IMG/VR virus record: IMGVR_UViG_3300032334_000389
Coordinates: 1 to 58,656 of that record
DNA: 58,656 nt
Strand: one strand, 5' to 3'
Source: a virus
Taxonomy: Duplodnaviria; Caudoviricetes
In this document: positions 1 through 58,656 of the stretch, in pieces
Layout of the letters: the number at the start of each line of letters is the position of its first letter
Numbering within the stretch: the stretch's first letter is position 1
Position numbers and translations under genes: made by a program
The notes under the pieces: generated by a model
Databases searched by the model: none
What the model saw: only the letters and a program-made list of their open reading frames with translations
Told to the model about the DNA's origin: nothing

Positions 1-123
1 TCTTTTTTAAATCTGTAGGTGTCTGGGTGTTCGTTTTGAGTATCAATCATTATAACTCTACAATTCCCCGCCCCATAAATATCTATAGCTAATTTACAAG
101 CTACTGCTGAGGTTATTCCTCCA
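1..123. repeat. Terminal direct repeat, left copy (circular assembly overlap)
   Basis: Identical to 58534-58656; an ORF reads through the junction. Confidence 0.97.
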
Positions 124-152
124 GACCACCAAGCTATTACTTTATTTTCCAT
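1..152 (-). CDS. N-terminal part of a PAPS-reductase-like / adenine nucleotide alpha-hydrolase protein (continues at 58533..57810; 291 aa in total)
   Basis: ATG at 152 reads MENKVIAWWSGGITSAVACKLAIDIYGAGNCRVIMIDT..., with the SGGxxS PP-loop; in frame with ORF 57810..58583 across the junction (876 nt). Confidence 0.8.
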   Translation of the reverse strand, partial: MENKVIAWWSGGITSAVACKLAIDIYGAGNCRVIMIDTQNEHPDTYRFKK

Positions 153-396
153 ATCTTAAATATTTATATACCTTCGGCAATACCTCCATTGCCTTTTCAA
201 TGTTTTTATAATATACCTTACCTAAATTTTCTTTGGAGTGGTACTCCAGTCCTGTCTCCCTGTCGTAGTGGTAGTCCTTACCACACGCAGTTATGCCTCC
301 CTTCCTGACGGCTATGTACGCCCCACCTCCGTAGGGTTTGACGTACACCTGCCAGTCATTCTGTATTGCCCACCTGAAGTCGTCTGGATTTATCAA
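142..396 (-). CDS. Hypothetical protein (84 aa)
   Basis: ORF overlapping the primase stop and the next start, consistent with translational coupling. Confidence 0.75.
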   Translation of the reverse strand: MINPDDFRWAIQNDWQVYVKPYGGGAYIAVRKGGITACGKDYHYDRETGLEYHSKENLGKVYYKNIEKAMEVLPKVYKYLRYGK

Positions 397-2795
397 AACT
401 TAAACTCTTGTTCAGTGTGAATATCTCCATCCTTAGTAATGAACTTGATCCACCTGCCATTAGCATCCCTACCTTCAAGCGGAGTGACTCCAGTAACATA
501 CAACCCGTAAGACACTAACCACTTGTAAAACAACGTCCTACTGATAGTCATCTTAGCCTTAGGTGCAAAGTCTGGGTTGTCCATGATAAAGTCAAGGTAC
601 AGATCCTGCTTGTACAGAAGCTCATCCAACCTCATCTTATCGTTGTGCGAGTTACTATCTATCATACCACACCAGTCGATGAACTCGTGGCAGGTCTCTG
701 CAGATAACTTACGAACCTTAAGGTTTACAAATGTACTCTTTATTAGTCCAGTATTTAGATATGACTTCAAATTATTTATCATATAGTTATCGAACTTGCA
801 CCACTCCTCCTCGTCCCAGTCATTTAACAGCATACGTCCAAACTCCACGAATGGTGTGAACTCCTTGCTGTAGAACTGCCTGAACTCTAGCTCCCACTTC
901 CGTCTCTCGAACGAGTTACCCTTGCCCTTTATGGCGTAGTTAGTGGTGATCATAATCTTAGGTGAGCGGTTGAACGGCAGCTTTATCGCGTCCTTGTTCT
1001 TCTTCTCAACCGTAAGTCCTTCAGTAACAACGCTGAACAGACGCTCGAAGTCGAAGTGCTTCTTAACGTCATCGAAGCATAGCACCTGAGTCCCAACGTT
1101 AACTGTCTGGTACGCGAACGACTTGTCAAAGTTAAACGACTTACCGTCTATGGTGACCGTCTTCTTTATCTTAGACAGCGCGTTAACAAACAGTCCCTTA
1201 CCTGTACCACCCTCTGGGTTATCTGATATGACCTCGTCATTCAAGATAATCGCTGGGCAGTATGACGGGTTCTTGTACCCGTGCATAAGGAACCCTATCG
1301 TGCTCTCCATCGAGCTAACCCTCTGGGTGTCATCACCTGCGATGTTTGACACAAAGGTCTTGAAGTCGCACTCGGTGACCTCACATATCGCGAAGTCCCT
1401 GTCTATCACCTGATCCATCCATATGTAACCCTCAAGGTCTATGTAGTCTATTATGTCCACCTTGTCCTTAGTCACTTTAACCGCGCAGTTGTTGTAGTAC
1501 AGGTGAGCCGTGTCTGCCGTGTCCTCCACAAAGTACACGTCTACCGATCCTAGCAATGACAGGAAGTCCTCCTTAAAGAAACGCGTCTTGTCCGCGAAGT
1601 AGTTGTAGACAGATAGGTCGTCCATATTCTCAAGGTACGCAAGCACGAAGTCCTTGATCTCATCCTCCGACGTGTTATCTATCAGGTTGTTTGTAACCTT
1701 GACAAAGACAAACGTCTTGGTGTTCTCAGGGTAGAACTTATAGAACCCGTTATCCTCCAAGAACTCCTTGAATAGGAAGTGAATAATACTCACAGCACCC
1801 TTGTCATTCTTGGTCCAGAACCGCTTTGTGTCGCTATCAATCTTATCCAAGACCGCATCGATGACACCCTCCTCAATGTCGGTCATCTCAGACTTAATCT
1901 GCTTGGCTGTCGCCCCGTCCTTCACCTTCTTCTTAAGCTGAGACACACGTGCAGTATCCTCGTAGTACTTCGTGCCAAACTTATTAGTGTGGCTGTAGGC
2001 TGAGTTGATGGTCATCTTAATCTCAGACATTGGGAAGTCGGTCTGCTCGAACTGACCTATGATGTACTCCGCCAGTGACTTGTTTATGCCGTAGTCGTTG
2101 AAGGCTGCAGCCAGGATGTACACGTTGTGGTTACGCTCACCATCCACCATACCGTACTTAGATGTCCACCACTTTATAAGTATGTCGACTATCTTATTCT
2201 CGTTGGTGATAGGAATGGTAGGGGCACTCGATGCCTTCTGAATCTCAACGAACTCGTCCTCGTGCATCTGATCCCAGACCTTAGAGTCTTCGTTCACATA
2301 TATGTCCTTATCGTATGACTCGTAGCACACCCTTGATATGTTCTTGGATGTCGTGTCAAAGTAAGTAGAGTCGAAGTGTCTCTCAAGCGCGTTGAAGTAC
2401 CTGATGTGGTTCTCTATGTCCTGTGGTATCTTAACCAACACCTTCAGTCCATATCCTGACGGAGACACAAACACAGACATAACATACTCGTCTGATGCAA
2501 TAGAGCGCTTCTCAGCCATCATCTCTTTCTTGCTGGCATATCCATCAAAGTCAAGGCAGATCAGTCCGCTGTGCTCAGTTATTGAGTTATCGGCGCGCTT
2601 GGTAAATATACCCGAGAAGCATATCGCTGGGAGTGACTTCTTAAGTTCGTTACGCATTGACTTGTCCTGCTCCTGCTGAATACTCTCGATAAGCTCCCTG
2701 CTTGAGCCGTTCCTTATCCTATCAAGCACCACGTCTATGTGACGATAGAACGGTGTTGAGGTGCTTCGGATGTCCTTAAATATTGTTATTTTCAT
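393..2795 (-). CDS. Primase-helicase: VirE-N/BT4734-like AEP primase domain, PriCT-like domain and C-terminal P-loop helicase
   Basis: LKKSLPAICFSG, SGLICLDFD and SPSGYGLK primase motifs; GERNHN (PriCT-like); Walker A GGTGKG and Walker B-like LCFDD. Confidence 0.85.
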   Translation of the reverse strand: MKITIFKDIRSTSTPFYRHIDVVLDRIRNGSSRELIESIQQEQDKSMRNELKKSLPAICFSGIFTKRADNSITEHSGLICLDFDGYASKKEMMAEKRSIASDEYVMSVFVSPSGYGLKVLVKIPQDIENHIRYFNALERHFDSTYFDTTSKNISRVCYESYDKDIYVNEDSKVWDQMHEDEFVEIQKASSAPTIPITNENKIVDILIKWWTSKYGMVDGERNHNVYILAAAFNDYGINKSLAEYIIGQFEQTDFPMSEIKMTINSAYSHTNKFGTKYYEDTARVSQLKKKVKDGATAKQIKSEMTDIEEGVIDAVLDKIDSDTKRFWTKNDKGAVSIIHFLFKEFLEDNGFYKFYPENTKTFVFVKVTNNLIDNTSEDEIKDFVLAYLENMDDLSVYNYFADKTRFFKEDFLSLLGSVDVYFVEDTADTAHLYYNNCAVKVTKDKVDIIDYIDLEGYIWMDQVIDRDFAICEVTECDFKTFVSNIAGDDTQRVSSMESTIGFLMHGYKNPSYCPAIILNDEVISDNPEGGTGKGLFVNALSKIKKTVTIDGKSFNFDKSFAYQTVNVGTQVLCFDDVKKHFDFERLFSVVTEGLTVEKKNKDAIKLPFNRSPKIMITTNYAIKGKGNSFERRKWELEFRQFYSKEFTPFVEFGRMLLNDWDEEEWCKFDNYMINNLKSYLNTGLIKSTFVNLKVRKLSAETCHEFIDWCGMIDSNSHNDKMRLDELLYKQDLYLDFIMDNPDFAPKAKMTISRTLFYKWLVSYGLYVTGVTPLEGRDANGRWIKFITKDGDIHTEQEFKF

Positions 2796-3120
2796 TTTGA
2801 ATAAGTTGTTGTTTATATCTTAATATAACTCCTAGTATCTCAAGTGCCACAGTGTCAGGTACTTGAATACTCAGTCCGTTGTCCTCTACCTCTTGCTTAG
2901 TCTCGCTAGAAGAAAAGAAGAACCCTGAGGCCGTGGTACTTGTCCACTGTGGTGTACTCATCTCCTTTAAAAGGTCGCTCTCTAAATCCACAGAGATCCA
3001 CACGTTTGTGCTGTTGTCAAGCAGTCTCTCTGCCGTAGTCTGAACCTCTGTAATGTCAAGTTCTATAGCCTGGATCCTCTCGTAAGCTTCCGATATTGCC
3101 TTCATTTTCTTTTTGTTCAT
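2776..3120 (-). CDS. Hypothetical protein (114 aa)
   Basis: ORF in tightly packed operon. Confidence 0.7.
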   Translation of the reverse strand: MNKKKMKAISEAYERIQAIELDITEVQTTAERLLDNSTNVWISVDLESDLLKEMSTPQWTSTTASGFFFSSSETKQEVEDNGLSIQVPDTVALEILGVILRYKQQLIQNENNNI

Positions 3121-3121
3121 A

Positions 3122-3319
3122 TTATAATATGTATATATCGTTATAAAATTTTACTTTGTAAGTATATTCAAAAAACTTACTATAATCCATTGGCAAACTT
3201 TCTATTGAAATAATATATACATTCTCTAAAGATTCTTTTATATTATCTATAAAATCACCCATCTGTAAATTTGATCTTTCAGTAAATTCTGTAATTGCTG
3301 TTACTTTATATTTTGTCAT
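3122..3319 (-). CDS. Hypothetical protein (65 aa)
   Basis: AT-rich ORF abutting its neighbours. Confidence 0.6.
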   Translation of the reverse strand: MTKYKVTAITEFTERSNLQMGDFIDNIKESLENVYIISIESLPMDYSKFFEYTYKVKFYNDIYIL

Positions 3320-3585
3320 AATCCTTGTTTATAGATTTCTAATAGTTCATTCATTTTATATTTACTGACATTCCCGTCAATAGTATATGTCTCTCCAATT
3401 TCTGTGCTATCAAAGAAATCTATTCTTTTTTTAATACACCACGATGCAAATTCAATAGCAAATTTATCTGCTATTTTTTCTAGATGATTTAATTCATATT
3501 CAGCTAGAATTGTGCATTTAATATCACAATAAGGCATATCGCAATCACTACAACTTATTTTATTAAACTTTTCTTTTAGTGTCAT
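3316..3585 (-). CDS. Hypothetical protein (89 aa, Cys cluster, IADKFAIEFASW motif)
   Basis: ORF with 4-nt overlaps on both sides. Confidence 0.7.
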   Translation of the reverse strand: MTLKEKFNKISCSDCDMPYCDIKCTILAEYELNHLEKIADKFAIEFASWCIKKRIDFFDSTEIGETYTIDGNVSKYKMNELLEIYKQGL

Positions 3586-3674
3586 TCGTTTCCTTTTTTA
3601 ATTAAATAATACCATAGCCAAATTAACTTTGACCTTAAAAATTCGTATGCAAATAATATTAATATATATTTCAT
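3582..3674 (-). CDS. Small hydrophobic protein (30 aa, MKYILILFAYEFLRSKLIWLWYYLIKKGNE)
   Basis: Read manually; ATGA overlap with the next gene. Confidence 0.5.
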   Translation of the reverse strand: MKYILILFAYEFLRSKLIWLWYYLIKKGNE

Positions 3675-3688
3675 AATAATAAAGGTTT

Positions 3689-3713
3689 AAAAAGCCCCTC
3701 GTTAAAGGGGCTT
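3689..3713 (-). terminator. Intrinsic terminator after the SSB-like gene
   Basis: AAGCCCCT-TTAACG-AGGGGCTT hairpin running into a T tract on the minus strand. Confidence 0.75.
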
Positions 3714-3720
3714 GGTTAAT

Positions 3721-3990
3721 TTAGAATGGTAGCGTACCATCGTTAACTGGCTCTGACTGTTGAGCAGGAGCCTGCGATTGTGCCTTAGGCTCGAACGTGT
3801 CCAACTCAATGTAGTACTTACCACCTTGTGAGTTCTTAACTTGAAGATTTGTCCAGCCATTTTTTTCATTTTTTTTCAAGAAACTAATTGCTTCATCAAC
3901 TTTTATGCTGATATTACCAATTACAAAATCAGGGGCTTTCTCGTTTCTTTTAAAGATAAACCCATCCGCAAACACTTTTTGTTTTTCCAT
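3721..3990 (-). CDS. Probable single-stranded DNA-binding protein
   Basis: Small beta-rich protein with a Q/P-rich linker and acidic ...DGTLPF tail; lies in the recombination module. Confidence 0.6.
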   Translation of the reverse strand: MEKQKVFADGFIFKRNEKAPDFVIGNISIKVDEAISFLKKNEKNGWTNLQVKNSQGGKYYIELDTFEPKAQSQAPAQQSEPVNDGTLPF

Positions 3991-4008
3991 TTTAATTTAA
4001 TTTAATTA

Positions 4009-4272
4009 TTAATACTTATTCCTTTTTATCAGGTCAAACATTCTAGTAAACACGTCGTTTATAAACCTCGTGAATAACTTCTCTCTCAGCGCGTCTGCGT
4101 CTGCGTTCTTCTTTATGTACTCCTTGAACACGAAGCAGTTCTCTTCAGAGATGCCGAACTCTATCCTCATATACTCCTCCTTCTGCACAAATGTAAAATA
4201 AAATTTCTTATTATTTGCAGAGGTCTCGTTAAATTTATCAACCAACTCATTGACTATCTGCTCAGAACTCAT
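4009..4272 (-). CDS. Hypothetical protein, paralogue of 4262..4489
   Basis: Shared IEF..VF..YI...D.DA..EK.F pattern. Confidence 0.7.
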   Translation of the reverse strand: MSSEQIVNELVDKFNETSANNKKFYFTFVQKEEYMRIEFGISEENCFVFKEYIKKNADADALREKLFTRFINDVFTRMFDLIKRNKY

Positions 4273-4489
4273 CTTTCAATCTCATTGGTTTGTAATGCGA
4301 CACAAAATTCTCTATAACATACCAGAAGAACTTCTCTTTTACAGCATCAATATCTTCTCCGCTCATTATGTACTGCCTAAATACATTATCTGAAAACTCT
4401 ATCTCAAGTAACTTGTCTGTCTCTGTAAACTTAAATGAGTTAGCGCTATCAAACTCCATTATTCTTATTAATCTATCTAAATTTTTCAT
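4262..4489 (-). CDS. Hypothetical protein, paralogue of 4009..4272
   Basis: Shared IEF..VF..YI...D.DA..EK.F pattern. Confidence 0.7.
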   Translation of the reverse strand: MKNLDRLIRIMEFDSANSFKFTETDKLLEIEFSDNVFRQYIMSGEDIDAVKEKFFWYVIENFVSHYKPMRLKDEF

Positions 4490-5217
4490 AATACGTCCTG
4501 TATAAAATAATTATTAATATCCTCAGTCGCGTCCTTGCTGAAGAACTTCTTGTACACCTCTATGGCTCTCATCACCTTGTCCCTGCCACCTAAGATAAAG
4601 TCTTCACTAGGCTCGAACACGCCAAGCCTGTGGCTCTTCTTACACACCACGTAAAAGACTAACGGCTTACCAAACAGTTGGCTGTAGATGTAAGCTTGGC
4701 TGTCGTAGTTATACTTTTTAGCCGACCACCTGAAGTCGTCGATGTCAGACGTGGTCTTGATGTCTATCAGGATGTCCTCGCTAACAATATCAGCCTTACC
4801 CTTGAACGGCATCCCGAAGATGTCCATCACCGCTGGCTGCTCGAACACGTTGCCCTCACGGTAGATGTTCTCGTAGAAGAAGAAGTTACCCTTCATCGTA
4901 CTTACAAGGCTGTCAAGTTCGTCCTGCTCGTTTTTTAACAACAGGATCGAAGATGATGAGTGTGACACGGCATCCTTGTAGATGTTCGTGTTCCTAGTCG
5001 AGGCCTCGACAACCTCAAAGTTCACAAGTTTCTCAGGCTCAAGCATAGCCGTGTGCAGGTACGATCCCTGAAGCATAGGAACCGTTGGCTCCTCTCTAAC
5101 CTTGAACATACGTGGGTTCTTTAACAAAGTCCCGATGTCGCTGTTGCTGATGTACTTTGATCCAAACTCACCGTAGTAGTTGGAATCGTCTCTTAGTTGT
5201 TCTATTACCTTACTCAT
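4486..5217 (-). CDS. PD-(D/E)XK exonuclease, RecE/exonuclease VIII-like (DUF3799-type)
   Basis: ISNSDI, GSYLHTAMLEPE, KGKADI, IDIKTT and YDSQAYIY motifs. Confidence 0.85.
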   Translation of the reverse strand: MSKVIEQLRDDSNYYGEFGSKYISNSDIGTLLKNPRMFKVREEPTVPMLQGSYLHTAMLEPEKLVNFEVVEASTRNTNIYKDAVSHSSSSILLLKNEQDELDSLVSTMKGNFFFYENIYREGNVFEQPAVMDIFGMPFKGKADIVSEDILIDIKTTSDIDDFRWSAKKYNYDSQAYIYSQLFGKPLVFYVVCKKSHRLGVFEPSEDFILGGRDKVMRAIEVYKKFFSKDATEDINNYFIQDVL

Positions 5218-5218
5218 C

Positions 5219-5800
5219 TTACTTCAATAAATCTCCCAAGGTCTTCTTAACGCTTGTGGATAGGTTATACTTCACGCTCAGGTTCTTAACGATTGTCGCT
5301 AGGTCAAGTTTTGTTTTGTTGGCCTCAACATACTTAACAACACCTGCCCAGTTCGTATCATTCACAGCCAGATCGATCTTTGTGGATGTCATAGCCTTAG
5401 CCGTCTTTGTCGAGTCAACCAAGTCCTCACCACTCCATAGTTTCAAACCTAGACCGTGTAGCGCAAGAGCCTTAACCGTGCTACGCTGTATAGTCTTGTT
5501 CACGTCCATTGACGTAACCTTCTCGATAAGAATAGACTGATTACGGAAGTCCATAATCGGCAAATAATCGATATGCTCCAATCCGTCTATAACAATCCCA
5601 ACCTTAACGTAGGCAGTCTTGCCATCGTTAAAGTAGTTAAGTCCAGTCATACTGTCCTCATACACAACACGTTGCATTGAAGGGTATAGTTGTTTAGCCA
5701 ACCCCCACGCGTGACTCCAAGACAAATAGTCTTGATTACCTTTTTTCTCTACCTTGTCAGAAACATTTATCTCTGACAACTTTTTAAATACGTTTTCCAT
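5219..5800 (-). CDS. Sak/Rad52-like single-strand annealing protein (DUF1071-type)
   Basis: VEKKGNQDYLSWSHAW, LPIMDFRN and DVNKTIQRSTVKALALHGLGLKLWSGED motifs; adjacent to the exonuclease. Confidence 0.85.
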   Translation of the reverse strand: MENVFKKLSEINVSDKVEKKGNQDYLSWSHAWGLAKQLYPSMQRVVYEDSMTGLNYFNDGKTAYVKVGIVIDGLEHIDYLPIMDFRNQSILIEKVTSMDVNKTIQRSTVKALALHGLGLKLWSGEDLVDSTKTAKAMTSTKIDLAVNDTNWAGVVKYVEANKTKLDLATIVKNLSVKYNLSTSVKKTLGDLLK

Positions 5801-5860
5801 TTTAATTTAATTTTAAGTTTGCTAATATAATACTTTTTTATTTCTTATTTTATTTTTTAG

Positions 5861-6136
5861 TTATTTTTTTTTATCAATCTCCCTAGCCTTCTCTACATAC
5901 TTTGTCAGGTCTACGTGTGATTTGAAGCTATTCATATACTGAATACGTGGAGTATCAGTCAGTTCTCCTTCCTCGTCAAAGTAAATTTCTTGCTCGTGAA
6001 GTATCTCGCTGATAAGGTACTCAAGTCCAGACTTGTAAGTTTCATCGTACAGACCTAACTCATCGTCTGCTCTCATCATATCAATTATGGCTTGCTTTCT
6101 ATTTGTCTCCATAGTATTCTTCGTTAAATCTTTCAT
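5861..6136 (-). CDS. Hypothetical protein (91 aa; true start may be 6112)
   Basis: ORF track; KQAIIDMMRADDELGLYD. Confidence 0.65.
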   Translation of the reverse strand: MKDLTKNTMETNRKQAIIDMMRADDELGLYDETYKSGLEYLISEILHEQEIYFDEEGELTDTPRIQYMNSFKSHVDLTKYVEKAREIDKKK

Positions 6137-6332
6137 ACAAAACCATTAATGTTAGTGTGTGCTTTTTAGTTAACCACTCGGCAAAATGAACTGCCTTGTT
6201 TTCGATGTTTTGCCTCTCTATATTTTTGGCTTCCTCTAAGATATTATTAGAAAATGCCCATCCAAATTCAGTTCTTAACTTTTCTGCTAACCATTCTACT
6301 GCTGTCATCTTATTTCTTTTTAAATTGTTCAA
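6099..6332 (-). CDS. Hypothetical protein (MTAVEWL-type small phage protein; probable start 6308)
   Basis: TAVEWL...ILEEAKNIERQNIE pattern. Confidence 0.65.
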   Translation of the reverse strand: MNNLKRNKMTAVEWLAEKLRTEFGWAFSNNILEEAKNIERQNIENKAVHFAEWLTKKHTLTLMVLYERFNEEYYGDK

Positions 6333-6639
6333 ATAAATTTTTAACTCCTTTTGCGTGCGTTAATAGACTATGTTTAAATATAAACTCTCCAAATGCAATC
6401 ACTTCTTCCTCACTATAAGTTCTTTCTTGTTGCCATTTAACACCTTCAATAAAAGTTTCTGCAGGATCACAATCAAATGGAAATTGAAATATTTTAGCGT
6501 GATTCTCAGCAGCATCTTTAAGCGCTTGGTTAGGTTCGGCAGGGTTCTCTATGCCGTCGATAAATATTTTAATGTCTTTCTGAGGTATAACACCTGTAAG
6601 TTCTTCTACCAACGGGCTTACTTTCTTATTATCTTTCAT
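6310..6639 (-). CDS. Hypothetical protein (109 aa)
   Basis: FIEGVKWQQERTYSEEEV...LFEQFKKK pattern; coupled to its neighbours. Confidence 0.7.
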   Translation of the reverse strand: MKDNKKVSPLVEELTGVIPQKDIKIFIDGIENPAEPNQALKDAAENHAKIFQFPFDCDPAETFIEGVKWQQERTYSEEEVIAFGEFIFKHSLLTHAKGVKNLFEQFKKK

Positions 6640-7016
6640 TGTCTCAGTAGTTCTAATGTTGTTACGAACCTGTGTATGACCGTGTCTCTATACTTAACCA
6701 GCATATTGTACCGCTTCAGGTTTTTCATTGTTTTAATTTCTTCTTGTATCTTCTCCGAGATTATGTTAAGAGCCTTGCGGTTATTCCTCGTGGCCACTAA
6801 GTAGCACCCAACCCTCCAGCCGTTCTTCTCGAATATCGTGTACTCCTCCCTTGTTACCTCGTGGTAGTAGTCTCCGTTGAATTTTGTATTTAGCACGCGG
6901 ATCCCGTCCTCGTCCTTAATTATTTTTACACCCTTGTAGATGTACGACTCGCTGTCTGGAGTCGTTAGTCTTGTTGATAGCAAGTCAGTGCTTGCCTGAT
7001 TGAATACTTGTTCCAT
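6636..7016 (-). CDS. Hypothetical protein (126 aa)
   Basis: ORF with A-rich leader. Confidence 0.75.
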   Translation of the reverse strand: MEQVFNQASTDLLSTRLTTPDSESYIYKGVKIIKDEDGIRVLNTKFNGDYYHEVTREEYTIFEKNGWRVGCYLVATRNNRKALNIISEKIQEEIKTMKNLKRYNMLVKYRDTVIHRFVTTLELLRQ

Positions 7017-7039
7017 AATTTTGTTATTTTTTAAGTTAG

Positions 7040-7061
7040 TTCACTACAATATTGTAGTGAA
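7040..7061. promoter_or_regulatory. Perfect 22-bp palindrome (operator-like)
   Basis: TTCACTACAATATTGTAGTGAA equals its reverse complement; intergenic, just upstream of the ATG at 7016. Confidence 0.6.
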
Positions 7062-7190
7062 GAAAAAAATATGCCAGTCTCTCCTGGCAGTCACGCATAA
7101 GGTGATTTGTGTGTGTCATGAAAATATTGGCACCACCCACACACAGCGACACGACCATCACCTCAACCTACATTGTAGCGTTTACAAGGA
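7062..7190 (-). ncRNA. Candidate structured intergenic RNA ending in a terminator-like hairpin
   Basis: GAGGUGAU/AUCACCUU and UGUGUGUG/CACACACA stems, then UGCCAG-GAGAGA-CUGGCA and a U-tract. Confidence 0.45.
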
Positions 7191-7195
7191 TTCCT

Positions 7196-7339
7196 TTATG
7201 GTAGTGCCGTTATATTTTTATATACCTTCTCGAACGCCTCAGACATTCGCTTGTTGTCAGCGTAGTGTATTGATTTTACTCTTGTTCGCATCCACCTATC
7301 GAAGCGGTGCATTTCCTTCTCTGCTCTTTTGTTCTTCAT
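7196..7339 (-). CDS. Small basic hypothetical protein (47 aa, MKNKRAEKEMHRFDRWMRT...)
   Basis: Read manually; ATGA overlap with 7336..7560. Confidence 0.6.
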   Translation of the reverse strand: MKNKRAEKEMHRFDRWMRTRVKSIHYADNKRMSEAFEKVYKNITALP

Positions 7340-7560
7340 ATCTCTTTTAAGTTTTGTATAAATGCTTTCGTGTTTTTTGCCATATCCTCTATGGCCTCTC
7401 TGTTTATTTTGTAGTAGTCCTCAGGGATATAAACCTCTATAAGGCTGTTGTCCATCATAAGGTGCTTGAACTTCGGCATAATGAACACGTTTCCTGCGTT
7501 CCTTAGCGCTATGTACTGGTCGTTTGTTTTGACCTCGTGCCTTCTTAGTATCACACTCAT
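7336..7560 (-). CDS. Hypothetical protein (74 aa)
   Basis: ORF track; operon packing. Confidence 0.7.
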   Translation of the reverse strand: MSVILRRHEVKTNDQYIALRNAGNVFIMPKFKHLMMDNSLIEVYIPEDYYKINREAIEDMAKNTKAFIQNLKEI

Positions 7561-7561
7561 C

Positions 7562-7711
7562 TTAGTATGCTTTGATAGGGTTACTCACGTCTTCCTGCCA
7601 GTGGTTTATTTCCTTCCATACCCTGATAAGGTCGTTGGCTCTTGCCAAGTCCTTACCAGTTATAATTGTCTTATTAAATATGTCCCTTACCTCTTCCTCT
7701 ATTGTCTCCAT
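7562..7711 (-). CDS. Hypothetical protein (49 aa, METIEEEVRDIFNK...)
   Basis: Read manually; fills the gap between neighbours almost exactly. Confidence 0.6.
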   Translation of the reverse strand: METIEEEVRDIFNKTIITGKDLARANDLIRVWKEINHWQEDVSNPIKAY

Positions 7712-7890
7712 TACTTAGTTTGTTTTGTGCCGTAGTATGAACACACGGCTAGGTTAATAATTGAAGGTATAAATACCCATAATAAATTAGGGAAGACTTC
7801 GTTACTTCCTTCTACAGTGCTTATAAAAAATAAGATACCGAATACTGTTGCTGATGCTAGGAACCATAGTTCCCAAACTCGTTGATTCAT
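7711..7890 (-). CDS. Small membrane protein with two hydrophobic segments (59 aa, MNQRVWELWFLASATVFGILFF...)
   Basis: Read manually; TAATG coupling to the next gene. Confidence 0.6.
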   Translation of the reverse strand: MNQRVWELWFLASATVFGILFFISTVEGSNEVFPNLLWVFIPSIINLAVCSYYGTKQTK

Positions 7891-7900
7891 TTTTTTAGTG

Positions 7901-8194
7901 TTACTGGGCGCATAAGTCCCACGCGTTAATGTTTGTTTTTCTTGTTATGCCTAATTCCTTGCAGATAAATACTGCAAGTCTTTTGTTTACTGCAGGCAGC
8001 TCTATTTCGGGACTACCAATTTGTTTAACAATATAAATCGGATCCATTTCTAGTACTCTACTGCAAAATTTAACGTCTTGACCTAGATAGTATTGCTTGC
8101 CGTATGCCTCTAACGTCCACTCGTGCCCAAAGCCGTAGCTTCCTCGTGTTATAATTACTTTCATCTTATTAAATGTTAATATTAATTTGTTCAA
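7901..8194 (-). CDS. Hypothetical protein (probable start 8164, MKVIITRGSYGFGH...)
   Basis: YLGQDVKFCSRVL motif; ORF track. Confidence 0.7.
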   Translation of the reverse strand: MNKLILTFNKMKVIITRGSYGFGHEWTLEAYGKQYYLGQDVKFCSRVLEMDPIYIVKQIGSPEIELPAVNKRLAVFICKELGITRKTNINAWDLCAQ

Positions 8195-8360
8195 ATTGTG
8201 TTACTGTATGAATACCATTTGATAATTCTTTCCAATACTTAATGTCGTTTTTATTTTTATATATAAATTTTAAAAATCTATTAACTTGTTTACTATTAGC
8301 GCAAAAAATATTAAATTTTCTGCCGTCGTAAAACATTATTTCAAATAGTGTAGTTTGCAT
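8169..8360 (-). CDS. Hypothetical protein (63 aa)
   Basis: ORF track; A-rich leader. Confidence 0.65.
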   Translation of the reverse strand: MQTTLFEIMFYDGRKFNIFCANSKQVNRFLKFIYKNKNDIKYWKELSNGIHTVTQFEQININI

Positions 8361-8378
8361 TTTTTTTAGTTTAAATTG

Positions 8379-8548
8379 TTATGTCAGAATGTCGATTTTA
8401 TTCTCTCTATTCTCTTATATATATTTTTATTTATTTATTTATTTTTTTTACCTAGAAAGTAAAGAAAAAATCAGAATACTAACATAGAAAACGTTAAGCC
8501 TTGATTTCATTAACCTCAAGGCTATGACGTTTCTAAAAAAAATCGACA
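8379..8548 (+). repeat. Long imperfect inverted repeat, copy A (partner 10472-10642)
   Basis: Exact inverted blocks: 8407-8428 vs 10592-10613 (22 nt) and 8465-8488 vs 10532-10555 (24 nt); matching TTATGTCAGAA and AAAATCGACA ends. Confidence 0.9.
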
Positions 8549-8564
8549 TTGTTGTGTCGATAAT

Positions 8565-8720
8565 CTAGCATAACTTCCGAATTTCTTTTATATTTCTATA
8601 GTTTGGATTCGTGTTAAAGAATTTCTTCATCGCCTCGATACTATCGTTGGCTTCAATTTCTATTTCTTTTGTAAAGATATTGTCGTCAACTTCGCCCTGA
8701 TATTCGATTACATACTTCAT
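8565..8720 (-). CDS. Hypothetical protein (51 aa, MKYVIEYQGEVDDNIFTKEIEIEA...)
   Basis: Read manually; ATGA overlap with 8717..9058. Confidence 0.6.
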   Translation of the reverse strand: MKYVIEYQGEVDDNIFTKEIEIEANDSIEAMKKFFNTNPNYRNIKEIRKLC

Positions 8721-9058
8721 AGTTTAATGCTTTTAAAGTACTCCATATCGAATTTATATTCGTCACCATTGTAACTTGGATTGAAGGCTAAGACCTGCAT
8801 TTTGTCCGTCACTAGTGCAATGCTTTCCTGTGTCATAACTGAGGCGATGTTCTCAAAGTCCTGCAGTATCTTTGACTGCCTTGAGTACTTGTACTCCATA
8901 AGCCCCACAAATGTAGGCTCTACGTTTCCATTAAATTCCGCGTCGACTATTTGATAGGCCATAAGTCGATACTCTTTATTGCTTGCGATGTAGCTTATTA
9001 CACCTTCAGGTGTAAATAGGTTGTTGTTAAGTCCGATGTTTACTTGTAGTGTTCTCAT
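8717..9058 (-). CDS. Hypothetical protein (113 aa)
   Basis: ORF track; VNIGLNNN...EPTFV...QESIA. Confidence 0.75.
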   Translation of the reverse strand: MRTLQVNIGLNNNLFTPEGVISYIASNKEYRLMAYQIVDAEFNGNVEPTFVGLMEYKYSRQSKILQDFENIASVMTQESIALVTDKMQVLAFNPSYNGDEYKFDMEYFKSIKL

Positions 9059-9063
9059 TTTGT

Positions 9064-9222
9064 TTATTTATTAAATGTCCCCTCGTTTGTTGGGACGTGG
9101 TTATTAATTAGTTCTTTTAATCTTTCTAGGCTTTGCGCTTCTACATAGCCTTTACCTACATAGGCACGAAAGATAGTTCTAGTCGTGCCGTTAAATTCCT
9201 GCTCGTATGTTTCGTAGTTCAT
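9064..9222 (-). CDS. Hypothetical protein (52 aa, MNYETYEQEFNGTTRTIFRAYVGKGY...)
   Basis: Read manually; TAATG coupling. Confidence 0.55.
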   Translation of the reverse strand: MNYETYEQEFNGTTRTIFRAYVGKGYVEAQSLERLKELINNHVPTNEGTFNK

Positions 9223-9335
9223 TAGTTTATTGTTATAACGTTATTAATATCTAATATAACTAGTAACACGGCAAAGGCCATTACTGTAATGGTAAAATAA
9301 ATTTCACCTTCATTTCTTTTAATAAATGATTTCAT
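9222..9335 (-). CDS. Small single-pass membrane protein (37 aa, MKSFIKRNEGEIYFTITVMAFAVLLVIL...)
   Basis: Read manually. Confidence 0.55.
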   Translation of the reverse strand: MKSFIKRNEGEIYFTITVMAFAVLLVILDINNVITIN

Positions 9336-9336
9336 C

Positions 9337-9441
9337 TTAGTTAATGATTTTAGTTAATTCGATAATTGAAATAGTTGTTACGACTGTTAAGAGTATAAAT
9401 ACAAATATACTCTGCCCTGGATTTTGTTTTATTGCTTTCAT
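9337..9441 (-). CDS. Small single-pass membrane protein (34 aa, MKAIKQNPGQSIFVFILLTVVTTISII...)
   Basis: Read manually; ATGA coupling. Confidence 0.55.
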   Translation of the reverse strand: MKAIKQNPGQSIFVFILLTVVTTISIIELTKIIN

Positions 9442-9617
9442 TTTTTTTCTACTTTTAAAGTTATACAGTCCTGTTTATATATTAATACTTCATTTTTACT
9501 TTCTCCTACATTTGTACTATCAATAGGAGTAAAACCGTTTATTTTAATTAAGAATTCTAATTCTGATACTGAAATTTTATTCTCGTTAAAAATTTTTGCT
9601 ATTTGTTTTAAGTTCAT
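9438..9617 (-). CDS. Hypothetical protein (59 aa, MNLKQIAKIFNENK...), first gene downstream of the hammerhead
   Basis: Read manually; A-rich leader. Confidence 0.55.
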   Translation of the reverse strand: MNLKQIAKIFNENKISVSELEFLIKINGFTPIDSTNVGESKNEVLIYKQDCITLKVEKK

Positions 9618-9636
9618 TTTAATAAAGTTTTAAAGT

Positions 9637-9691
9637 TTACCGTTTCGTCCTTTTAGACTCGTCAGTCGAGGCACTCACCTCGAGACAGTAA
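9637..9691 (-). ncRNA. Type III hammerhead self-cleaving ribozyme
   Basis: UUACUGUC / stem I UCGAGG-UGAGUG-CCUCGA / CUGACGA / stem II GUCU-AAAA-GGAC / GAAA / CGGUAA; all core nucleotides and three stems present; GUC cleavage triplet ends at 9684. Confidence 0.93.
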
Positions 9692-9812
9692 CGACCTTAT
9701 AACTATGTAGTTTGTTAGTATCGTAGCTTCGCTTTTTACACTGAGTAGCCACACCCGCAGTTATCCTCTTGTCGAGTGTCAAATTAAAACTAGTTGTTTC
9801 GTTTTGACATTG

Positions 9813-9845
9813 CAAACATACGACAACAATACAATTCACTCCAAA
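9813..9845 (-). promoter_or_regulatory. Bacteroidota primary-sigma promoter for the leftward early operon
   Basis: TTTG (-33), 21-nt spacer, TATGTTTG (-7) on the minus strand. Confidence 0.8.
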
Positions 9846-10059
9846 TTTTTAACATAATTTTAACAGTATTATCGATGAACTACATAGTTTTACCGATTAA
9901 ATGCATAATCAATAAAGTATATTCTTACAATTATCTTTTGATATATTCTAACTTGTTGATAATTAGTAAGTTAAGATAAATGTATGTTTTGTATATATAG
10001 AACGCGTGCGCGCGTGTGTGTCGTGTGGGAAGTAATTGCCTATCGCTTTCTATCTTTCC

Positions 10060-10124
10060 ATAGATTTTATCTATCATAGATTATTTCTATAGGCCAATTG
10101 ATAAACCTTATAGTTACCTTTCAT
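10060..10124. repeat. Array of ATAG-N7-CTAT-like dyad boxes
   Basis: ATAGATTTTATCTAT (10060-10074), ATAGATTATTTCTAT (10076-10090), degenerate copies at 10097-10111 and 10110-10124. Confidence 0.55.
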
Positions 10125-10199
10125 CGTAAGAAAAACCTTAAGGCTTGGGGTTTATGTTGTGTCGATTAGTAACAATTCTATTTTACATAATAGCCGACA

Positions 10200-10226
10200 A
10201 CAAACGGTTACAAACGACTACAAACG
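10200..10226 (+). repeat. Three ACAAACG repeats at 10-bp periodicity
   Basis: Copies start at 10200, 10210 and 10220. Confidence 0.7.
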
Positions 10227-10441
10227 GGAGGCATAGGGACGTAAAATGTAGGCCGTCCTCCAGGAAGGCACCCGCCCAGGAAAAGCCAAAAACTTTGCAG
10301 GAAAATTCTGAAATTGGAACCCCCGTGTCGAAATTGAAGTCGCTTTCTTATAGCGATTCGGCGCGCAAATCCTATATATAACCCAAATACCCCACATTTC
10401 TACCCTATTTTTTTATCTCATCCCTTGCCACCAAAGGGCTG

Positions 10442-10481
10442 TGTCGATTTTTTAACTCTATGTCGATTTTGTGTCGATTTT
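10442..10481 (+). repeat. Three TGTCGATTTT direct repeats (iteron-like)
   Basis: Copies at 10442, 10461 and 10472; the same motif occurs at 8390 and inverted at 8539-8548. Confidence 0.8.
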
Positions 10482-10642
10482 AAAAAAGTTTGTCATAAGA
10501 TAACTTCTTGATTATTAATACTTTAACTATCTCTATGTTAGTATTCTGATTTTTTTCCTATTTCTACAGAAAAAAAAATAAAATATATATAAAAAATATA
10601 TATAAGAGAATAGGGAAGAAATTTTTGACATTTCTGACATAA
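10472..10642 (-). repeat. Long imperfect inverted repeat, copy B (partner 8379-8548)
   Basis: Same blocks as copy A in inverted orientation. Confidence 0.9.
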
Positions 10643-10684
10643 GCCTATTTTTAAATAGTATTAAATCCGTATATAAATTTATAC

Positions 10685-10692
10685 TATATTTG
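10685..10692 (+). promoter_or_regulatory. Bacteroidota -7 box upstream of the chaperonin operon
   Basis: TATATTTG(CA). Confidence 0.65.
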
Positions 10693-10718
10693 CATCATAA
10701 TAATCTAATTTATTTTAT

Positions 10719-10844
10719 ATGGAAATTACAATCACACCACACTATCTATTGTTTGGTTTATCCTGGTTCTTACCAGAAGAGGAGTACGACTACTCAGAAG
10801 TCAACATCTACATCTTATGTTTACACATTCAATTTACATTTTAA
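10719..10844 (+). CDS. Small hypothetical protein (41 aa, MEITITPHYLLFGLSWF...)
   Basis: Read manually; lies between the promoter and groEL. Confidence 0.55.
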   Translation: MEITITPHYLLFGLSWFLPEEEYDYSEVNIYILCLHIQFTF

Positions 10845-10847
10845 TCT

Positions 10848-12431
10848 ATGAACGACTTAGTATTTGACAAGGAAGGAAGAGACAAGCTGGTAAAAGGTAT
10901 AACTACAATCAGTAAGGCCGTAAAGAGCACGTTGGGACCAAGGGGTAAGACGGTGCTAATTGAATCACAGAACCACACGAACGGCATAACCATCACCAAG
11001 GACGGTGTCACGGTTGCTAAATCAATTAACCTAAAGGATCCAGTTGAGAACCTTGCGGTTAGAATGATGAAGGAGGCCGCTGACAGGACTGCTACTAGTG
11101 CTGGTGACGGAACAACCACAGCGATCGTGCTCACTGAGGCTATGGTCACAAGGGGTAACGAGTTCATCACGGATAGGAACAACGCGACAGAGGTGCTGCG
11201 TAACGTGAACACTGTAGTGGACGGTGTGGTGAAGAGCCTAGAGAAGGTGAGTAAGAAGGTGAGTGGTAAGACGCTGAAGGACGTTGCGTCTATATCAGCT
11301 AACAACGACAGGGAGCTGGGTGCTATTATTGCTGACGCGTATAACAATGTCGGTAAGGAGGGTATCGTTACGGTTGAGAACTCGCAAACGGACAAGACCT
11401 ACAGCGAGGTGACCAACGGGATCAAGATAGACAGGGGCTACACGAGCAGACTGTTCGTGAACGATATGAAGAAGGAGGAGTGCATAATGGAGGACGTGTA
11501 CATTATGGTGACGGACCAGGAGATAAGTAACATACTGTCGATTGAGAACGTGCTGAAGCCGATCATAAATGGACAGAAGAAGTTATTGATAATTGGACCG
11601 TGTACTGGCAACGTGATAAACACGCTGGCCGCGAACGTGGCTCATAATAACTTGAAGTTCTGTAACATTCAGCCACCACAGTTTGGGTACAAGCAGCAGG
11701 AGCTGATGCAAGACATCGCGCTTGCGGTTGGGGCGAAGTACTTCAGCGAGCAGACGGGTGACGATTTGAGTCTAATCTCTATAGACCACCTTGGTAAGGC
11801 GGACAGGGTGATCGTTGGAAGGGACAGCACAGTCTTGGTTCGAAGCGAGACCTCAAACGAGGCGATTAGAGAGCGCGTTGAGCAGCTGTGGATACAGCAC
11901 AACAACTCAACGAGAAAGAACGACAGGGACGCGTTAAAAGAACGTATAGCGTCACTTACAGGTGGTGTTGGAGTTATATATGTTGGAGGAGGATCGGACG
12001 TGGAGCAGAAGGAGCGCTACGACAGGGTTGATGACGCGGTCTGCGCGGTAAGGTCGGCGCTAGAGGAGGGTATACTTCCAGGTGGAGGTGTGGCGCTGTA
12101 TAATATTGCGTCTGATATCATAGCGTACGCGGACGATAATATGGAGCACATAAGCCACGACCAGTACACCGCGATGCAGATCGTAGGATGGGCGATACAG
12201 TCACCGCTGCTGCAGATAATGGACAACGCTGGTAAGGACGGTTACGAGATGATGTCAGACGTAAACACACCAGGACACGGATACGATGTGAAGAACGAGT
12301 GCTACGGTGATATGTTCGGGATGGGGATCATAGATCCGCTGAAGGTTACGAAGAACGCGCTGAAGAACGCGGTCAGTGTAGCCACAACGATACTAAGCAC
12401 GAACGCAATCATAACCTTAACACGAGCGTAA
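10848..12431 (+). CDS. groEL: Chaperonin GroEL (Cpn60)
   Basis: STLGPRG, TKDGVTVAK, AGDGTTTA, ALEEGILPGGG and GIIDPLKV motifs. Confidence 0.97.
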   Translation: MNDLVFDKEGRDKLVKGITTISKAVKSTLGPRGKTVLIESQNHTNGITITKDGVTVAKSINLKDPVENLAVRMMKEAADRTATSAGDGTTTAIVLTEAMVTRGNEFITDRNNATEVLRNVNTVVDGVVKSLEKVSKKVSGKTLKDVASISANNDRELGAIIADAYNNVGKEGIVTVENSQTDKTYSEVTNGIKIDRGYTSRLFVNDMKKEECIMEDVYIMVTDQEISNILSIENVLKPIINGQKKLLIIGPCTGNVINTLAANVAHNNLKFCNIQPPQFGYKQQELMQDIALAVGAKYFSEQTGDDLSLISIDHLGKADRVIVGRDSTVLVRSETSNEAIRERVEQLWIQHNNSTRKNDRDALKERIASLTGGVGVIYVGGGSDVEQKERYDRVDDAVCAVRSALEEGILPGGGVALYNIASDIIAYADDNMEHISHDQYTAMQIVGWAIQSPLLQIMDNAGKDGYEMMSDVNTPGHGYDVKNECYGDMFGMGIIDPLKVTKNALKNAVSVATTILSTNAIITLTRA

Positions 12432-12432
12432 T

Positions 12433-12690
12433 ATGAAGCCACTTGGGAAATATGTGATAATAAACCAGATCGATGAGCAGGTCAAGTCTGACATCGGTCT
12501 GATAATGTCTGGGAGTGACACGTCTAAGATGCGTTACAAGAAGGCTGAGATAGTAAAGAAGGGTACAGATGTCAATTCTATAAACGATGGGGACATCGTC
12601 TACTACGACAAGAACGCTGGCTACAGTATGATGATAGGCGACAAAACCTACACAGTCATAATGGAGAGGGACGTGATCGTTGTGATTTAA
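12433..12690 (+). CDS. groES: Co-chaperonin GroES (Cpn10)
   Basis: MKPLGKYVII, mobile-loop SDIGLIM, GDIVYYDK, IMERDVIVVI; directly follows groEL. Confidence 0.9.
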   Translation: MKPLGKYVIINQIDEQVKSDIGLIMSGSDTSKMRYKKAEIVKKGTDVNSINDGDIVYYDKNAGYSMMIGDKTYTVIMERDVIVVI

Positions 12691-12788
12691 TTTATAACAA
12701 CAGTACTTTGAACGCCTCTCGGCTATCAATGAAGCGCACCAGTCAAAGTCTTATCTCGGTAATATAGTAAGCCAAAACTATTTACAAC

Positions 12789-12818
12789 AAAACCACCTCG
12801 TGTACAGGGGTGGTTTTT
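12789..12818. terminator. Intrinsic, likely bidirectional terminator between groES and the convergent regulator gene
   Basis: AAAACCACCT...GGGGTGGTTTTT hairpin with A and T tracts. Confidence 0.75.
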
Positions 12819-13021
12819 ATTTGATATGTTTACCTCATCAGTGCGGCTAACATAACTTAATCCCTTTCTATTACTAGCATTATTTATTTGATGGTTATTT
12901 GATTTGCGGCGATTATCACCGCATTTTTTAATGTATAATAAATCCATCACTAACTAGTATATTATCTATTAATGTCCGTTATACTGCACAATATACAGCA
13001 TATTGTATATTATATAACACA

Positions 13022-13498
13022 TTAATACTGCTTAGCCTTCTGTATTGCCTCGTTCATCTCTAAGATCATCTTGCGGTAACCGCGCGCGATGTAACCAGCA
13101 TCCTTTCTAAAGATTGGGTTTTTAGTTGGATGGGTGGTAATACCCTCCTCACCGCTAAGCTTCTTGTACACAGCAGCCATAAGTCGCTTACCCTTGAACG
13201 ATAGCGTATATAGTGCCTTCTCGTTTCCATTCCTCTCGCGCCAGGGTACAATCCAGTCTCCCTCGACTAGCCTCTTAAACCTGTGGGTATCCCAGCTCAT
13301 AATTCTCTCAAACTTCTCAAAGTCGTGCTCCGAAAAGAGGTTCTCGGAATATAGGAATAGTAGCATCTCTAAATCTGGGTAGGATAATCCATAAGATTCT
13401 GATACCCAGTATCTTACAACACGCCAGTACTTAAGCCAGTCGTGTTTTGGCTCAACCCTTTGGTAGTTCTTAACGATTATTTTCTTTCTTAATTTCAT
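13022..13498 (-). CDS. Winged-helix (MarR-like) DNA-binding protein
   Basis: YGLSYPDLEMLLFLY...FKRLVEGDWIVPWRER...LYTLSFKGKRLM pattern. Confidence 0.65.
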   Translation of the reverse strand: MKLRKKIIVKNYQRVEPKHDWLKYWRVVRYWVSESYGLSYPDLEMLLFLYSENLFSEHDFEKFERIMSWDTHRFKRLVEGDWIVPWRERNGNEKALYTLSFKGKRLMAAVYKKLSGEEGITTHPTKNPIFRKDAGYIARGYRKMILEMNEAIQKAKQY

Positions 13499-13511
13499 TT
13501 TGATTTAATTA

Positions 13512-13529
13512 TTATCTTTGCAAAGATAA
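13512..13529. promoter_or_regulatory. Palindromic bidirectional promoter (TATCTTTG -7 box on both strands)
   Basis: TTATCTTTGCAAAGATAA is a perfect palindrome between divergent starts at 13498 and 13543. Confidence 0.75.
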
Positions 13530-13542
13530 AACATTTAATATT

Positions 13543-13680
13543 ATGCCACTAAAGAAAGGATCAAGCGCTAAAGTTATAAGCGCAAATATAAGAACCGAGA
13601 TGAAACACGGTAAGCCACAGAAGCAGGCGATAGCAATTGCATTATCTAAGGCAGGTAAAACAAAAACAAATAAAAAATAA
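13543..13680 (+). CDS. Small basic protein (45 aa, [39 protein letters not shown]...)
   Basis: Read manually; Lys-rich. Confidence 0.8.
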
Positions 13681-13685
13681 ATATT

Positions 13686-13838
13686 ATGAAAGCAAAAGTA
13701 ACAAAGAAAGTAGTAGTTGAAAAAGGAACTGGAGAAAAGTATGCGTCTAAAGCAGCGATGATGAAACACGAAAAGGGTGAAGGAAAGAAGATGCAGATGA
13801 AGGAAAAAATGATGATGGCTAAAAAAATGAAGAAATAA
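13686..13838 (+). CDS. Small Lys/Met-rich protein (50 aa)
   Basis: Read manually; EKYASKAAMMKHEKGE. Confidence 0.75.
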   Translation: MKAKVTKKVVVEKGTGEKYASKAAMMKHEKGEGKKMQMKEKMMMAKKMKK

Positions 13839-14008
13839 TGAAAGCTAAAAAAGGAATGGGGTTTAAAGCTGCTGCTGAAAGCATAGCTAATAAACAAGGT
13901 ATTTCTATGGACAGAGCTTCTGCTATTTTAGCTGTTGGTGCAAGAAAAGCATCACCTGCTGCAAAGAAAGCAAATCCAAACTTGAAAAAAGTTATTAAGA
14001 AAAAATAA
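13838..14008 (+). CDS. Small Lys/Ala-rich protein (56 aa)
   Basis: Read manually; TAATG coupling on both sides. Confidence 0.8.
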   Translation: MKAKKGMGFKAAAESIANKQGISMDRASAILAVGARKASPAAKKANPNLKKVIKKK

Positions 14009-14286
14009 TGCCAGGTAGAACAGCCAAATACTATGCATCAAATCCAGAGGCTCGTAAGAAGCGCCTTGAGTATCAGAAGGAGTACAACAAGCAGGACCGT
14101 GAGGTTAAGAAGCGTGTTGAACTAAATGCTGAGAACCGCAAGCGTGGTACATATGGTAATGGTGACGGTAAGGACGTAGCTCATACCAAGTCAGGAACAA
14201 AATTACAGGCTGCTTCGGTAAATCGCGGTTCGCGATCTGCGATGCCTGGAGATAAAAGAGCAAGAGGAAATGGCAGACAAAAGTAA
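14008..14286 (+). CDS. Small basic protein with a degenerate HNH-like signature (92 aa)
   Basis: GDGKDVAH...NR pattern; Arg/Lys-rich. Confidence 0.7.
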   Translation: MPGRTAKYYASNPEARKKRLEYQKEYNKQDREVKKRVELNAENRKRGTYGNGDGKDVAHTKSGTKLQAASVNRGSRSAMPGDKRARGNGRQK

Positions 14287-14560
14287 GATGAAGTGTAATG
14301 TTCCTCAAAAGAGTGACAGGGCAGGAAAGAAGAGAATGGTTAAGGCTTGTGAGAATGGTCAAGAAAAACTTATTCACTACGGAGCGGTAGGATACGGAAA
14401 CAACTACTCTGACGCAGCTCGTAAGTCATTCAAGGCTAGACACAAGTGCGACACTGCTGACAGCAAGTTAACAGATAGACATTGGGCTTGTAAGGATTTA
14501 TGGGGAGGAAAGGGTGGAAACACAACGCCTAATCCTAAAAATAGACAAGGGAAGTACTAA
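14270..14560 (+). CDS. Small basic Cys/His protein (96 aa)
   Basis: ARKSFKARHKC...RHWACKDLW. Confidence 0.8.
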   Translation: MADKSKMKCNVPQKSDRAGKKRMVKACENGQEKLIHYGAVGYGNNYSDAARKSFKARHKCDTADSKLTDRHWACKDLWGGKGGNTTPNPKNRQGKY

Positions 14561-14895
14561 TGAAGGACGCGTGCTACAAAAAAGTTAAGTCTAGTTACGA
14601 TGTGTTCCCATCTGCAAGAGCATCTCAAGCTATAGCCAAGTGCAGAAAGGCTTCTGGTAATGTAAATAAGACAGAGGCAGGTAAGGATCTGAAGAGATGG
14701 GAGAGCGAGAAGTGGGTTGACACAAGAACAAATAAACCCTGTGGTGCAGGAGGAAAGAATGAGTACTGCAGACCAACTAAAAGAGTTTCAAGTGAGACTC
14801 CAAAGACAAAGTCTGAGTTAAGTTCGAGTCAACTTAAACAAAAGAAGGCAGAGAAATCAAAAGTAGGAATGGGTAAAAGAGTAACTAAGATATGA
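14560..14895 (+). CDS. Small basic protein (111 aa)
   Basis: DACYKKVK..FPSARAS..KCRK, LKRWESEKWVD, YCRPTKRVS..TPKT. Confidence 0.8.
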   Translation: MKDACYKKVKSSYDVFPSARASQAIAKCRKASGNVNKTEAGKDLKRWESEKWVDTRTNKPCGAGGKNEYCRPTKRVSSETPKTKSELSSSQLKQKKAEKSKVGMGKRVTKI

Positions 14896-15008
14896 AAAAA
14901 GGAACAGCTAGAGCAAAACAGTACGAGTCAAAGGCTTCACTTGATGGTAAGATGAAGTACCTAAAAGGAAATGTTGGTAAGGTAACTAAAAATAAGAAAC
15001 TATGTTAG
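14892..15008 (+). CDS. Small basic protein (38 aa)
   Basis: Read manually; ATGA overlap. Confidence 0.6.
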   Translation: MKKGTARAKQYESKASLDGKMKYLKGNVGKVTKNKKLC

Positions 15009-15154
15009 GAGACGACATCGAGAAAATCACAAAAATGACAGGGATTAAATCTCTTGTCGATAAGGCTACAAAGGGGAAATGTGGATGTGGAGCTAGAAAA
15101 GAAAAGCTAAACAACCCAGCACTAAAAATTAACAAAATACTATATAAAAAATGA
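15002..15154 (+). CDS. Small basic protein with CGC motif (50 aa, MLGDDIEKITKMTGIK...CGCGARKEKLN)
   Basis: Read manually; ATGA overlap with the next gene. Confidence 0.7.
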   Translation: MLGDDIEKITKMTGIKSLVDKATKGKCGCGARKEKLNNPALKINKILYKK

Positions 15155-15633
15155 AGTTTTTAAAGACACATTACGGAAGAGCGATTAACGTAATTCCAAG
15201 CGACACAGTAAATATTCCTAACCCCGCTGGTCTTGGATTGACTGGAACTACTGACAACACTGGAACAAATCAGCTTAGAGACAGCTTAGCTAACTTTACA
15301 ACAAATCTTTTAGGGGCTATTGTTGTAAATACTACAACCACTGCAATTGCTAATGTTGTTGGTTTTGGAAATTCTGGAATATTAATTTTAGACGCTGATA
15401 TATTTACTAATTCAGGAGATAATTACGCCATCTACAACTCGGACAATAACCAGGGTTGTGCTATTTATATTCCAAAACAAGCGCCAGGACACTTAAAAGT
15501 TTTAACTATTGGAGGAGATCTTATTGATTTTATAGCTTGTGGAGACGAACAAGCAAGTATGATTCTTCCAGTAAATGTACTTAGAGTTTTCTCTACTGAC
15601 ATAGGATTAGCAAATCTAGTAGCACTCTGGTAA
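15151..15633 (+). CDS. Putative head spike-base/decoration protein (resembles the GTA Rcc01079-type fold, with an insertion)
   Basis: AINVIPSD...AIYI...LKVLTIGGD...ILPVNVLRV...LVALW pattern. Confidence 0.5.
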   Translation: MKFLKTHYGRAINVIPSDTVNIPNPAGLGLTGTTDNTGTNQLRDSLANFTTNLLGAIVVNTTTTAIANVVGFGNSGILILDADIFTNSGDNYAIYNSDNNQGCAIYIPKQAPGHLKVLTIGGDLIDFIACGDEQASMILPVNVLRVFSTDIGLANLVALW

Positions 15634-15634
15634 G

Positions 15635-15844
15635 ATGAGTAGAAAGAATCTAGATACGCTGATCAACAAGTGGATAAGTAGGAAGCTTTTTGTTTTCCTT
15701 GTAGCCACATTACTTCTTTGGCTTGCTGACCTTGAGTCATCAGACTGGACATTGATAGCTGTGGTGTACCTTGGAAGTCAGACTGTATTAGATTCAGTTG
15801 TTGCATACAATAAATCAAAGAATAATAATGGACAAGGAATATAG
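15635..15844 (+). CDS. Putative holin (two transmembrane segments)
   Basis: KWISRKLFVFLVATLLLW...IAVVYLGSQ; lies upstream of the endolysin. Confidence 0.6.
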   Translation: MSRKNLDTLINKWISRKLFVFLVATLLLWLADLESSDWTLIAVVYLGSQTVLDSVVAYNKSKNNNGQGI

Positions 15845-16124
15845 TGAGCGACTCGATAGGATCGAGCAGCACCTTAGACTATTAAAGGATAGTGATATAG
15901 ATAAGACTACTCTTCTTTTAAATATACAGAACGCGTTGACTGGAAGTGCACTTAATGGAAATAAGGGCATAGTAAAACAGATCAACGATATAGATGATAG
16001 GGTTGAAGAACTTGAAAAATTTAAGGGAGAGATATCTGTATACGTGAATCAGTTTAAGGTAGCGTTTGTCATTATATTTGGAGCACTTGTCACACTTATA
16101 TTTAAATTATTCTCTTTAAAATGA
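15828..16124 (+). CDS. Coiled-coil protein with C-terminal membrane anchor (holin/antiholin-like); start reassigned to MDKEY
   Basis: Part of ORF 15798..16124; heptad pattern and hydrophobic C-terminus in the lysis cassette. Confidence 0.55.
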   Translation: MDKEYSERLDRIEQHLRLLKDSDIDKTTLLLNIQNALTGSALNGNKGIVKQINDIDDRVEELEKFKGEISVYVNQFKVAFVIIFGALVTLIFKLFSLK

Positions 16125-16612
16125 GAACCAGTATAGTAGGAATTAACCTTATAAAGGAGTTTGAGTCTTTACACGATGGAGATTTATCACACATAGGGCT
16201 CCAACCAAAGATGGATCCGATAGGAATATGGACTGAAGGTTATGGAAAGGCTATGCGAGGAGACAATGGATGCTTCTTAAAAGGAAAGAAGGACAAAGAT
16301 AAGGCGTATGCTGGAATTACAATACATAACGAGGCAGAGGCAAACTCAGAATTAATAAAAAGTTTAGAAGGTCGTGAGCTGACAGTGTCTAAGAAGATAA
16401 AGATTCCGTTAACACAGAACCAGTTCGATGCCCTTGTGAGCTACACGTATAATACTGGAGGATCTGATACGCTGTTTAAACTTATAAATAAGAAGTCTCC
16501 AGAGGATCAGATAAGAAAGTGGTTCGAGACAAAGTATATAACAGCAAACGGAGTTAGGCTGCAAGGATTAGTGAGAAGGAGAAAGGCAGAGTCTGACTTA
16601 TTTTTTAAATAA
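16121..16612 (+). CDS. Endolysin, GH24 phage lysozyme
   Basis: LIKEFES, D..GIWTEGYG, LTQNQFDALVSYTYNTG and GLVRRRKAESDLF motifs. Confidence 0.9.
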   Translation: MRTSIVGINLIKEFESLHDGDLSHIGLQPKMDPIGIWTEGYGKAMRGDNGCFLKGKKDKDKAYAGITIHNEAEANSELIKSLEGRELTVSKKIKIPLTQNQFDALVSYTYNTGGSDTLFKLINKKSPEDQIRKWFETKYITANGVRLQGLVRRRKAESDLFFK

Positions 16613-17184
16613 TGAATAGAGTACCATACATAGTAATAGTTGTCTTAGTAATTGTTATAATATTAATGCGTAGTTGTAATAATGTTGATAGCAAAGAGAC
16701 AACATACATAAAAACTGATACAATCTGGAAAGAGACTAAGGATACGATAACAAAAAATGTAAAGGTTTTTAGTGTGAAGTATGTACCAGTTAAGGAACCT
16801 ATATTTACAAGTATAGATACCTGCAATAAAGAGTATAACAAACAGACAGTATATAGAGATACAATTAAGCTTGATAGCATTGGAGATATAAAAATTATAG
16901 ATACAGTATTTCAGAACAGGTTAGGTAAAAGAACTATACTTAAGGATTACAAAATACCTCTTGTTACCAAGACAATTACAATTATTAAAGCACAACAACC
17001 AAACAGACAGCTTTACATAGGAGGTAACTTGTTTGGTGACAGGAGAGCCCCACAGATGATAACCCCTGGGTTATTATATAAGGACAGGAAGGACAGAATT
17101 TATATGGCTAATGTTGGAGTTAATTTTGATGGCACCTTTACTTACGGTATCGGAGCTTATTGGAAGATAAAATTAAAAAAATAA
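16612..17184 (+). CDS. Membrane-anchored lysis accessory protein (spanin-like)
   Basis: N-terminal TM ending ..MRSC, repeated DTI motifs, beta-rich C-terminus; follows the endolysin. Confidence 0.5.
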   Translation: MNRVPYIVIVVLVIVIILMRSCNNVDSKETTYIKTDTIWKETKDTITKNVKVFSVKYVPVKEPIFTSIDTCNKEYNKQTVYRDTIKLDSIGDIKIIDTVFQNRLGKRTILKDYKIPLVTKTITIIKAQQPNRQLYIGGNLFGDRRAPQMITPGLLYKDRKDRIYMANVGVNFDGTFTYGIGAYWKIKLKK

Positions 17185-20169
17185 ATGACAAAGATAAGTC
17201 AATACAGTACAGATGTTAACATCACAGGTAACGACAAGTGGATTGGATCTGATGCTCAGAATTATCTGATAACAAAGAATTTTACTCCAAACAACTTAGC
17301 AAGCTTTTTTAATGGAAATAATGTTATAGATATTGGAACGTCTATACGTTATACGTACCAGACTTTAGATCCAGGTGAGTTAAGAAACCAAGGAACTATT
17401 TCATTTGAGACAGAGATAGGACCACAGGTTAACTTCTCTGCTATAACAACATTCCTGATAGCTAAGAACACACTAAAACAAAATGACGTAAGTGAGTATT
17501 TAAATTTCTTAATTGATGGAAAAGTATTACTGTCTAAGGCTAGTAATATAAATGTATTTGGTTACTACAAGATAACAAGCCTAACTCCTTGGATTACTAA
17601 TCCAGACTTCTTTGTAATTACCGTTGATTTCTTGGCTGGTAACGGATTCATATATGAAGATCTAGATTACCTAGTTAGTTTAGTGGATAAAGCACAGGAC
17701 TCTGTAGCTCCAACACTTCAAAGTGTTGTTAACGCTGGCAATGGAATTTCTAATTTTGGAGGAACAGGCATTGCGTCTATACAGTCTACAAACTTTACAA
17801 ATAATAGGACGTTATATTTAAATGATAACTCTTATCCAACTATAAGATTAGTTGATAACGGTAACGCATCTCATAATTTAACTATTGATCTTGATACTAT
17901 AAGTTTAAATGGTACATCATATAACTGGTCTACAATTGTAAATCCTACAGGATTTGTTCCATACACGGGTGCGACATCAAATGTTAATATCGGAATACAC
18001 AGTTTTATAGCAAATGATGGAGTATATAATTCAGAAATGTCTCCATCATATTTTGGCGTTGAAAATGCTGCTGCTACAACACTTGGTTTATTAGAATATA
18101 ATCAGTTATCTTTAGTAAGTCCAACTAGTTCTATGGCAATGACTGCTGCTGGAATTACATTTCCTAATGCTTCAGTGCAGGTTACAGCATTTCCTCCTGC
18201 AGGAGGTACAATATCTCAATATATAGCAGGTGATGGCTCATTAGCTACATTTCCAACTATACCAACAATTGGCACTTGGGGAACATTAAACTATCCAACC
18301 TGGACTACAGGTACACCATTTGTAAAAATGACTGCTGCTGGAACATTTGCTTTAGATACAAATACATATGTAACAACAGGTAATTCAAAATTACAGAATG
18401 CGTATGATAATTCTACTGATGGAAAAATAGTATTAGACCTTACAAGAGGAGCGTTTAAGGTTCGAGGAATAATAGGGACTACAAATATTATTGAAGGTTA
18501 TGCTGCAGGAATAAGCACTCCAGAGTTTTATGTAGATAATGTTTGTAATGTTATTGGAAAATATATATATGGTACCTGGTTTAATGTTGAGTATAATACA
18601 GGACTTCAAGATAATAGTGGAACTGTTCAGTTAAAACCACAGTACGATGGAATACCAGGGCAAGGAAGATGGGAAAGTAATCAAAGAATAAATTACCTAG
18701 CAGACTATTCAGCCTTATATTCAAATAGAAGTCTTATTGACAAAGGTTATGCTGACACAACTTATGTTCCAATATCAAGAACATTAACTATTAATGGTAC
18801 TACTTATGATTTAAGTACTGATAGAAGTTGGACAATAGCTGCAGGTGTATCATCAGTATCAGCAACATCTCCTATAACTTCTAGTGGAGGAGCAACACCT
18901 GTTATATCTACATCAATGTCTACTAATAAACTTATTGGTAGAAGTACTGCAGGCCCAGGTATAATGGAAGAAATTACTATTGGTAGTGGACTTACTTTAT
19001 CAGGAGGAACTTTATCTTCAAGTGGAAGCACATCTCCTCTTACTACTAAGGGTGATTTATATACATTTAATTCAACAAATACAAGGCTTCCTGTAGGGCT
19101 TGATACACAAATATTAATAGCAGATAGTACGACATCAACAGGATTAAAATGGGGAACCAATACTGCTGCTACACCAACAGGATATTACTTAGCAATATCA
19201 GATAGTACAACACAAGATAATCCTACAGCAAATATACCGAGAGCTGTAAAGTTTAATACTACAGATTTAGCTAATGGATTCTCTTTACAAACACAAACTG
19301 CTGTTTTTACAGGGACTATAAATAATGGTGGAGCAGGTGCAGGAACTATATTAACTGTTACAGGTGTTACGTCAGGAACATTAAAAGTAGGAATGGTATT
19401 GACAGGTGGCAGTATAACAGCAGGAACTTTTATATCTGCATTTACAAGTGGTACAGGGGGAATAGGTACTTATGTAGTATCAGTTTCTCAACTTAAAACC
19501 TCTGCTACTTATACAGGAACAATGACTTCTCAGATTGTTGTTGCTAATACAGGAATTTATAATTTGCAGTTTTCCTCTCAAATGGATAAGAGTGATTCAG
19601 GAGTTGATTATGTAAATTTTTGGTTGAGAAGAAATGGAACTGATGTAACTGCAAGTTCAGGTGTTATATCATTACAAGGTAATAGTCCTGCATATATGAT
19701 GGCTGCTTGGAATTATCTTATAGAATTAATAGCAGGAGATATAATAGAATTATATTGGGCAAGTACAGATATTAATATGTCAATATTATCAGAAACTGCT
19801 CAGACAAGTCCATTTGCACACCCTGCTGTTCAATCCACTATACTTACTATTACACAACAGAGTGGTATAATGGCAGGTACAGGAATGACTTCCTTAACCA
19901 CTACAGGATCAAGTGGACCTGCAACATATAACTCAGGTACAGGAGCATTAAATATACCTCAGTATATGAGTGCATCCACAAGAAGAAATGCAAACAATAG
20001 CTCAAATAATAATATAAACTATTGTGGAGTAGCTTTAGGAACAGGAGTGAGTGAAAGTTCAGCAGTGTGGACTATAACAAGATTAACAATAGCTGCAAGT
20101 GGTTCAATTACTACTGCAACTGCTACAAATGTAGCTTGGACAAATAGAGAATCAGCAATATATACATAA
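17185..20169 (+). CDS. Tail fibre / receptor-binding protein (994 aa)
   Basis: G/S/T-rich mosaic; [34 protein letters not shown] and LTTKGDL fibre motifs. Confidence 0.75.
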
Positions 20170-20180
20170 AAAATAAAATT

Positions 20181-20471
20181 ATGCCAATTACAAGTACAAA
20201 CCCAATTGAAGTAGATGGAAATGTTTATCCATACTATATGATTAATTTAGCAATATCTCCACTAGTTAAACCAACTGATATAGGTGGTAGTGTAGCTATG
20301 AGATTAACACCTTATAGATTATTAGATGATGGAAGTTCAGTAAGTTTACCAGATAATTCTATTCCTATCACTTATATGGATGTTTTTGAAAGTGGAGATG
20401 CAGATGCTATAAATGCAGCTATAACTATTATGGGTGCTTTGCAAACATTTATTAACGAAAAAAGTCTTTAA
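20181..20471 (+). CDS. Hypothetical fibre-associated protein (96 aa)
   Basis: Lies between two fibre-like genes. Confidence 0.65.
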   Translation: MPITSTNPIEVDGNVYPYYMINLAISPLVKPTDIGGSVAMRLTPYRLLDDGSSVSLPDNSIPITYMDVFESGDADAINAAITIMGALQTFINEKSL

Positions 20472-20473
20472 TT

Positions 20474-21736
20474 ATGGCAGTTAGATATGCAGTAGCAAGT
20501 GGTAATTGGAGTAATACTGCTACTTGGAATGGTGGTACATTACCAACAAGTGCAGACGATGTTTATGCAAATGGTTTTACTGTTACTATAAATGGTACTT
20601 TTACTGTATTATCAATTAGAAATACATTAAATGCAGCACCTGTTGTTTTAGCAGGTGGACAATTTATATATGCAAATGGTGGTAATTTAACTTGTACTGC
20701 TACACAAGCTATTTATGTTGGTTCAACTACTCCAACTTTAGAAATGACTTTGGCAAGTGGAAATACTGCAACATTTAATGGAAGTATTGCAACATTAACA
20801 CAAACTGCATCTTATAATTGTATTAGGTTATCTAATTCGGGTACATTAAATTGTAATGGTAATTATAGTATTGATGGTTCAGCAACTGCTAATAGATATA
20901 TAATCCAAAGTACATCAACTGGAACACTTAATATAGTAGGAGATTTATCATTAACAAGCACTTCAGGTGGTGGTTTTGCAAATGCTTTAAATATAGCTGG
21001 AACTGGAACTACAAATATTACAGGAAATATAACAGGTGGGCCAGCTGGTGCTTTAGGAGTAGTTACAATATTAGGAACTGCTGCTGGACCAATTAATATT
21101 ACAGGAAATGCAAGTACAACAGGTTATCCTGCTATTGGTTTAAATACAAGTAATACTTTGACTGTAATAGGAAATGTATCAACAACAGGAACACAACCTG
21201 CAATATTTAATCAAACAGTAGCTGCTACAATATCAATTACAGGAATAGTAACAGCAGGAGTATCAGCACCAGCTATTTATTCTTCATTTGCATTACAAAC
21301 AAGTTATTCATCAGGAACTTATGTAAAAGTAAGTGGTAATGTAATTAATTCAACTAATAATATGGCTATTGTAGCACCAAGAGTTGCTATTGATATAAAT
21401 ACTTCAAGTTGGTTATTTCAAATTAGTACAGGTGGTAATAGAACATTATATGCAGCTGGTGTTGCTTTAGGAAATCCTGCAACAACAAATGTAAGAAGTG
21501 GAACAGTTTATGGAGCATCAAGTGAATTAACAGGAACATTAATTGTACCATCTCCTTCTAATGTATTACAGGGTGTTGGAACAGATGCTACAGTGGGAAC
21601 ATTGTTAATGACACCAGCACAATTTTGGAACTACCTAATTAGCAGTGGTTTCACAGCAAATAGTATTGGAGATAGATTACAAAATGCAAGCACTGTTGCT
21701 ACAACTGGTGGACAAATAGCATCATATAATATCTAA
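20474..21736 (+). CDS. Beta-helix-like virion/fibre protein (420 aa)
   Basis: ASGNWSNTATWNGG start, repeated INITGN motifs, PATTNVRSGTVYG. Confidence 0.65.
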   Translation: MAVRYAVASGNWSNTATWNGGTLPTSADDVYANGFTVTINGTFTVLSIRNTLNAAPVVLAGGQFIYANGGNLTCTATQAIYVGSTTPTLEMTLASGNTATFNGSIATLTQTASYNCIRLSNSGTLNCNGNYSIDGSATANRYIIQSTSTGTLNIVGDLSLTSTSGGGFANALNIAGTGTTNITGNITGGPAGALGVVTILGTAAGPINITGNASTTGYPAIGLNTSNTLTVIGNVSTTGTQPAIFNQTVAATISITGIVTAGVSAPAIYSSFALQTSYSSGTYVKVSGNVINSTNNMAIVAPRVAIDINTSSWLFQISTGGNRTLYAAGVALGNPATTNVRSGTVYGASSELTGTLIVPSPSNVLQGVGTDATVGTLLMTPAQFWNYLISSGFTANSIGDRLQNASTVATTGGQIASYNI

Positions 21737-21746
21737 AATAATTTTA

Positions 21747-21754
21747 TATCTTTG
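21747..21754 (+). promoter_or_regulatory. Bacteroidota -7 box
   Basis: TATCTTTG(TA), 16 nt before the ATG at 21771. Confidence 0.65.
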
Positions 21755-21770
21755 TAAAAAATTTAATAAA

Positions 21771-22019
21771 ATGAAAGCAATAGAAAAACAAGAATTAGAA
21801 ACATTAAGAGAATTAAACAAGAGCTTCATAGAACTTAGAACAAAGTTAGCAGATTTAGAGATTGCAAATCGAAATATCCAATCTCAAAAAAATTTAGTAT
21901 TTAGTGATATGGATAAGTTATCATCTGAATTTAAATCAATAGAGGCTGACTTGCTAGAGAAGTACGGAAATGTAAAGATAAACTTAGAAACAGGAGAAAT
22001 AACAGATGACAAAGATTAG
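21771..22019 (+). CDS. Coiled-coil hypothetical protein (82 aa)
   Basis: Heptad repeats ending LEKYGNVKINLETGEI. Confidence 0.75.
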   Translation: MKAIEKQELETLRELNKSFIELRTKLADLEIANRNIQSQKNLVFSDMDKLSSEFKSIEADLLEKYGNVKINLETGEITDDKD

Positions 22020-22254
22020 TCAATACCCTATACTTTCAAATCCTACAAATGAGGATATATTAATCGGTACAGATGTAAATAGCTCTGATGAGACTAAGAA
22101 CTTTAGTATTGGAAGTATTATTGCGTTAGCATTAAATATGCCAAATCTTACAAATATACCATCTTATAATGATAACACATCTGCTATAACTGGTGGATTG
22201 GTAGATGGTGATGTTTATAGAACAGGGGACTTATTGAAAATAGTTCACCCTTAA
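22006..22254 (+). CDS. Mini fibre-like protein combining the N-terminal module of 17185 with the C-terminal module of 28021
   Basis: MTKISQY...IGTD...TKNF and YNDNTSAITGGL..GDVYRT...KI. Confidence 0.7.
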   Translation: MTKISQYPILSNPTNEDILIGTDVNSSDETKNFSIGSIIALALNMPNLTNIPSYNDNTSAITGGLVDGDVYRTGDLLKIVHP

Positions 22255-22273
22255 TAATTTAAAATTAAATCTA

Positions 22274-22501
22274 ATGGACGTAATAAGAAAGATATCAGTT
22301 GGCGCTGATTATAAGAATGGCGCTATGCACTACATAGTAGGTCAGGATGTTCTTAGCGGTAGCCATAGGATAAATCATATCGGAATAAATGAAAGCACTG
22401 GAGATTTTGAGATCTGGATCGAGAAGGATGACGAGATTAAGAAGTGGAAGAAGTTTAACGCTAATATGCCTATATCTACAGAGAATAATATTGACTTCTA
22501 A
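22274..22501 (+). CDS. Hypothetical protein (75 aa)
   Basis: IRKISVGADYKNGAMHYIVGQ; packaging module. Confidence 0.8.
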   Translation: MDVIRKISVGADYKNGAMHYIVGQDVLSGSHRINHIGINESTGDFEIWIEKDDEIKKWKKFNANMPISTENNIDF

Positions 22502-23067
22502 TGAAATCTCCATTTTACTTTGTCGTTAGACCTACAAACGGTAGGAGGTACGACAATATAAAGAAGATAGGCGGTATCGACTTTATAACCAGTGTATCTC
22601 AGGAGGACCACACGGCAACTAATAGGTTTGCTGAGGTTGTGTCAGTCCCAAATAACTATGTTGGCGACATCTGTGTCGGTGACATACTTCTAGTTCACCA
22701 CAACACGTTTAAAATTTATTATGATATGAAAGGTCAGGAGAGGAGCGGAACTAGCTTCTTGAAGGATGATCTTTTCTTTGTAGATGAGGATCAGTACTTT
22801 ATGTACAACCACAACGGAGAGTGGAGTACACACTCTAAGTACTGCTTCATAAAGCCAGTGAAGACTCGTGAGTCATACATAAGCAAGTGTGGCGTATACG
22901 AGCCGCTTATTGGGGTTGTTAAGTACTCAAATAGTGAGCTTAGAGATTTAGGAGTTGTAGAGGGCGACGAGGTATCATTTGAGCCAGATAGCGAGTACGA
23001 GTTTACTATTGACGGAGAGAAACTGTATAGGATGTTCACTAAAAATATTACAATTAAATGGAACTAA
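22501..23067 (+). CDS. Protein with two tandem GroES-like domains
   Basis: AEVVSVP...VGDILLVHH and GVVKYSN...GVVEGDEVSF...FTIDGEKLYRM. Confidence 0.55.
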   Translation: MKSPFYFVVRPTNGRRYDNIKKIGGIDFITSVSQEDHTATNRFAEVVSVPNNYVGDICVGDILLVHHNTFKIYYDMKGQERSGTSFLKDDLFFVDEDQYFMYNHNGEWSTHSKYCFIKPVKTRESYISKCGVYEPLIGVVKYSNSELRDLGVVEGDEVSFEPDSEYEFTIDGEKLYRMFTKNITIKWN

Positions 23068-23330
23068 CGGATATAAAGAAGAGAATCATCGAGGCTGGAT
23101 ACAAAGCTGTTGATGAACTTATAAAGGTTGCTGAAGATAAGATTATCACTGGTGACGATACAGACCTTACGGCAGATAAACTCAAGAATGCTGCTGCAAC
23201 AAAAAGGCTTGCGATAGAAGATGCCTTTCAAATACTTAATCGAATTGAATTAGAAAAGGAATTAATCAATGGGGAGTCAAAAACAAAAGAACCTACAATC
23301 AAAGGATTCGCAGAGGGAAGGTCTAAGTAA
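23058..23330 (+). CDS. Putative terminase small subunit
   Basis: Small helical protein immediately upstream of the large terminase. Confidence 0.5.
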   Translation: MELTDIKKRIIEAGYKAVDELIKVAEDKIITGDDTDLTADKLKNAAATKRLAIEDAFQILNRIELEKELINGESKTKEPTIKGFAEGRSK

Positions 23331-25545
23331 CGTAGTTCATAACTTGATTCCAACCGCTATTCTTACTGGTGGTAATAACAAGAAATCTTGGGAGTATGGA
23401 TACAATGAGAAGTATGACATAGTTGTAATCTCTAAGGACGGAACCATTGGCGAGATATACAACATAAATGGATTAAATATTGCACTACCTCTCGTCCCAA
23501 ATAAAGTACATAAAAGGGACGAAAAGAAGGAAAAACAGTACTGGGAGGCGGCAGATTATCCAAAGGAACTACATAATATAAAGTCTATATTCCAGTGGCA
23601 CACGATGCAGAAGGATTTCAAGGCTAAGTGGGTTGACTATATAGAGAACGAATTTGTTAGGCGAGAGGATGGTATGTTCTTTATGAATAACGGAGTTCCT
23701 ACGTACATAACAGGTAGTCACTATATGTACCTTCAGTGGACAAAGATTGACGTAGGGCATCCTGACTTCCGCGAGGCTAACAGGATATTCTTTATCTTCT
23801 GGGAGGCCTGCAAGGCTGATGACAGGTGTTTTGGTATGACGTACCTAAAGATCAGACGTTCTGGGTTCTCATTTATGGCATCGTCAGAGTCTGTAAACGT
23901 GGCAACACTTGCAAAGAATGCAAGGATTGGGATATGTTCAAAGACTGGAGGAGATGCTAAGGCGATGTTTACCGATAAGGTTGTGCCTATATCAAGCAAC
24001 TACCCTTTCTTCTTTAAGCCTATTATGGACGGTATGGATAAACCAAAGACAGAGTTAGCATACCGAGTACCAGCATCTAAGATTACTAAGAAGAATATGT
24101 ACGAGAGCGATAACTCAAACCTTGAGGGATTGGATACATCTATTGACTGGAGTAATACATCTGACAACTCATATGACGGTGAGAAGCTGAAGTTACTTAT
24201 TGAGGACGAGTCTGGTAAGTTAGAAAAACCAAACAATATACTAAACGGGTGGAGGGTTCGTAAGACCTGTCTTCGTTTGGGTAGTAAGATTATTGGAAAG
24301 TGTTTAATGGGATCAACAGTTAATGCATTAGAAAAGGGTGGTGGAAACTTTAAGAAATTATACGAGGACTCTAAGATTAATACTAGAAACGCAAATGGGC
24401 AGACTAAGACTGGACTATACGCTCTGTTTATTCCTATGGAGTGGAATTTTGAGGGTTATATTGATAGGTATGGTATGCCTGTTTTTAGACAGCCTAATGA
24501 ACCGATAGAAGGTGTAGACGGAAGATCTATAAGGATAGGAGCTATTGACTTCTGGGAGAATGAGGTAGACTCACTAAAGAATGATCCTGACGCGCTTAAC
24601 GAGTTTTATCGTCAGTTTCCACGAACAGAGAGTCACGCGTTTAGAGACGAGAGCAAGGCATCTATATTTAACCTTACAAAGATATACCAACAGATAGATT
24701 ACAACGACTCTCTTATAAAGGATAGGGTTCTTACAAGGGGTTCTTTTCACTGGAAGGACGGTAAGGAAGACTCTACAGTTGTATGGACTCCAGACATAAG
24801 AGGTAGATTCTTAGTATCTTGGATACCATCTAATCAGCTTATGAATAACGTAATCACAAGGAACGGAGTTAAGCACCCTGGTAACGAACATATTGGAGCA
24901 TTCGGATGTGATCCATACGACATATCTGGAACAGTTGGTGGTGGAGGATCTAAGGGAGCTCTTCACGGACTTACTAAATTTAATATGGACAACGCACCAA
25001 GCAACGAGTTCTTCCTTGAGTATATAGCTAGACCGCAGACGGCAGAGATATTCTTTGAGGATGTCCTTATGGCGTGCGTATTCTACGGTATGCCAGTGCT
25101 TATAGAGAATAACAAGCAGAGGTTATTGTATCATTTTAAGACAAGAGGCTACAGAGCTTTTTCTTTAAATAGACCTGACAAACCATCTCACAAGCTCTCT
25201 AAGACAGAAAAAGAACTTGGTGGAATACCTAACTCATCTGAAGATGTTAAGCACGCTCACGCGTCTGGAATTGAGTCGTATATAGAGAAGTACGTAGGAT
25301 TAGATCTAGAGGCTACGTACAGGGATCCAGATGAGATGGGATCTATGTACTTTACAAAGACACTTGAGGACTGGGCAAAGTTTGATATAAATGATAGAAC
25401 CAAATTTGATGCTGCAATTAGTTCAGGATTAGCCATAATGGCAACGCAAAGATCCACCTTTCAGGCAGTTAAAAAAGATTCGAAAATAAGTATTAAATTT
25501 GCAAGATATAATAACAACGGAAGATATAGCGAAATAGTAAAGTAA
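23269..25545 (+). CDS. terL: Terminase large subunit
   Basis: Walker A-like KIRRSGFS, Walker B LIEDESGK, MGST coupling motif, nuclease FGCDPYD, LIENNK and KFDAAIS. Confidence 0.9.
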   Translation: MGSQKQKNLQSKDSQREGLSNVVHNLIPTAILTGGNNKKSWEYGYNEKYDIVVISKDGTIGEIYNINGLNIALPLVPNKVHKRDEKKEKQYWEAADYPKELHNIKSIFQWHTMQKDFKAKWVDYIENEFVRREDGMFFMNNGVPTYITGSHYMYLQWTKIDVGHPDFREANRIFFIFWEACKADDRCFGMTYLKIRRSGFSFMASSESVNVATLAKNARIGICSKTGGDAKAMFTDKVVPISSNYPFFFKPIMDGMDKPKTELAYRVPASKITKKNMYESDNSNLEGLDTSIDWSNTSDNSYDGEKLKLLIEDESGKLEKPNNILNGWRVRKTCLRLGSKIIGKCLMGSTVNALEKGGGNFKKLYEDSKINTRNANGQTKTGLYALFIPMEWNFEGYIDRYGMPVFRQPNEPIEGVDGRSIRIGAIDFWENEVDSLKNDPDALNEFYRQFPRTESHAFRDESKASIFNLTKIYQQIDYNDSLIKDRVLTRGSFHWKDGKEDSTVVWTPDIRGRFLVSWIPSNQLMNNVITRNGVKHPGNEHIGAFGCDPYDISGTVGGGGSKGALHGLTKFNMDNAPSNEFFLEYIARPQTAEIFFEDVLMACVFYGMPVLIENNKQRLLYHFKTRGYRAFSLNRPDKPSHKLSKTEKELGGIPNSSEDVKHAHASGIESYIEKYVGLDLEATYRDPDEMGSMYFTKTLEDWAKFDINDRTKFDAAISSGLAIMATQRSTFQAVKKDSKISIKFARYNNNGRYSEIVK
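25494..25501 (+). promoter_or_regulatory. Bacteroidota -7 box inside the end of terL, upstream of the portal gene
   Basis: TAAATTTG(CA), 44 nt before the portal ATG. Confidence 0.5.
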
Positions 25546-27981
25546 ATGAAGGATGTAACCATTAAAATAAATCCTGCTGGCTTTCCAAATCAGTTTGTTT
25601 CAGACAAGGAAAAATCAACATATGAATACGGGCTACAGATAGCTCAGAGCGTGCAATACGAGTGGTTCAGACGAGATAGTGGAACTTGTAAGTTTTATAA
25701 TCAGTGGGGTGAATTTCATCGTCTTAGGTTATATGCAAGGGGAGAACAATCAGTTGCTAAATATAAGAACGAGTTATCAGTAGACGGTGACCTTTCTCAT
25801 TTAAATTTAGATTGGACACCAATTCCAATCATACCAAAGTTTGTCGATATTGTTGTTAACGGTATTTCTGATAGACTTTTTAGAGTTAAGGCTTATGCTC
25901 AGGATGCAGTTTCTGCCGAGAGACGTAGCAAGTATCAGGATATGATAGAGACCGATATGGTGTCTAAGGACATTCTGAACCAGATAAAGGATAGTTTTGG
26001 TGTTGATGCTTTTGATACAAATGCTGACCAACTTCCTCAGGATTCAGAGGAACTTAACTTATTTATGCAGATTAACTACAAGCCAGCGATAGAAATTGCT
26101 GAGGAGACTGCAATTAACACGATACTAGAGGATAACAAGTACTCAGATACTAGAAGCAGAGTTGATTACGACTTAGCTGTTTTAGGTAAGGGTATAGTTA
26201 AGCACCAGTTCCTTCCAGGAAGTGGCGTTCAGATTGATTATGTAGATCCTGCTAATATAGTTCACAGCTACACAGAGGATCCGCACTTTAGGGATTGCTT
26301 CTACTGGGGAGAGATTAAGACCGTAGCTATTACTGAACTACTTAAGATTGATCCTACACTTACAAACGAGCAGCTTGAAGAGATTTCAAAGTACAGTCAG
26401 TCCTGGTATAACTACTACAACAACGCACAGTTCTATCAGAATAGCTTGTTTAGTAGAGACTCTGCTACACTTCTTTATGTTAATTATAAGACAACTAAGA
26501 AGTTTGTTTACAAGAAAAAGATACTAGACACAGGTGGTGTTAGAATGATTCAGAAGGACGACACGTTTAACCCTCCTAACGAGATGATGGAGGACGGTAA
26601 GTTCGAAAAGATTGAGAAGACTATTGATGTGTGGTACGATGGTGTTATGGTGATGGGAACTAACATTATGTTGAAGTGGGAACTTTCAAAGAATATGGTT
26701 AGACCTAAGTCATCATCTCAGCACGCACTTCCAAACTATATAGCAGTAGCTCCAAGAATGTATAAGGGCAACATAGAGTCTTTGGTTAGACGTATGATAC
26801 CGTTTGCTGACTTGATTCAGGTTACTCACTTAAAGTTACAGCAGGTTATATCTAAAGTTGTTCCTGACGGTGTGTTCATAGATGCCGATGGACTTAACGA
26901 GGTTGACTTGGGTAACGGGGCGGCATATAATCCAGAGGATGCATTAAGACTATACTTCCAGACTGGTAGTGTAATTGGAAGAAGCTACACTCAGGATGGT
27001 GAGTTTAATAACGCAAGAGTTCCTATCCAGGAGCTTAACTCTAATAGTGGTCAGGGTAAGATAGCTTCGTTAATCGGAAGTTATAACCACTACCTAGGTA
27101 TGATTAGAGACGTGACAGGATTAAATGAGGCTAGGGATGGTAGTATGCCAGATCAAAACTCTTTGGTTGGTTTACAAAAACTTGCTGCTGCAAATTCAAA
27201 TACAGCCACAAGACACATATTAGACGGAAGTTTAAGTATAACTAAAGAATTAGCTGAGGCTATATCTTATAGGGTTGCTGATATATTAGAGTACTCTGAT
27301 TTTGCAGAGACATTCGCTATGCAGATCGGTAAATATAATGTAAGTCTTCTTGACGAGATTAAGGAGATGTATATATATGATTTCGGTATATTTATAGAGA
27401 TGTCTCCAGACGAGGAGGAGAAAACTAAACTAGAGCAGAACATTCAGGTTGCACTTTCAAGGGATGCAATTACGCTTGAGGATGCTATAGATATTAGAGA
27501 GATAAATAACATTAAGCTGGCTAATCAGTTGCTTAAGCTTAAGAGACGTAAGAAGCAGGAGCAGGATCAACAAAACGCTATGCAGGCTCAACAGATGCAG
27601 GCTCAGATCAATGCTCAGTCTCAGCAGATGGCTGCTCAAAATGCTCTGCAACAAATTCAGGCAGAGACACAATCTAAGATGCAGATTAAGCAGGCGGAGA
27701 TCGGATACGAGATAGAGAAAATGAAGTCTGATGCTCAGCTTAAGATGGAGCTTATGAATATTGAGTATCAGATGAATATGCAGCTTAAGGGTGTTGAAGC
27801 TCAGTCTATAACTATGAAGGACGAGATGAAGGAGAAGGCTAAAGATAACAGGATACTAAAGCAGGCAACAACTCAATCTAAGTTGATTGAACAGCGTAAG
27901 AATAACCTGCCACCTGTTGACTTCGAATCAACAGAGGACAGTCTTGATGGATTTGACTTAGCCGAGTTTGAACCAAGATAA
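25546..27981 (+). CDS. Portal protein
   Basis: 811 aa directly after terL; IIPKFVDIVVNG, IRDVTGLNEARDG; Q-rich C-terminal coiled barrel. Confidence 0.85.
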   Translation: MKDVTIKINPAGFPNQFVSDKEKSTYEYGLQIAQSVQYEWFRRDSGTCKFYNQWGEFHRLRLYARGEQSVAKYKNELSVDGDLSHLNLDWTPIPIIPKFVDIVVNGISDRLFRVKAYAQDAVSAERRSKYQDMIETDMVSKDILNQIKDSFGVDAFDTNADQLPQDSEELNLFMQINYKPAIEIAEETAINTILEDNKYSDTRSRVDYDLAVLGKGIVKHQFLPGSGVQIDYVDPANIVHSYTEDPHFRDCFYWGEIKTVAITELLKIDPTLTNEQLEEISKYSQSWYNYYNNAQFYQNSLFSRDSATLLYVNYKTTKKFVYKKKILDTGGVRMIQKDDTFNPPNEMMEDGKFEKIEKTIDVWYDGVMVMGTNIMLKWELSKNMVRPKSSSQHALPNYIAVAPRMYKGNIESLVRRMIPFADLIQVTHLKLQQVISKVVPDGVFIDADGLNEVDLGNGAAYNPEDALRLYFQTGSVIGRSYTQDGEFNNARVPIQELNSNSGQGKIASLIGSYNHYLGMIRDVTGLNEARDGSMPDQNSLVGLQKLAAANSNTATRHILDGSLSITKELAEAISYRVADILEYSDFAETFAMQIGKYNVSLLDEIKEMYIYDFGIFIEMSPDEEEKTKLEQNIQVALSRDAITLEDAIDIREINNIKLANQLLKLKRRKKQEQDQQNAMQAQQMQAQINAQSQQMAAQNALQQIQAETQSKMQIKQAEIGYEIEKMKSDAQLKMELMNIEYQMNMQLKGVEAQSITMKDEMKEKAKDNRILKQATTQSKLIEQRKNNLPPVDFESTEDSLDGFDLAEFEPR

Positions 27982-27998
27982 TATAAGAAAATAATTAC

Positions 27999-28006
27999 TA
28001 ACTTTG
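27999..28006 (+). promoter_or_regulatory. Bacteroidota -7 box
   Basis: TAACTTTG(CA) before the ATG at 28021. Confidence 0.65.
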
Positions 28007-28020
28007 CAAAAAAATAAATA

Positions 28021-29052
28021 ATGGCATTAACATCATTAACAAGATTTATAGGTATATCTCCAAATGTAAACCTAAAAGAAAGAAAGTCAGCTGTATTAAA
28101 TGCAGAGACTGAACCATTTACAGCTCAGGACATAGCAAATTTTGTTGGAACAGGTGCACAAGGACCTCAGGGAGTTCAAGGACCAGCAGGACCTATTGGA
28201 CCTGTAGGACCAGCAGGTTTAAACTGGCAAGGATCTTGGGCGTCAGGAACATCTTACGTAGCAGATGATGCTGTAGGATATGCTGGAGCGTCTTGGTTCT
28301 GTATATTAGCAACATCTGGAACTACTACTCCAAACTTAGATACAACACATTGGGCGCTATTAGCTTCACAAGGAGCTCAAGGTATTCAAGGGGTTCAAGG
28401 ACCTACTGGACCACAAGGGGCATCTGGAGGTGCTGGAACATTGCAGCAGACATTAACTAATGGAAATACTTTTACAAGTGGAGGTTTTACTACAACATTA
28501 ACAAACACAAATATAGAAGTTGGAGGTTCAAGTACTTCAGGAATGAATTTAGGCGGTCGTCAAATTACTTGTAGAAGAGGGGCAGGCTCTCAATTTATGA
28601 CTTTACAGTTTCCTAATACTTTATCAACTGTTAGATTAATAGATTTTCCAAACGCTTCTGGAACTGTTGCTTTAACTAGTGATGTTACATTACAGAAAGC
28701 AATAACTGGAGGTAATACCATTACAGACGGTGTAACAACAATGACAGTATTAGCTGATTCTATAAAAACAAACGATTTCCTTGGGGGAAAAATAGAGTTA
28801 GTATCTACGGCTGGAGTTAATCCTTTTTTAAAAATAGGATTACCTTCTTCTTCTGGCAAGACAGTAACTTTAACTTCAGCAGATTCACAAACAGCGAGCA
28901 GAACTATAAAATTACCAGATGCTGATGGAACTTTGGCTATAGCACCAACTGTAGCTGGTAACTATGTTAATGATGCAGCAGCAGCAGCTGGAGGAATTGT
29001 GGTTGGAGGATTATATCATACAGCAGGTGTAGTAAAAATTAGATTAACATAA
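28021..29052 (+). CDS. Collagen-repeat fibre protein with a Trp-rich carbohydrate-binding-like module
   Basis: Two Gly-X-Y runs flanking WQGSWASGTSYVADDAV..WFCI..HWALLA; repeated R.I..P.A.GT.A. Confidence 0.75.
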   Translation: MALTSLTRFIGISPNVNLKERKSAVLNAETEPFTAQDIANFVGTGAQGPQGVQGPAGPIGPVGPAGLNWQGSWASGTSYVADDAVGYAGASWFCILATSGTTTPNLDTTHWALLASQGAQGIQGVQGPTGPQGASGGAGTLQQTLTNGNTFTSGGFTTTLTNTNIEVGGSSTSGMNLGGRQITCRRGAGSQFMTLQFPNTLSTVRLIDFPNASGTVALTSDVTLQKAITGGNTITDGVTTMTVLADSIKTNDFLGGKIELVSTAGVNPFLKIGLPSSSGKTVTLTSADSQTASRTIKLPDADGTLAIAPTVAGNYVNDAAAAAGGIVVGGLYHTAGVVKIRLT

Positions 29053-29062
29053 ATAAAACAAT

Positions 29063-29425
29063 ATGACAACAGAAGATATCGCAGGAAGATTAGCTACGTT
29101 TCACGAGCAGTTCCATATGATTCACTGGGAGACAAGAAGTTTCGCAGAACACAAGGCAACAGGAGGATTCTATGAATTCTTACAAGACTTCAAGGATGAG
29201 GTTATTGAGAAGATAATGGGATATACTGGAAAGAGAATCAAGGGTATGCGAATTGAGCCTATGAAATCTGGACAGGATGCTTTAGAGCTTACAGATCAGG
29301 TGTTAATGTTCGCTAACGAACTTGAAGTTTTTGGAGATGTTAATAGGTTTCCAGATATATGTAATATGGCTCAATCACTTTCAGGTGAGGCGGCAAAGCT
29401 TAAATATTTATTGACTCTGTCATAA
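29063..29425 (+). CDS. Ferritin/Dps-like four-helix protein (DUF5856-type)
   Basis: HMIHWET.SFAEHKA..FY....D...E..MG, ending KLKYLLTL. Confidence 0.7.
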   Translation: MTTEDIAGRLATFHEQFHMIHWETRSFAEHKATGGFYEFLQDFKDEVIEKIMGYTGKRIKGMRIEPMKSGQDALELTDQVLMFANELEVFGDVNRFPDICNMAQSLSGEAAKLKYLLTLS

Positions 29426-29455
29426 ATAATAATATAATTTAATAAATCAAATCAA

Positions 29456-30556
29456 ATGGAAAATTTTACAGTGCGCGATATTGGCGCAGGGGAGGAACGC
29501 TCTATTCAAGAAATTGAACAGGAGTTATTAGACAAGCACGAGGAGAAGTTTAATCAGGATGTTCAGAAGGAAGAAGCGTTCATTGAGAATGAACAGGTTG
29601 AAACTAATGAACAAGTTGAAACTACTCCAGAATTAAGAGATGAGGACGTATTGTCCTACATCAAAGGAAGATACAATAAGGATATCAACTCTGTTGATGA
29701 ATTATTTAAGGAACGTGAACAGAATGAGGAGTTACCCTCAGATGTTTCAGCATTCTTAAAGTATAAAAAAGAAACTGGAAGGGGTATTGATGACTTTATG
29801 AATTTAAGTAAAGACTTCAGTAAATTATCTCCAGAAAAACTTTTAGCTGAGTATTACTCAGTTACCGAGTCAGACTTGGATGACGAGGATATCAACTATA
29901 TGATCGAAGATAAATTTGGATACGATCCAGACTTTGATGAGGAGAAGGATATTAAGAAAAAAGAAATCGCCAAGAAGAAAGAGCTTGCCAAAGCTAAGAA
30001 GTTTTTTGAAGATCAGAAGGAGCAGTACAAGTCACCACTTGAGTCAAGGGGTAGCTTAGTTCCAGATGAGGATAAGGAAAACTACAACGCTTACAAGAAA
30101 TACGTTCAAGACGCACAGACCGTGCAGCAAGAGAGTTACAAAAAGTCTGAGTATTTTCAGAAGAAGACTGAAGAACTTTTCAACCAGGATTTCAAAGGTT
30201 TTGATTTCAACATTGGTGACAAGGATTTAAAGTTTTTACCTGGTGATCCAGCAGACTTAAAGAAGTCTCAATCTGATTTAACAAATTATATATCTAAGTT
30301 CTTAGATAACGATGGGTTAATTTCAGACGCTGTTGGTTATCACAGATCCTTATCTGTAGCTATGAATCCTGAAAAATTTGCTAGGTTCTTTTATGAACAA
30401 GGCAAAGCTGAGGCGTTATTAGATACCGCCAAACAAACTAAAAACATTGATATGGATGTGAGAACATCTCCTCAATCTATCAGCTCATCAGGAGTTAAAG
30501 TGAAAAGTATAGACGATGGTGCTGGTCGTGGACTTAAATTTAAAAGTATAAAATAA
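29456..30556 (+). CDS. Probable capsid scaffolding protein
   Basis: Acidic, helical 366-aa protein directly upstream of the major capsid gene. Confidence 0.65.
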   Translation: MENFTVRDIGAGEERSIQEIEQELLDKHEEKFNQDVQKEEAFIENEQVETNEQVETTPELRDEDVLSYIKGRYNKDINSVDELFKEREQNEELPSDVSAFLKYKKETGRGIDDFMNLSKDFSKLSPEKLLAEYYSVTESDLDDEDINYMIEDKFGYDPDFDEEKDIKKKEIAKKKELAKAKKFFEDQKEQYKSPLESRGSLVPDEDKENYNAYKKYVQDAQTVQQESYKKSEYFQKKTEELFNQDFKGFDFNIGDKDLKFLPGDPADLKKSQSDLTNYISKFLDNDGLISDAVGYHRSLSVAMNPEKFARFFYEQGKAEALLDTAKQTKNIDMDVRTSPQSISSSGVKVKSIDDGAGRGLKFKSIK

Positions 30557-30574
30557 CATTAAAAAATTTAAAAA

Positions 30575-31999
30575 ATGTCAGTATTATCTACACCAGGCTT
30601 TGATTTGCAGCCTTCAGCAGAGAGAAAAACTCTAGCATCAAATTACATCACAAACTTTGACTTCTTGAATCAGTATCTTCCAGATACTTACGAGAAAGAG
30701 TTTGAAAGATATGGTAACCGTTCAGTTGCTTCTTTCTTAAGAGCAGTTGGAGCTGAGATGCCATCTATTTCTGACCTTATCAAATGGGCAGAGCAAGGTC
30801 GTTTACACACTAAATATGTTAACTGTGTTGCTACAGGTTTCCCTGCAGGTTCATTAACAGCTACAGTTATTGTTAATGATGTATTAAATCCTGCTGTAAC
30901 TTCTACTACAGGTATTGCATTTAGAATTGGACAGACAGTTATATTGTCTTCTAACACTAATGCTGCTAACTCTAACAAAGGTATTATTACTGATGTTGAC
31001 TATGCTAACGGAACTTTTGACGTAGCTTACTACGAGGCTGCAGGTCAAACTTTTGCAGCTACTGATGTAATCACTACATTTGTTTATGGTTCAGAGTTTA
31101 GAAAAGGAACTGAAGGAATGGTTGAGTCTTTAGAGGCTAATGACTTGATCTTAGAGAACAGCCCAATTATCATCAAAGATAAGTATGCAGTATCTGGTTC
31201 AGATATGGCTCAAATCGGATGGGTTGAGGTTACTACTGAGAATGGTGCTACAGGTTACTTATGGTACATCAAATCAGAGCACGAAACTCGTTTGAGATTT
31301 GAGGATTACTTAGAGTTAGCTATGATTGAAGCTGTACCAGCTGAAGCTAATTCAGGAGCTGCTGTTCAATCTGCTGTTGGTAACAAAGGATCTGAAGGTT
31401 TATTCTACTCTGTTTCTCAAAGAGGAAACGTATGGGGTGGTGGTAACCCAACTACATTGTCTGACTTCGATACTATTATCCAACGTCTTGACAAGCAAGG
31501 TGCTATCCAAGAGAATGTGTTATTCGTTAACCGTCAGTTCTCTTTCGATATCGATGATATGTTAGCTGCTCAAAACTCTTACGGAGCTGGTGGTACATCT
31601 TACGGTTTATTCGATAACGATAAAGATATGGCATTGAACTTAGGATTTACAGGATTCAGAAGAGGTTACGACTTCTACAAAACTGACTGGAAATACTTAA
31701 ACGATGCTGCTACTCGTGGTGGTTTAGTTGGTGGTGCTGTAAATGGAGTATTAGTTCCTGCTGGATCTACAACTGTTTATGACCAAGTATTAGGTAAAAA
31801 CGCTAAGAGACCATTCTTACACGTACGTTACAGAGCTTCTGAAACAGAAGATCGTCGTTACAAAACTTGGATTACTGGTTCTGCTGGTGGTGCTGCTACA
31901 TCTTCTTTAGATGCTATGGAGGTTCACTTCTTATCAGAGAGAGCGTTATGTACTTTAGGTGCTAACAACTTCTTCATATTCGAAGGAACTGCTCTATAA
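30575..31999 (+). CDS. Major capsid protein
   Basis: 474 aa; strongly biased codon usage; sits after portal and scaffold, followed by a strong terminator. Confidence 0.85.
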   Translation: MSVLSTPGFDLQPSAERKTLASNYITNFDFLNQYLPDTYEKEFERYGNRSVASFLRAVGAEMPSISDLIKWAEQGRLHTKYVNCVATGFPAGSLTATVIVNDVLNPAVTSTTGIAFRIGQTVILSSNTNAANSNKGIITDVDYANGTFDVAYYEAAGQTFAATDVITTFVYGSEFRKGTEGMVESLEANDLILENSPIIIKDKYAVSGSDMAQIGWVEVTTENGATGYLWYIKSEHETRLRFEDYLELAMIEAVPAEANSGAAVQSAVGNKGSEGLFYSVSQRGNVWGGGNPTTLSDFDTIIQRLDKQGAIQENVLFVNRQFSFDIDDMLAAQNSYGAGGTSYGLFDNDKDMALNLGFTGFRRGYDFYKTDWKYLNDAATRGGLVGGAVNGVLVPAGSTTVYDQVLGKNAKRPFLHVRYRASETEDRRYKTWITGSAGGAATSSLDAMEVHFLSERALCTLGANNFFIFEGTAL

Positions 32000-32015
32000 T
32001 AATAAATAAATACCC

Positions 32016-32052
32016 AACAGGGAGATGAGATACTCTCCCTGTTATTTTTTTT
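32016..32052 (+). terminator. Intrinsic terminator after the capsid gene
   Basis: AACAGGGAGA...TCTCCCTGTT followed by T8. Confidence 0.85.
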
Positions 32053-32072
32053 AACAAATTAAATTATATCAA

Positions 32073-32813
32073 ATGAACAAAGAAACTGCATTAGTAGATA
32101 GAATCTACGTATTAAAAAAAAGAAACACTCCGCTGTCATATATGTTGACATCGAAGAACACTTCAAGAAGTCCGTTATATTACTTTGATGGACAATCAAA
32201 CAGACCACTTAGATATGCAAGAAACCAAAAGACACCTTTCGAGGATGAGCAGGATGGTTCAGCTATTTTAGAGCCTATTGTATTTGTTGATGGTTCATTA
32301 ACTGTACATAAAACAAATCCAGTGCTACAAAAATTCTTAGAATTTCACCCAGGAAATGGGATTGTATTTGAGGAAGTAAACACAGAGAAAGATGCGTCTG
32401 CACAATTCGATAAGTTAACTACAGAGTTGGATGCACAGTTAGCAGCAAGAGACCTTTCGGTTGATATGCTTGAGGCTGTTGCTAGGGTTGTATTGGGTGG
32501 TAGGATAGACAAGATGTCTACATCTGAACTTAAGAGAGACGTGCTTGTTTATGCAAGAACATATCCTGAGAAATTTATGGAGATGTTGAATGATCCAATG
32601 CTACAATTACAGAACACCTGTGCTAAGTTATTTGATCAAGATGTGTTGAGACTTAAAAATAAAGGAAGGGATGTTTATTTCAACCTTGAGACAAACAAGA
32701 AGAAATTGTTGACAGTTCCTTACGGTGAGAATCACTTATTTATCTTGGCATCACATTTGAAGTCAGATGACGGAATTGAAACACTTAGACTACTTGAGAG
32801 TCATTTAGATTAG
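32073..32813 (+). CDS. Hypothetical (virion-associated?) protein (246 aa)
   Basis: ORF after the capsid gene; RPLRYARNQKTPFEDEQ. Confidence 0.75.
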   Translation: MNKETALVDRIYVLKKRNTPLSYMLTSKNTSRSPLYYFDGQSNRPLRYARNQKTPFEDEQDGSAILEPIVFVDGSLTVHKTNPVLQKFLEFHPGNGIVFEEVNTEKDASAQFDKLTTELDAQLAARDLSVDMLEAVARVVLGGRIDKMSTSELKRDVLVYARTYPEKFMEMLNDPMLQLQNTCAKLFDQDVLRLKNKGRDVYFNLETNKKKLLTVPYGENHLFILASHLKSDDGIETLRLLESHLD

Positions 32814-32825
32814 TATTATTTTTAG

Positions 32826-32833
32826 TATCTTTG
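32826..32833 (+). promoter_or_regulatory. Bacteroidota -7 box
   Basis: TATCTTTG(CA). Confidence 0.65.
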
Positions 32834-32865
32834 CAAAGATTATTAATCATAAACAAAAGATAAAA

Positions 32866-33150
32866 ATGGAAAAATTTTTAAGTATTCCTGTGACTAACGA
32901 GCAATTTCAAATTGTTTCTGCTACAGACATTAAACTTATTGAACAAGCATCAACTACTACTGTTACTATTGCTTACGGTGGAGGTAGAACTGCTACTATC
33001 ACTCACGCAACTGCTGGAGCTGGTATTGAAACGCAAAGAGACGCTATTGAGGCAGCTGTTGTTGCAGCCTTAGGTGAGGGATGGACAAAAGTAACTTACG
33101 ATGTTACATTATTACCGTTCGCTGTTTCAGGAATAGATATTTCTGCGTAA
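32866..33150 (+). CDS. Small monocistronic, probably structural protein (94 aa)
   Basis: Own promoter and terminator; Ala/Thr-rich. Confidence 0.7.
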   Translation: MEKFLSIPVTNEQFQIVSATDIKLIEQASTTTVTIAYGGGRTATITHATAGAGIETQRDAIEAAVVAALGEGWTKVTYDVTLLPFAVSGIDISA

Positions 33151-33174
33151 TTGTTTTTGTTCTTAATGAAAGCT

Positions 33175-33204
33175 AAAGGCACTCTGATTAGAGTGCTTTT
33201 TTTT
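33175..33204 (+). terminator. Intrinsic terminator
   Basis: AAAGGCACTCT-GATT-AGAGTGCTTT followed by a T run. Confidence 0.85.
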
Positions 33205-33206
33205 AT

Positions 33207-33214
33207 TATCTTTG
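33207..33214 (+). promoter_or_regulatory. Bacteroidota -7 box for the tail operon
   Basis: TATCTTTG(TA). Confidence 0.65.
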
Positions 33215-33229
33215 TAAAAAGTTTTTAGT

Positions 33230-33994
33230 ATGATAAACTCAGTTAGAAATACAGTTCTATCTGTTATAAATAAGAATAACTACGGCTATATTACACCTGC
33301 TGATTTCAACCTATACGCCAAGCAAGCACAGATGGAATTGTATGAGGAGTACTACTCTTCCTATAACAAAACCATCAATATGGAGAATGCTCGTATGTCA
33401 GGTACTGACTACGCTGATATTGAGCAGCCAATATCTGAAACTCTTGAGTCTTTTTTAGTTACGTCAATATTAAACTCAGTTCAAAATAATGTTTGGTACG
33501 CACCTTCAGTTAATACAACTGGTAGTGATTCATATATGATACTAAGGATTGATTGTTTAGATCCGCTTAATAAAAGAATCGCTACAGCTGAGAAGGTTTC
33601 CAACGCAAGAATAATGATGCTTTCAGACTCTAACTTGACTGGACCATCGATGATGTATCCATCATACACTTACGAGCAGGATTCAAGTGGAGTATCTACT
33701 ATTTCAGTATATCCTGATACTATAGATGATAGTCAAGGATATTCTTTAAAGTGTTCTTACTTTACATATCCTAAAGATCCTAAGTGGACTTATGTTACAC
33801 TTATGAACGGTGAGCCTATGTTTGATCAGTCTCAACCAGATTATCAAGACTTTCAGCTTCCTAATGAGGATGAGTATAAACTAGCTATGAAGATACTTCA
33901 ATACGCTGGAATATCAATAAGAGAACAAGAGGTTGCTGCTTACGCATTAGGTCAGGAACAACACGAACAACCAACATTTAGTCAACAACAATAA
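33230..33994 (+). CDS. Tail tubular/adaptor (ring) protein
   Basis: NKNNYGYITPADFNLYAKQAQ N-terminus, Y.T.PKDPKW, ILQYAGISIR; head-tail position. Confidence 0.6.
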   Translation: MINSVRNTVLSVINKNNYGYITPADFNLYAKQAQMELYEEYYSSYNKTINMENARMSGTDYADIEQPISETLESFLVTSILNSVQNNVWYAPSVNTTGSDSYMILRIDCLDPLNKRIATAEKVSNARIMMLSDSNLTGPSMMYPSYTYEQDSSGVSTISVYPDTIDDSQGYSLKCSYFTYPKDPKWTYVTLMNGEPMFDQSQPDYQDFQLPNEDEYKLAMKILQYAGISIREQEVAAYALGQEQHEQPTFSQQQ

Positions 33995-33996
33995 TT

Positions 33997-34914
33997 ATGG
34001 CATACTTAACTGGCTATCAATATTATGAGAATGCTGGAAACTCTCCAGAGAATGAAAACTGGGGAACGTACCAGTATGTATCACTAAAGGATATAGTTAA
34101 CAACTTTATGTTGATGTATGTAGGTAATCACAAGCTTGTTAATAATGTTGACAAGTACGAGATACTGTTTCACGCAAAGAGAGGTATTCAGGAGTTAAAC
34201 TATGACGCATTAAAAGAGATTAAGATTGTAGAGCTTAGTATATGTGACGACCTTAAGTTGGTCCTACCACCAGACTACGTTAACTACGTTAGAATATCAT
34301 TGTACAAGGATGGCGTATTAAGACCGCTAACTGAGAACATTCAGACAAACTACAGTAACTCATACCTACAGGATAACAGCTGTAGGGTATTGTTTGATCA
34401 GGATGGAAACGTATTAGAAGGTACATCTATATTAGACTACGATAGAATACACAAGTTAAACAAGAGTATTTATTTAGGTGATGGTAAGTTTAATGGACTA
34501 GAGGGATACAACCTTGACGGTAAGTGGTACTTTAACCATACTATTGGGGCTAGATTTGGTCTTAATACAGAGACTGCAAACGTAAACCCTACGTACAGAA
34601 TAGATAAGAAGTCAGGTGTTATAAACTTTGGATCAGGAATGGCTGGTCAGCTTTGTATACTTGAGTACGTTACTGACGGTATGGAGGGAGGAGACGACTC
34701 CGAGGTTACGGTAAATAAGATGGCTGAAGAGTTCTTATACGCATACATTAAGTATAACGTGCTTACTAATAAGTACGGAGTTCAGGAGTATGTTGTAAAT
34801 AGAGCTAAGAAAGAGAAAACAGCACTTCTAAGAAACGCAAAAATAAGATTGAGTAACATACACCCTGGAAGATTATTGATGAATATGAGGGGCAAAGATA
34901 AGTGGATTAAATAA
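33997..34914 (+). CDS. Second tail ring/adaptor-like protein
   Basis: LPPDYVNYVRIS, ILEYVTDG, EEFLYAYI; position. Confidence 0.55.
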   Translation: MAYLTGYQYYENAGNSPENENWGTYQYVSLKDIVNNFMLMYVGNHKLVNNVDKYEILFHAKRGIQELNYDALKEIKIVELSICDDLKLVLPPDYVNYVRISLYKDGVLRPLTENIQTNYSNSYLQDNSCRVLFDQDGNVLEGTSILDYDRIHKLNKSIYLGDGKFNGLEGYNLDGKWYFNHTIGARFGLNTETANVNPTYRIDKKSGVINFGSGMAGQLCILEYVTDGMEGGDDSEVTVNKMAEEFLYAYIKYNVLTNKYGVQEYVVNRAKKEKTALLRNAKIRLSNIHPGRLLMNMRGKDKWIK

Positions 34915-34916
34915 GT

Positions 34917-37900
34917 ATGGATTTAAATACTACGTTCCTTAAAGGAAGAATGAATAAGTCCTTTGACGAAAGAGTTCTTCCAGATGGAGAATATATTGAC
35001 GCGTTAAATATAAGAATAGGATCTACTGAAAACAATAGCGTTGGTGCTATTGAAAATTCATTGGGTAACACTAAGATTACCTCTATTCTTTATGAAGGAA
35101 ATCCTTTATCTACTAACGCTAGATGTATTGGAGCGTATGAGGATAGCCAGCACGAGACAATATACTGGTTTGTAACAGATCCAGAAAATGTAGATATGGT
35201 CCTGTCTTATAACGATAGAACTAATACACTTCTATACCACGTTATATCAACTACCGTACTTAACTTTGATACACAGTACTTAGTAAATGGAATAGATTTA
35301 ATTGACGGTCTATTATTCTGGACGGATAATTATAATCCTCCTAGAAGAATAAATGTAAATAGTCAATATGCATACCCAACTATGGGGGTTGATAACATTA
35401 CGGAAGACGATATATCTGTAATTGTTGCGCCACCATTAGAGTCTCCTACTATAGTTCCGTTGACAGCATCAACAGAAAAGAACTATATAAACGATAAGTT
35501 TGTGTCATTTTCTTATAGATATAAGTATAAGGATGGTGAATACAGCGCGTTGTCTCAGTTTAGTGATATAGCGTTTACGCCTAATAACTTCTTTCTTGAC
35601 TTTACAAGTTATACGAATGGAGCTATGGAGAATATATTTAACTCGTACAACGTATTATTTAATACAGGAAATGAAAATGTAGTGCAGTTAGACTTATGCT
35701 TTAAGTTATCAGATTCAAGTATTGTAAATATTATTGAAAGGTATAACAAGTATGAGCAGGGATGGGGAGATAATCAGATAAAGTCTATTATATTTGACAA
35801 CAAAAAGATATACACCGCGCTTCCAAATTCAGAGCTAACAAGATTATTTGATAACGTACCTCGTATAGCTAAGTCTCAGACCACTATGGGTAACAGACTT
35901 ATGTACGGTAACTATGTTGATGGTTACGATATTGATACTAATATTAATTATGTGATTTCTGGAGTTAGTGAGGAAATAGGAGGTAAATCTTTAAATGTTT
36001 TTACGGATAATGGATTATATAATATAGACGCATCAAATCCTAAAAATATTCCAAGCGCTATTATAAAAATAGACTTTACAGGTGCAGATATTAAAACTGG
36101 ATCTTTATTGTCAATAAATTTTAGACTGTATCATTACACATTTTCTGGAGATCCTTCCTATGCATTAGAAGGGGTTTTAAATGAGTTTGAATTTTTTTTT
36201 AATTTTAATGTAACAAACGATTTTCCTAATGCGTATCAGTTATCTCAAAACCAAGCATTTATAAACGCAATATATACACATAATCCAATAGCTGAATGCG
36301 GGACTGGATTCTCTTTAACAGATAAATTCAACTGCAGTATGACAACTGTGGTAACATCTCCTCCAGAATGGGATATTGAAGGAACAGGGATAACCGCAGT
36401 TGATCAGGGTTTTACAATAATATCGTCTCCAACAGAGCCAAACATTATAAAGTTACAGATACCTGCGATAAAATTTGTAACAGATCCACCTGATTTAATA
36501 GCGTACGAGTACCTGACAGATATAGGGACTACTGCTTCAATATCAACATTAGAAAATAAAAGAAGTCTACACAGCAATAGAGACTATGAGGTTGCTATTG
36601 TTTATCAGGATGAATATTTAAGAAGCTCTACTGCATTAGTTTGCGATCGTAATACGGTATTTTTTCCAGCGTCTACGTCTGATCTTAAAAACTATATAGT
36701 TGCTAAGATACAGAATCTTGCGCCCACTTGGGCTAAGAGATATAAGTTTGTTGTTAAGCCGTCAAAGACTAAGTACGAAACTATATATACAAACTTATTC
36801 TTCCAAGATGACGATGGTTTTGTGTGGTTTAAATTGGACGGAGAAAATATAAGTAAGGCAAAGATTGGTGAAAGATTAACCGTTAAAAGAGATTCTAACG
36901 GAGCTATGAATAACCTCGTTACTGTTACTGTTCTTGATGTTAAGTCTCAGTCTAATAATTTTATATCTGGCCCTGGATCTGTAGTTTATGAGCCCGCTGG
37001 AGTTTATATGAAGATGAGAGTTTCAAATTTTGAGGTTATTTATGATAAAAATTCTTTTATACAAATAGGTGCTCAAGGCGTATATAATGGTAGTAGTTAT
37101 ACTAATTTATACTGGGATCTTTCGTATGCAAATCCAAGTTATAATCCATCAATCCCTATAGATGCAGAAAATCAACCTAGGATACCTTATAAAATAACAG
37201 CTGGTAGTATCGTAAAGTTTAATATAAGGATGTGGAGAGATGGTGCTAGTGCAGATGCAGACTGCGGATCTAGAACATATGATTATGTAAGAACTGTTAT
37301 AGCCAATCAGGACTACGAAAACTTATATTTATTAGCTAGAGGGGAGGGAATAAACTTTGAGGATGGTTCAGTAGGTGGAGACGATGATACTATGAACGGA
37401 AACGAATATAATCAGACGTTAGGAGTTTTTGCTCCTGTTTCTGTTCGAATAGGTTTTGTTACAAGAGAATTTTATTTTATTCCTCCATATTGGCCAGCCC
37501 CTCCTTATTTTGCACCTGGGTTAAATAGATTTATGTTTCAGAGGATTGATCCTGAAAGCCCTTATTCACCAGGACTAATAGGCGGATATTATTTTGTTGC
37601 CCAGTCAGGGACTCCAAGGTGCAGTGGTAAGGGTTCTTATGTAGAGGGTGAGATTACAATACAGCTAGCAACATCTCTTATTGTTTTTGAGACAGAACCT
37701 CTTGATGCTGATGGAGAGACTTTTTATGAAGGAAGCGATAGTTTTCCAATCGTAGATAGATTCCATATGAGCGGAACAGAGCCTGCAGATAGTAATCAGA
37801 CATCCGATACAGATCCTAATGGATTCGGTGTTGTGACTATCAACTCATTCGACTGCTTTTCTTTTGGTAACGGTGTTGAGTCTTATAAAATAAATGATTC

Positions 37901-39953
37901 TATTGTTGGCGATCCTTTTTATTTAGGTTCCAGAGTTACAGCTGTAGCTCAGGAGCAGTATAGAGAAGCTCATAGATATGCCTCTATAACCTATAGTGGA
38001 ATATACAATGCTGAGACAAATATAAATAAATTAAACGAGTTCAATCTGTCATTGGCAAACTTCAAGGACTTAGAGAAATCATTTGGACCTATTAACAAGT
38101 TGTACGCAAGACGTACAGATGTTTTAGTATTACAGGAGGACAAGATATCATATATATTATCTGGTAAGAACTTATTGTCTGACTCCGCTGGAGGTGGACA
38201 GATCGCATCTATACCAGAGGTTTTGGGTACTCAGATTGCAAGAACTGAGGACTACGGTATCAGTAATAATCCTGAGAGCTTCGCTGTATTAGGTGGAGAG
38301 GTTTACTTTACCGACATAAAAAGAAATGTAGTACTTAACCTTAGAGGCGGATCAGCTCAGGGCGATGCCCTTAGTGTTATATCTGATATGGGTATGAAGT
38401 ACTGGTTTAGAGATGAGTTTAAGAACTCACAAAATTATTTTAAGATAGGTGGATACGATCCATATATGGACGAGTATGTGCTTCACCTTACTGAGAATGC
38501 TATGCCAACAGATCCAGATATTTTTGGCTGTGGAATTAAAGTATCTAAACAAAATATTAACGGACTTTATGAGTTTATTGTTGATCTTGGTAATCAGATA
38601 GGTAATGTAACTATTGATCTATCCTTATTTAGTGGAGAGGTACATATTGTAGCAAATTATGACGGTGTCGATGTGGTTGATGAAGTTATAAACATTCAGG
38701 ATGACTACTCGTTTACATTTGAAAAGTTATCGGTATTTCCTAATACGGTTAATATAAAAATAACGTCTGTTAATGCATCATTCTCAATTAATACAAACTG
38801 CGTAAGTGTTGTAGACTACATAAATGTTTATAGAGTTGTTTACAATAGCCCAGGGCTAGAGGATCAAACAATACATAATAGTTACGGATGGAGTTTAGGA
38901 ACTTATAACAGCCCACTAAGCACTGACTTTATAACTATGGAGGCTGATGGCGTGTCATTATATGATAGTCAGTTTGGAGGATTATCTCAGGGTATGATAC
39001 CAGCGGACGGAAGTAATATAACACTGATTTCAGATAAGAGAATTGGAGATACATTTACATTTAATCCTGTTTTAAACTCGTTTAAATATTTAATTTCTAA
39101 TAACTTATATACCGCAAGTGAGTTGCTTCCTTTATTGAGCACTATAACTCCAGTAACTGGAACGTATCAGGCTGTTATAAACTCTGCTAGTTTGGCAGGT
39201 TTTGATTATTTATATTTGGTTTGGGATTATAGAAGTGTAATAGAAATAACACTATGTTATGATGAGACTAACCCTTACACTTTATGTTGTGATTGTGCCG
39301 TATCTGATATGTTCTACATAGACTCAGACTCTTTTATAACCGCCACAGGTGTTTGGATTGATGAAAGTCAGACCACTATTGCTTCTGATGGGTTCTATAT
39401 GATTGACGGAACGTATAGACAGCTTTTAGAAGGGGTACTATTAGATCCTGTACCTTGCCCTGGATGTACTCCAGAGACTAAATGTTTTGTAGGTTTATGG
39501 GAAGAGGGAGATCCAGAGCATCCTGAAGGAGGAAGTATTACCTATATAAATGTAGATGGAGATACTGTAACACAGGATATGATATGGTTAGGAGATAATG
39601 TGGCTATAGTTTACCTATCAATAATTTCTTATATAGGTGTTGAAGAGACAATTTGTTATATTCCTTTAGCTTATAGAACTACAGGTAATAATGAAGGGGA
39701 TATAAGTTGCTCAACAGAAAGCCCTGCATTTGTTAATTTTTACATATATGGTGCAAATTTAGGATGTTTAGTTGAGACAGGATACATAGCTTTAAATACA
39801 AACAGTATATTAGATACGTTTAATGGATTGAATAAGTATTACTTAGTTTATTTAGCATTATGCCCTGATACAGCAAATACTTATCTTGTTCAAATAGGAA
39901 CAGATGGATATATAACAGTAATAGAAGCTTGTCCACCACCACCACCATCATAA
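34917..39953 (+). CDS. Tail stabilisation/nozzle protein (P22 gp10 / crAss muzzle-like), 1678 aa
   Basis: F..GRMNKSFDERVLPDGEYIDALNIR N-terminus, LFWTDNYNPPRRIN, YGISNNPESFA, GGYDP. Confidence 0.7.
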   Translation: MDLNTTFLKGRMNKSFDERVLPDGEYIDALNIRIGSTENNSVGAIENSLGNTKITSILYEGNPLSTNARCIGAYEDSQHETIYWFVTDPENVDMVLSYNDRTNTLLYHVISTTVLNFDTQYLVNGIDLIDGLLFWTDNYNPPRRINVNSQYAYPTMGVDNITEDDISVIVAPPLESPTIVPLTASTEKNYINDKFVSFSYRYKYKDGEYSALSQFSDIAFTPNNFFLDFTSYTNGAMENIFNSYNVLFNTGNENVVQLDLCFKLSDSSIVNIIERYNKYEQGWGDNQIKSIIFDNKKIYTALPNSELTRLFDNVPRIAKSQTTMGNRLMYGNYVDGYDIDTNINYVISGVSEEIGGKSLNVFTDNGLYNIDASNPKNIPSAIIKIDFTGADIKTGSLLSINFRLYHYTFSGDPSYALEGVLNEFEFFFNFNVTNDFPNAYQLSQNQAFINAIYTHNPIAECGTGFSLTDKFNCSMTTVVTSPPEWDIEGTGITAVDQGFTIISSPTEPNIIKLQIPAIKFVTDPPDLIAYEYLTDIGTTASISTLENKRSLHSNRDYEVAIVYQDEYLRSSTALVCDRNTVFFPASTSDLKNYIVAKIQNLAPTWAKRYKFVVKPSKTKYETIYTNLFFQDDDGFVWFKLDGENISKAKIGERLTVKRDSNGAMNNLVTVTVLDVKSQSNNFISGPGSVVYEPAGVYMKMRVSNFEVIYDKNSFIQIGAQGVYNGSSYTNLYWDLSYANPSYNPSIPIDAENQPRIPYKITAGSIVKFNIRMWRDGASADADCGSRTYDYVRTVIANQDYENLYLLARGEGINFEDGSVGGDDDTMNGNEYNQTLGVFAPVSVRIGFVTREFYFIPPYWPAPPYFAPGLNRFMFQRIDPESPYSPGLIGGYYFVAQSGTPRCSGKGSYVEGEITIQLATSLIVFETEPLDADGETFYEGSDSFPIVDRFHMSGTEPADSNQTSDTDPNGFGVVTINSFDCFSFGNGVESYKINDSIVGDPFYLGSRVTAVAQEQYREAHRYASITYSGIYNAETNINKLNEFNLSLANFKDLEKSFGPINKLYARRTDVLVLQEDKISYILSGKNLLSDSAGGGQIASIPEVLGTQIARTEDYGISNNPESFAVLGGEVYFTDIKRNVVLNLRGGSAQGDALSVISDMGMKYWFRDEFKNSQNYFKIGGYDPYMDEYVLHLTENAMPTDPDIFGCGIKVSKQNINGLYEFIVDLGNQIGNVTIDLSLFSGEVHIVANYDGVDVVDEVINIQDDYSFTFEKLSVFPNTVNIKITSVNASFSINTNCVSVVDYINVYRVVYNSPGLEDQTIHNSYGWSLGTYNSPLSTDFITMEADGVSLYDSQFGGLSQGMIPADGSNITLISDKRIGDTFTFNPVLNSFKYLISNNLYTASELLPLLSTITPVTGTYQAVINSASLAGFDYLYLVWDYRSVIEITLCYDETNPYTLCCDCAVSDMFYIDSDSFITATGVWIDESQTTIASDGFYMIDGTYRQLLEGVLLDPVPCPGCTPETKCFVGLWEEGDPEHPEGGSITYINVDGDTVTQDMIWLGDNVAIVYLSIISYIGVEETICYIPLAYRTTGNNEGDISCSTESPAFVNFYIYGANLGCLVETGYIALNTNSILDTFNGLNKYYLVYLALCPDTANTYLVQIGTDGYITVIEACPPPPPS

Positions 39954-39962
39954 AATTAAACT

Positions 39963-40751
39963 ATGAAGTATACACTAACATATAATAAGAATGTAGAGGG
40001 ATGGACATCATTCTTTTCATACCACCCAGAGATGATGGTTGGTATGAACGGAGCGTTCTATTCCTTTAAGGGTGGTGAGCTTTATAAGCACAACACGAAT
40101 GTTAACAGGAACACATTCTACCAGGACTGGTGGAACGAGGTGAATCATTTATACCCGTCACCAAACGCGTTTCAACCTACTAAGGTAACATCTGTATTTA
40201 ATGACGAGCCTCTTACTATTAAGAACTTCAAGACTATTGCAACCTATGGTAACAAGCCGTGGGACTGCTCTATTATGACGGACCTATCTACTGGAGATAT
40301 AGATGCTACGTACTTTACAGAGAAGGAGGGGAACTGGTTTGCTTATATTCGTAACCTGTCAGGTGATAATAATCTTAAACTTCGATTTTCTCAGGGCGTT
40401 GGTTCTGTTAATTTGGTTGAGAGTCCAGGGACTGCTGCTACAGTATTAAACTTTACATTTAATATTGGAACTATATTAAGTATTGGAGACTTGGCCTACA
40501 GAAATAATGCTGGAGCTATAGAGTTTATAGGTAATATTACAGGATTCACTAATACGTCTATAATAATAAATAATACGCCTCCATTGGCTAACCCAGTTAA
40601 CGACGGAGACTACATACTGTACATAAAGAATAGTGTTGCTGAGTCTTATGGTGCGCGTGGATACTATATGCAGTACGAGTTAGAGAACTATGCAAGGGAC
40701 AGGGTTGAACTATTCTCAGTAAAATCAAACGTATTTAAAAGTTATCCTTAA
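39963..40751 (+). CDS. Tail protein (probably the complementary C-terminal part of the stabilisation-protein fold)
   Basis: GWTSFFSYHPE, F.EKEGNWFAYI, GARGYYM. Confidence 0.55.
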   Translation: MKYTLTYNKNVEGWTSFFSYHPEMMVGMNGAFYSFKGGELYKHNTNVNRNTFYQDWWNEVNHLYPSPNAFQPTKVTSVFNDEPLTIKNFKTIATYGNKPWDCSIMTDLSTGDIDATYFTEKEGNWFAYIRNLSGDNNLKLRFSQGVGSVNLVESPGTAATVLNFTFNIGTILSIGDLAYRNNAGAIEFIGNITGFTNTSIIINNTPPLANPVNDGDYILYIKNSVAESYGARGYYMQYELENYARDRVELFSVKSNVFKSYP

Positions 40752-40757
40752 AATTAT

Positions 40758-40765
40758 TATCTTTG
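40758..40765 (+). promoter_or_regulatory. Bacteroidota -7 box, probably giving a leaderless mRNA
   Basis: TATCTTTG ends 4 nt before the ATG at 40770. Confidence 0.55.
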
Positions 40766-40769
40766 CATA

Positions 40770-41165
40770 ATGCATCAGTGTAGATTAGAAAACAAGGAGG
40801 ATTTTTATAGCACGTTGTGTATGTGGTGGGATGAATGGAATTTTCCACACGTGTCATACACATCACTACCTAAGAGAATATTTGTTGTTAGTAACGATGA
40901 TGTTGACTTATATGCTATGCCAGTTTATGTTGGGGATTCAGATATATGTATGATGGGGTTTGTAACAGGTAATAAAAAGGCAGCAAAAAAATTAAGAAAT
41001 GGAGCATTAAATAGTCTTAATAAGTATATTCAAGAGATTATGAAGAACTCTGGGTATAGAATAATTATGACAGTTACTGGCACTCCAGTTTTAAAGAAAA
41101 TGTTTTCAGATGAAGACTATATATTATCAGGAAAAGATTATAACGAATATATAAAGGTATTATAA
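40770..41165 (+). CDS. Putative GNAT-like protein preceding the ejection genes
   Basis: Size, alpha/beta pattern and position analogous to podoviral internal protein A. Confidence 0.4.
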   Translation: MHQCRLENKEDFYSTLCMWWDEWNFPHVSYTSLPKRIFVVSNDDVDLYAMPVYVGDSDICMMGFVTGNKKAAKKLRNGALNSLNKYIQEIMKNSGYRIIMTVTGTPVLKKMFSDEDYILSGKDYNEYIKVL

Positions 41166-41166
41166 T

Positions 41167-42027
41167 ATGGGACAACAAGCGGCTGCTGTTACAGCACCAA
41201 GTTCAAATACAAATTTTTCACAATATGCTAATGCTATACCAAGTAGTGTAGGATATACTCCAAATGTTAACAATACAGCATCAAGTGCTTTAGGTGCTGC
41301 CTCAGCTTTAGCTGGACCTGCATCAGGATTAGCTGCTGCTACACCATTTGTAGGTTTAGGACTTACATTAGCTTCAACATATATGTCTTCTGTAGGAGCA
41401 AAAAAGGCTGCAAATGCACAGGCGGCTGCACAAAGAGAAGCTGAAAAGGCGGCAGAGGAGATGAAGAGGTTAACAGCTCAGAATGAGTATGCAGCAATAC
41501 AGGTTCCAGTACAGGCTTACGAAAGAGCATTTAGAGCGAACACTGCTGCTGAAGGACAGGCTATAAACGCTCTATCTCAGGATCAACGTTCTTTGATTGG
41601 AGGTATTCAGGGAGTTCACGAGGCTGGTATTGAAGGTCAAGCACAAAATACAGAGCGTCTGGCTGATAGACTTTACAATGACGCTATGGCTAAAGCTGGT
41701 GTTAGAACAGGAATAAATCAAAACCTAGCTAAAATATATTCTGACGAGGCTCAGGGTGCTCAGATTGCTGCTATGGCCGCTGAGAAGGCTAAGATAGCAC
41801 AGCAACAGGCTACACTTCAAGGAGTTGGTGGACTTGTTACTCAGGGTATGGGTATGATTGGAACTTACGGAGGACTAGCTAACGAAGGAGATAAACTGCA
41901 GACTTTATTAGGAGGAACTTCTTTTGCAAGACCAGCTGCTCAAACTAATCAGGCTCAACTTCTTCAAATGTTATCTCAAAACCCTAATCTACTTACGCAG
42001 TTATTAGGACAACAAAAAACAATATAA
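41167..42027 (+). CDS. Internal virion/ejection protein
   Basis: Ala/Gly/Gln-rich with a hydrophobic segment followed by coiled coil. Confidence 0.6.
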   Translation: MGQQAAAVTAPSSNTNFSQYANAIPSSVGYTPNVNNTASSALGAASALAGPASGLAAATPFVGLGLTLASTYMSSVGAKKAANAQAAAQREAEKAAEEMKRLTAQNEYAAIQVPVQAYERAFRANTAAEGQAINALSQDQRSLIGGIQGVHEAGIEGQAQNTERLADRLYNDAMAKAGVRTGINQNLAKIYSDEAQGAQIAAMAAEKAKIAQQQATLQGVGGLVTQGMGMIGTYGGLANEGDKLQTLLGGTSFARPAAQTNQAQLLQMLSQNPNLLTQLLGQQKTI

Positions 42028-42030
42028 TTT

Positions 42031-43536
42031 ATGGCTACTTACTATAAGTATCAAAATCCATCAGAGATAGGTGCAGCTCCAACGCTTGATTGGGGTAGCG
42101 TAATTAGTAATGTAAATGAGAATTTACAGAGACAAGAGCAACAGCGTTATGAGAATAGAGAGGCTGATAAGAAGCTTACTAACGATATACTTACAAAGGC
42201 TAACGAGGTAAGTCTAACAAGTGATCCTAATCTTAACGCACTTATAACCAATATGGGTTATGATGCTAAAAGAAACGTATTTGAATTACAAAAAAAGTTA
42301 GAATCTGGTCAGATATCAAGATCTGACTTTACTATAGCCAACCAGAACACTTCAGCTAGTATAGGTCAACTAAACCAGTTCACAAAGACTTATGGTGCTG
42401 ACTATGATAAGTATCTAAAGGACGTTCAGGAAGGAAAGACATCTGCCTATGCGGACTTTATGCAGAAGTGGAAGGGTGGATTTCAGAATTTTAAGGATAA
42501 AAAGTTAGTTCACAACCCTAATGACGGAAGACTTTATGTGGCTGAGTTAGATGATAAAGGAAAAGTTAAAGAAGGTCCTCTTGGGATGGTTCCTATGTCA
42601 ACACTTGTAGAGGTTAAGAACTTTGACGATAAAAAGATAGACGTTCTTGCTGAGACAAATAAGTATGCAGAGCAATTAAAACCTTTTGTTGAAATGGTTA
42701 GAAGTGGTAAGATAGAGAGCTTAGAGGCTCTATCTAATATGCCTAATTTTAATGACTTTGTAAATAACGTTACAGAGGCTGTTGCTAAAAACGAGAAAGG
42801 ATACGCAAGTATATTGACAGACACTGATGGAAATTATTTCATAACAGGGAATGGCACGTCAATGAATAAGGAGATAGGTCTTAAGAATAACGGAGCTGGC
42901 GAGATGATTCCTATTATAACTGATGAACAAAAAAATAGAGCAAGAGATATAGTAAAAGAGTACCTTATTGCTCAGACTGGAATTAAAGAGACTGGTACTG
43001 CTGTGTTTGCTCCTCAAAGAGCAGCTAGTGGAGGAGGTAAAGGTAAGAAAGAACCTCCTGTTGCTACAGTTTATGACTTTAAATTAGCTGGAGGAAGAAC
43101 CAAGGGCGAAGGTCAAACGGGTGTTTATAGTTTTACATCTCAGGTTCCTATAGTTGACGACAGTACAGGTCTTAAAAGAAGTCTTAAGAACTTTTATTTT
43201 GATACTAAAAACCCAGAAAATATTAGAGCGGTTATAACTATACAAGACAAAGACGATCCGACTAAAACAAAGGACGTTAGTTATAGTAGCTTTAAGAGGA
43301 CTGAAAAAATACCGTCTACAAGACCTGGTGGTAAAGCAAGGTATGTAGAGCAGAATCCAGACTTGGCAGAACTTAATAACTGGGCATCTAAGATATACGA
43401 TCCCGCACAAGGAAGATTCTTAGAGGACTGGACAGAGTTAAGACCTTACCTTTTAGGTAAGTCTCAAGGTAGAACTGCTGCTACTCCTGCTGCCAAAAAC
43501 ACACAACAGAGTTTAAGAACTAAATATAATTATTAA
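42031..43536 (+). CDS. Internal virion/ejection protein (501 aa)
   Basis: Position between the small and the giant ejection-type genes. Confidence 0.55.
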   Translation: MATYYKYQNPSEIGAAPTLDWGSVISNVNENLQRQEQQRYENREADKKLTNDILTKANEVSLTSDPNLNALITNMGYDAKRNVFELQKKLESGQISRSDFTIANQNTSASIGQLNQFTKTYGADYDKYLKDVQEGKTSAYADFMQKWKGGFQNFKDKKLVHNPNDGRLYVAELDDKGKVKEGPLGMVPMSTLVEVKNFDDKKIDVLAETNKYAEQLKPFVEMVRSGKIESLEALSNMPNFNDFVNNVTEAVAKNEKGYASILTDTDGNYFITGNGTSMNKEIGLKNNGAGEMIPIITDEQKNRARDIVKEYLIAQTGIKETGTAVFAPQRAASGGGKGKKEPPVATVYDFKLAGGRTKGEGQTGVYSFTSQVPIVDDSTGLKRSLKNFYFDTKNPENIRAVITIQDKDDPTKTKDVSYSSFKRTEKIPSTRPGGKARYVEQNPDLAELNNWASKIYDPAQGRFLEDWTELRPYLLGKSQGRTAATPAAKNTQQSLRTKYNY

Positions 43537-43538
43537 TT

Positions 43539-46500
43539 ATGCCTGACGGAATAGTATTATCAGAGCAAGATAGAGCAAAACTAGATGGAATTGTTCAAAA
43601 AATGATGGCTAATAAGGAATCTGAAGACAACATTAGATTTGTTGTTGATGATTTTAAAAATAAGTATGGTTTAAAAAAAAAAGAGTCTTCAGAACCTATT
43701 GGACAAGAAAAGTCTGGGGTATCTCCTGCGAAACCTATTCAACAAGGTACTTCATTGGATACAGAGCCACCAACAAGAGCGCAGGCTTCGGTTGCTTTAG
43801 GTGGTCCAACTAAACTATTCGGACAGGAGGAAGAGAAACGTCCTACGTCTATTATGTATGGAAATGAACCTAAAAAAGAAGGGTTTATTCCTCCATCTAC
43901 TCCTATTGACACAGAGCAGTCTATAAAGTATCTTGAAAAGAAAAATAAAATAAAACCAGGGAAAGAATTTAATGTAGAGGAGTACGAGAGAAATAGAAAG
44001 GAAATTGATAGGCTTAAGGCTATTAAAAAGAAAACTCCTGCAGAAGAACCTGTTGATGATATATTTACATATCAGTTTAATAATGTAAGAGACTTAAATA
44101 ATTACACGTCAAAAGCAAAAGAAGAAGTAGATGCAGAGGTTAATAACACTGGGTTTTTAAATGTTATAAAGTCTGGACTATCATCTGCGTACAATACTGT
44201 TGTGTCTGGTATTGGTAAATTAGCAGACCTAACTCCTCAAGATATAAGTGCTGTTCAAATAGAAAAAAATCCAATAGCTAAAGAAATTTCAGAGGTTAAA
44301 TCAGATCCTAAGAATTCAAAACTAACAGGAGAAGAGATAAACTTTAAGGCTTATCAGTTAGCTATAGAAAATAAGGCTAAGAGTCTTAGAAACTCTCAAA
44401 CTGATAATTACCTAGAATCTATTCCTGAAGATGTTAAAAATAATCTACAATTTAATAAGGTAGATGACCTTAAAACTATTGATGATAACACTAGAAAAGT
44501 AGTAAAGGTTAGAGACTCTTATTTAGCTTCATTAGAGAATGACTACATAAGATTAAACCAATTACAACAAGAAAATCAAGATCAAAACGAAATATCTAAC
44601 GTAGAGAATAGGATAAAATCTAACACCGAATACATTAAAAAGTTAGACAAGTCTATATATGGTTTAGATAGAAAGCACGGAAGTGCTGAAGAGGAGGTTG
44701 ACTTGTTAAAAAGAAACTATGATATGTTGTATAACATATCTGGAAGGGTTACTCAAGGAACTTTAAATGCCTTAATAACTACTGGAGATATGATTGCTGA
44801 TTTTATACTTCCTGAATCTGAAAATAATCCTGAATACATAAATAGATTAAAAAAATCTAAGGATGAATTAGTTTCAGAAACAGTAAATAGTGTAAGTGGA
44901 TTAAGTGATACGTTTAGAAAGGACATAAAAGACGTAAATAATGTAAATGACTTTATTAACTGGTCTTCTGATGTGCTTGCTGTTCAAACTCCTAATCTTG
45001 TTGCAGCATCTACTGGTAATCCAGGGTTAGCAATTATGGGAGCTACTAGTATGGCACAGAAAAGGTTTGATATGAAGCAGGAGGTCATTAATGGAACAGC
45101 TAAATATGATGACCTACAGATGTTTGCTATACCATTATTATGGGGTGGGGCAGAGGTAGTATCTGAAATACCTACAGTAAATATATTAAAAAAGGCAGGG
45201 TTAGCTACATCTGCTATAAATGCTGATGACGTATTAAAGAGAGAGTTAGTTAATTCTACATTTAATAATTTTTTAAAGACTGGGAAAGAATACTCTAAGG
45301 ATCAGTTTAAAGAAAATGCTGGTGAGTTGTTTACAAATGTAGTTCAGAACTCTATGGATAAGTATTTATTAGGTAAAAAGGACGTAGGTATTTTTGATAA
45401 CTCAGAAGAAATCTTAAAGGATACATTCCTTATGACATCAATGCTTCAGTCATCTCCTCATATAGCTGGTGCTGTTATAAAACCATTTACATCTCCAGAA
45501 TACACTAATGTATTAGATAATAACTCAAAACAGATATTAAGCCTTAATAAATTAATAGGCGATAAGAATGTTTCTGAGGAAGTAAAGTCTGTGGCTAAAA
45601 ATAAAATAGCTGGACTAAACGCTGAGAGCGGAGCTATAGTAAATAAGGTTGTTTCTTCTATAGACAGTATGTCTGATGTTAGTAAGAGCAGGATAGCAAA
45701 AATAGAGAAGGAGCAGTCTGAACTAAGAGCCAAGGCTTCTGAAATAACAGAGGATAAGACTATTGATGTAAATACAAAGAAAGATTTATTAAACACTTTA
45801 AAGTCTCAATTCAAGTTAGTTGAGGATGAGCGAGTAAATATACTTAGTGGTAAAACTACCGTTGAAGAGATGAGTGTGAACGCTACTGTTCCAGAAGTAG
45901 TTGTAGAAACTAAACCTATTGAAGTAAAAGAAATAGTTACTCCAAAGGAAGATTTAACTGCTGGTAAAGGATTATTTTCAGAACCTGTAGACCACGTAAT
46001 AAAAACTTCAGAAGATTATAAGAAATCTAAAGGAATTACTATTGATGCTGGAGAAAGAATAATTGATATAGACGTAGAAAATTCTAAGAAAATAGCCGAT
46101 GCTTATGATGAAATGGAGAGTAATCCAAATGATCCTGAGGTTAAAGCTGCGTATAATGCAATGGCTAATGAAACTGTTGATCAGTTCAAATATCTAATAG
46201 ATAATGGATATAATGTTGAATTGTACGATGGAAAAACTGAGCCTTATAAAAATTCTGAAGAAATGCTTAAGGATCTTAGAGACAATAAGCACCTATATGT
46301 TTTTTCAACTGAGGAAGGATTTGGAGATACACCTATAACTGAAAAAGACAGACAAGAAAATCCTTTATTAAAAGATAGTGGTTTTACAGATAAGAACGGT
46401 AAGAAACTATTAATTAATGATGCCTTTAGATTTGTTCATGATATTTTTGGACACGGAGAAAGAGGTAATTCATTTGGAGCTAAGGGGGAGGAAAATGCTT

Positions 46501-49500
46501 GGGATGTTCACTCAAGGATGTATTCTCCAGAGGCAAGAAGAGCTATGACTACTGAAACAAGAGGTCAAAATTCTTGGGTTAATTTTAATAAAGAGATGCG
46601 TAATGAGGACGGATCTATTAAAAAGAAAGGTGATAAAGGATATTTATCTCCTACGGAAAGACCATTTGCAGATCAAAAAATAGGATTACTTCCTGAGTGG
46701 GCAACTAAACCTTATTATGAAGGTAAACCAGTGGAGGAAACTACAACTGAAGTTACTGCTGTAGAAGAAATTAAGCCTAGCGATATAGAGACCACACTTG
46801 ACGAGGTAATAACTCCTGCATCAAAGGACGTTAAAGAGCAGGTGTCAAGAGCTAAGAGGGCTATATCTAAGTTCCTTCCTAACGTTGAGATTGTTTATCA
46901 CACCACAGCCGATTCTTACAAGGCTGTTGTAGGAGATAACTCAAGGGGATACTACGGAGGTAATAAGATACACATAAACGGATCAAATGCTAACTCAAAA
47001 ACTGTAGCACACGAGGTGTTTCACGCGGTTATATTAAAAAACATAACGTCAAACAAGCAGGCTACAGATATTACAAATAGGATGCTTAAGGCTCTGTCTA
47101 AGTCACTTAAAAGTAAGCCAGAAAATATGGCTGAGATCAACAAGTTTGTTGAGGAAGGATACTCTAAGGACCTATGGTCTGAAGAGAAGCTGGCCGAGGT
47201 TATAGGATACCTAGCCTCTGAGTACGAGACTCTTCCAGACGTTTCTAAGAATATCATTCAGAAGTGGATCGAGAAGATAGCTAAGATGGTAGGTATTAAG
47301 AAATTTACAGACCAGGAAGTTGTTGACTTTATGAACACGCTTGCTTCAAGAATATCTACTGGACAGGAGATTACTGAGGCAGATGTTAAAGCTATAAGTC
47401 AAGGATCTTCTACATATATAGCTGAACCAACAGAAATAAATAGATCTCAAAATAAAAAAGAAGAAAAAGTAAAAGTTGGAGATCATAAATTATCTTTTGT
47501 GAAAGAATCTGATTTAATTGATATGGATTCTTTAATGAAAGAGATTTCAGATAAAAAACAAAAAGTTTGGTTTTGGGTAGCTGATCAACTTGGAAGAGGT
47601 GATTATTATGATTCTGTAATTGATGGAGAACATTATTTAGATGCAGGACCATCATTTGCTTTAGATCCTGAAAATAGAGATAAAAATATAATATGGGCTA
47701 CTGGTAAAGCTGAAAATGAAATAACAAAACTTATAGGTAATTCAGATTATATATTTATAATAAGCGGATCTCCATTAAAAAGTAAATTATTTAATAAGAG
47801 TGTAATAGATATTATATCTAAAAGAACTGGTGATTTTAATTCTTTTAAGAAAAACATTTTAAATGTATCTAAAATAAAACCATTAAATGATGTTTTATCA
47901 TCTGTAAATTCTTGGGAAGAACTTAGAGATACTCCAAAGAGAAAAGAGTTCTTATTAAATATTTTAAATCAAGCAGATAAAAATACTCCTCTTAAAAAAG
48001 AATTAGAAAAATATAATGCTATTATAGATTTAAATGAATTAAGAGATGGTTTTTATGCAGATAATAATTTTGAACTAAATGATATTATGTTGGTTTTAAA
48101 ACCAACAGAATTTGGAGGAAAATCTAATCATTCAACATATGAAAATAATATATTAGGAGAGGTTATAGGAGTCCCTGATATTAAGGTTAATGCATTTGAT
48201 ATTCTTCCGTCTGAAATAAAAGATAAATATAAAGGAGAATTAGGTAAGTCTCAACAACAACAAGCCGTTGCTCCTTATGGAATAGGTGTTAAACCTATTG
48301 AAAGAAAACAACTAAGTCCTATTGATAAGGCTGTTAAGGTTGCAAAGAATAAAGGATTTAACGACAAGGACATAGCGGACTACCTAGTTGGTAAGGGGTA
48401 CACAAGGGCACAGGCTACAAAGGCTATACTTAAATACAACGACGTTATCTCTGTTAAATTAAGAAAGGAAGACAGCGTGTTTACAAAGGATGGCAGAAAC
48501 AAGATTATTACATTCATAGACCAAATAAAGAGAAGGGCTCTTTCTGCAAGGTCTTTCCTTCCTAAGTCTGTCTTTATAATGAGGGACAAGATTGAGTCAA
48601 ATATAAAGGCTGAGGCTAAGAGAGCGTCATATCTTGTGGATGACTTCAACAAACTTGTTAAGAATTATAAGGGGGATGTAGACTTGTTGCACGATGAGTT
48701 TGATAAGTATTTAAGAGGTGATAACACGGCAGTGCTTCCTGATGAGTTCAAGGCTGTTGCAGGAAAGATGCGTATGCATATTGATAATTTATCTCAGATG
48801 CTTTTAAGAACAGGGGCTGTAAGTGTAAGTCAGGCTGAGACAATAGCTAAAAACTTAGGTCAGTACGTTAACAGATCTTACCAGGTATTCGACAAGAATG
48901 ACTGGGCTAAGCAGGTTACAGACGAGATGAAGGAGGCTGCAAAGGTTGATCTTAGAAGTATGTACAGAGCTGAGGCTGAGTCTAAGGCTAAGCAGACTGG
49001 AATGGATGCCGATATAATACTTGAGGACTTCATAAATAAAAAGATAGAAGACCTTATAGGAGGAGAGGCCGCTGCTACATTCTTAGGAATTAGTAAGACT
49101 GGAGCTAAGAACTTAAGCATTATGAAGGAGCGTCTTGATATACCACTGTCAATAAGACAACTTATGGGTGAGTACACTGATGCGTCTCAGAACTATGCTA
49201 GAACAGTTCTTAAGATTGCTACGCTTGCTGAGAACTCAAGGTTCCTACAGTCAGCCAGAGAGGCTGGTATGGGCGTATTTTTTTATAATGAGAACGATAC
49301 AAACAGACCTAAAGAGTTTAACACAAAGATAGCAGGAGACAAGAGTGATACAATGAGTCCATTGAATGGATTATACACCACACCTGAGATAGCTAAAGCA
49401 TTTACTCAGAAAATTGGAACAGGCGATGCTATAGAGGCTGCGCTTGGAACAGACATTGGGCCTATAATAAGAGGTGTTTACGAGACATATATGAAGGCAC

Positions 49501-51035
49501 TTTCTTCTGTAAAATGGCTTAAGACTATTGGATCTGTCGCTACTCACGCAAAGAACGTAACTGGTAACATATGGTTTATGTTATCTAATGGTTATTATAA
49601 TCCTAAAAAATATACCGAGGCATTCAGCGTGCTTAAGAACTCAAGCAACGAGGACCTTAGAAATAAACTAGACGAGTATATAAGAGCTGGGATCATAGAT
49701 CAGAGTGCTGCTCTTGGAGAGATTAAGGCTATGTTTGCTGACGCAGACTTTGATACAGCTATAGAGAGTAGACTTAAAAAGAATCCATTTGAAAAAGCTA
49801 AGTCAGCCGTTAAGAAGTTAGGTCAGAAGATGAGCACAGCGTATCAACTTGAGGATGACTTCTTTAAGATTATATCTTACGAGAGCGAGAAGTCAAGATA
49901 CTCTAACGCTGACTTTAATAAGCCATTTGATGAACTAACTCCTGAAGAACAAAACATAATTAAAGAGAAGGCTTCAGAGATAACTAAGAATATACTTCCT
50001 AACTACGCTAGAATACCAGGGTTAGTTAAGTTGTTAAAGGCTGTACCTGTAGCTGGTACGTTCGTTTCGTTTCAGTCTGAGGCCTACAGAACTGCTTGGA
50101 ATACAGTTGCCCTTGCTGCTGATGAATTAAAATCTGACAACAATAAGGTTAAGGCTATAGGCGCTAAGAGATTAGCTGGAATAGCAGCATCTCAGGCTAC
50201 AAAGTTAGGTCTTATGTCCCTTATGGGAACTATAATTTCTGGAGGAGATGATGAGGAAGATGATGAATTGAAGAAGAACACTAAATTATTTGTAGCTCCT
50301 TGGTCTAAGGATTCAGATTTAGTTCTTGTTAACTACGGTGGTGGTAAGATGTCTTATATAGACTTTAGCGCATCTGATCCTCACGGAAGTATTAAGAGTG
50401 CTTATAACTCTGTAATGGCTGGTAAAGATATAACCGAGTCATTTACAAATGGACTTACTCAGTTGCTAGATCCTTTTATGAAGGAAGATATGCTTCTTAA
50501 CGTTATAACAGACATAAAGGATAATAAGAATGCATACGGAGGTAAATTATATAACGACTCTGATACAGATGTAAATAAGATAAATGCTATAATGGATAGA
50601 GTTTATAAGGCATTTGAGCCAGGGACTATAACGACAGTGAGAAAGGTTGTAGGATCTGATGATGTTAAAAACGAGTTAGCAGGTCAACTCACAGGTTATA
50701 AGATAAGCACCGTTGATGTTAATAAGCAATTAGGATTCAAGATGAATGAATTAAAGGATTTATCTGGAGAGGCTAAGAAGTTATATAGTTCAGCGTTCTA
50801 TAAGTTTGAAGATGGAAAGATAACTGGTGACGAGTTAGATAAGACATACGATCAGGCAAACAAGTCTCAGAAGGAAGCGTATAATAAGATGATGGACTAT
50901 ATGAATGCTGCATCATTCTTTGGAGTTGACGATTATATGATAGAGGATAATATGCAGGGAGTAGGTAAGTCTGTTATAAATGATCTGTGGTACGGAGAGG
51001 CTCCAGATATGAAGATGAAGGAGGCAGAAGAATAA
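43539..51035 (+). CDS. Giant polyvalent/ejection protein (2498 aa) with a zincin-like metallopeptidase motif
   Basis: SRGYY...IHIN...VAHEVFHAV...EEKLAE zincin signature; second His motif FRFVHDIFGH...GEENAW; long helical C-terminus. Confidence 0.7.
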   Translation: MPDGIVLSEQDRAKLDGIVQKMMANKESEDNIRFVVDDFKNKYGLKKKESSEPIGQEKSGVSPAKPIQQGTSLDTEPPTRAQASVALGGPTKLFGQEEEKRPTSIMYGNEPKKEGFIPPSTPIDTEQSIKYLEKKNKIKPGKEFNVEEYERNRKEIDRLKAIKKKTPAEEPVDDIFTYQFNNVRDLNNYTSKAKEEVDAEVNNTGFLNVIKSGLSSAYNTVVSGIGKLADLTPQDISAVQIEKNPIAKEISEVKSDPKNSKLTGEEINFKAYQLAIENKAKSLRNSQTDNYLESIPEDVKNNLQFNKVDDLKTIDDNTRKVVKVRDSYLASLENDYIRLNQLQQENQDQNEISNVENRIKSNTEYIKKLDKSIYGLDRKHGSAEEEVDLLKRNYDMLYNISGRVTQGTLNALITTGDMIADFILPESENNPEYINRLKKSKDELVSETVNSVSGLSDTFRKDIKDVNNVNDFINWSSDVLAVQTPNLVAASTGNPGLAIMGATSMAQKRFDMKQEVINGTAKYDDLQMFAIPLLWGGAEVVSEIPTVNILKKAGLATSAINADDVLKRELVNSTFNNFLKTGKEYSKDQFKENAGELFTNVVQNSMDKYLLGKKDVGIFDNSEEILKDTFLMTSMLQSSPHIAGAVIKPFTSPEYTNVLDNNSKQILSLNKLIGDKNVSEEVKSVAKNKIAGLNAESGAIVNKVVSSIDSMSDVSKSRIAKIEKEQSELRAKASEITEDKTIDVNTKKDLLNTLKSQFKLVEDERVNILSGKTTVEEMSVNATVPEVVVETKPIEVKEIVTPKEDLTAGKGLFSEPVDHVIKTSEDYKKSKGITIDAGERIIDIDVENSKKIADAYDEMESNPNDPEVKAAYNAMANETVDQFKYLIDNGYNVELYDGKTEPYKNSEEMLKDLRDNKHLYVFSTEEGFGDTPITEKDRQENPLLKDSGFTDKNGKKLLINDAFRFVHDIFGHGERGNSFGAKGEENAWDVHSRMYSPEARRAMTTETRGQNSWVNFNKEMRNEDGSIKKKGDKGYLSPTERPFADQKIGLLPEWATKPYYEGKPVEETTTEVTAVEEIKPSDIETTLDEVITPASKDVKEQVSRAKRAISKFLPNVEIVYHTTADSYKAVVGDNSRGYYGGNKIHINGSNANSKTVAHEVFHAVILKNITSNKQATDITNRMLKALSKSLKSKPENMAEINKFVEEGYSKDLWSEEKLAEVIGYLASEYETLPDVSKNIIQKWIEKIAKMVGIKKFTDQEVVDFMNTLASRISTGQEITEADVKAISQGSSTYIAEPTEINRSQNKKEEKVKVGDHKLSFVKESDLIDMDSLMKEISDKKQKVWFWVADQLGRGDYYDSVIDGEHYLDAGPSFALDPENRDKNIIWATGKAENEITKLIGNSDYIFIISGSPLKSKLFNKSVIDIISKRTGDFNSFKKNILNVSKIKPLNDVLSSVNSWEELRDTPKRKEFLLNILNQADKNTPLKKELEKYNAIIDLNELRDGFYADNNFELNDIMLVLKPTEFGGKSNHSTYENNILGEVIGVPDIKVNAFDILPSEIKDKYKGELGKSQQQQAVAPYGIGVKPIERKQLSPIDKAVKVAKNKGFNDKDIADYLVGKGYTRAQATKAILKYNDVISVKLRKEDSVFTKDGRNKIITFIDQIKRRALSARSFLPKSVFIMRDKIESNIKAEAKRASYLVDDFNKLVKNYKGDVDLLHDEFDKYLRGDNTAVLPDEFKAVAGKMRMHIDNLSQMLLRTGAVSVSQAETIAKNLGQYVNRSYQVFDKNDWAKQVTDEMKEAAKVDLRSMYRAEAESKAKQTGMDADIILEDFINKKIEDLIGGEAAATFLGISKTGAKNLSIMKERLDIPLSIRQLMGEYTDASQNYARTVLKIATLAENSRFLQSAREAGMGVFFYNENDTNRPKEFNTKIAGDKSDTMSPLNGLYTTPEIAKAFTQKIGTGDAIEAALGTDIGPIIRGVYETYMKALSSVKWLKTIGSVATHAKNVTGNIWFMLSNGYYNPKKYTEAFSVLKNSSNEDLRNKLDEYIRAGIIDQSAALGEIKAMFADADFDTAIESRLKKNPFEKAKSAVKKLGQKMSTAYQLEDDFFKIISYESEKSRYSNADFNKPFDELTPEEQNIIKEKASEITKNILPNYARIPGLVKLLKAVPVAGTFVSFQSEAYRTAWNTVALAADELKSDNNKVKAIGAKRLAGIAASQATKLGLMSLMGTIISGGDDEEDDELKKNTKLFVAPWSKDSDLVLVNYGGGKMSYIDFSASDPHGSIKSAYNSVMAGKDITESFTNGLTQLLDPFMKEDMLLNVITDIKDNKNAYGGKLYNDSDTDVNKINAIMDRVYKAFEPGTITTVRKVVGSDDVKNELAGQLTGYKISTVDVNKQLGFKMNELKDLSGEAKKLYSSAFYKFEDGKITGDELDKTYDQANKSQKEAYNKMMDYMNAASFFGVDDYMIEDNMQGVGKSVINDLWYGEAPDMKMKEAEE

Positions 51036-51068
51036 AAAAGGGAGCTATTTAGCTCCCTTAAATTTTTC
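51034..51068. terminator. Terminator at the convergence of the two genome arms
   Basis: AAGGGAGCTA-TT-TAGCTCCCTT hairpin flanked by A and T runs. Confidence 0.8.
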
Positions 51069-51188
51069 TTTCAGTATATTCCTGTAAACATTATTTACAG
51101 ATTCCTTATTTGCGCCTCTAAGGTGTAGGTAGTTCATAATTATCTTAACTCTGCGCATAGGAGTTATTGTTTGTGCCTTTCTACTCAT
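51045..51188 (-). CDS. Small basic protein (47 aa, MSRKAQTITPMRRVKIIMNYLHLRGANKESVN...)
   Basis: Read manually; overlaps the stop of 51181..51441. Confidence 0.5.
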   Translation of the reverse strand: MSRKAQTITPMRRVKIIMNYLHLRGANKESVNNVYRNILKEKFKGAK

Positions 51189-51441
51189 TGTATTCCTGTT
51201 TTAGTTTCTCTAAGTATAAAATCATATCCATCGCTTCTTGTTGTGCGTGATTCAGCCACTCTAAGAAACTTAAATCCTTTCGATCTAAGTTAGTTCCGTA
51301 CTTAGCAAATCCTACGTTAGAACGCTCTATAAAGCTTTCTATAACATTGTTTACTATTGAGTCTTCTGTTAGCTTAGGAAACTCTAATACTTGTGGTTCG
51401 TTCACCACTATGTCTTTTATGTGTTCGTCTAAATATGTCAT
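51181..51441 (-). CDS. Hypothetical protein, possibly an all-alpha nucleotide pyrophosphohydrolase-like fold
   Basis: RSNVGFAKYGTNLDR...WLNHAQQEAMDMILYLEK. Confidence 0.55.
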   Translation of the reverse strand: MTYLDEHIKDIVVNEPQVLEFPKLTEDSIVNNVIESFIERSNVGFAKYGTNLDRKDLSFLEWLNHAQQEAMDMILYLEKLKQEYNE

Positions 51442-51443
51442 AA

Positions 51444-52694
51444 TTAAATTGCGTAATAGAAAACGTTAGGTATTCCCTTTCCGTTGTTCTCGGTTATTAT
51501 AAATCCACTCTCTGATGTGTAGCCAAGGCTCTCGCTGAAGAAGTTACCAGTGAAAAATGACGGACAGTTTATACGTCTATGGTCCACTGCATCATCCTTG
51601 ATTGTCTGGTAGCTATCGCGTTGGTTTATGTTTAATTTCTGAATGATACTGTGAAGGTGTCCCTCACATATCAGATTATACATTCCCTGAACTCCATAGT
51701 CCCAGCATATCTGCTTGGTTGACTTCTTGCTTATGTTGTGGTGTCCGTGAGTGAGTATGTGACATATACCATCTACTACGTGGGTGATTACTAAAGGATT
51801 AAATTCAATTCTATATCCTATAAGCTCTAATCCCCAACAAACTAGATTGGCTGCACCACCTTGAACATCCTCCTTATTATCAGATGTAACTCTATCGTGG
51901 TTTCCAGCAACTACCTTAACATCTCCAAGGTTATTAATTCTTGACAGAAAGTTATCGTGAAGTATTCTAACCACAAGTTTTACAGCTTCTGCTCCAACCA
52001 TAGCCTTATCCAATCCTTTCCAGGTATTCTTATGAGATAGACCTGTGAATGACTCAATCAAGTCACCAAGTATATGTATATGAACTATTGAGTAACCTCT
52101 CTTGTTAACCTCAGTAGCTGCATCGAATAACTTGTTTGCTAATATATCTATAGAGAAATTCTTAGTTCTTATTAAATTATCTACATAAGCACCAAGGTGA
52201 AGATCAGCAAGTTTAACAACTCCAACAGAGTTTGATCCAGTCGCGTTTGTCTTTAGAGTTAGTTTTACACTCTCTAACCCTTCCTTTATCAGATCTTTTA
52301 GTTCCTGTTCACTTACGTAAGATTCCTGAGATAGCACGTTGCTAGCGATGTTGTAGTATGGTGTACCAGTGTGAGTAACAAGCTTGTAAGTTCTTGCTTG
52401 CTCGAAAGGTATACCATATATACTACAGTACTCCTCGATATTCATCAGGGTTCCGTCTGACTTTCTTGCAGATAACTGAGTATCAGCCTCATACTGATTA
52501 GTATCAGTATAGGTAATGTTCTCAGTCGTTTCATTTAACTTGTTTATATGCTTTGAGAAGTATCTCCTAATAGAGTCTTCGTAGGGATAGCTATACTCCT
52601 TGCACGCCTCCTTTGAGGCAGCGGTTATAGACAACCCCTCGGACACAAGAGAGAGAACTCTCTCCTGCATCTCAAGTGAATAGTTTCGTTTCAT
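51444..52694 (-). CDS. Calcineurin-like metallophosphoesterase with N-terminal HTH-like region
   Basis: DLHLG, LGDLIE, GNHDR, HGH and GHLH motifs in canonical order. Confidence 0.85.
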   Translation of the reverse strand: MKRNYSLEMQERVLSLVSEGLSITAASKEACKEYSYPYEDSIRRYFSKHINKLNETTENITYTDTNQYEADTQLSARKSDGTLMNIEEYCSIYGIPFEQARTYKLVTHTGTPYYNIASNVLSQESYVSEQELKDLIKEGLESVKLTLKTNATGSNSVGVVKLADLHLGAYVDNLIRTKNFSIDILANKLFDAATEVNKRGYSIVHIHILGDLIESFTGLSHKNTWKGLDKAMVGAEAVKLVVRILHDNFLSRINNLGDVKVVAGNHDRVTSDNKEDVQGGAANLVCWGLELIGYRIEFNPLVITHVVDGICHILTHGHHNISKKSTKQICWDYGVQGMYNLICEGHLHSIIQKLNINQRDSYQTIKDDAVDHRRINCPSFFTGNFFSESLGYTSESGFIITENNGKGIPNVFYYAI

Positions 52695-52861
52695 TATATT
52701 TCTTCTTTGAATGTCTGCTGTATTTCTTTAAGCAGAGCTGTTAGTAGGTAGATACTTCTGTTCAATTCTTCTCTATCTCCATCCATAAGGCTCTCATAGA
52801 TGTTGTCGGTGTACAAGTTTATTGACTTCATAACCGAATTAACGTGGGCTGTATTACTCAT
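52694..52861 (-). CDS. Hypothetical protein (55 aa, MSNTAHVNSVMKSINLYTDNIYESLMDGD...)
   Basis: Read manually; TAATG coupling. Confidence 0.6.
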   Translation of the reverse strand: MSNTAHVNSVMKSINLYTDNIYESLMDGDREELNRSIYLLTALLKEIQQTFKEEI

Positions 52862-52918
52862 TTTGTGTGTTTTTTATTGCAATTTACTGTGAAAATAAAT
52901 TTTCATAATAAAAAGTTA

Positions 52919-53383
52919 TTAACAGTTCATCTTGATTATTGATTCAAGTCTCTCGTAAACTAGGAACTCTTTATCCCTTGGAACCTTGTCAAGTAAGGCG
53001 TGTAGTTTGCTTGACAGCCTAGCCTCAAGCTTATCAATTTTTGTTGATAAAACTATATTGTCATACCATATCTTATTGGTCTCACTTATATCCTTTATCT
53101 CCAATCCTTTAGAGTACACGTTTAGAATATTAAAGTACTTGTTTCTAAACCTGTCGTCATACTTGATCCAGCTGTCAAAGTTCTTGATGTAGTGGTAAAT
53201 AGTGGCGTGGTCCTTCTTAAGTATTCTTCCTACCTTTGTGTATCCAATATTATGGTACGAGTACATAATCTTTGAGAATATCGCCCTAGCCTCTACGTGA
53301 TCTTTTTCTCTGCTCTTGTTGAATATGTCTACATTATATTCAAACTCCATAATTCTTATCAGTTCATTTATATTATTCTCCAT
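52919..53383 (-). CDS. DnaA C-terminal (domain IV)-like HTH protein
   Basis: SREKDHVEARAIF...YTKVGRILKKDHATIYHY resembles the DnaA signature R.HTTV.H. Confidence 0.75.
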   Translation of the reverse strand: MENNINELIRIMEFEYNVDIFNKSREKDHVEARAIFSKIMYSYHNIGYTKVGRILKKDHATIYHYIKNFDSWIKYDDRFRNKYFNILNVYSKGLEIKDISETNKIWYDNIVLSTKIDKLEARLSSKLHALLDKVPRDKEFLVYERLESIIKMNC

Positions 53384-53648
53384 TGTATATTTCTGTTTTA
53401 AATTCTATTTGATAATCTGTCCAAACTTTACATTCAAACCCTTTTTGAGTTAATTCTTTTAATCTTAATTTTTGAAGCTCGGATAATACTCCGTCTGGTT
53501 TTTTAACTTCTATAAACATAGCTCTACCATCTTTTAAGCATAATAAATCCATAATACCATTGACTGATGTCTTTATTAATTTTATTACGTACCATCCTTC
53601 TTTTTCAAGTTTTTTCTTAATTTTTGTTTGTATTTGTTGTTCTGTCAT
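53373..53648 (-). CDS. VRR-NUC domain nuclease
   Basis: MTEQQIQ...GIMDL...FIEVKKPDGVLSELQK. Confidence 0.85.
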   Translation of the reverse strand: MTEQQIQTKIKKKLEKEGWYVIKLIKTSVNGIMDLLCLKDGRAMFIEVKKPDGVLSELQKLRLKELTQKGFECKVWTDYQIEFKTEIYNGE

Positions 53649-53649
53649 A

Positions 53650-54318
53650 TTAACAATAAATTAAATTAGTATTATTTTTTAAATTACCATTAAGTCTATT
53701 TTTTAAAGTTGAAGGGTTTAAATTATTATATAAAGCTGCTTCTTTTGTTCCAAAATAAAAAATTCCTGTTTCTAAATTTAATATTATTTTAGAAAATTTA
53801 TTTCTTAAGTTTTGTTTTTCGCTTTCAGACATTACTTTATTACAACCTCTTTTATTACCTATAAGAGATAAAGACATTTTATTTTTTGTTTCTTTAGAAT
53901 GTTTTTTACCCATCATTGAATTAGACATTTTTTCCTTCCATTCTTTTGTGTTTTTATAACTCATATCCATTAAAGGTCTTTTTTTACCTTTTAAAGAATT
54001 TGATATTTTAATTTTACTATGTTCAGAATGACAACCTGATTTATCATTTGATTTAGCCAAACATAAATTAAGTCCATTATTCAAAACATTATAAAAATCC
54101 TGCCAATATCTTTCTCTTTCACTTAACAATTCAACATTACATTCTTCTATAATTTCAAATAAATGATTTTCTACTCCGTATTTTAAAAAAGACCTGTATA
54201 GTTTTATTTGTCTTTTACAATTTATTTTTTTATAAGTTTTAAATCTTCGATTTATATCTATACTTTTTCCTATATAAATCTTATTTGTTGGCGATGTAAT
54301 TTTGTATATTCCTATCAT
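53650..54318 (-). CDS. Free-standing GIY-YIG homing endonuclease with NUMOD3-type repeats
   Basis: MIGIYKIT...IYIGKS..RR..Y, ERERYWQ; HSEHSKIKIS and HSKETKNKMS repeats; very AT-rich. Confidence 0.9.
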   Translation of the reverse strand: MIGIYKITSPTNKIYIGKSIDINRRFKTYKKINCKRQIKLYRSFLKYGVENHLFEIIEECNVELLSERERYWQDFYNVLNNGLNLCLAKSNDKSGCHSEHSKIKISNSLKGKKRPLMDMSYKNTKEWKEKMSNSMMGKKHSKETKNKMSLSLIGNKRGCNKVMSESEKQNLRNKFSKIILNLETGIFYFGTKEAALYNNLNPSTLKNRLNGNLKNNTNLIYC

Positions 54319-54320
54319 AA

Positions 54321-54403
54321 TAAAAAACCCGCAAAATCAGAGATCGCTGTCTCTTCATTCACGGGAATTATATAAATTCTTAAAAGTATCAGCGACAATA
54401 CTT
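54321..54403 (-). ncRNA. Structured leader of the GIY-YIG gene with complementary (kissing) loops
   Basis: Hairpin AAGUAU-UGUCGCUG-AUACUU and hairpin CCCG..AGAGA-CAGCGA-UCUCU..CGGG plus U6; loops UCGCUG and CAGCGA are complementary. Confidence 0.65.
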
Positions 54404-54406
54404 CTA

Positions 54407-54414
54407 CAAATATA
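54407..54414 (-). promoter_or_regulatory. Bacteroidota -7 box for the endonuclease transcript
   Basis: TATATTTG(TA) immediately before the leader hairpin. Confidence 0.65.
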
Positions 54415-54425
54415 GTAAAAAAATA

Positions 54426-54674
54426 TCAATCCTCTTGGCTTGTATCTGTTGCTCCTTCATATACCTTTATAAAGTTATTGTTCTTATCGTAAACCCTTAT
54501 CAGTTCAAACTTCTTATCGATGTGCTCTAGTATGTTCTCAAGGTTGACCGAGTTGAACACCATACCAAACGTGTTGATATCTGTGTTGTCTGTGCTGTTC
54601 TGTCTGTAGTGATCGTAGAACCACTGAAGGTCATACTTGCCACTGTTTCTCATTTTGATATACTTTTCTTTCAT
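54426..54674 (-). CDS. Hypothetical protein (82 aa)
   Basis: ORF track; ATGA coupling. Confidence 0.7.
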   Translation of the reverse strand: MKEKYIKMRNSGKYDLQWFYDHYRQNSTDNTDINTFGMVFNSVNLENILEHIDKKFELIRVYDKNNNFIKVYEGATDTSQED

Positions 54675-55084
54675 AGATTATTATATATTTGTTTTACCTT
54701 TCCTGAAATTGGTATTGCGTCTCCTCCCTCATCTATTCTTACGAATTTCATATTTGTATCTAGTATTGTGTTTTGCTGACCTGAGTAAACACTGTGAGAT
54801 CGAGCCTCCATATAAATTGTTATGGATGTGTTTCCTATTTTAGAAACTCTGCCATAAATCTTAATTAATTGTCCCTCCTTCGCAGGTTTTTTAAATGAAC
54901 ACTGATCAATCATAACGGTGACCATTCTGGGTGTGTCACAAACCTGCATAGCGAAAGCAGCGGCTGAAGCATCCATCCAGGCCAGCAGCTTTCCTCCAAA
55001 TAAGTTACCGTGAAACCCTAGGTCTGATTTTTTAATAGGGTGAGTTGAGATCAACTCCATAATATCTTCTTCTTGTGGTGTCAT
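54671..55084 (-). CDS. Acyl-CoA thioesterase, hotdog fold (YciA-like); probable start at MELISTH
   Basis: DLGFHGNLFGGKLLAWMD, VTV..D..SFKKP, IGNTS and FVRIDEGGDAIPI motifs. Confidence 0.88.
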   Translation of the reverse strand: MTPQEEDIMELISTHPIKKSDLGFHGNLFGGKLLAWMDASAAAFAMQVCDTPRMVTVMIDQCSFKKPAKEGQLIKIYGRVSKIGNTSITIYMEARSHSVYSGQQNTILDTNMKFVRIDEGGDAIPISGKVKQIYNNL

Positions 55085-56298
55085 AAATAATCCTTTTTAA
55101 AATGGTTAGTTGTGTATGATTTCTTTTTAATAACTGACTTATAGATCTTTTCCTCGATACCTCCTTCAGAGAATATCCAGTACACCTTGTTGAACTTACG
55201 ATCAATGGTAGTCTGTCGATCACGCGCCTGCCAATAGCTTGTGGCAGAGAAGTCTATATTGTAGAACACCAAAAAATCAGCGTTCTTCAAAGAGATTCCC
55301 TCACGTCCAGATACAATCTGAAGGGCTATTGACTTATCGGAATCGTTAAACTCATCTAAATTAATTGTTAACTTATCGCCAAAGATAGTCTTTAGTGCGT
55401 TAAGTTCCTCCACAAACTTGTAGAATATCCCAATCTTTTTATCTTTAAAATAAGAATGTATAAACTCAGCCTTGCTTAGATCTATAACCATAGAGTCACC
55501 ACTCTCGAACTTAATTGTTCCTGAGTACATCTGGTGTAGCTTCTGCTGTAACTTAACTGAAGTGTCAGCAAGTATAACCTGTTCCTTACCTTCTATCACA
55601 AGATCCTTACGTAATCTTTCACACATTTCGTACGTAGAGTTCTTCATCTTAACCTTTAGCACCTCCTCCTCAATTTCAGAAACGAAGCCAGCCTGCTCCT
55701 GCGTGAACGTTATGATGTACGGCTTTATCACACTCATAATCTTGTTGATATCTGCATCGGTGTAATCCTTAACCTGAGCATAGCCAAGGTGCTTCATCTT
55801 GATCTTCACGTAGTTAGCAGCCCACTTGTAGAAGTTTACCTCCTTAAATGGCGAGAATAGACTGCACCAGAACTGGTGATAGAACTGGGAATAGTTCTCA
55901 GGACTAGGCGTGCCTGATAGGAATATAACAGGAAGATGACCGAACATCTTCTTGAATGTCTTAGCTCCAAGGCTTGGCTTAGGAAATGATCCGAACCTGT
56001 GATGCTCATCGTGTACCACTAGGTCAAACTTACCATCGATCTTGTGCATTGACTCGTCATTATGAACGAACAACTCGAAGTGTTTGTCGTATCCGAAGTT
56101 AATGTAATCAGACTCGATAGATGATATGGCCTTCTTCTTTGTCAGGAATAACACTCTCTTGGCTTCAAACAGTCTCGCTGTCTCAAGAGAAGTAAGTGTT
56201 TTACCAGTTCTGACGGACATACAGAGGTACACCATACCTTTGTCTCTAAGTATGTGGTTTGCCTTCTTTGATATGTCCTCTTGATAGTCTCTTAACAT
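55081..56298 (-). CDS. Superfamily 2 helicase (SNF2/DEAD-like)
   Basis: LRDYQ, VRTGKT, DEHH, LSGTP, GREGISL and QARDR motifs. Confidence 0.88.
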   Translation of the reverse strand: MLRDYQEDISKKANHILRDKGMVYLCMSVRTGKTLTSLETARLFEAKRVLFLTKKKAISSIESDYINFGYDKHFELFVHNDESMHKIDGKFDLVVHDEHHRFGSFPKPSLGAKTFKKMFGHLPVIFLSGTPSPENYSQFYHQFWCSLFSPFKEVNFYKWAANYVKIKMKHLGYAQVKDYTDADINKIMSVIKPYIITFTQEQAGFVSEIEEEVLKVKMKNSTYEMCERLRKDLVIEGKEQVILADTSVKLQQKLHQMYSGTIKFESGDSMVIDLSKAEFIHSYFKDKKIGIFYKFVEELNALKTIFGDKLTINLDEFNDSDKSIALQIVSGREGISLKNADFLVFYNIDFSATSYWQARDRQTTIDRKFNKVYWIFSEGGIEEKIYKSVIKKKSYTTNHFKKDYL

Positions 56299-56300
56299 AT

Positions 56301-56831
56301 TTAATTATTTAAGTTACTCCTATTCTGGTGTACTTCCTTCTCCATCTGTTCGTAAAATATAGTTACCTTACGTGTCTCGCATCCCATCTTATGTATTCCA
56401 GCTGGTTGATTACAGTAGGCACACTTCTCTGTGATGATCTTGTAGCCAGTATCAATACGCTTGAAGTCTTTCACTACATACTTCTTAAATCCAAAGCTAT
56501 CTAATGGCATACCTCTACTAATGTAGGGACCACCGCTTGGATCAACCATATCAATCTCATTAACTAGTGAGTCAACCATCTTAACATACTCAGGGTAGTG
56601 ATGATTATTTGTCTCATCATCCCATTCGTGAACAGATTTCTTAAATAATTCTAAAGACATAATTAACTCAGTGTGTTCATTATCTTTTAGATATGCTTCA
56701 TATGCTCTAGTGTAATCATTTGGCATACTGAACCTGCAATATTTAAATTCTCCTTCCCATAATATATCGTGGTTCTCATCTCTTGTAAATGTGAAAGTAT
56801 CACCGTACCTGTTTTTATAACTGTTTTTCAT
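56301..56831 (-). CDS. Hypothetical protein (176 aa)
   Basis: YKNRYGDTFTF...MVDPSGGPYI; C-terminal CxxC..H..C. Confidence 0.75.
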   Translation of the reverse strand: MKNSYKNRYGDTFTFTRDENHDILWEGEFKYCRFSMPNDYTRAYEAYLKDNEHTELIMSLELFKKSVHEWDDETNNHHYPEYVKMVDSLVNEIDMVDPSGGPYISRGMPLDSFGFKKYVVKDFKRIDTGYKIITEKCAYCNQPAGIHKMGCETRKVTIFYEQMEKEVHQNRSNLNN

Positions 56832-57103
56832 AACTTACTTAAATTTATTATTATTATTAACTCGCATAGTAATCCACCAACAACAGTCCAAATAAAATCA
56901 AAAATATCTGCGTTGTTTTTTTTTGAATAGTGATCAAAAACTTCCTTCAGGGCTCCTATAATTATAACTGTAATCATAGCATAAAACCTATCTAAAAAAA
57001 TATAGGACAGTATGTATATAACTACTCCGTAAATTAAATGATTTGCTTTGTCTTCTACTAATAATGGTAGTGTCATTTGACGTATGTTCTTTAAGTTAAT
57101 CAT
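56828..57103 (-). CDS. Small membrane protein (VanZ-like)
   Basis: DKANH...GALKE..D.....ADIFD...T..GG with three hydrophobic segments. Confidence 0.6.
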   Translation of the reverse strand: MINLKNIRQMTLPLLVEDKANHLIYGVVIYILSYIFLDRFYAMITVIIIGALKEVFDHYSKKNNADIFDFIWTVVGGLLCELIIIINLSKL

Positions 57104-57528
57104 AGTTTTGATTTTATTAGTTTAATTAATTCTCCTATATCAATACTAACATTATCCTTTTTTATATTGTGTGGAAAGTTCCACATAATATCAGTATAAC
57201 TTAAACAAGGTTTATTATCTAATATAAACTCCTCTGCCTCTTCTTTTGTTTTGAAGTACTGTCTACTATCGTTAGATTGGTATAAACAAGTCTCAATTAA
57301 GTATGGCTCGTACGGATTAAATACCGTATCTTTTTTAGTAAATACAATCCACCACAAATTATCATTAACCTTCTCCCAATACTCAGGGTTATCTTCAACG
57401 TGGTTATTAAGAATACAAAGGTTTTTATTTCCGCTTCTATAAAAATAACTTTTAGAACTTGGTTCTTTCTCAACTATAGTTCCCAACTCAGGAGAACCTG
57501 GATACTCTTTAATTAGTTTATATTTCAT
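57100..57528 (-). CDS. Hypothetical protein (142 aa)
   Basis: YKLIKEYPGSPELGT, PEYWEKV, F.TKEEAEEFIL.NKPCLS. Confidence 0.75.
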   Translation of the reverse strand: MKYKLIKEYPGSPELGTIVEKEPSSKSYFYRSGNKNLCILNNHVEDNPEYWEKVNDNLWWIVFTKKDTVFNPYEPYLIETCLYQSNDSRQYFKTKEEAEEFILDNKPCLSYTDIMWNFPHNIKKDNVSIDIGELIKLIKSKL

Positions 57529-57797
57529 AACCTCTCTTTTTTAGTTACAACCTCGTAAATTCTTTCCCTGTTCACTAGCTTTAGTAATACAACCAACATC
57601 TCTGCTGTGTGGTAGTCTAAATAAATTAACGAACCATCCTGTGTTCGGACATCTAAACCATCTCCATCGTCAACTATCTCTAGCGCCAAATCTGTTGGTT
57701 TTGTCCAGTCACCGTTATCTGAGAAGTACAACTCGTGGTTGGTATCCTCTAACTTGTAATCGTACTCGTGCTTGTTATCTACTATTATCTGTTCCAT
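57525..57797 (-). CDS. Hypothetical protein (90 aa)
   Basis: ORF track; ATGA coupling. Confidence 0.7.
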   Translation of the reverse strand: MEQIIVDNKHEYDYKLEDTNHELYFSDNGDWTKPTDLALEIVDDGDGLDVRTQDGSLIYLDYHTAEMLVVLLKLVNRERIYEVVTKKERL

Positions 57798-57809
57798 TTT
57801 ATTTATTTT

Positions 57810-58656
57810 TTAAAAATTTAATTCTAATTCAGTTTGACTTCTTGGTATTAAATCATTTATTCCACACATACCATTACACTCAAATAATGGTTCTACTTTT
57901 CTATCTGGCATATCTGCAAGTGATTTATTATTAGGGTATGCTGGATTGTGTTTTAGAAATACTAGGTGAGATTTTGAATCTACCTTCATATTTTCTTTAG
58001 CTTCATTTGATTGATCCTTAAGCATAGTTATAGGCTCACCCTTTAACTCTGTTAATTCGTGTTCTAAATCAGCCATAACATCAAACTTATCTGGAAAGTC
58101 TCTCTGCATTTTTTGCCAGTAACCTATTCCTCCTTGAACACATCCCGTGTTGAAGCAGTTATTGTTTTGAAACCCTAACTTATACATTTCAGGTATTTCC
58201 AATCCAGCATCCTCGACAATTTTAATACAATCTTTCTTATCATAACCCATTAATAATAGTGGGTATATAGCCTTAGTTCTTTTCCCGTGATTCAATGTCA
58301 TTGATAATGCTCTGTTAAATTCTTTCTTATCAAACTCAAATCCAAAGACTTGATGTTTAAACTCATTAGTCTTCTCCCATTTTTCACGCACTAATCTTTT
58401 TAAATTAGTAGAACATATAGCACCAGTCGCAGTGTTTAAAGATTTATGTTTTCTCCAAACATCAAAGATACTTCCGTACTTTTCTCCTATACCAGTTATA
58501 ATTTCTATTTCAAGACCGTACCATTGCTCACAGTCTTTTTTAAATCTGTAGGTGTCTGGGTGTTCGTTTTGAGTATCAATCATTATAACTCTACAATTCC
58601 CCGCCCCATAAATATCTATAGCTAATTTACAAGCTACTGCTGAGGTTATTCCTCCA
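57810..58656 (-). CDS. PAPS-reductase-like protein, C-terminal part (true start at 152 across the junction)
   Basis: EHPDTYRF, CSTNLK, YPL, MYKLGFQNNNC..GCVQGG and ECNGMCG Cys motifs. Confidence 0.8.
   Translation of the reverse strand, partial: GGITSAVACKLAIDIYGAGNCRVIMIDTQNEHPDTYRFKKDCEQWYGLEIEIITGIGEKYGSIFDVWRKHKSLNTATGAICSTNLKRLVREKWEKTNEFKHQVFGFEFDKKEFNRALSMTLNHGKRTKAIYPLLLMGYDKKDCIKIVEDAGLEIPEMYKLGFQNNNCFNTGCVQGGIGYWQKMQRDFPDKFDVMADLEHELTELKGEPITMLKDQSNEAKENMKVDSKSHLVFLKHNPAYPNNKSLADMPDRKVEPLFECNGMCGINDLIPRSQTELELNF
58534..58656. repeat. Terminal direct repeat, right copy
   Basis: Identical to 1-123. Confidence 0.97.

Follow-up and report, generated by a model that had tools for sequence, protein, structure and literature searches.

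Two inverted elements of the window (the whole stretch of viral DNA analysed, 58,656 nt), at 8379-8563 and 10440-10642, each appear to be an iteron origin module of the kind served by the self-loading SF3 helicases of SaPIs and PICIs, a reading drawn from sequence and analogy to which we assign a probability of roughly 0.6. They most likely represent an origin type that is familiar from staphylococcal islands and undescribed so far in this abundant phage group; our literature search found no account of origins for this primase-helicase phage family. The reading is based on the anatomy of the elements, their conservation and the co-variation of their iterons with a protein. We infer that the 800-aa primase-helicase of the window binds the iterons via its C-terminal domain, and its hexamers would assemble on both sides of the AT-rich core, melt the core and prime synthesis. 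As each module adjoins the start of an operon, the flanking operons are probably modulated by helicase binding as well.

The first-pass annotation had described 8379-8548 and 10472-10642 as inverted copies sharing exact blocks of 22 and 24 nt, and this was borne out by BLAST, a repeat search and nhmmer. The repeat search of the window returned ungapped inverted arms at 8388-8497 and 10523-10632 (110 nt, 75% complementary), BLAST within the genome aligned the pair at 81% over 119 nt (E 1.3e-23) with no third place, and an nhmmer profile of 19 copies gave only two significant sites in the 58.6 kb (E 7e-50 and 3e-49). The longer exact block, 8465-8488, is the reverse complement of 10532-10555, and the shorter, 8407-8428, that of 10592-10613. 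Paralogous copies are 64.1% similar within a genome and 63.9% similar between genomes, whereas orthologous copies reach 75-80%, which indicates that the duplication is old and that the copies have undergone no gene conversion, and upholds the earlier view that their blockwise conservation does not reflect a recent duplication. The annotation had also suggested looking for the paired motif in relatives, and both copies are kept in all seven that have enough upstream sequence. Copy length is constant to 1-3 nt, although left and right copies are unrelated over a 35-nt segment, and the separation of the two modules is 2.1 kb in the window and 2-3.7 kb across its clade. The source is a freshwater phage genome of ~59 kb, of virulent type and with Bacteroidetes-style promoters.

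Each module carries 2-4 TGTC-type iterons per side, facing each other across an AT-rich core of 45-50 bp. Opposed iterons flank the core in both window copies, as the inward-facing TGTC(G/A) motifs recorded earlier had implied, and in 19 of 19 aligned copies. The right module (10440-10642), read outward on the plus strand, begins with inner iterons at 10442-10496, namely TGTCGATTTT at 10442, 10461 and 10472 (the two at 10442 and 10461 having been correctly listed before as extra copies of the motif) and TGTCAT at 10491. There follow the 24-nt block at 10532-10555, which holds a degenerate iteron pair, an AT-rich core at 10565-10613 on the plus strand that terminates in the conserved ATATATATAAGAGAATAG (10596-10613), and an outer iteron pair on the minus strand at 10626-10640 (positions 10626 and 10634; TGACAT and CTGACAT on the plus strand, equivalent to TGTCA on the minus).

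The left module (8379-8563) reads outward on the minus strand through inner iterons, hairpins, AT-rich core, conserved core and outer iterons, with iterons at 8381, 8390, 8524, 8543 and 8555 and a degenerate inward-facing pair in the 24-nt block (8465-8488), in place of which three relatives (L009, L011 and L010) have true TGTCG sites. Its inner iterons (8524-8563) comprise ATGACG, TCGACAT and TGTGTCGATAA. A hairpin at 8498-8522 on the minus strand (GCCTTGA..TCAAGGC) is found in left copies only and is probably the terminator of the cassette operon; two relatives (L017 and L013) have a different sequence at this position that is still hairpin-forming. Minus-strand positions 8561-8542 form a second, terminator-like structure, a hairpin followed by T8. 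The AT-rich core lies at 8415-8451, with 89% A+T in the 45 nt adjoining the conserved core, which is ATATATATAAGAGAATAG on the minus strand at 8407-8424 and is nearly invariant in 19 copies. The outer pair, ATGTCAG and TGTCGATTTT, occupies 8381-8399 on the plus strand, and ~20 nt beyond it the first leftward gene begins (start codon at 8360).

These motifs are concentrated in the region. TGTCGATTTT has exactly five copies in the genome (8390, 8539 on the minus strand, 10442, 10461 and 10472), all within the region, as are all four copies of TGTGTCGAW (shuffle mean 0.54; none of 100 shuffles reached 4), all six of TATATATAA (within 8257-10605) and 9 of the 19 copies of TGTCGA/TCGACA (inside 8390-10472). 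When the genome is ranked by stability in 60-nt windows, both AT cores fall among the lowest four (-58.3 and -58.4, against a mean of -75.0 and sd of 5.4). RNAalifold predicted 0 pairs for 16 outward-strand copies, indicating that the modules are not a structured RNA. Rfam gave 0 matches over the whole window at the gathering threshold, and at E <= 10 over 8-11 kb the only meaningful match was a hammerhead, with nothing inside the modules; a tRNA scan found none. A 4-codon mini-ORF (ATG TTA GTA TTC TGA) inside the 24-nt block was rejected as it is lost in L013, L009_Rt and L011_Rt, and three matches to a composite pattern in a scan of genome contigs were all due to chance and lay within coding sequence.

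The genome has one site from which transcription runs divergently in two arms, and there the modules bracket a minus-strand cassette (8565-9820). The ~1.9 kb between the copies had been said to hold a promoter, a hammerhead, six small genes and a long non-coding tract, and we found all of these: a Bacteroidetes-type -7 box at 9813 on the minus strand, a type III hammerhead match at 9637-9691 on the same strand (43.3 bits, E 1.8e-7, below the Rfam gathering score of 48.5), six small ORFs at 8565-9617 and a non-coding tract at ~9.62-10.47 kb. Pfam and PHROGs searches with four of the ORFs (all except 9222-9335 and 9337-9441) returned no DNA-binding family or helix-turn-helix repressor. To the right, a Bacteroidetes-type sigma-A -7 box, TATATTTG, at 10685-10692 on the plus strand precedes a 41-aa ORF and groEL, and such a box follows 11 of the 11 right copies examined; groEL (527 aa) and groES (85 aa), at 10848-12690 on the plus strand, form the first rightward operon. 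A sigma-70 consensus scan performed no better than chance (14 hits against 14.3 in shuffles). RNAalifold predicted weak structure for 10225-10445 (-4.5 kcal/mol). The GC-skew minimum falls at 10-11 kb, where the strand switch also lies, and is therefore uninformative as evidence for an origin. In a phage database the sole match was the region of a 113-aa gene, in seven Elemovirus records at 67-68%, and elemoB has no comparable repeat pair.

The candidate iteron binder, the primase-helicase, is encoded on the minus strand at 393-2795, with the modules 5.6 and 7.7 kb upstream. Pfam recognised BT4734-like_N, PriCT_1 (weakly) and DUF5906 (34.4 bits against a cut-off of 27.6), and the protein has a Walker-A-like GGTGKG and a C-terminal hairpin, EGRDANGRW. 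A full-length model of low confidence (mean pLDDT 56.5, the C-terminal domain reaching 70-85 locally within this poor model) gave Foldseek matches restricted to primase-helicases (ASFV PrimPol, NrS-1, SaPI5 7OLA and MPXV E5); the C-terminal 150 aa folded alone gave an unusable model (pLDDT 45.8). A PDB sequence search with the protein alone and as a 19-sequence profile returned nothing relevant. A search for the family returned 5570 proteins at E <= 1e-5, mostly on aquatic phage contigs of 50-65 kb. Pfam also detected Sak and PDDEXK recombination genes in the phage, and no DNA polymerase family in the 50 of 83 window ORFs that were scanned.

The assignment of this protein to the iterons comes from co-variation. 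Among 68 primase-helicase relatives with usable upstream sequence, 25 combine TGTC-type iterons with an arginine in the C-terminal hairpin (G-R-W) and 11 combine TGTT-type iterons with a lysine (G-K-W); there were 0 discordant cases, and 32 of the 68 were ambiguous under iteron-type thresholds that we set ourselves (L156, for example, has Arg with counts of 3 TGTC and 5 TGTT). The window itself pairs G-R-W with TGTC iterons, and in L090 (TGTT) and L109 (TGTC) the groEL-side copies are of matching type. The Lys/TGTT state requires at least seven changes, forced by supported branches, on a protein tree that was built without the last 130 residues and by a quick search only. As the iterons lie 5' of the gene and the hairpin is encoded at its 3' end, with a body between them that does not co-vary, simple linkage fails to explain the pattern. 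Given this co-variation of base and residue, with no discordant case, the iteron arrays are very probably binding sites of the primase-helicase, as judged from sequence comparison.

The placement of the modules in relatives suggests how the inverted pair arose. At the 74 loci examined, 61 element matches lie directly 5' of the primase-helicase gene. Most relatives have one module adjoining the helicase gene, with inner iterons that extend to its start codon, and a second preceding groEL, the two oriented alike; the window's clade differs in that the first is inverted and heads the leftward replication operon. On this reading the family normally carries two direct modules, one beside the primase-helicase gene and one before groEL, and the first of them was inverted and moved in the window's clade, so that the pair now shows as inverted repeats around the early cassette.

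An independent lineage of ~12-kb integrated islands has the same layout as the modules, with the element directly 3' of pri-rep and the same 17-mer surrounded by iterons at about -142/-134/-123, -56/-48 and +26/+34. The island rep matches SaPI5 PriRep5 at E 9e-79. The C-terminal 100 aa of island Reps are 87-100% identical within an iteron type and 47-82% between types; their helicase core is 91-99% identical among nine rows with one clear iteron type and 85-89% identical to two mixed-type rows. BLASTP of the window primase-helicase against the island Rep showed no significant similarity (E 0.35), and the two are linked only by the shared Pfam DUF5906 and weak fold matches.

A purely regulatory role is the main rival to the origin reading, and one that we consider rather unlikely. 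The iterons would be operators at which the primase-helicase or another early protein represses or activates the flanking operons, groEL/ES on the right side and the replication and recombination genes on the left, and the AT tract would serve as a promoter or UP-like element. Replication would then begin at some other place, and one candidate for the true origin is the non-coding tract at 9.8-10.4 kb, which adjoins the modules and has an invariant motif and phased repeats of ACAAACG. Such a role would suit the fact that every copy in every lineage adjoins an operon start, either the groEL promoter or the head of the replication operon; operators would touch gene starts equally, and this counts against an origin. 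A TAnnTTTG box lies 26-55 nt downstream of 11 of 11 right copies, whereas left copies, 0 to ~56 nt before a gene start, follow terminator-like hairpins and have the host-type box in none of eight cases, so that some promoter activity within the module seems to be required. The reach of the relatives' inner iterons to the helicase start codon is also the classic layout of Rep autoregulation, and the confinement of TATATATAA to the region fits a regulatory role too. On the other hand, the TAnnTTTG box is absent inside the module in either direction, and the lack of predicted pairing leaves no structured leader. In most relatives the core runs antisense to both genes that flank it, an antisense core is seen in L068 too, and its orientation differs between lineages, which speaks against a plain promoter for the operon downstream; on these grounds a reading as duplicated divergent promoters was dropped as the main one. 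Moreover, opposed iterons around an AT core, in a spacing superimposable on that of a bona fide pri-rep-ori island, exceed what operators need. Against an origin it also weighs that the SaPI-defining position directly 3' of rep is absent, the window's modules lying kilobases off and those of relatives 5', and that the winged-helix fold of the C-terminal domain is no more than putative, both models being of low confidence (pLDDT 56.5 for the full length and 45.8 for the domain alone).

The first-pass annotation had proposed paired origins close to the two ends of the linear virion DNA, one at each, with the primase-helicase, a DnaA-domain-IV protein or TerS as binders to test, and had offered packaging signals or an invertible segment as alternatives. 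The origin-like character is supported by anatomy and co-variation; the position near virion ends is not supported, since the copies are 2.1 kb apart and the 123-bp repeat at the ends of the record lies inside an ORF, far from the modules, which identifies it as an assembly overlap. Of the suggested binders, the primase-helicase is favoured. It is improbable that the 154-aa helix-turn-helix protein with DnaA domain IV (52919-53383, minus strand) acts here as an origin-binding protein or regulator, with TGTCGATAA/TTATCGACA as a variant DnaA box. Its match to Bac_DnaA_C scores 30.8 bits (E 3e-7), below the 31.5 cut-off, a single mismatch separates TTATCGACA at 8555-8563 from the DnaA box consensus TTATCCACA, and homologues occur in three of the five relative records searched, the other two being incomplete contigs, and not in elemoB, which itself is without modules. 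However, G010, a complete relative, has ATGTCGATTTT iterons, core and primase-helicase and no homologue (E <= 0.01), one-mismatch DnaA boxes are not enriched genome-wide (20 against 18.3 expected, one of them within a module), and it is with the hairpin residue of the primase-helicase that the base in the iteron co-varies; a PDB sequence search with the protein returned nothing relevant. A role as pac, cos or terminal-repeat boundary is highly improbable: the repeats are indeed conserved, non-coding and close to a long non-coding tract, but the terminase and portal genes are at 23.3-28.0 kb, the source contig continues through both modules, the end repeat lies elsewhere and the sites co-vary with a replication protein. 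Inversion of the 1.9-kb cassette and its promoter by recombination of the arms is very unlikely, even though an inverted pair brackets a promoter-bearing cassette and Sak and PDDEXK genes are present, because no serine or tyrosine recombinase is encoded (0 matches to PF00239, Resolvase, and PF00589, Phage_integrase, in six frames of the whole genome, with controls firing in 12 and 14 of 14 genomes) and a colinear cassette is seen in 7 of 7 relatives. The arms are moreover only 75-81% alike, with exact runs of <= 24 nt and no gene conversion seen between them. A contig from the source run spans the region in one order, weak evidence given that contigs drop rare variants, and the contig sets of four runs in Logan held no strand-change joint, likewise weak as these are assembled contigs only.

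Should the modules prove to be origins, sequence would reveal where replication begins in this phage group, the one-residue/one-base rule (Arg with TGTC, Lys with TGTT) would become testable for self-loading SF3 helicases, virulent Bacteroidetes-type phages would be mechanistically linked to the SaPI/PICI replicon, and the recurrence of the two-module design, inverted and close in this clade, would raise the question of whether pairing controls the early-to-middle switch. More doubtfully, the two modules might be a coupled pair bridged by primase-helicase hexamers, tying origin firing to the switching on of the groEL and replication operons, and ATATATATAAGAGAATAG, a 17-nt core common to unrelated pri-rep islands with quite different iterons, might act more generally as a signal for loading or priming by PriCT-type primase/SF3 helicases, beyond its richness in A+T. 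Were the modules so coupled, the two-module design, conserved among >5000 aquatic phage helicases, would be a device for timing replication and transcription.

Several known systems resemble this arrangement in part. In lambda, OL and OR are related, oppositely oriented control regions ~2 kb apart around the immunity region, and the modules similarly form a pair ~2 kb apart that flanks a small leftward cassette and heads divergent operons, one with recombination genes; unlike lambda, the phage encodes no integrase, its cassette yielded no helix-turn-helix repressor in the four of six ORFs searched, the TAnnTTTG box lies inside neither module nor between left module and gene (0 of 8 copies), and opposed iterons surround an AT-rich core. 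In iteron plasmids Rep initiates at ori and autorepresses its own promoter; it loads DnaB, is itself no helicase and binds direct iteron arrays. Here too one protein could both initiate and regulate itself, given that iterons reach the initiator's start codon in most relatives, although the arrays are opposed and the candidate binder is itself a helicase. In satellite phage P4 the alpha primase-helicase binds two differing regions with octamer iterons, ori and crr, 4.5 kb apart. By analogy, the present phage would share with it a primase-helicase whose C-terminal domain binds the origin, as well as two iteron-bearing cis regions kilobases apart; the window's modules differ in being full copies of one another.

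The closest parallel is with the SaPI/PICI origins. Two accounts describe SaPI origins as 6-12 penta- or hexanucleotide iterons around an AT-rich centre, at least two per side and in opposite directions, bound by the winged-helix C-terminal domain of Rep, to which the primase is fused in SaPI5 (PMC9371898; bioRxiv 10.64898/2026.10.17.759575). The carrier here differs in being a ~59-kb virulent-type phage with Bacteroidetes-style promoters and no satellite, with two modules per genome, an AT core that ends in a conserved 17-nt motif, and modules that are not 3' of the helicase gene, a position found in the separate 12-kb island lineage only. What the two share is an overall length of 170-300 bp, 6-12 iterons of 5-7 nt per module, set in opposite orientation on both sides of an AT-rich centre, a cognate SF3 helicase on the same element, primase-fused as in SaPI5, and a putative C-terminal specificity domain that changes together with the iteron, suggested here by the co-variation of the hairpin Arg/Lys.

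The first-pass annotation had described two inverted, colinear elements at the strand switch, and this description was borne out: the arms at 8388-8497 and 10523-10632 show 75% ungapped complementarity (BLAST: 81% identity across 119 nt, E 1.3e-23), and both exact blocks, one of 24 nt and one of 22 nt, are present in them. The genome holds five copies of TGTCGATTTT, every one within 8390-10481, and the same region contains 9 of its 19 TGTCGA hexamers and all four copies of TGTGTCGAW, a number reached in 0 of 100 shuffles. Aligned modules (19 copies) read outward as inner iterons (TG[T/A]CG..TTTT and GTCAT), a variable segment of 35 nt, an iteron pair that is degenerate or true, an AT tract of 45-50 bp, the nearly invariant ATATATATAAGAGAATAG, and two reversed iterons, CGACAT and TGACAT. 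Of all 60-nt windows in the genome, the AT cores are among the four with the lowest stability. In left copies only, the variable segment folds into a hairpin, two relatives (L017 and L013) building theirs from different sequence, and the left module has a second hairpin followed by T8 at 8561-8542; taken together, these hairpins resemble a terminator serving the cassette operon. Within a 63-aa ORF (8169-8360) there is a partial third site at 8239-8284, composed of TGTCGTTTTT, a T tract and the palindromic TTATATATAA in that order, to which a profile search of the window assigns a non-significant E of 7.8.

The 58,656-bp sequence is a complete IMG/VR virus record. What is labelled its "direct terminal repeat" is an overlap of 123 bp located within an ORF (57810-58655), and the record ends are therefore places at which a circular or permuted assembly was arbitrarily opened. 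Leftward genes run from about 10.6 kb across these ends as far as 51.0 kb and rightward genes from 10.7 to 51.0 kb, which puts the module pair at the genome's only divergence point. The leftward arm encodes small ORFs, a Sak annealing protein, a PDDEXK nuclease and an 800-aa primase-helicase (BT4734-like_N, a weak PriCT_1, and DUF5906), and beyond the record ends a helicase, a VRR-NUC nuclease, a GIY-YIG endonuclease and a DnaA-domain-IV protein; the GIY-YIG gene, homing-endonuclease-like, occupies 53650-54318 (minus strand) of this replication arm. The rightward arm begins with groEL/groES, followed by lysozyme, terminase, portal and structural genes, and Bacteroidetes-type TAnnTTTG boxes stand ahead of the plus-strand operons at 10685, 13513, 21747, 27999, 32826, 33207 and 40758. 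Besides a Cpn10 gene (12433-12690), a 188-aa ORF right before terminase (22501-23067, plus strand) matches the PHROG "co-chaperonin GroES" (E 5e-20), with no Pfam match. The closest named phages are Flavobacterium Elemoviruses, to which kinship is distant only.

Several features neighbor the modules. A type III hammerhead match in the early-cassette leader (9637-9691, minus strand) scores 43.3 bits (E 1.8e-7), short of the Rfam gathering score of 48.5, and hammerhead-like CUGAUGAG...CGAAAC is visible by eye in two relatives, elemoB (locus L022, ~7680-7730) and G010 (locus L079, ~8150-8200). A motif at 10369-10391, CCTATATATAACCCAAA(T/C)AC, is located 50-70 nt inward of the right module; it is invariant save the one T/C position in all nine aligned relatives, including the most distant; it shares TATATATAA with the module core, and the genome's six copies of that string all fall within 8257-10605. 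The non-coding tract also has, at 10200-10229 and 10000-10029, three direct repeats of ACAAACG(G/A) in 10-nt phase and a GC-rich stretch of alternating purines and pyrimidines, GCGTGCGCGCGTGTGTGTCGTGTG, the relative L016 having a CACACG-rich tract in the corresponding position; the phased repeats and GC-rich stretch may serve as an additional origin or control element.

Using GroEL as query we retrieved 15 viral contigs. The paired motif was present, with both copies inverted, in all seven contigs with enough upstream sequence, at a spacing of 2.7-3.7 kb; four further contigs, which are cut, have the right copy alone, one has no upstream sequence, and the three distant ones gave no BLAST match. 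Orthologous copies are 75-80% alike and paralogous copies 64%, the latter figure being equal within and between genomes, so that the duplication must be older than these lineages, with both copies under selection and no gene conversion.

From the window's own primase-helicase family, the best 80 of 567 loci were sampled. We found 61 proximal module matches directly 5' of the primase-helicase gene, among 74 loci, and only in the window's clade (L084-L086) is the module inverted and 7-9.5 kb from the gene. Six loci (L090, L109, L128, L133, L141 and L149) have a second, direct-orientation copy 8.7-9.5 kb upstream; groEL lies within the locus in three of the six, with the second copy ~100-450 nt ahead of it and, as in the window, its outer end pointing to groEL. 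Single groEL-side copies occur in G010, a complete relative, and diverged or partial ones in L016 and L014. Two modules per genome is the family norm, one being inverted in the window's clade, so that each faces outward and heads one transcription arm. In several loci (L097, L104, L100, L162 and others) the gene before the module, upstream of the primase-helicase gene, has an acidic tail, ...D(D/L)LPF, and after this gene comes a strong GC hairpin and T run; the tail resembles the C-terminal tail of SSB proteins.

Co-variation was examined in 68 loci, each with at least 260 nt upstream, with iteron-typing thresholds of our own. TGTC-type iterons go with Arg within the RD..G-R-W hairpin motif at the C terminus of the primase-helicase at 25 of the 68 and TGTT-type iterons with Lys in the same hairpin at 11, with no discordant pair and 32 loci ambiguous by the thresholds used. 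The window combines the G-R-W hairpin with TGTC iterons, and the groEL-side copies in L090 and L109 share the iteron type of their own genome. On a protein tree built without the last 130 residues, the Lys/TGTT state needs at least 7 changes (quick search). Since the iterons precede the gene on its 5' side and the 3' end encodes the hairpin, while the intervening body does not co-vary, the matching must be selected, linkage alone being insufficient. The co-variation points to the primase-helicase C-terminal domain, a candidate winged helix, as the putative binder, and we consider it quite likely that this enzyme uses the modules as its binding arrays. Less favored as binder is the DnaA-IV-like protein (154 aa, 52919-53383, minus strand), which has the helix-turn-helix of DnaA domain IV with a KKDHATIYHY stretch, and homologues in three relatives plus one 27% identical in G007; TTATCGACA is one step off a DnaA box, but G010 keeps the iterons, core and primase-helicase without any such protein.

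If the primase-helicase is indeed the binder, its hexamers would bind the opposed iterons, then melt the AT core, self-load and prime, a mechanism proposed for SaPI Reps in PMC9371898 and bioRxiv 10.64898/2026.10.17.759575. On these sequence grounds we favor replication origins as the function of the modules, with a probability of roughly 0.6. The main rival, pure operators instead of origins, seems to us unlikely; helicase binding is expected to control transcription as well, because the modules always touch operon starts and because no host-type box stands behind the terminators in the case of the left operon.

Other readings fared worse. The pair was initially read as duplicated divergent promoters, each outer end facing an operon, and this was dropped as the main reading once more distant sequences had been compared; in an inverted pair at the divergence point such symmetry is automatic. 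A host-type TAnnTTTG box lies 26-55 nt past 11 of 11 right copies and past none of eight left copies, and none was found inside the modules themselves. Structured RNA was rejected, the modules giving 0 consensus pairs and no Rfam match. The first-pass annotation had also offered packaging or terminus signals, and nothing connects the modules with packaging or genome ends; its invertible segment was not upheld either, the cassette being colinear in 7 of 7 relatives and the source contig containing a single arrangement (weak evidence). It was right that no recombinase is encoded, serine and tyrosine recombinases being absent from the six-frame genome.

A 17-mer scan plus profile search led to a separate lineage with the same design (L049, L027, L055, L064, L030, L069, L038 and others), in which conservation of the 17-mer, the core motif, is partly due to selection by the search; nine loci with the 17-mer and no other likeness were left unmatched by the profile. 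The same 17-mer occurs in tandem arrays (period ~289 bp) on giant viral contigs of 339-733 kb (L033, L035, L045, L048 and others), which are otherwise unlike the modules and probably unrelated to them. Members of the lineage include island records, two of ~12 kb and one classed as provirus, with chromosomal genes on their flanks; integrated ~12-kb islands with pri, rep and origin were seen at L049, L055, L038, L030 and 10 further IMG/VR loci, flanked by genes for an amino-acid permease, HdcB and ArgR. These pri-rep islands look like PICI-type satellites. Their module lies directly 3' of pri (PriCT_1) and rep (D5_N, DUF5906), and rep matches SaPI5 PriRep5 (PDB 7OLA) at E 9e-79. Four iteron types occur (TGTTCC, TGTCCC, TGTAAC and TGTTAC); between L049 and L055 the same position is changed in 10 of 12 iterons, with spacers and AT core unchanged. 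The last 100 residues of rep track iteron type (87-100% identity within a type, 47-82% between), against a helicase core 91-99% identical among nine rows with a single clear type and 85-89% versus two mixed-type rows; an adjacent 90-aa HTH protein does not track it.

Iteron origins serving self-loading SF3 helicases are already known. The primase-helicase family is a very large aquatic phage family (5570 matches), and in the literature listings searched we found no published account of two-module iteron origins in aquatic phages, of the inverted close-set arrangement of the window's clade, of a 17-nt core shared between lineages, or of an Arg/Lys to C/T recognition rule. Iteron positions around the 17-mer are nearly equal in islands and window, and the island layout matches the SaPI origin design as published in PMC9371898 and bioRxiv 10.64898/2026.10.17.759575; in SaPI origins, however, the module lies 3' of rep, a position rule from which the window modules depart.

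What the first reader, a model, noticed from the sequence alone, without database searches (positions are those of the whole stretch)
9637..9691. Canonical type III hammerhead ribozyme in the 5' leader of the phage early operon
Seen (minus strand): UUACUGUC^UCGAGG-UGAGUG-CCUCGA-CUGACGA-GUCU-AAAA-GGAC-GAAACGGUAA. Stem III (UUACUGU/ACGGUAA), stem I (6 bp), stem II (4 bp), the CUGANGA and GAAA core and a GUC cleavage triplet are all intact. Loop I starts with U and loop II ends with A, which fits the tertiary contact of fast natural hammerheads. It lies about 120 nt downstream of a consensus promoter and ends 19 nt before the first start codon. Known: hammerheads cut after the NUH triplet, leaving a 5'-OH and a 2',3'-cyclic phosphate, and their roles in phage and bacterial genomes are largely unexplained. 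Inference: cleavage at 9684/9683 gives the early polycistronic mRNA a hairpin-capped 5'-OH end, which could resist 5'-monophosphate-dependent decay, and frees a leader RNA. This would be a self-processing control of phage early expression.
Basis: partly seen in the sequence, partly recalled or inferred. Interest (0 to 1): 0.9.

Follow-up and report, generated by a model that had tools for sequence, protein, structure and literature searches.

The report
Hammerhead ribozyme in phage early leader
A genuine self-cutting hammerhead RNA sits between a conserved folded leader and the first small gene of the leftward operon of an uncultured Flavobacterium-type phage; it is a further example of the phage hammerheads known since 2011, whose purpose is still untested.

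Summary
The motif is real. At 9637-9691 (minus strand) every hammerhead core base, three helices and a GUC cleavage triplet are present. Rfam's type III model gives 43.3 bits, E 3.6e-6 for the whole window, below its curated cut-off of 48.5. Forty distinct look-alikes from uncultured phages keep 96.7% of 600 pair cells, and all six stem I pairs covary. The window is a complete 58.7-kb phage related to Flavobacterium and Cellulophaga phages. A Bacteroidota-type promoter (TTTG-N21-TATGTTTG, 9845-9813) lies 122 nt upstream and is conserved in relatives. Cultured Elemovirus phages carry the same promoter, leader and hammerhead before the first gene of the same operon. The leader itself is conserved and folded and is not in Rfam. 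In the wider family the ribozyme lies 22-33 nt before a start codon in 38 of 39 cases, mostly between genes. The best reading is an autonomous transcript-cutting site. The proposed stabilising effect is plausible but untested, and no RNA data exist. This is a new member of a known kind (Perreault 2011). This scan has noted similar phage hammerheads on other DNA many times.

The parts
9842..9845 (-). -33-like box TTTG of a Bacteroidota-type promoter
   Evidence: Pattern match TTTG-N21-TATGTTTG at 9845-9813. TTTG stands 21 nt before the -7 box in 6 of 9 aligned rows (the window plus relatives L004, L007, L008, L010, L250) while the spacer varies; L011 has it at 20 nt. The function as a promoter is inferred.
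9813..9820 (-). -7 box TATGTTTG (an exact TAnnTTTG)
   Evidence: Identical in 9 of 9 rows that hold this region: the window plus relatives L004, L007, L008, L010, L016, L250, L011 and L012. The cultured elemoA phage has TATATTTG at the same place. The consensus TAnnTTTG for Bacteroidota is recalled knowledge.
9777..9809 (-). 5'-terminal hairpin of the leader (UGUCAAA ... UUUGACA)
   Evidence: It is the first helix of the minimum-energy fold of 9810-9618. The same hairpin sequence is seen in L004, L007 and L010.
9692..9760 (-). Conserved structured leader domain: hairpin GUGGCU (9752-9747) with AGCUAC (9728-9723), then a second helix that ends at the ribozyme
   Evidence: In the 8-sequence alignment A2, 97.7% of 171 cells are paired and 10 of 22 pairs changed on both sides. 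None of 500 shuffles reached these values, and slid controls gave 28-47%. The window and cultured elemoA share 52 of 70 aligned leader bases, against 34 of 55 in the ribozyme. There is no Rfam match. The window carries a shortened version of this leader.
9637..9691 (-). Type III hammerhead ribozyme; predicted cut between 9684 and 9683
   Evidence: Rfam RF00008 43.3 bits. Covariation is shown. Homologues stand at the same site in L004, L007, L008, L011, L016 and in the elemoA, C and D phages.
9618..9636 (-). A-rich, SD-less translation start region (AACUUUAAAACUUUAUUAAA)
   Evidence: The same junction sequence precedes the first genes in relatives with and without a ribozyme. Within the window the 11-mer is not over-represented (5 found, 3.96 expected).
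9438..9617 (-). First ORF behind the ribozyme, 59 aa, an orphan
   Evidence: ORF list. No Pfam or PHROG family. No tblastn match in 15 related loci. Only one other protein at 95% identity among 5.8 billion.

Best explanation
This is a genuine and very probably active type III hammerhead in the 5' leader of the phage's leftward (probably early) transcript.

Proposed sequence of events:
- Transcription starts about 9807, from a Bacteroidota-type promoter.
- The RNA folds into a 5' hairpin, a conserved structured leader and the ribozyme.
- The ribozyme cuts itself after C9684, without help from any host RNase.
- The cut separates a leader of about 125 nt, ending in a 2',3'-cyclic phosphate, from the mRNA body.
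- The mRNA then begins with a 5'-OH on U9683, which is paired in the 6-bp stem I hairpin. Stem II and an unstructured A-rich start region follow, 66 nt before the ATG.

The job is to cut the message just upstream of a start region, so that the downstream genes are expressed from a standard 5' end whatever lies upstream. This makes it a natural counterpart of the engineered RiboJ insulator and an RNase-independent counterpart of the RNase III sites in T7 early mRNA.

What is shown: the motif, its conservation, its position, and the conservation of the promoter boxes. What is inferred: the start site, cleavage in vivo, and any gain in stability or translation.
For: 1. All core bases are consensus, and Rfam HH3 gives E 3.6e-6 for the window.

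2. Forty distinct family members were chosen by loop and core letters only, with stems I and III left free. They keep 96.7% of 600 pair cells. Stem I is paired in 100% of cells with all 6 pairs covarying. None of 500 shuffles reached these values, and slid controls gave 34-44%.

3. Seven stretches were chosen by a leader motif about 110 nt upstream, not by the ribozyme. All 7 have the core letters. Stem II varies among them as GUCA/UGAC, GAGG/CCUC and GGCG/CGCC.

4. Position is constrained. The distance from GAAA to an ORF-opening ATG is 22-33 nt in 38 of 39 cases (one is 49; one locus ends too early to tell). In 31 of 40 cases a same-strand ORF stops 12-55 nt upstream, so the element is usually intercistronic.

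5. Type II forms with the same loop 1 lie between a stop codon and an SD plus ATG in high-GC phages (18 of 18 inspected).

6. The element stays while the first gene behind it differs. The window's 59-aa ORF has no match in 15 related loci.

7. Cultured Flavobacterium phage elemoA has the promoter, leader and hammerhead directly before gp62, the first leftward gene at the strand switch.

8. Published context. Hammerheads flank single genes in prophages and cleave in vitro and in E. coli, and processing of long phage transcripts was proposed (Perreault 2011, PMC3088659, passages; review PMC6765202, section 13 passage). RiboJ raised protein 2- to 10-fold and transcript about 2-fold in E. coli (PMC6206723, abstract).
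Against: - There is no cleavage assay and no RNA data.
- The Rfam score is below the curated cut-off (43.3 against 48.5).
- The short RNA alone does not fold better than shuffles (z -1.49).
- Predicted accessibility of the start region rises only from 0.64 to 0.67 on cleavage (39 cases, Wilcoxon p 0.06). The computation gives no support for a translation effect.
- The 7-pair stem III, which the fold extends further, may keep the leader annealed after the cut.
- Two relatives with the same promoter manage without a ribozyme (L010, L002). The closest named relative, MW202828.1, has none either.
- The leader is more conserved in sequence than the ribozyme (74% against 62% to elemoA). This suggests the leader, not the mRNA end, may be the point.
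Confidence: 0.6

Rival explanations
1. The ribozyme mainly makes the 3' end of a functional small RNA. On this reading the conserved structured leader (about 125 nt here, about 200-330 nt in relatives) is the product that matters. It would be released with a cyclic-phosphate end and act in trans or as a decoy early in infection. The 5'-OH mRNA would be a by-product.
For: - The leader is folded, with compensatory changes.
- It is more conserved in sequence than the ribozyme between the window and cultured elemoA (52 of 70 against 34 of 55 bases), although their terminases share only 46.6% of residues.
- All 8 type A leaders and the 3 printed type B leaders (L007, L008, L250) end in a hammerhead.
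- Relatives with a third kind of leader have no ribozyme (L010, L002).
- The leader matches no Rfam family.
Against: - In the wider family, 31 of 40 ribozymes follow a protein gene, not such a leader, so the ribozyme design is not tied to this RNA.
- The window's own leader lacks the 5' half found in relatives.
- No target, partner or expression data exist.
- The covariation rests on only 8 related sequences, and the structure was derived from the same alignment.
Confidence: 0.2
2. The leader is a sensor (for a ligand, a protein or temperature) that controls whether the hammerhead folds. Cleavage would then be a regulated switch for early gene expression.
For: - A long conserved structured leader lies directly against stem III, and its last helix ends where the ribozyme begins.
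- The bases AAGGUCGUUA just 5' of stem III are almost invariant although they lie outside the ribozyme.
Against: - No riboswitch or other Rfam family matches the leader.
- I found no conserved alternative pairing that masks the core.
- The minimum-energy fold of the whole leader already contains the active junction.
- Most family members have no leader at all.
Confidence: 0.1
3. The ribozyme is a passenger. It would be a conserved junction module that travels with gene cassettes and mainly offers homology for cassette exchange, with little effect on expression.
For: - The stretch 9340-9777 is a variable module among relatives.
- L002/L238 keep only the 3' half of a hammerhead before a gene.
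- L250 joins the 5' half of the L007 type to the 3' half of the window type.
- The same start-region sequence bounds cassettes with and without a ribozyme.
Against: Strict upkeep of the core, and compensatory changes in all three stems across distant phages, indicate selection on the folded RNA and not only on DNA homology.
Confidence: 0.07

Closest known systems
Type III hammerhead ribozyme (Rfam RF00008, clan CL00010)
   Same: It has the same core, three helices with stem III open, a GUC site, and a 6-nt loop 1 beginning with U with a tetraloop 2 ending in A.
   Different: It scores 43.3 bits, below the curated 48.5. Close relatives with perfect cores score only 16.8-25.7 bits, so this phage subfamily is poorly covered by the Rfam model.
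Hammerheads flanking single genes in prophages and phages (Perreault et al. 2011, PMC3088659; passages read)
   Same: It is an intergenic ribozyme just before a gene in a phage operon among small accessory genes. An ArdC-like gene lies next to one family member, and the paper notes ardA directly behind a hammerhead.
   Different: Here a single copy stands in a promoter-proximal leader behind a conserved structured RNA, in an SD-less Bacteroidota-type phage. The paper reports type II as the commonest bacterial form.
RiboJ, the engineered hammerhead insulator placed between promoter and ribosome-binding site (PMC6206723, abstract read)
   Same: The place (promoter, leader, ribozyme, start region) and the expected products are the same. 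By recall, not tested, it has the same architecture as the satellite-RNA hammerhead from which RiboJ was derived.
   Different: This one is natural. It has no added hairpin downstream, and its effect on expression has not been measured.
RNase III processing sites between phage T7 early genes (recalled knowledge, no call)
   Same: Both are structured elements at cistron junctions of an early phage transcript that cut the message into units. Relatives L010 and L002 carry a plain hairpin at the ribozyme's place.
   Different: The hammerhead needs no host enzyme and leaves 5'-OH and cyclic-phosphate ends.
Hammerheads in 5' UTRs of fungal and plant RNA viruses, needed for translation initiation (Lopez-Galiano et al. 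2026, PMC13725137, abstract read)
   Same: Both are self-cleaving ribozymes in a viral 5' UTR upstream of the ORF.
   Different: Those act in eukaryotic cap-independent translation, on RNA genomes, and are mostly type I.

Membership tests
Hammerhead ribozyme, type III | Conserved core C3 U4 G5 A6 N7 G8 A9 and G12 A13 A14 | tested here: met
   CUGACGA is at 9665-9659 and GAA at 9646-9644. It aligns to all 54 model positions.
Hammerhead ribozyme, type III | A15.1-U16.1 pair and an NUH cleavage triplet (H is not G) | tested here: met
   A9643 pairs with U9685, and the triplet GUC is at 9686-9684. Relatives use GUC, GUA, UUC, CUA, AUC or GUU.
Hammerhead ribozyme, type III | Three helices around the core, with stems I and II closed by loops and stem III open, supported by covariation | tested here: met
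   Across 40 sequences, 96.7% of cells are paired and 11 of 15 pairs changed on both sides; none of 500 shuffles reached this. RNAalifold recovers the same structure on 8 further-chosen sequences.
Hammerhead ribozyme, type III | Loop 1 to loop 2 tertiary contact (5' U of loop 1, 3' A of loop 2, extra pyrimidine in loop 1) | tested here: met
   In the window loop 1 is UGAGUG and loop 2 is AAAA. Loop 2 was left free in the regex; its positions 2 and 4 are A in 40 of 40 and position 3 is A in at least 90%. In a scan that did not fix loop 1, 133 of 136 hits have a stem I hairpin, most often with loop U-GUGU-R. The motif is as described in the abstract of PMC2632901. Only the sequence was tested, not the contact.
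Hammerhead ribozyme, type III | Score at or above Rfam's gathering threshold for RF00008 | tested here: inconclusive
   The score is 43.3 bits against 48.5, so the motif is not listed at gathering, but E is 3.6e-6 for the window. The cut-off is an annotation rule, not a property of the ribozyme.
Hammerhead ribozyme, type III | Site-specific self-cleavage giving 2',3'-cyclic phosphate and 5'-OH ends | not testable with these tools
   No RNA run holds the phage, so no reads were laid.
Phage operon-punctuating hammerheads (Perreault 2011) | Lies in a phage genome, in a non-coding gap on the coding strand, directly before a gene | tested here: met
   The record is a phage. The ribozyme is on the minus strand like the ORFs downstream, 19 nt before the ATG. 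In the family it is 22-33 nt from an ATG in 38 of 39 cases.
Phage operon-punctuating hammerheads (Perreault 2011) | Several ribozymes flanking genes in one operon | tested here: not met
   The window holds only one hammerhead of any Rfam type at E up to 1 and one match to model R1. Other family contigs hold 2-3 (L037, L046, L099, L110), and L008 has two.

The most novel reading that the evidence does not exclude
The hammerhead may be the 3'-end-forming module of an unnamed, conserved, structured leader RNA. That RNA is absent from Rfam and is shared by this phage, several uncultured relatives and the cultured Elemovirus phages of Flavobacterium. It would be made in quantity from the first leftward promoter. 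On this reading the released RNA, ending in a cyclic phosphate, is a phage-encoded small RNA with its own role in host takeover or counter-defence, and the ribozyme couples its release to the start of early translation.
Probability: 0.2. Interest if true: 0.7.

Novelty: new member of a known kind. Interest (0 to 1): 0.38.

Why it matters
What bacterial and phage hammerheads are for has been open since 2011. The 2019 review still calls for work to define their purpose (PMC6765202).

This case adds no new kind of element, but it does offer three things:
- A simple arrangement: one promoter, one leader and one ribozyme.
- A positional rule for SD-less phages: the ribozyme ends about 20 nt before the start codon.
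- A culturable system with the same arrangement, Flavobacterium sp. BAL314 with the elemo phages, in which a dead-ribozyme mutant could be tested.

It also shows that Rfam's type III model under-scores this abundant phage subfamily.

Tried and rejected
Steps that led nowhere or were rejected:
- Default Rfam scan: nothing at gathering.
- Megablast of 8500-11500 against phages: no match. Blastn of the 66-nt element against phages: only 4 marginal hits (E 2-6), uninformative.
- Sigma-70 promoter scan: 8 sites against 9.4 expected, none at 9780-9850.
- RNA evidence: no RNA holder listed among 20 runs.
- Does cleavage free the start region? Predicted unpaired fraction is 0.64 uncleaved against 0.67 cleaved in 39 cases, p 0.06. 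There is no clear effect, and the energy model folds the ribozyme poorly.
- Is the leader a tRNA mimic or a known RNA? ARAGORN finds none in the window or in 8 loci, and Rfam finds none.
- Are the ORFs in 9692-10847 genes? Their translations look non-protein-like, and both strands appear 'conserved' at the DNA level, so I treat the 1.15 kb as non-coding.
- The leader-specific viral scan found only the 3 known relatives.
- The metagenome scan gave 18 stretches: 8 with a hammerhead, 1 remnant and 9 chance matches.
- Of the 92 matches to the first viral pattern, 37 passed my first regex. Of the remaining 55, 18 inspected are type II hammerheads, 2 are cut by contig ends, and most of the remainder lie in coding sequence and were dropped as chance.
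- Model R1 includes the window's own sequence, so its 72.4 bits for the window hold by construction. Only the elemo, phi19:3 and L013 hits are independent.
- Supplements of the papers were closed. Perreault's supplementary alignments might already contain members of this subfamily.

Full report
WHAT IS THERE

On the minus strand of 9691-9637 the sequence reads as a complete type III hammerhead:
- Stem III is UUACUGU with ACGGUAA (7 pairs, one U-G).
- The unpaired C17 is at 9684.
- Stem I is UCGAGG with CCUCGA.
- Loop 1 is UGAGUG.
- The core is CUGACGA.
- Stem II is GUCU with GGAC, closed by loop AAAA.
- GAA and A15.1 follow.

The predicted cut falls between 9684 and 9683. Nineteen bases separate the element from the ATG at 9617, which opens a 59-aa ORF.

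Rfam's Hammerhead_3 model aligns end to end at 43.3 bits. E is 2.2e-8 on 351 nt, 3.6e-6 on the whole window against all 4227 families and 8.6e-10 for the genome. The curated cut-off is 48.5 bits, so the default scan reports nothing. No other ribozyme family reaches E 1 anywhere in the window.

The isolated 61-nt RNA is not unusually stable (z -1.49). The minimum-energy fold of the 193-nt leader, however, contains exactly the hammerhead junction.

THE GENOME

The window is a whole IMG/VR virus record of 58,656 bp with direct terminal repeats, rated 100% complete. It encodes terminase, portal, a GroEL-like chaperonin, a Sak-like annealing protein, exonucleases and a primase/helicase.

Its terminase finds 87 phage records: Flavobacterium 68, Cellulophaga 15, Tenacibaculum 2, Maribacter 1 and one uncultured. 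The best match is 72.1% identical, and the elemo phages are 46.6% identical. A Bacteroidota (flavobacterial) host is therefore likely.

The genes to the left of the ribozyme are all on the minus strand: small ORFs, then recombination and replication genes. The 1.15 kb between the ribozyme and the rightward GroEL gene holds no convincing gene.

PROMOTER

The sigma-70 scan finds nothing upstream. An exact Bacteroidota-type pair, TTTG-N21-TATGTTTG, lies at 9845-9813. That pattern alone is not rare (3 found, 1.66 expected).

In relatives the TATGTTTG box is identical in 9 of 9 rows. TTTG stands 21 nt before it in 6 of those rows and 20 nt before it in one more, while the spacer differs. This is the pattern expected of a real promoter.

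The start site would be near 9807, giving a leader of about 125 nt before the cut.

RELATIVES AT THE SAME SITE

Fifteen loci were fetched through the GroEL gene. My model R1 finds a hammerhead at the homologous leader site in five of them (L004, L007, L008, L011, L016) and one elsewhere, between two genes, in L013. Five loci are too short to reach the site.

Stem I reads UCGAGG/CCUCGA, GCAAAG/CUUUGC or UCAGGG/CCCUGA. Stem II reads GUCU/GGAC, GUCG/CGAC, GUCC/GGAC or GUCA/UGAC.

L010 and L002 have the same promoter but a plain hairpin directly before the same start region. L002 also keeps the 3' half of a hammerhead before its second gene.

The stretch 9340-9777, with the ribozyme and the 59-aa ORF, is a variable module. 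That ORF has no match in the 15 loci and only one 95% twin in the protein collection.

THE WIDER FAMILY

A scan of viral contigs for loop 1 plus the 5' core gave 90 stretches. After filtering there were 56 complete type III elements, 40 of them distinct.

The filter fixed loop and core letters and helix lengths but left stems I and III free. On these 40 sequences:
- 96.7% of 600 cells pair.
- Stem I pairs in 100% of cells, and all 6 of its pairs covary.
- 4 of 5 stem III pairs covary.
- None of 500 shuffles reaches these values, and slid controls give 34-44%.

Position is tight:
- From GAAA to an ATG that opens an ORF is 22-33 nt in 38 of 39 cases. One case is 49 nt, and one locus ends too early to tell.
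- In 31 of 40 cases a same-strand ORF of at least 40 aa stops 12-55 nt before the element. One of these, L008, is probably a spurious ORF inside a leader.

The usual setting is therefore intercistronic. The window and its close kin are the leader variant.

Neighbouring genes are accessory or of unknown function: an ArdC-like protein, a gamma-glutamyl cyclotransferase fusion, and one recurrent family of about 300 aa in 11 of 18 cases, with no Pfam or PHROG match for the three members scanned (L092, L061, L078).

Many of the other pattern hits are type II hammerheads with the same loop 1, sitting between a stop codon and an SD plus ATG in high-GC phages (18 of 18 inspected). A type I hammerhead precedes the next gene in L008. 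The cultured Cellulophaga phage phi19:3 has a type I hammerhead between gp051 and gp050.

A CULTURED COUNTERPART AND A CONSERVED LEADER

Model R1 finds one hammerhead each in Flavobacterium phages elemoA, elemoC and elemoD (44.5 bits, E 3e-11). It finds none in MW202828.1, phi46:3, phi38:1, Calle_3 or Gundel_1.

In elemoA the hammerhead lies directly before gp62, the first leftward gene at the strand switch. It stands behind TTTG-N19-TATATTTG and a leader that aligns with the window's.

A scan for a leader motif, not for the ribozyme, gave 7 stretches. All have an intact hammerhead core downstream.

On 8 distinct leaders RNAalifold predicts two helices before the ribozyme. Counted on that structure:
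- 97.7% of 171 cells pair.
- 10 of 22 pairs changed on both sides.
- None of 500 shuffles reaches this, and slid controls give 28-47%.

The caveats are that there are only 8 related sequences and that the structure was derived from the same alignment.

The window and elemoA share 74% of aligned leader bases (52 of 70) but only 62% of ribozyme bases (34 of 55). No Rfam family matches these leaders, and no tRNA-like gene is called. The window's leader is a shortened version that lacks a 5' domain present in L004, L016, L011 and elemoA.

HOW IT MOST LIKELY WORKS

I take it as an autonomous cutting site that separates whatever lies upstream from the start region of the next gene. Upstream is a structured leader here and a preceding cistron in most family members.

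The downstream RNA would begin with a 5'-OH on a base paired in stem I. The upstream RNA would end in a cyclic phosphate.

This matches the proposal for prophage hammerheads (PMC3088659, passages; PMC6765202, passage) and the behaviour of the engineered RiboJ insulator in E. coli (PMC6206723, abstract).

The specific claim of protection from 5'-monophosphate-dependent decay is reasonable by analogy but rests on no data here:
- Type I forms at equivalent junctions leave no hairpin on the mRNA, so the shared feature is the cut, not the cap.
- My accessibility computation showed no clear gain for translation.
- The conserved leader keeps open a second reading, release of a functional small RNA, which I rate at about 0.2.

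NOVELTY

The ribozyme class, its presence in phages and its position before genes are all in print. Two full-text searches (terms included hammerhead, self-cleaving, phage, bacteriophage and Bacteroidetes) listed no paper whose title or abstract start concerns hammerheads in Bacteroidota phages. One search returned only 4 papers holding all its terms, and none is on the subject. I did not open those papers.

This scan has noted phage hammerheads many times on other DNA: 195 notes hold the search words. One of them also reports a ribozyme, a tRNA mimic or a hairpin alternating at the same junction.

The finding is therefore a sound new member of a known kind. It has a useful cultured counterpart and an unexplained conserved leader.

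Noticed in passing
window 9692-10847, with 8388-8497 and 10523-10632: A non-coding region of 1.15 kb at the strand switch is 74-86% conserved in relatives. It holds repeats of AATCGACA(C/T) and a 110-nt inverted repeat pair (75% complementary) that brackets the promoter-ribozyme-small-gene cassette. This looks like an origin or operator region.
   Followed up: partly
L011:636-693, L037:11266-11323 and 8487-8544, L046:8850-8907, L099:6143-6200, L013:939-996: Otherwise canonical hammerheads carry a mismatch at the 10.1-11.1 position next to the core: U-U in 5 of 40 family members and A-A in L013. These occur in independent stem contexts. Perreault 2011 rejected such hits by rule, so this may be a tolerated natural variant.
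   Followed up: no
L024, L034, L040, L042, L047, L056, L063, L068, L074, L084, L098 and others: Type II hammerheads with the same loop 1 (UGAGUG or UGUGUG) occur in high-GC phage contigs. They often start at or overlap the stop codon of the upstream gene (CTAGGACGAAAC) and end 10-25 nt before an SD and ATG.
   Followed up: partly
The listed hits are mostly Saccharibacteria and other Patescibacteria MAGs. Of 136 matches, 133 have a stem I hairpin, most often with loop U-GUGU-R.
   Followed up: partly
L002 about 1690-1710 (the same sequence in L232 and L238): Only the 3' half of a hammerhead (loop 2, the stem II 3' strand, GAAAC and the stem III 3' strand) remains before a gene, joined to unrelated sequence. 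This looks like a recombination scar inside the ribozyme.
   Followed up: no
L250:10180-10243: This hammerhead has a stem III 5' strand like L007 and a 3' strand and start region like the window. The pairing is kept by a U-G pair. It may be a recombinant between two leader types.
   Followed up: no
L004, L007, L008 hammerheads: Rfam RF00008 scores these canonical hammerheads at only 16.8-21.6 bits (L011 scores 25.7), while the family-specific model R1 gives 72-76 bits (these sequences are in its training set). The curated model under-detects this phage subfamily.
   Followed up: partly
NC_021789.1 21781-21828 (L265:982-1029, minus strand): The cultured Cellulophaga phage phi19:3 has a type I hammerhead that overlaps the end of gp051 and lies about 40 nt before gp050. 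Its minimum-energy fold is the three-way junction.
   Followed up: partly
L092:2025-2963, L061:12653-13651 and 9 others: One protein family of about 190-340 aa (N-terminal motif like GIQYTLTGE..RG.V..YH.KP) lies directly upstream of the hammerhead in 11 of 18 cases examined. The three members scanned have no Pfam or PHROG match.
   Followed up: partly
L010:2515-2600 and L002:1930-2012 (minus strand): Relatives with the same promoter have a third kind of long leader that ends in a plain hairpin (L010 z -3.3), exactly where the others have the hammerhead.
   Followed up: partly
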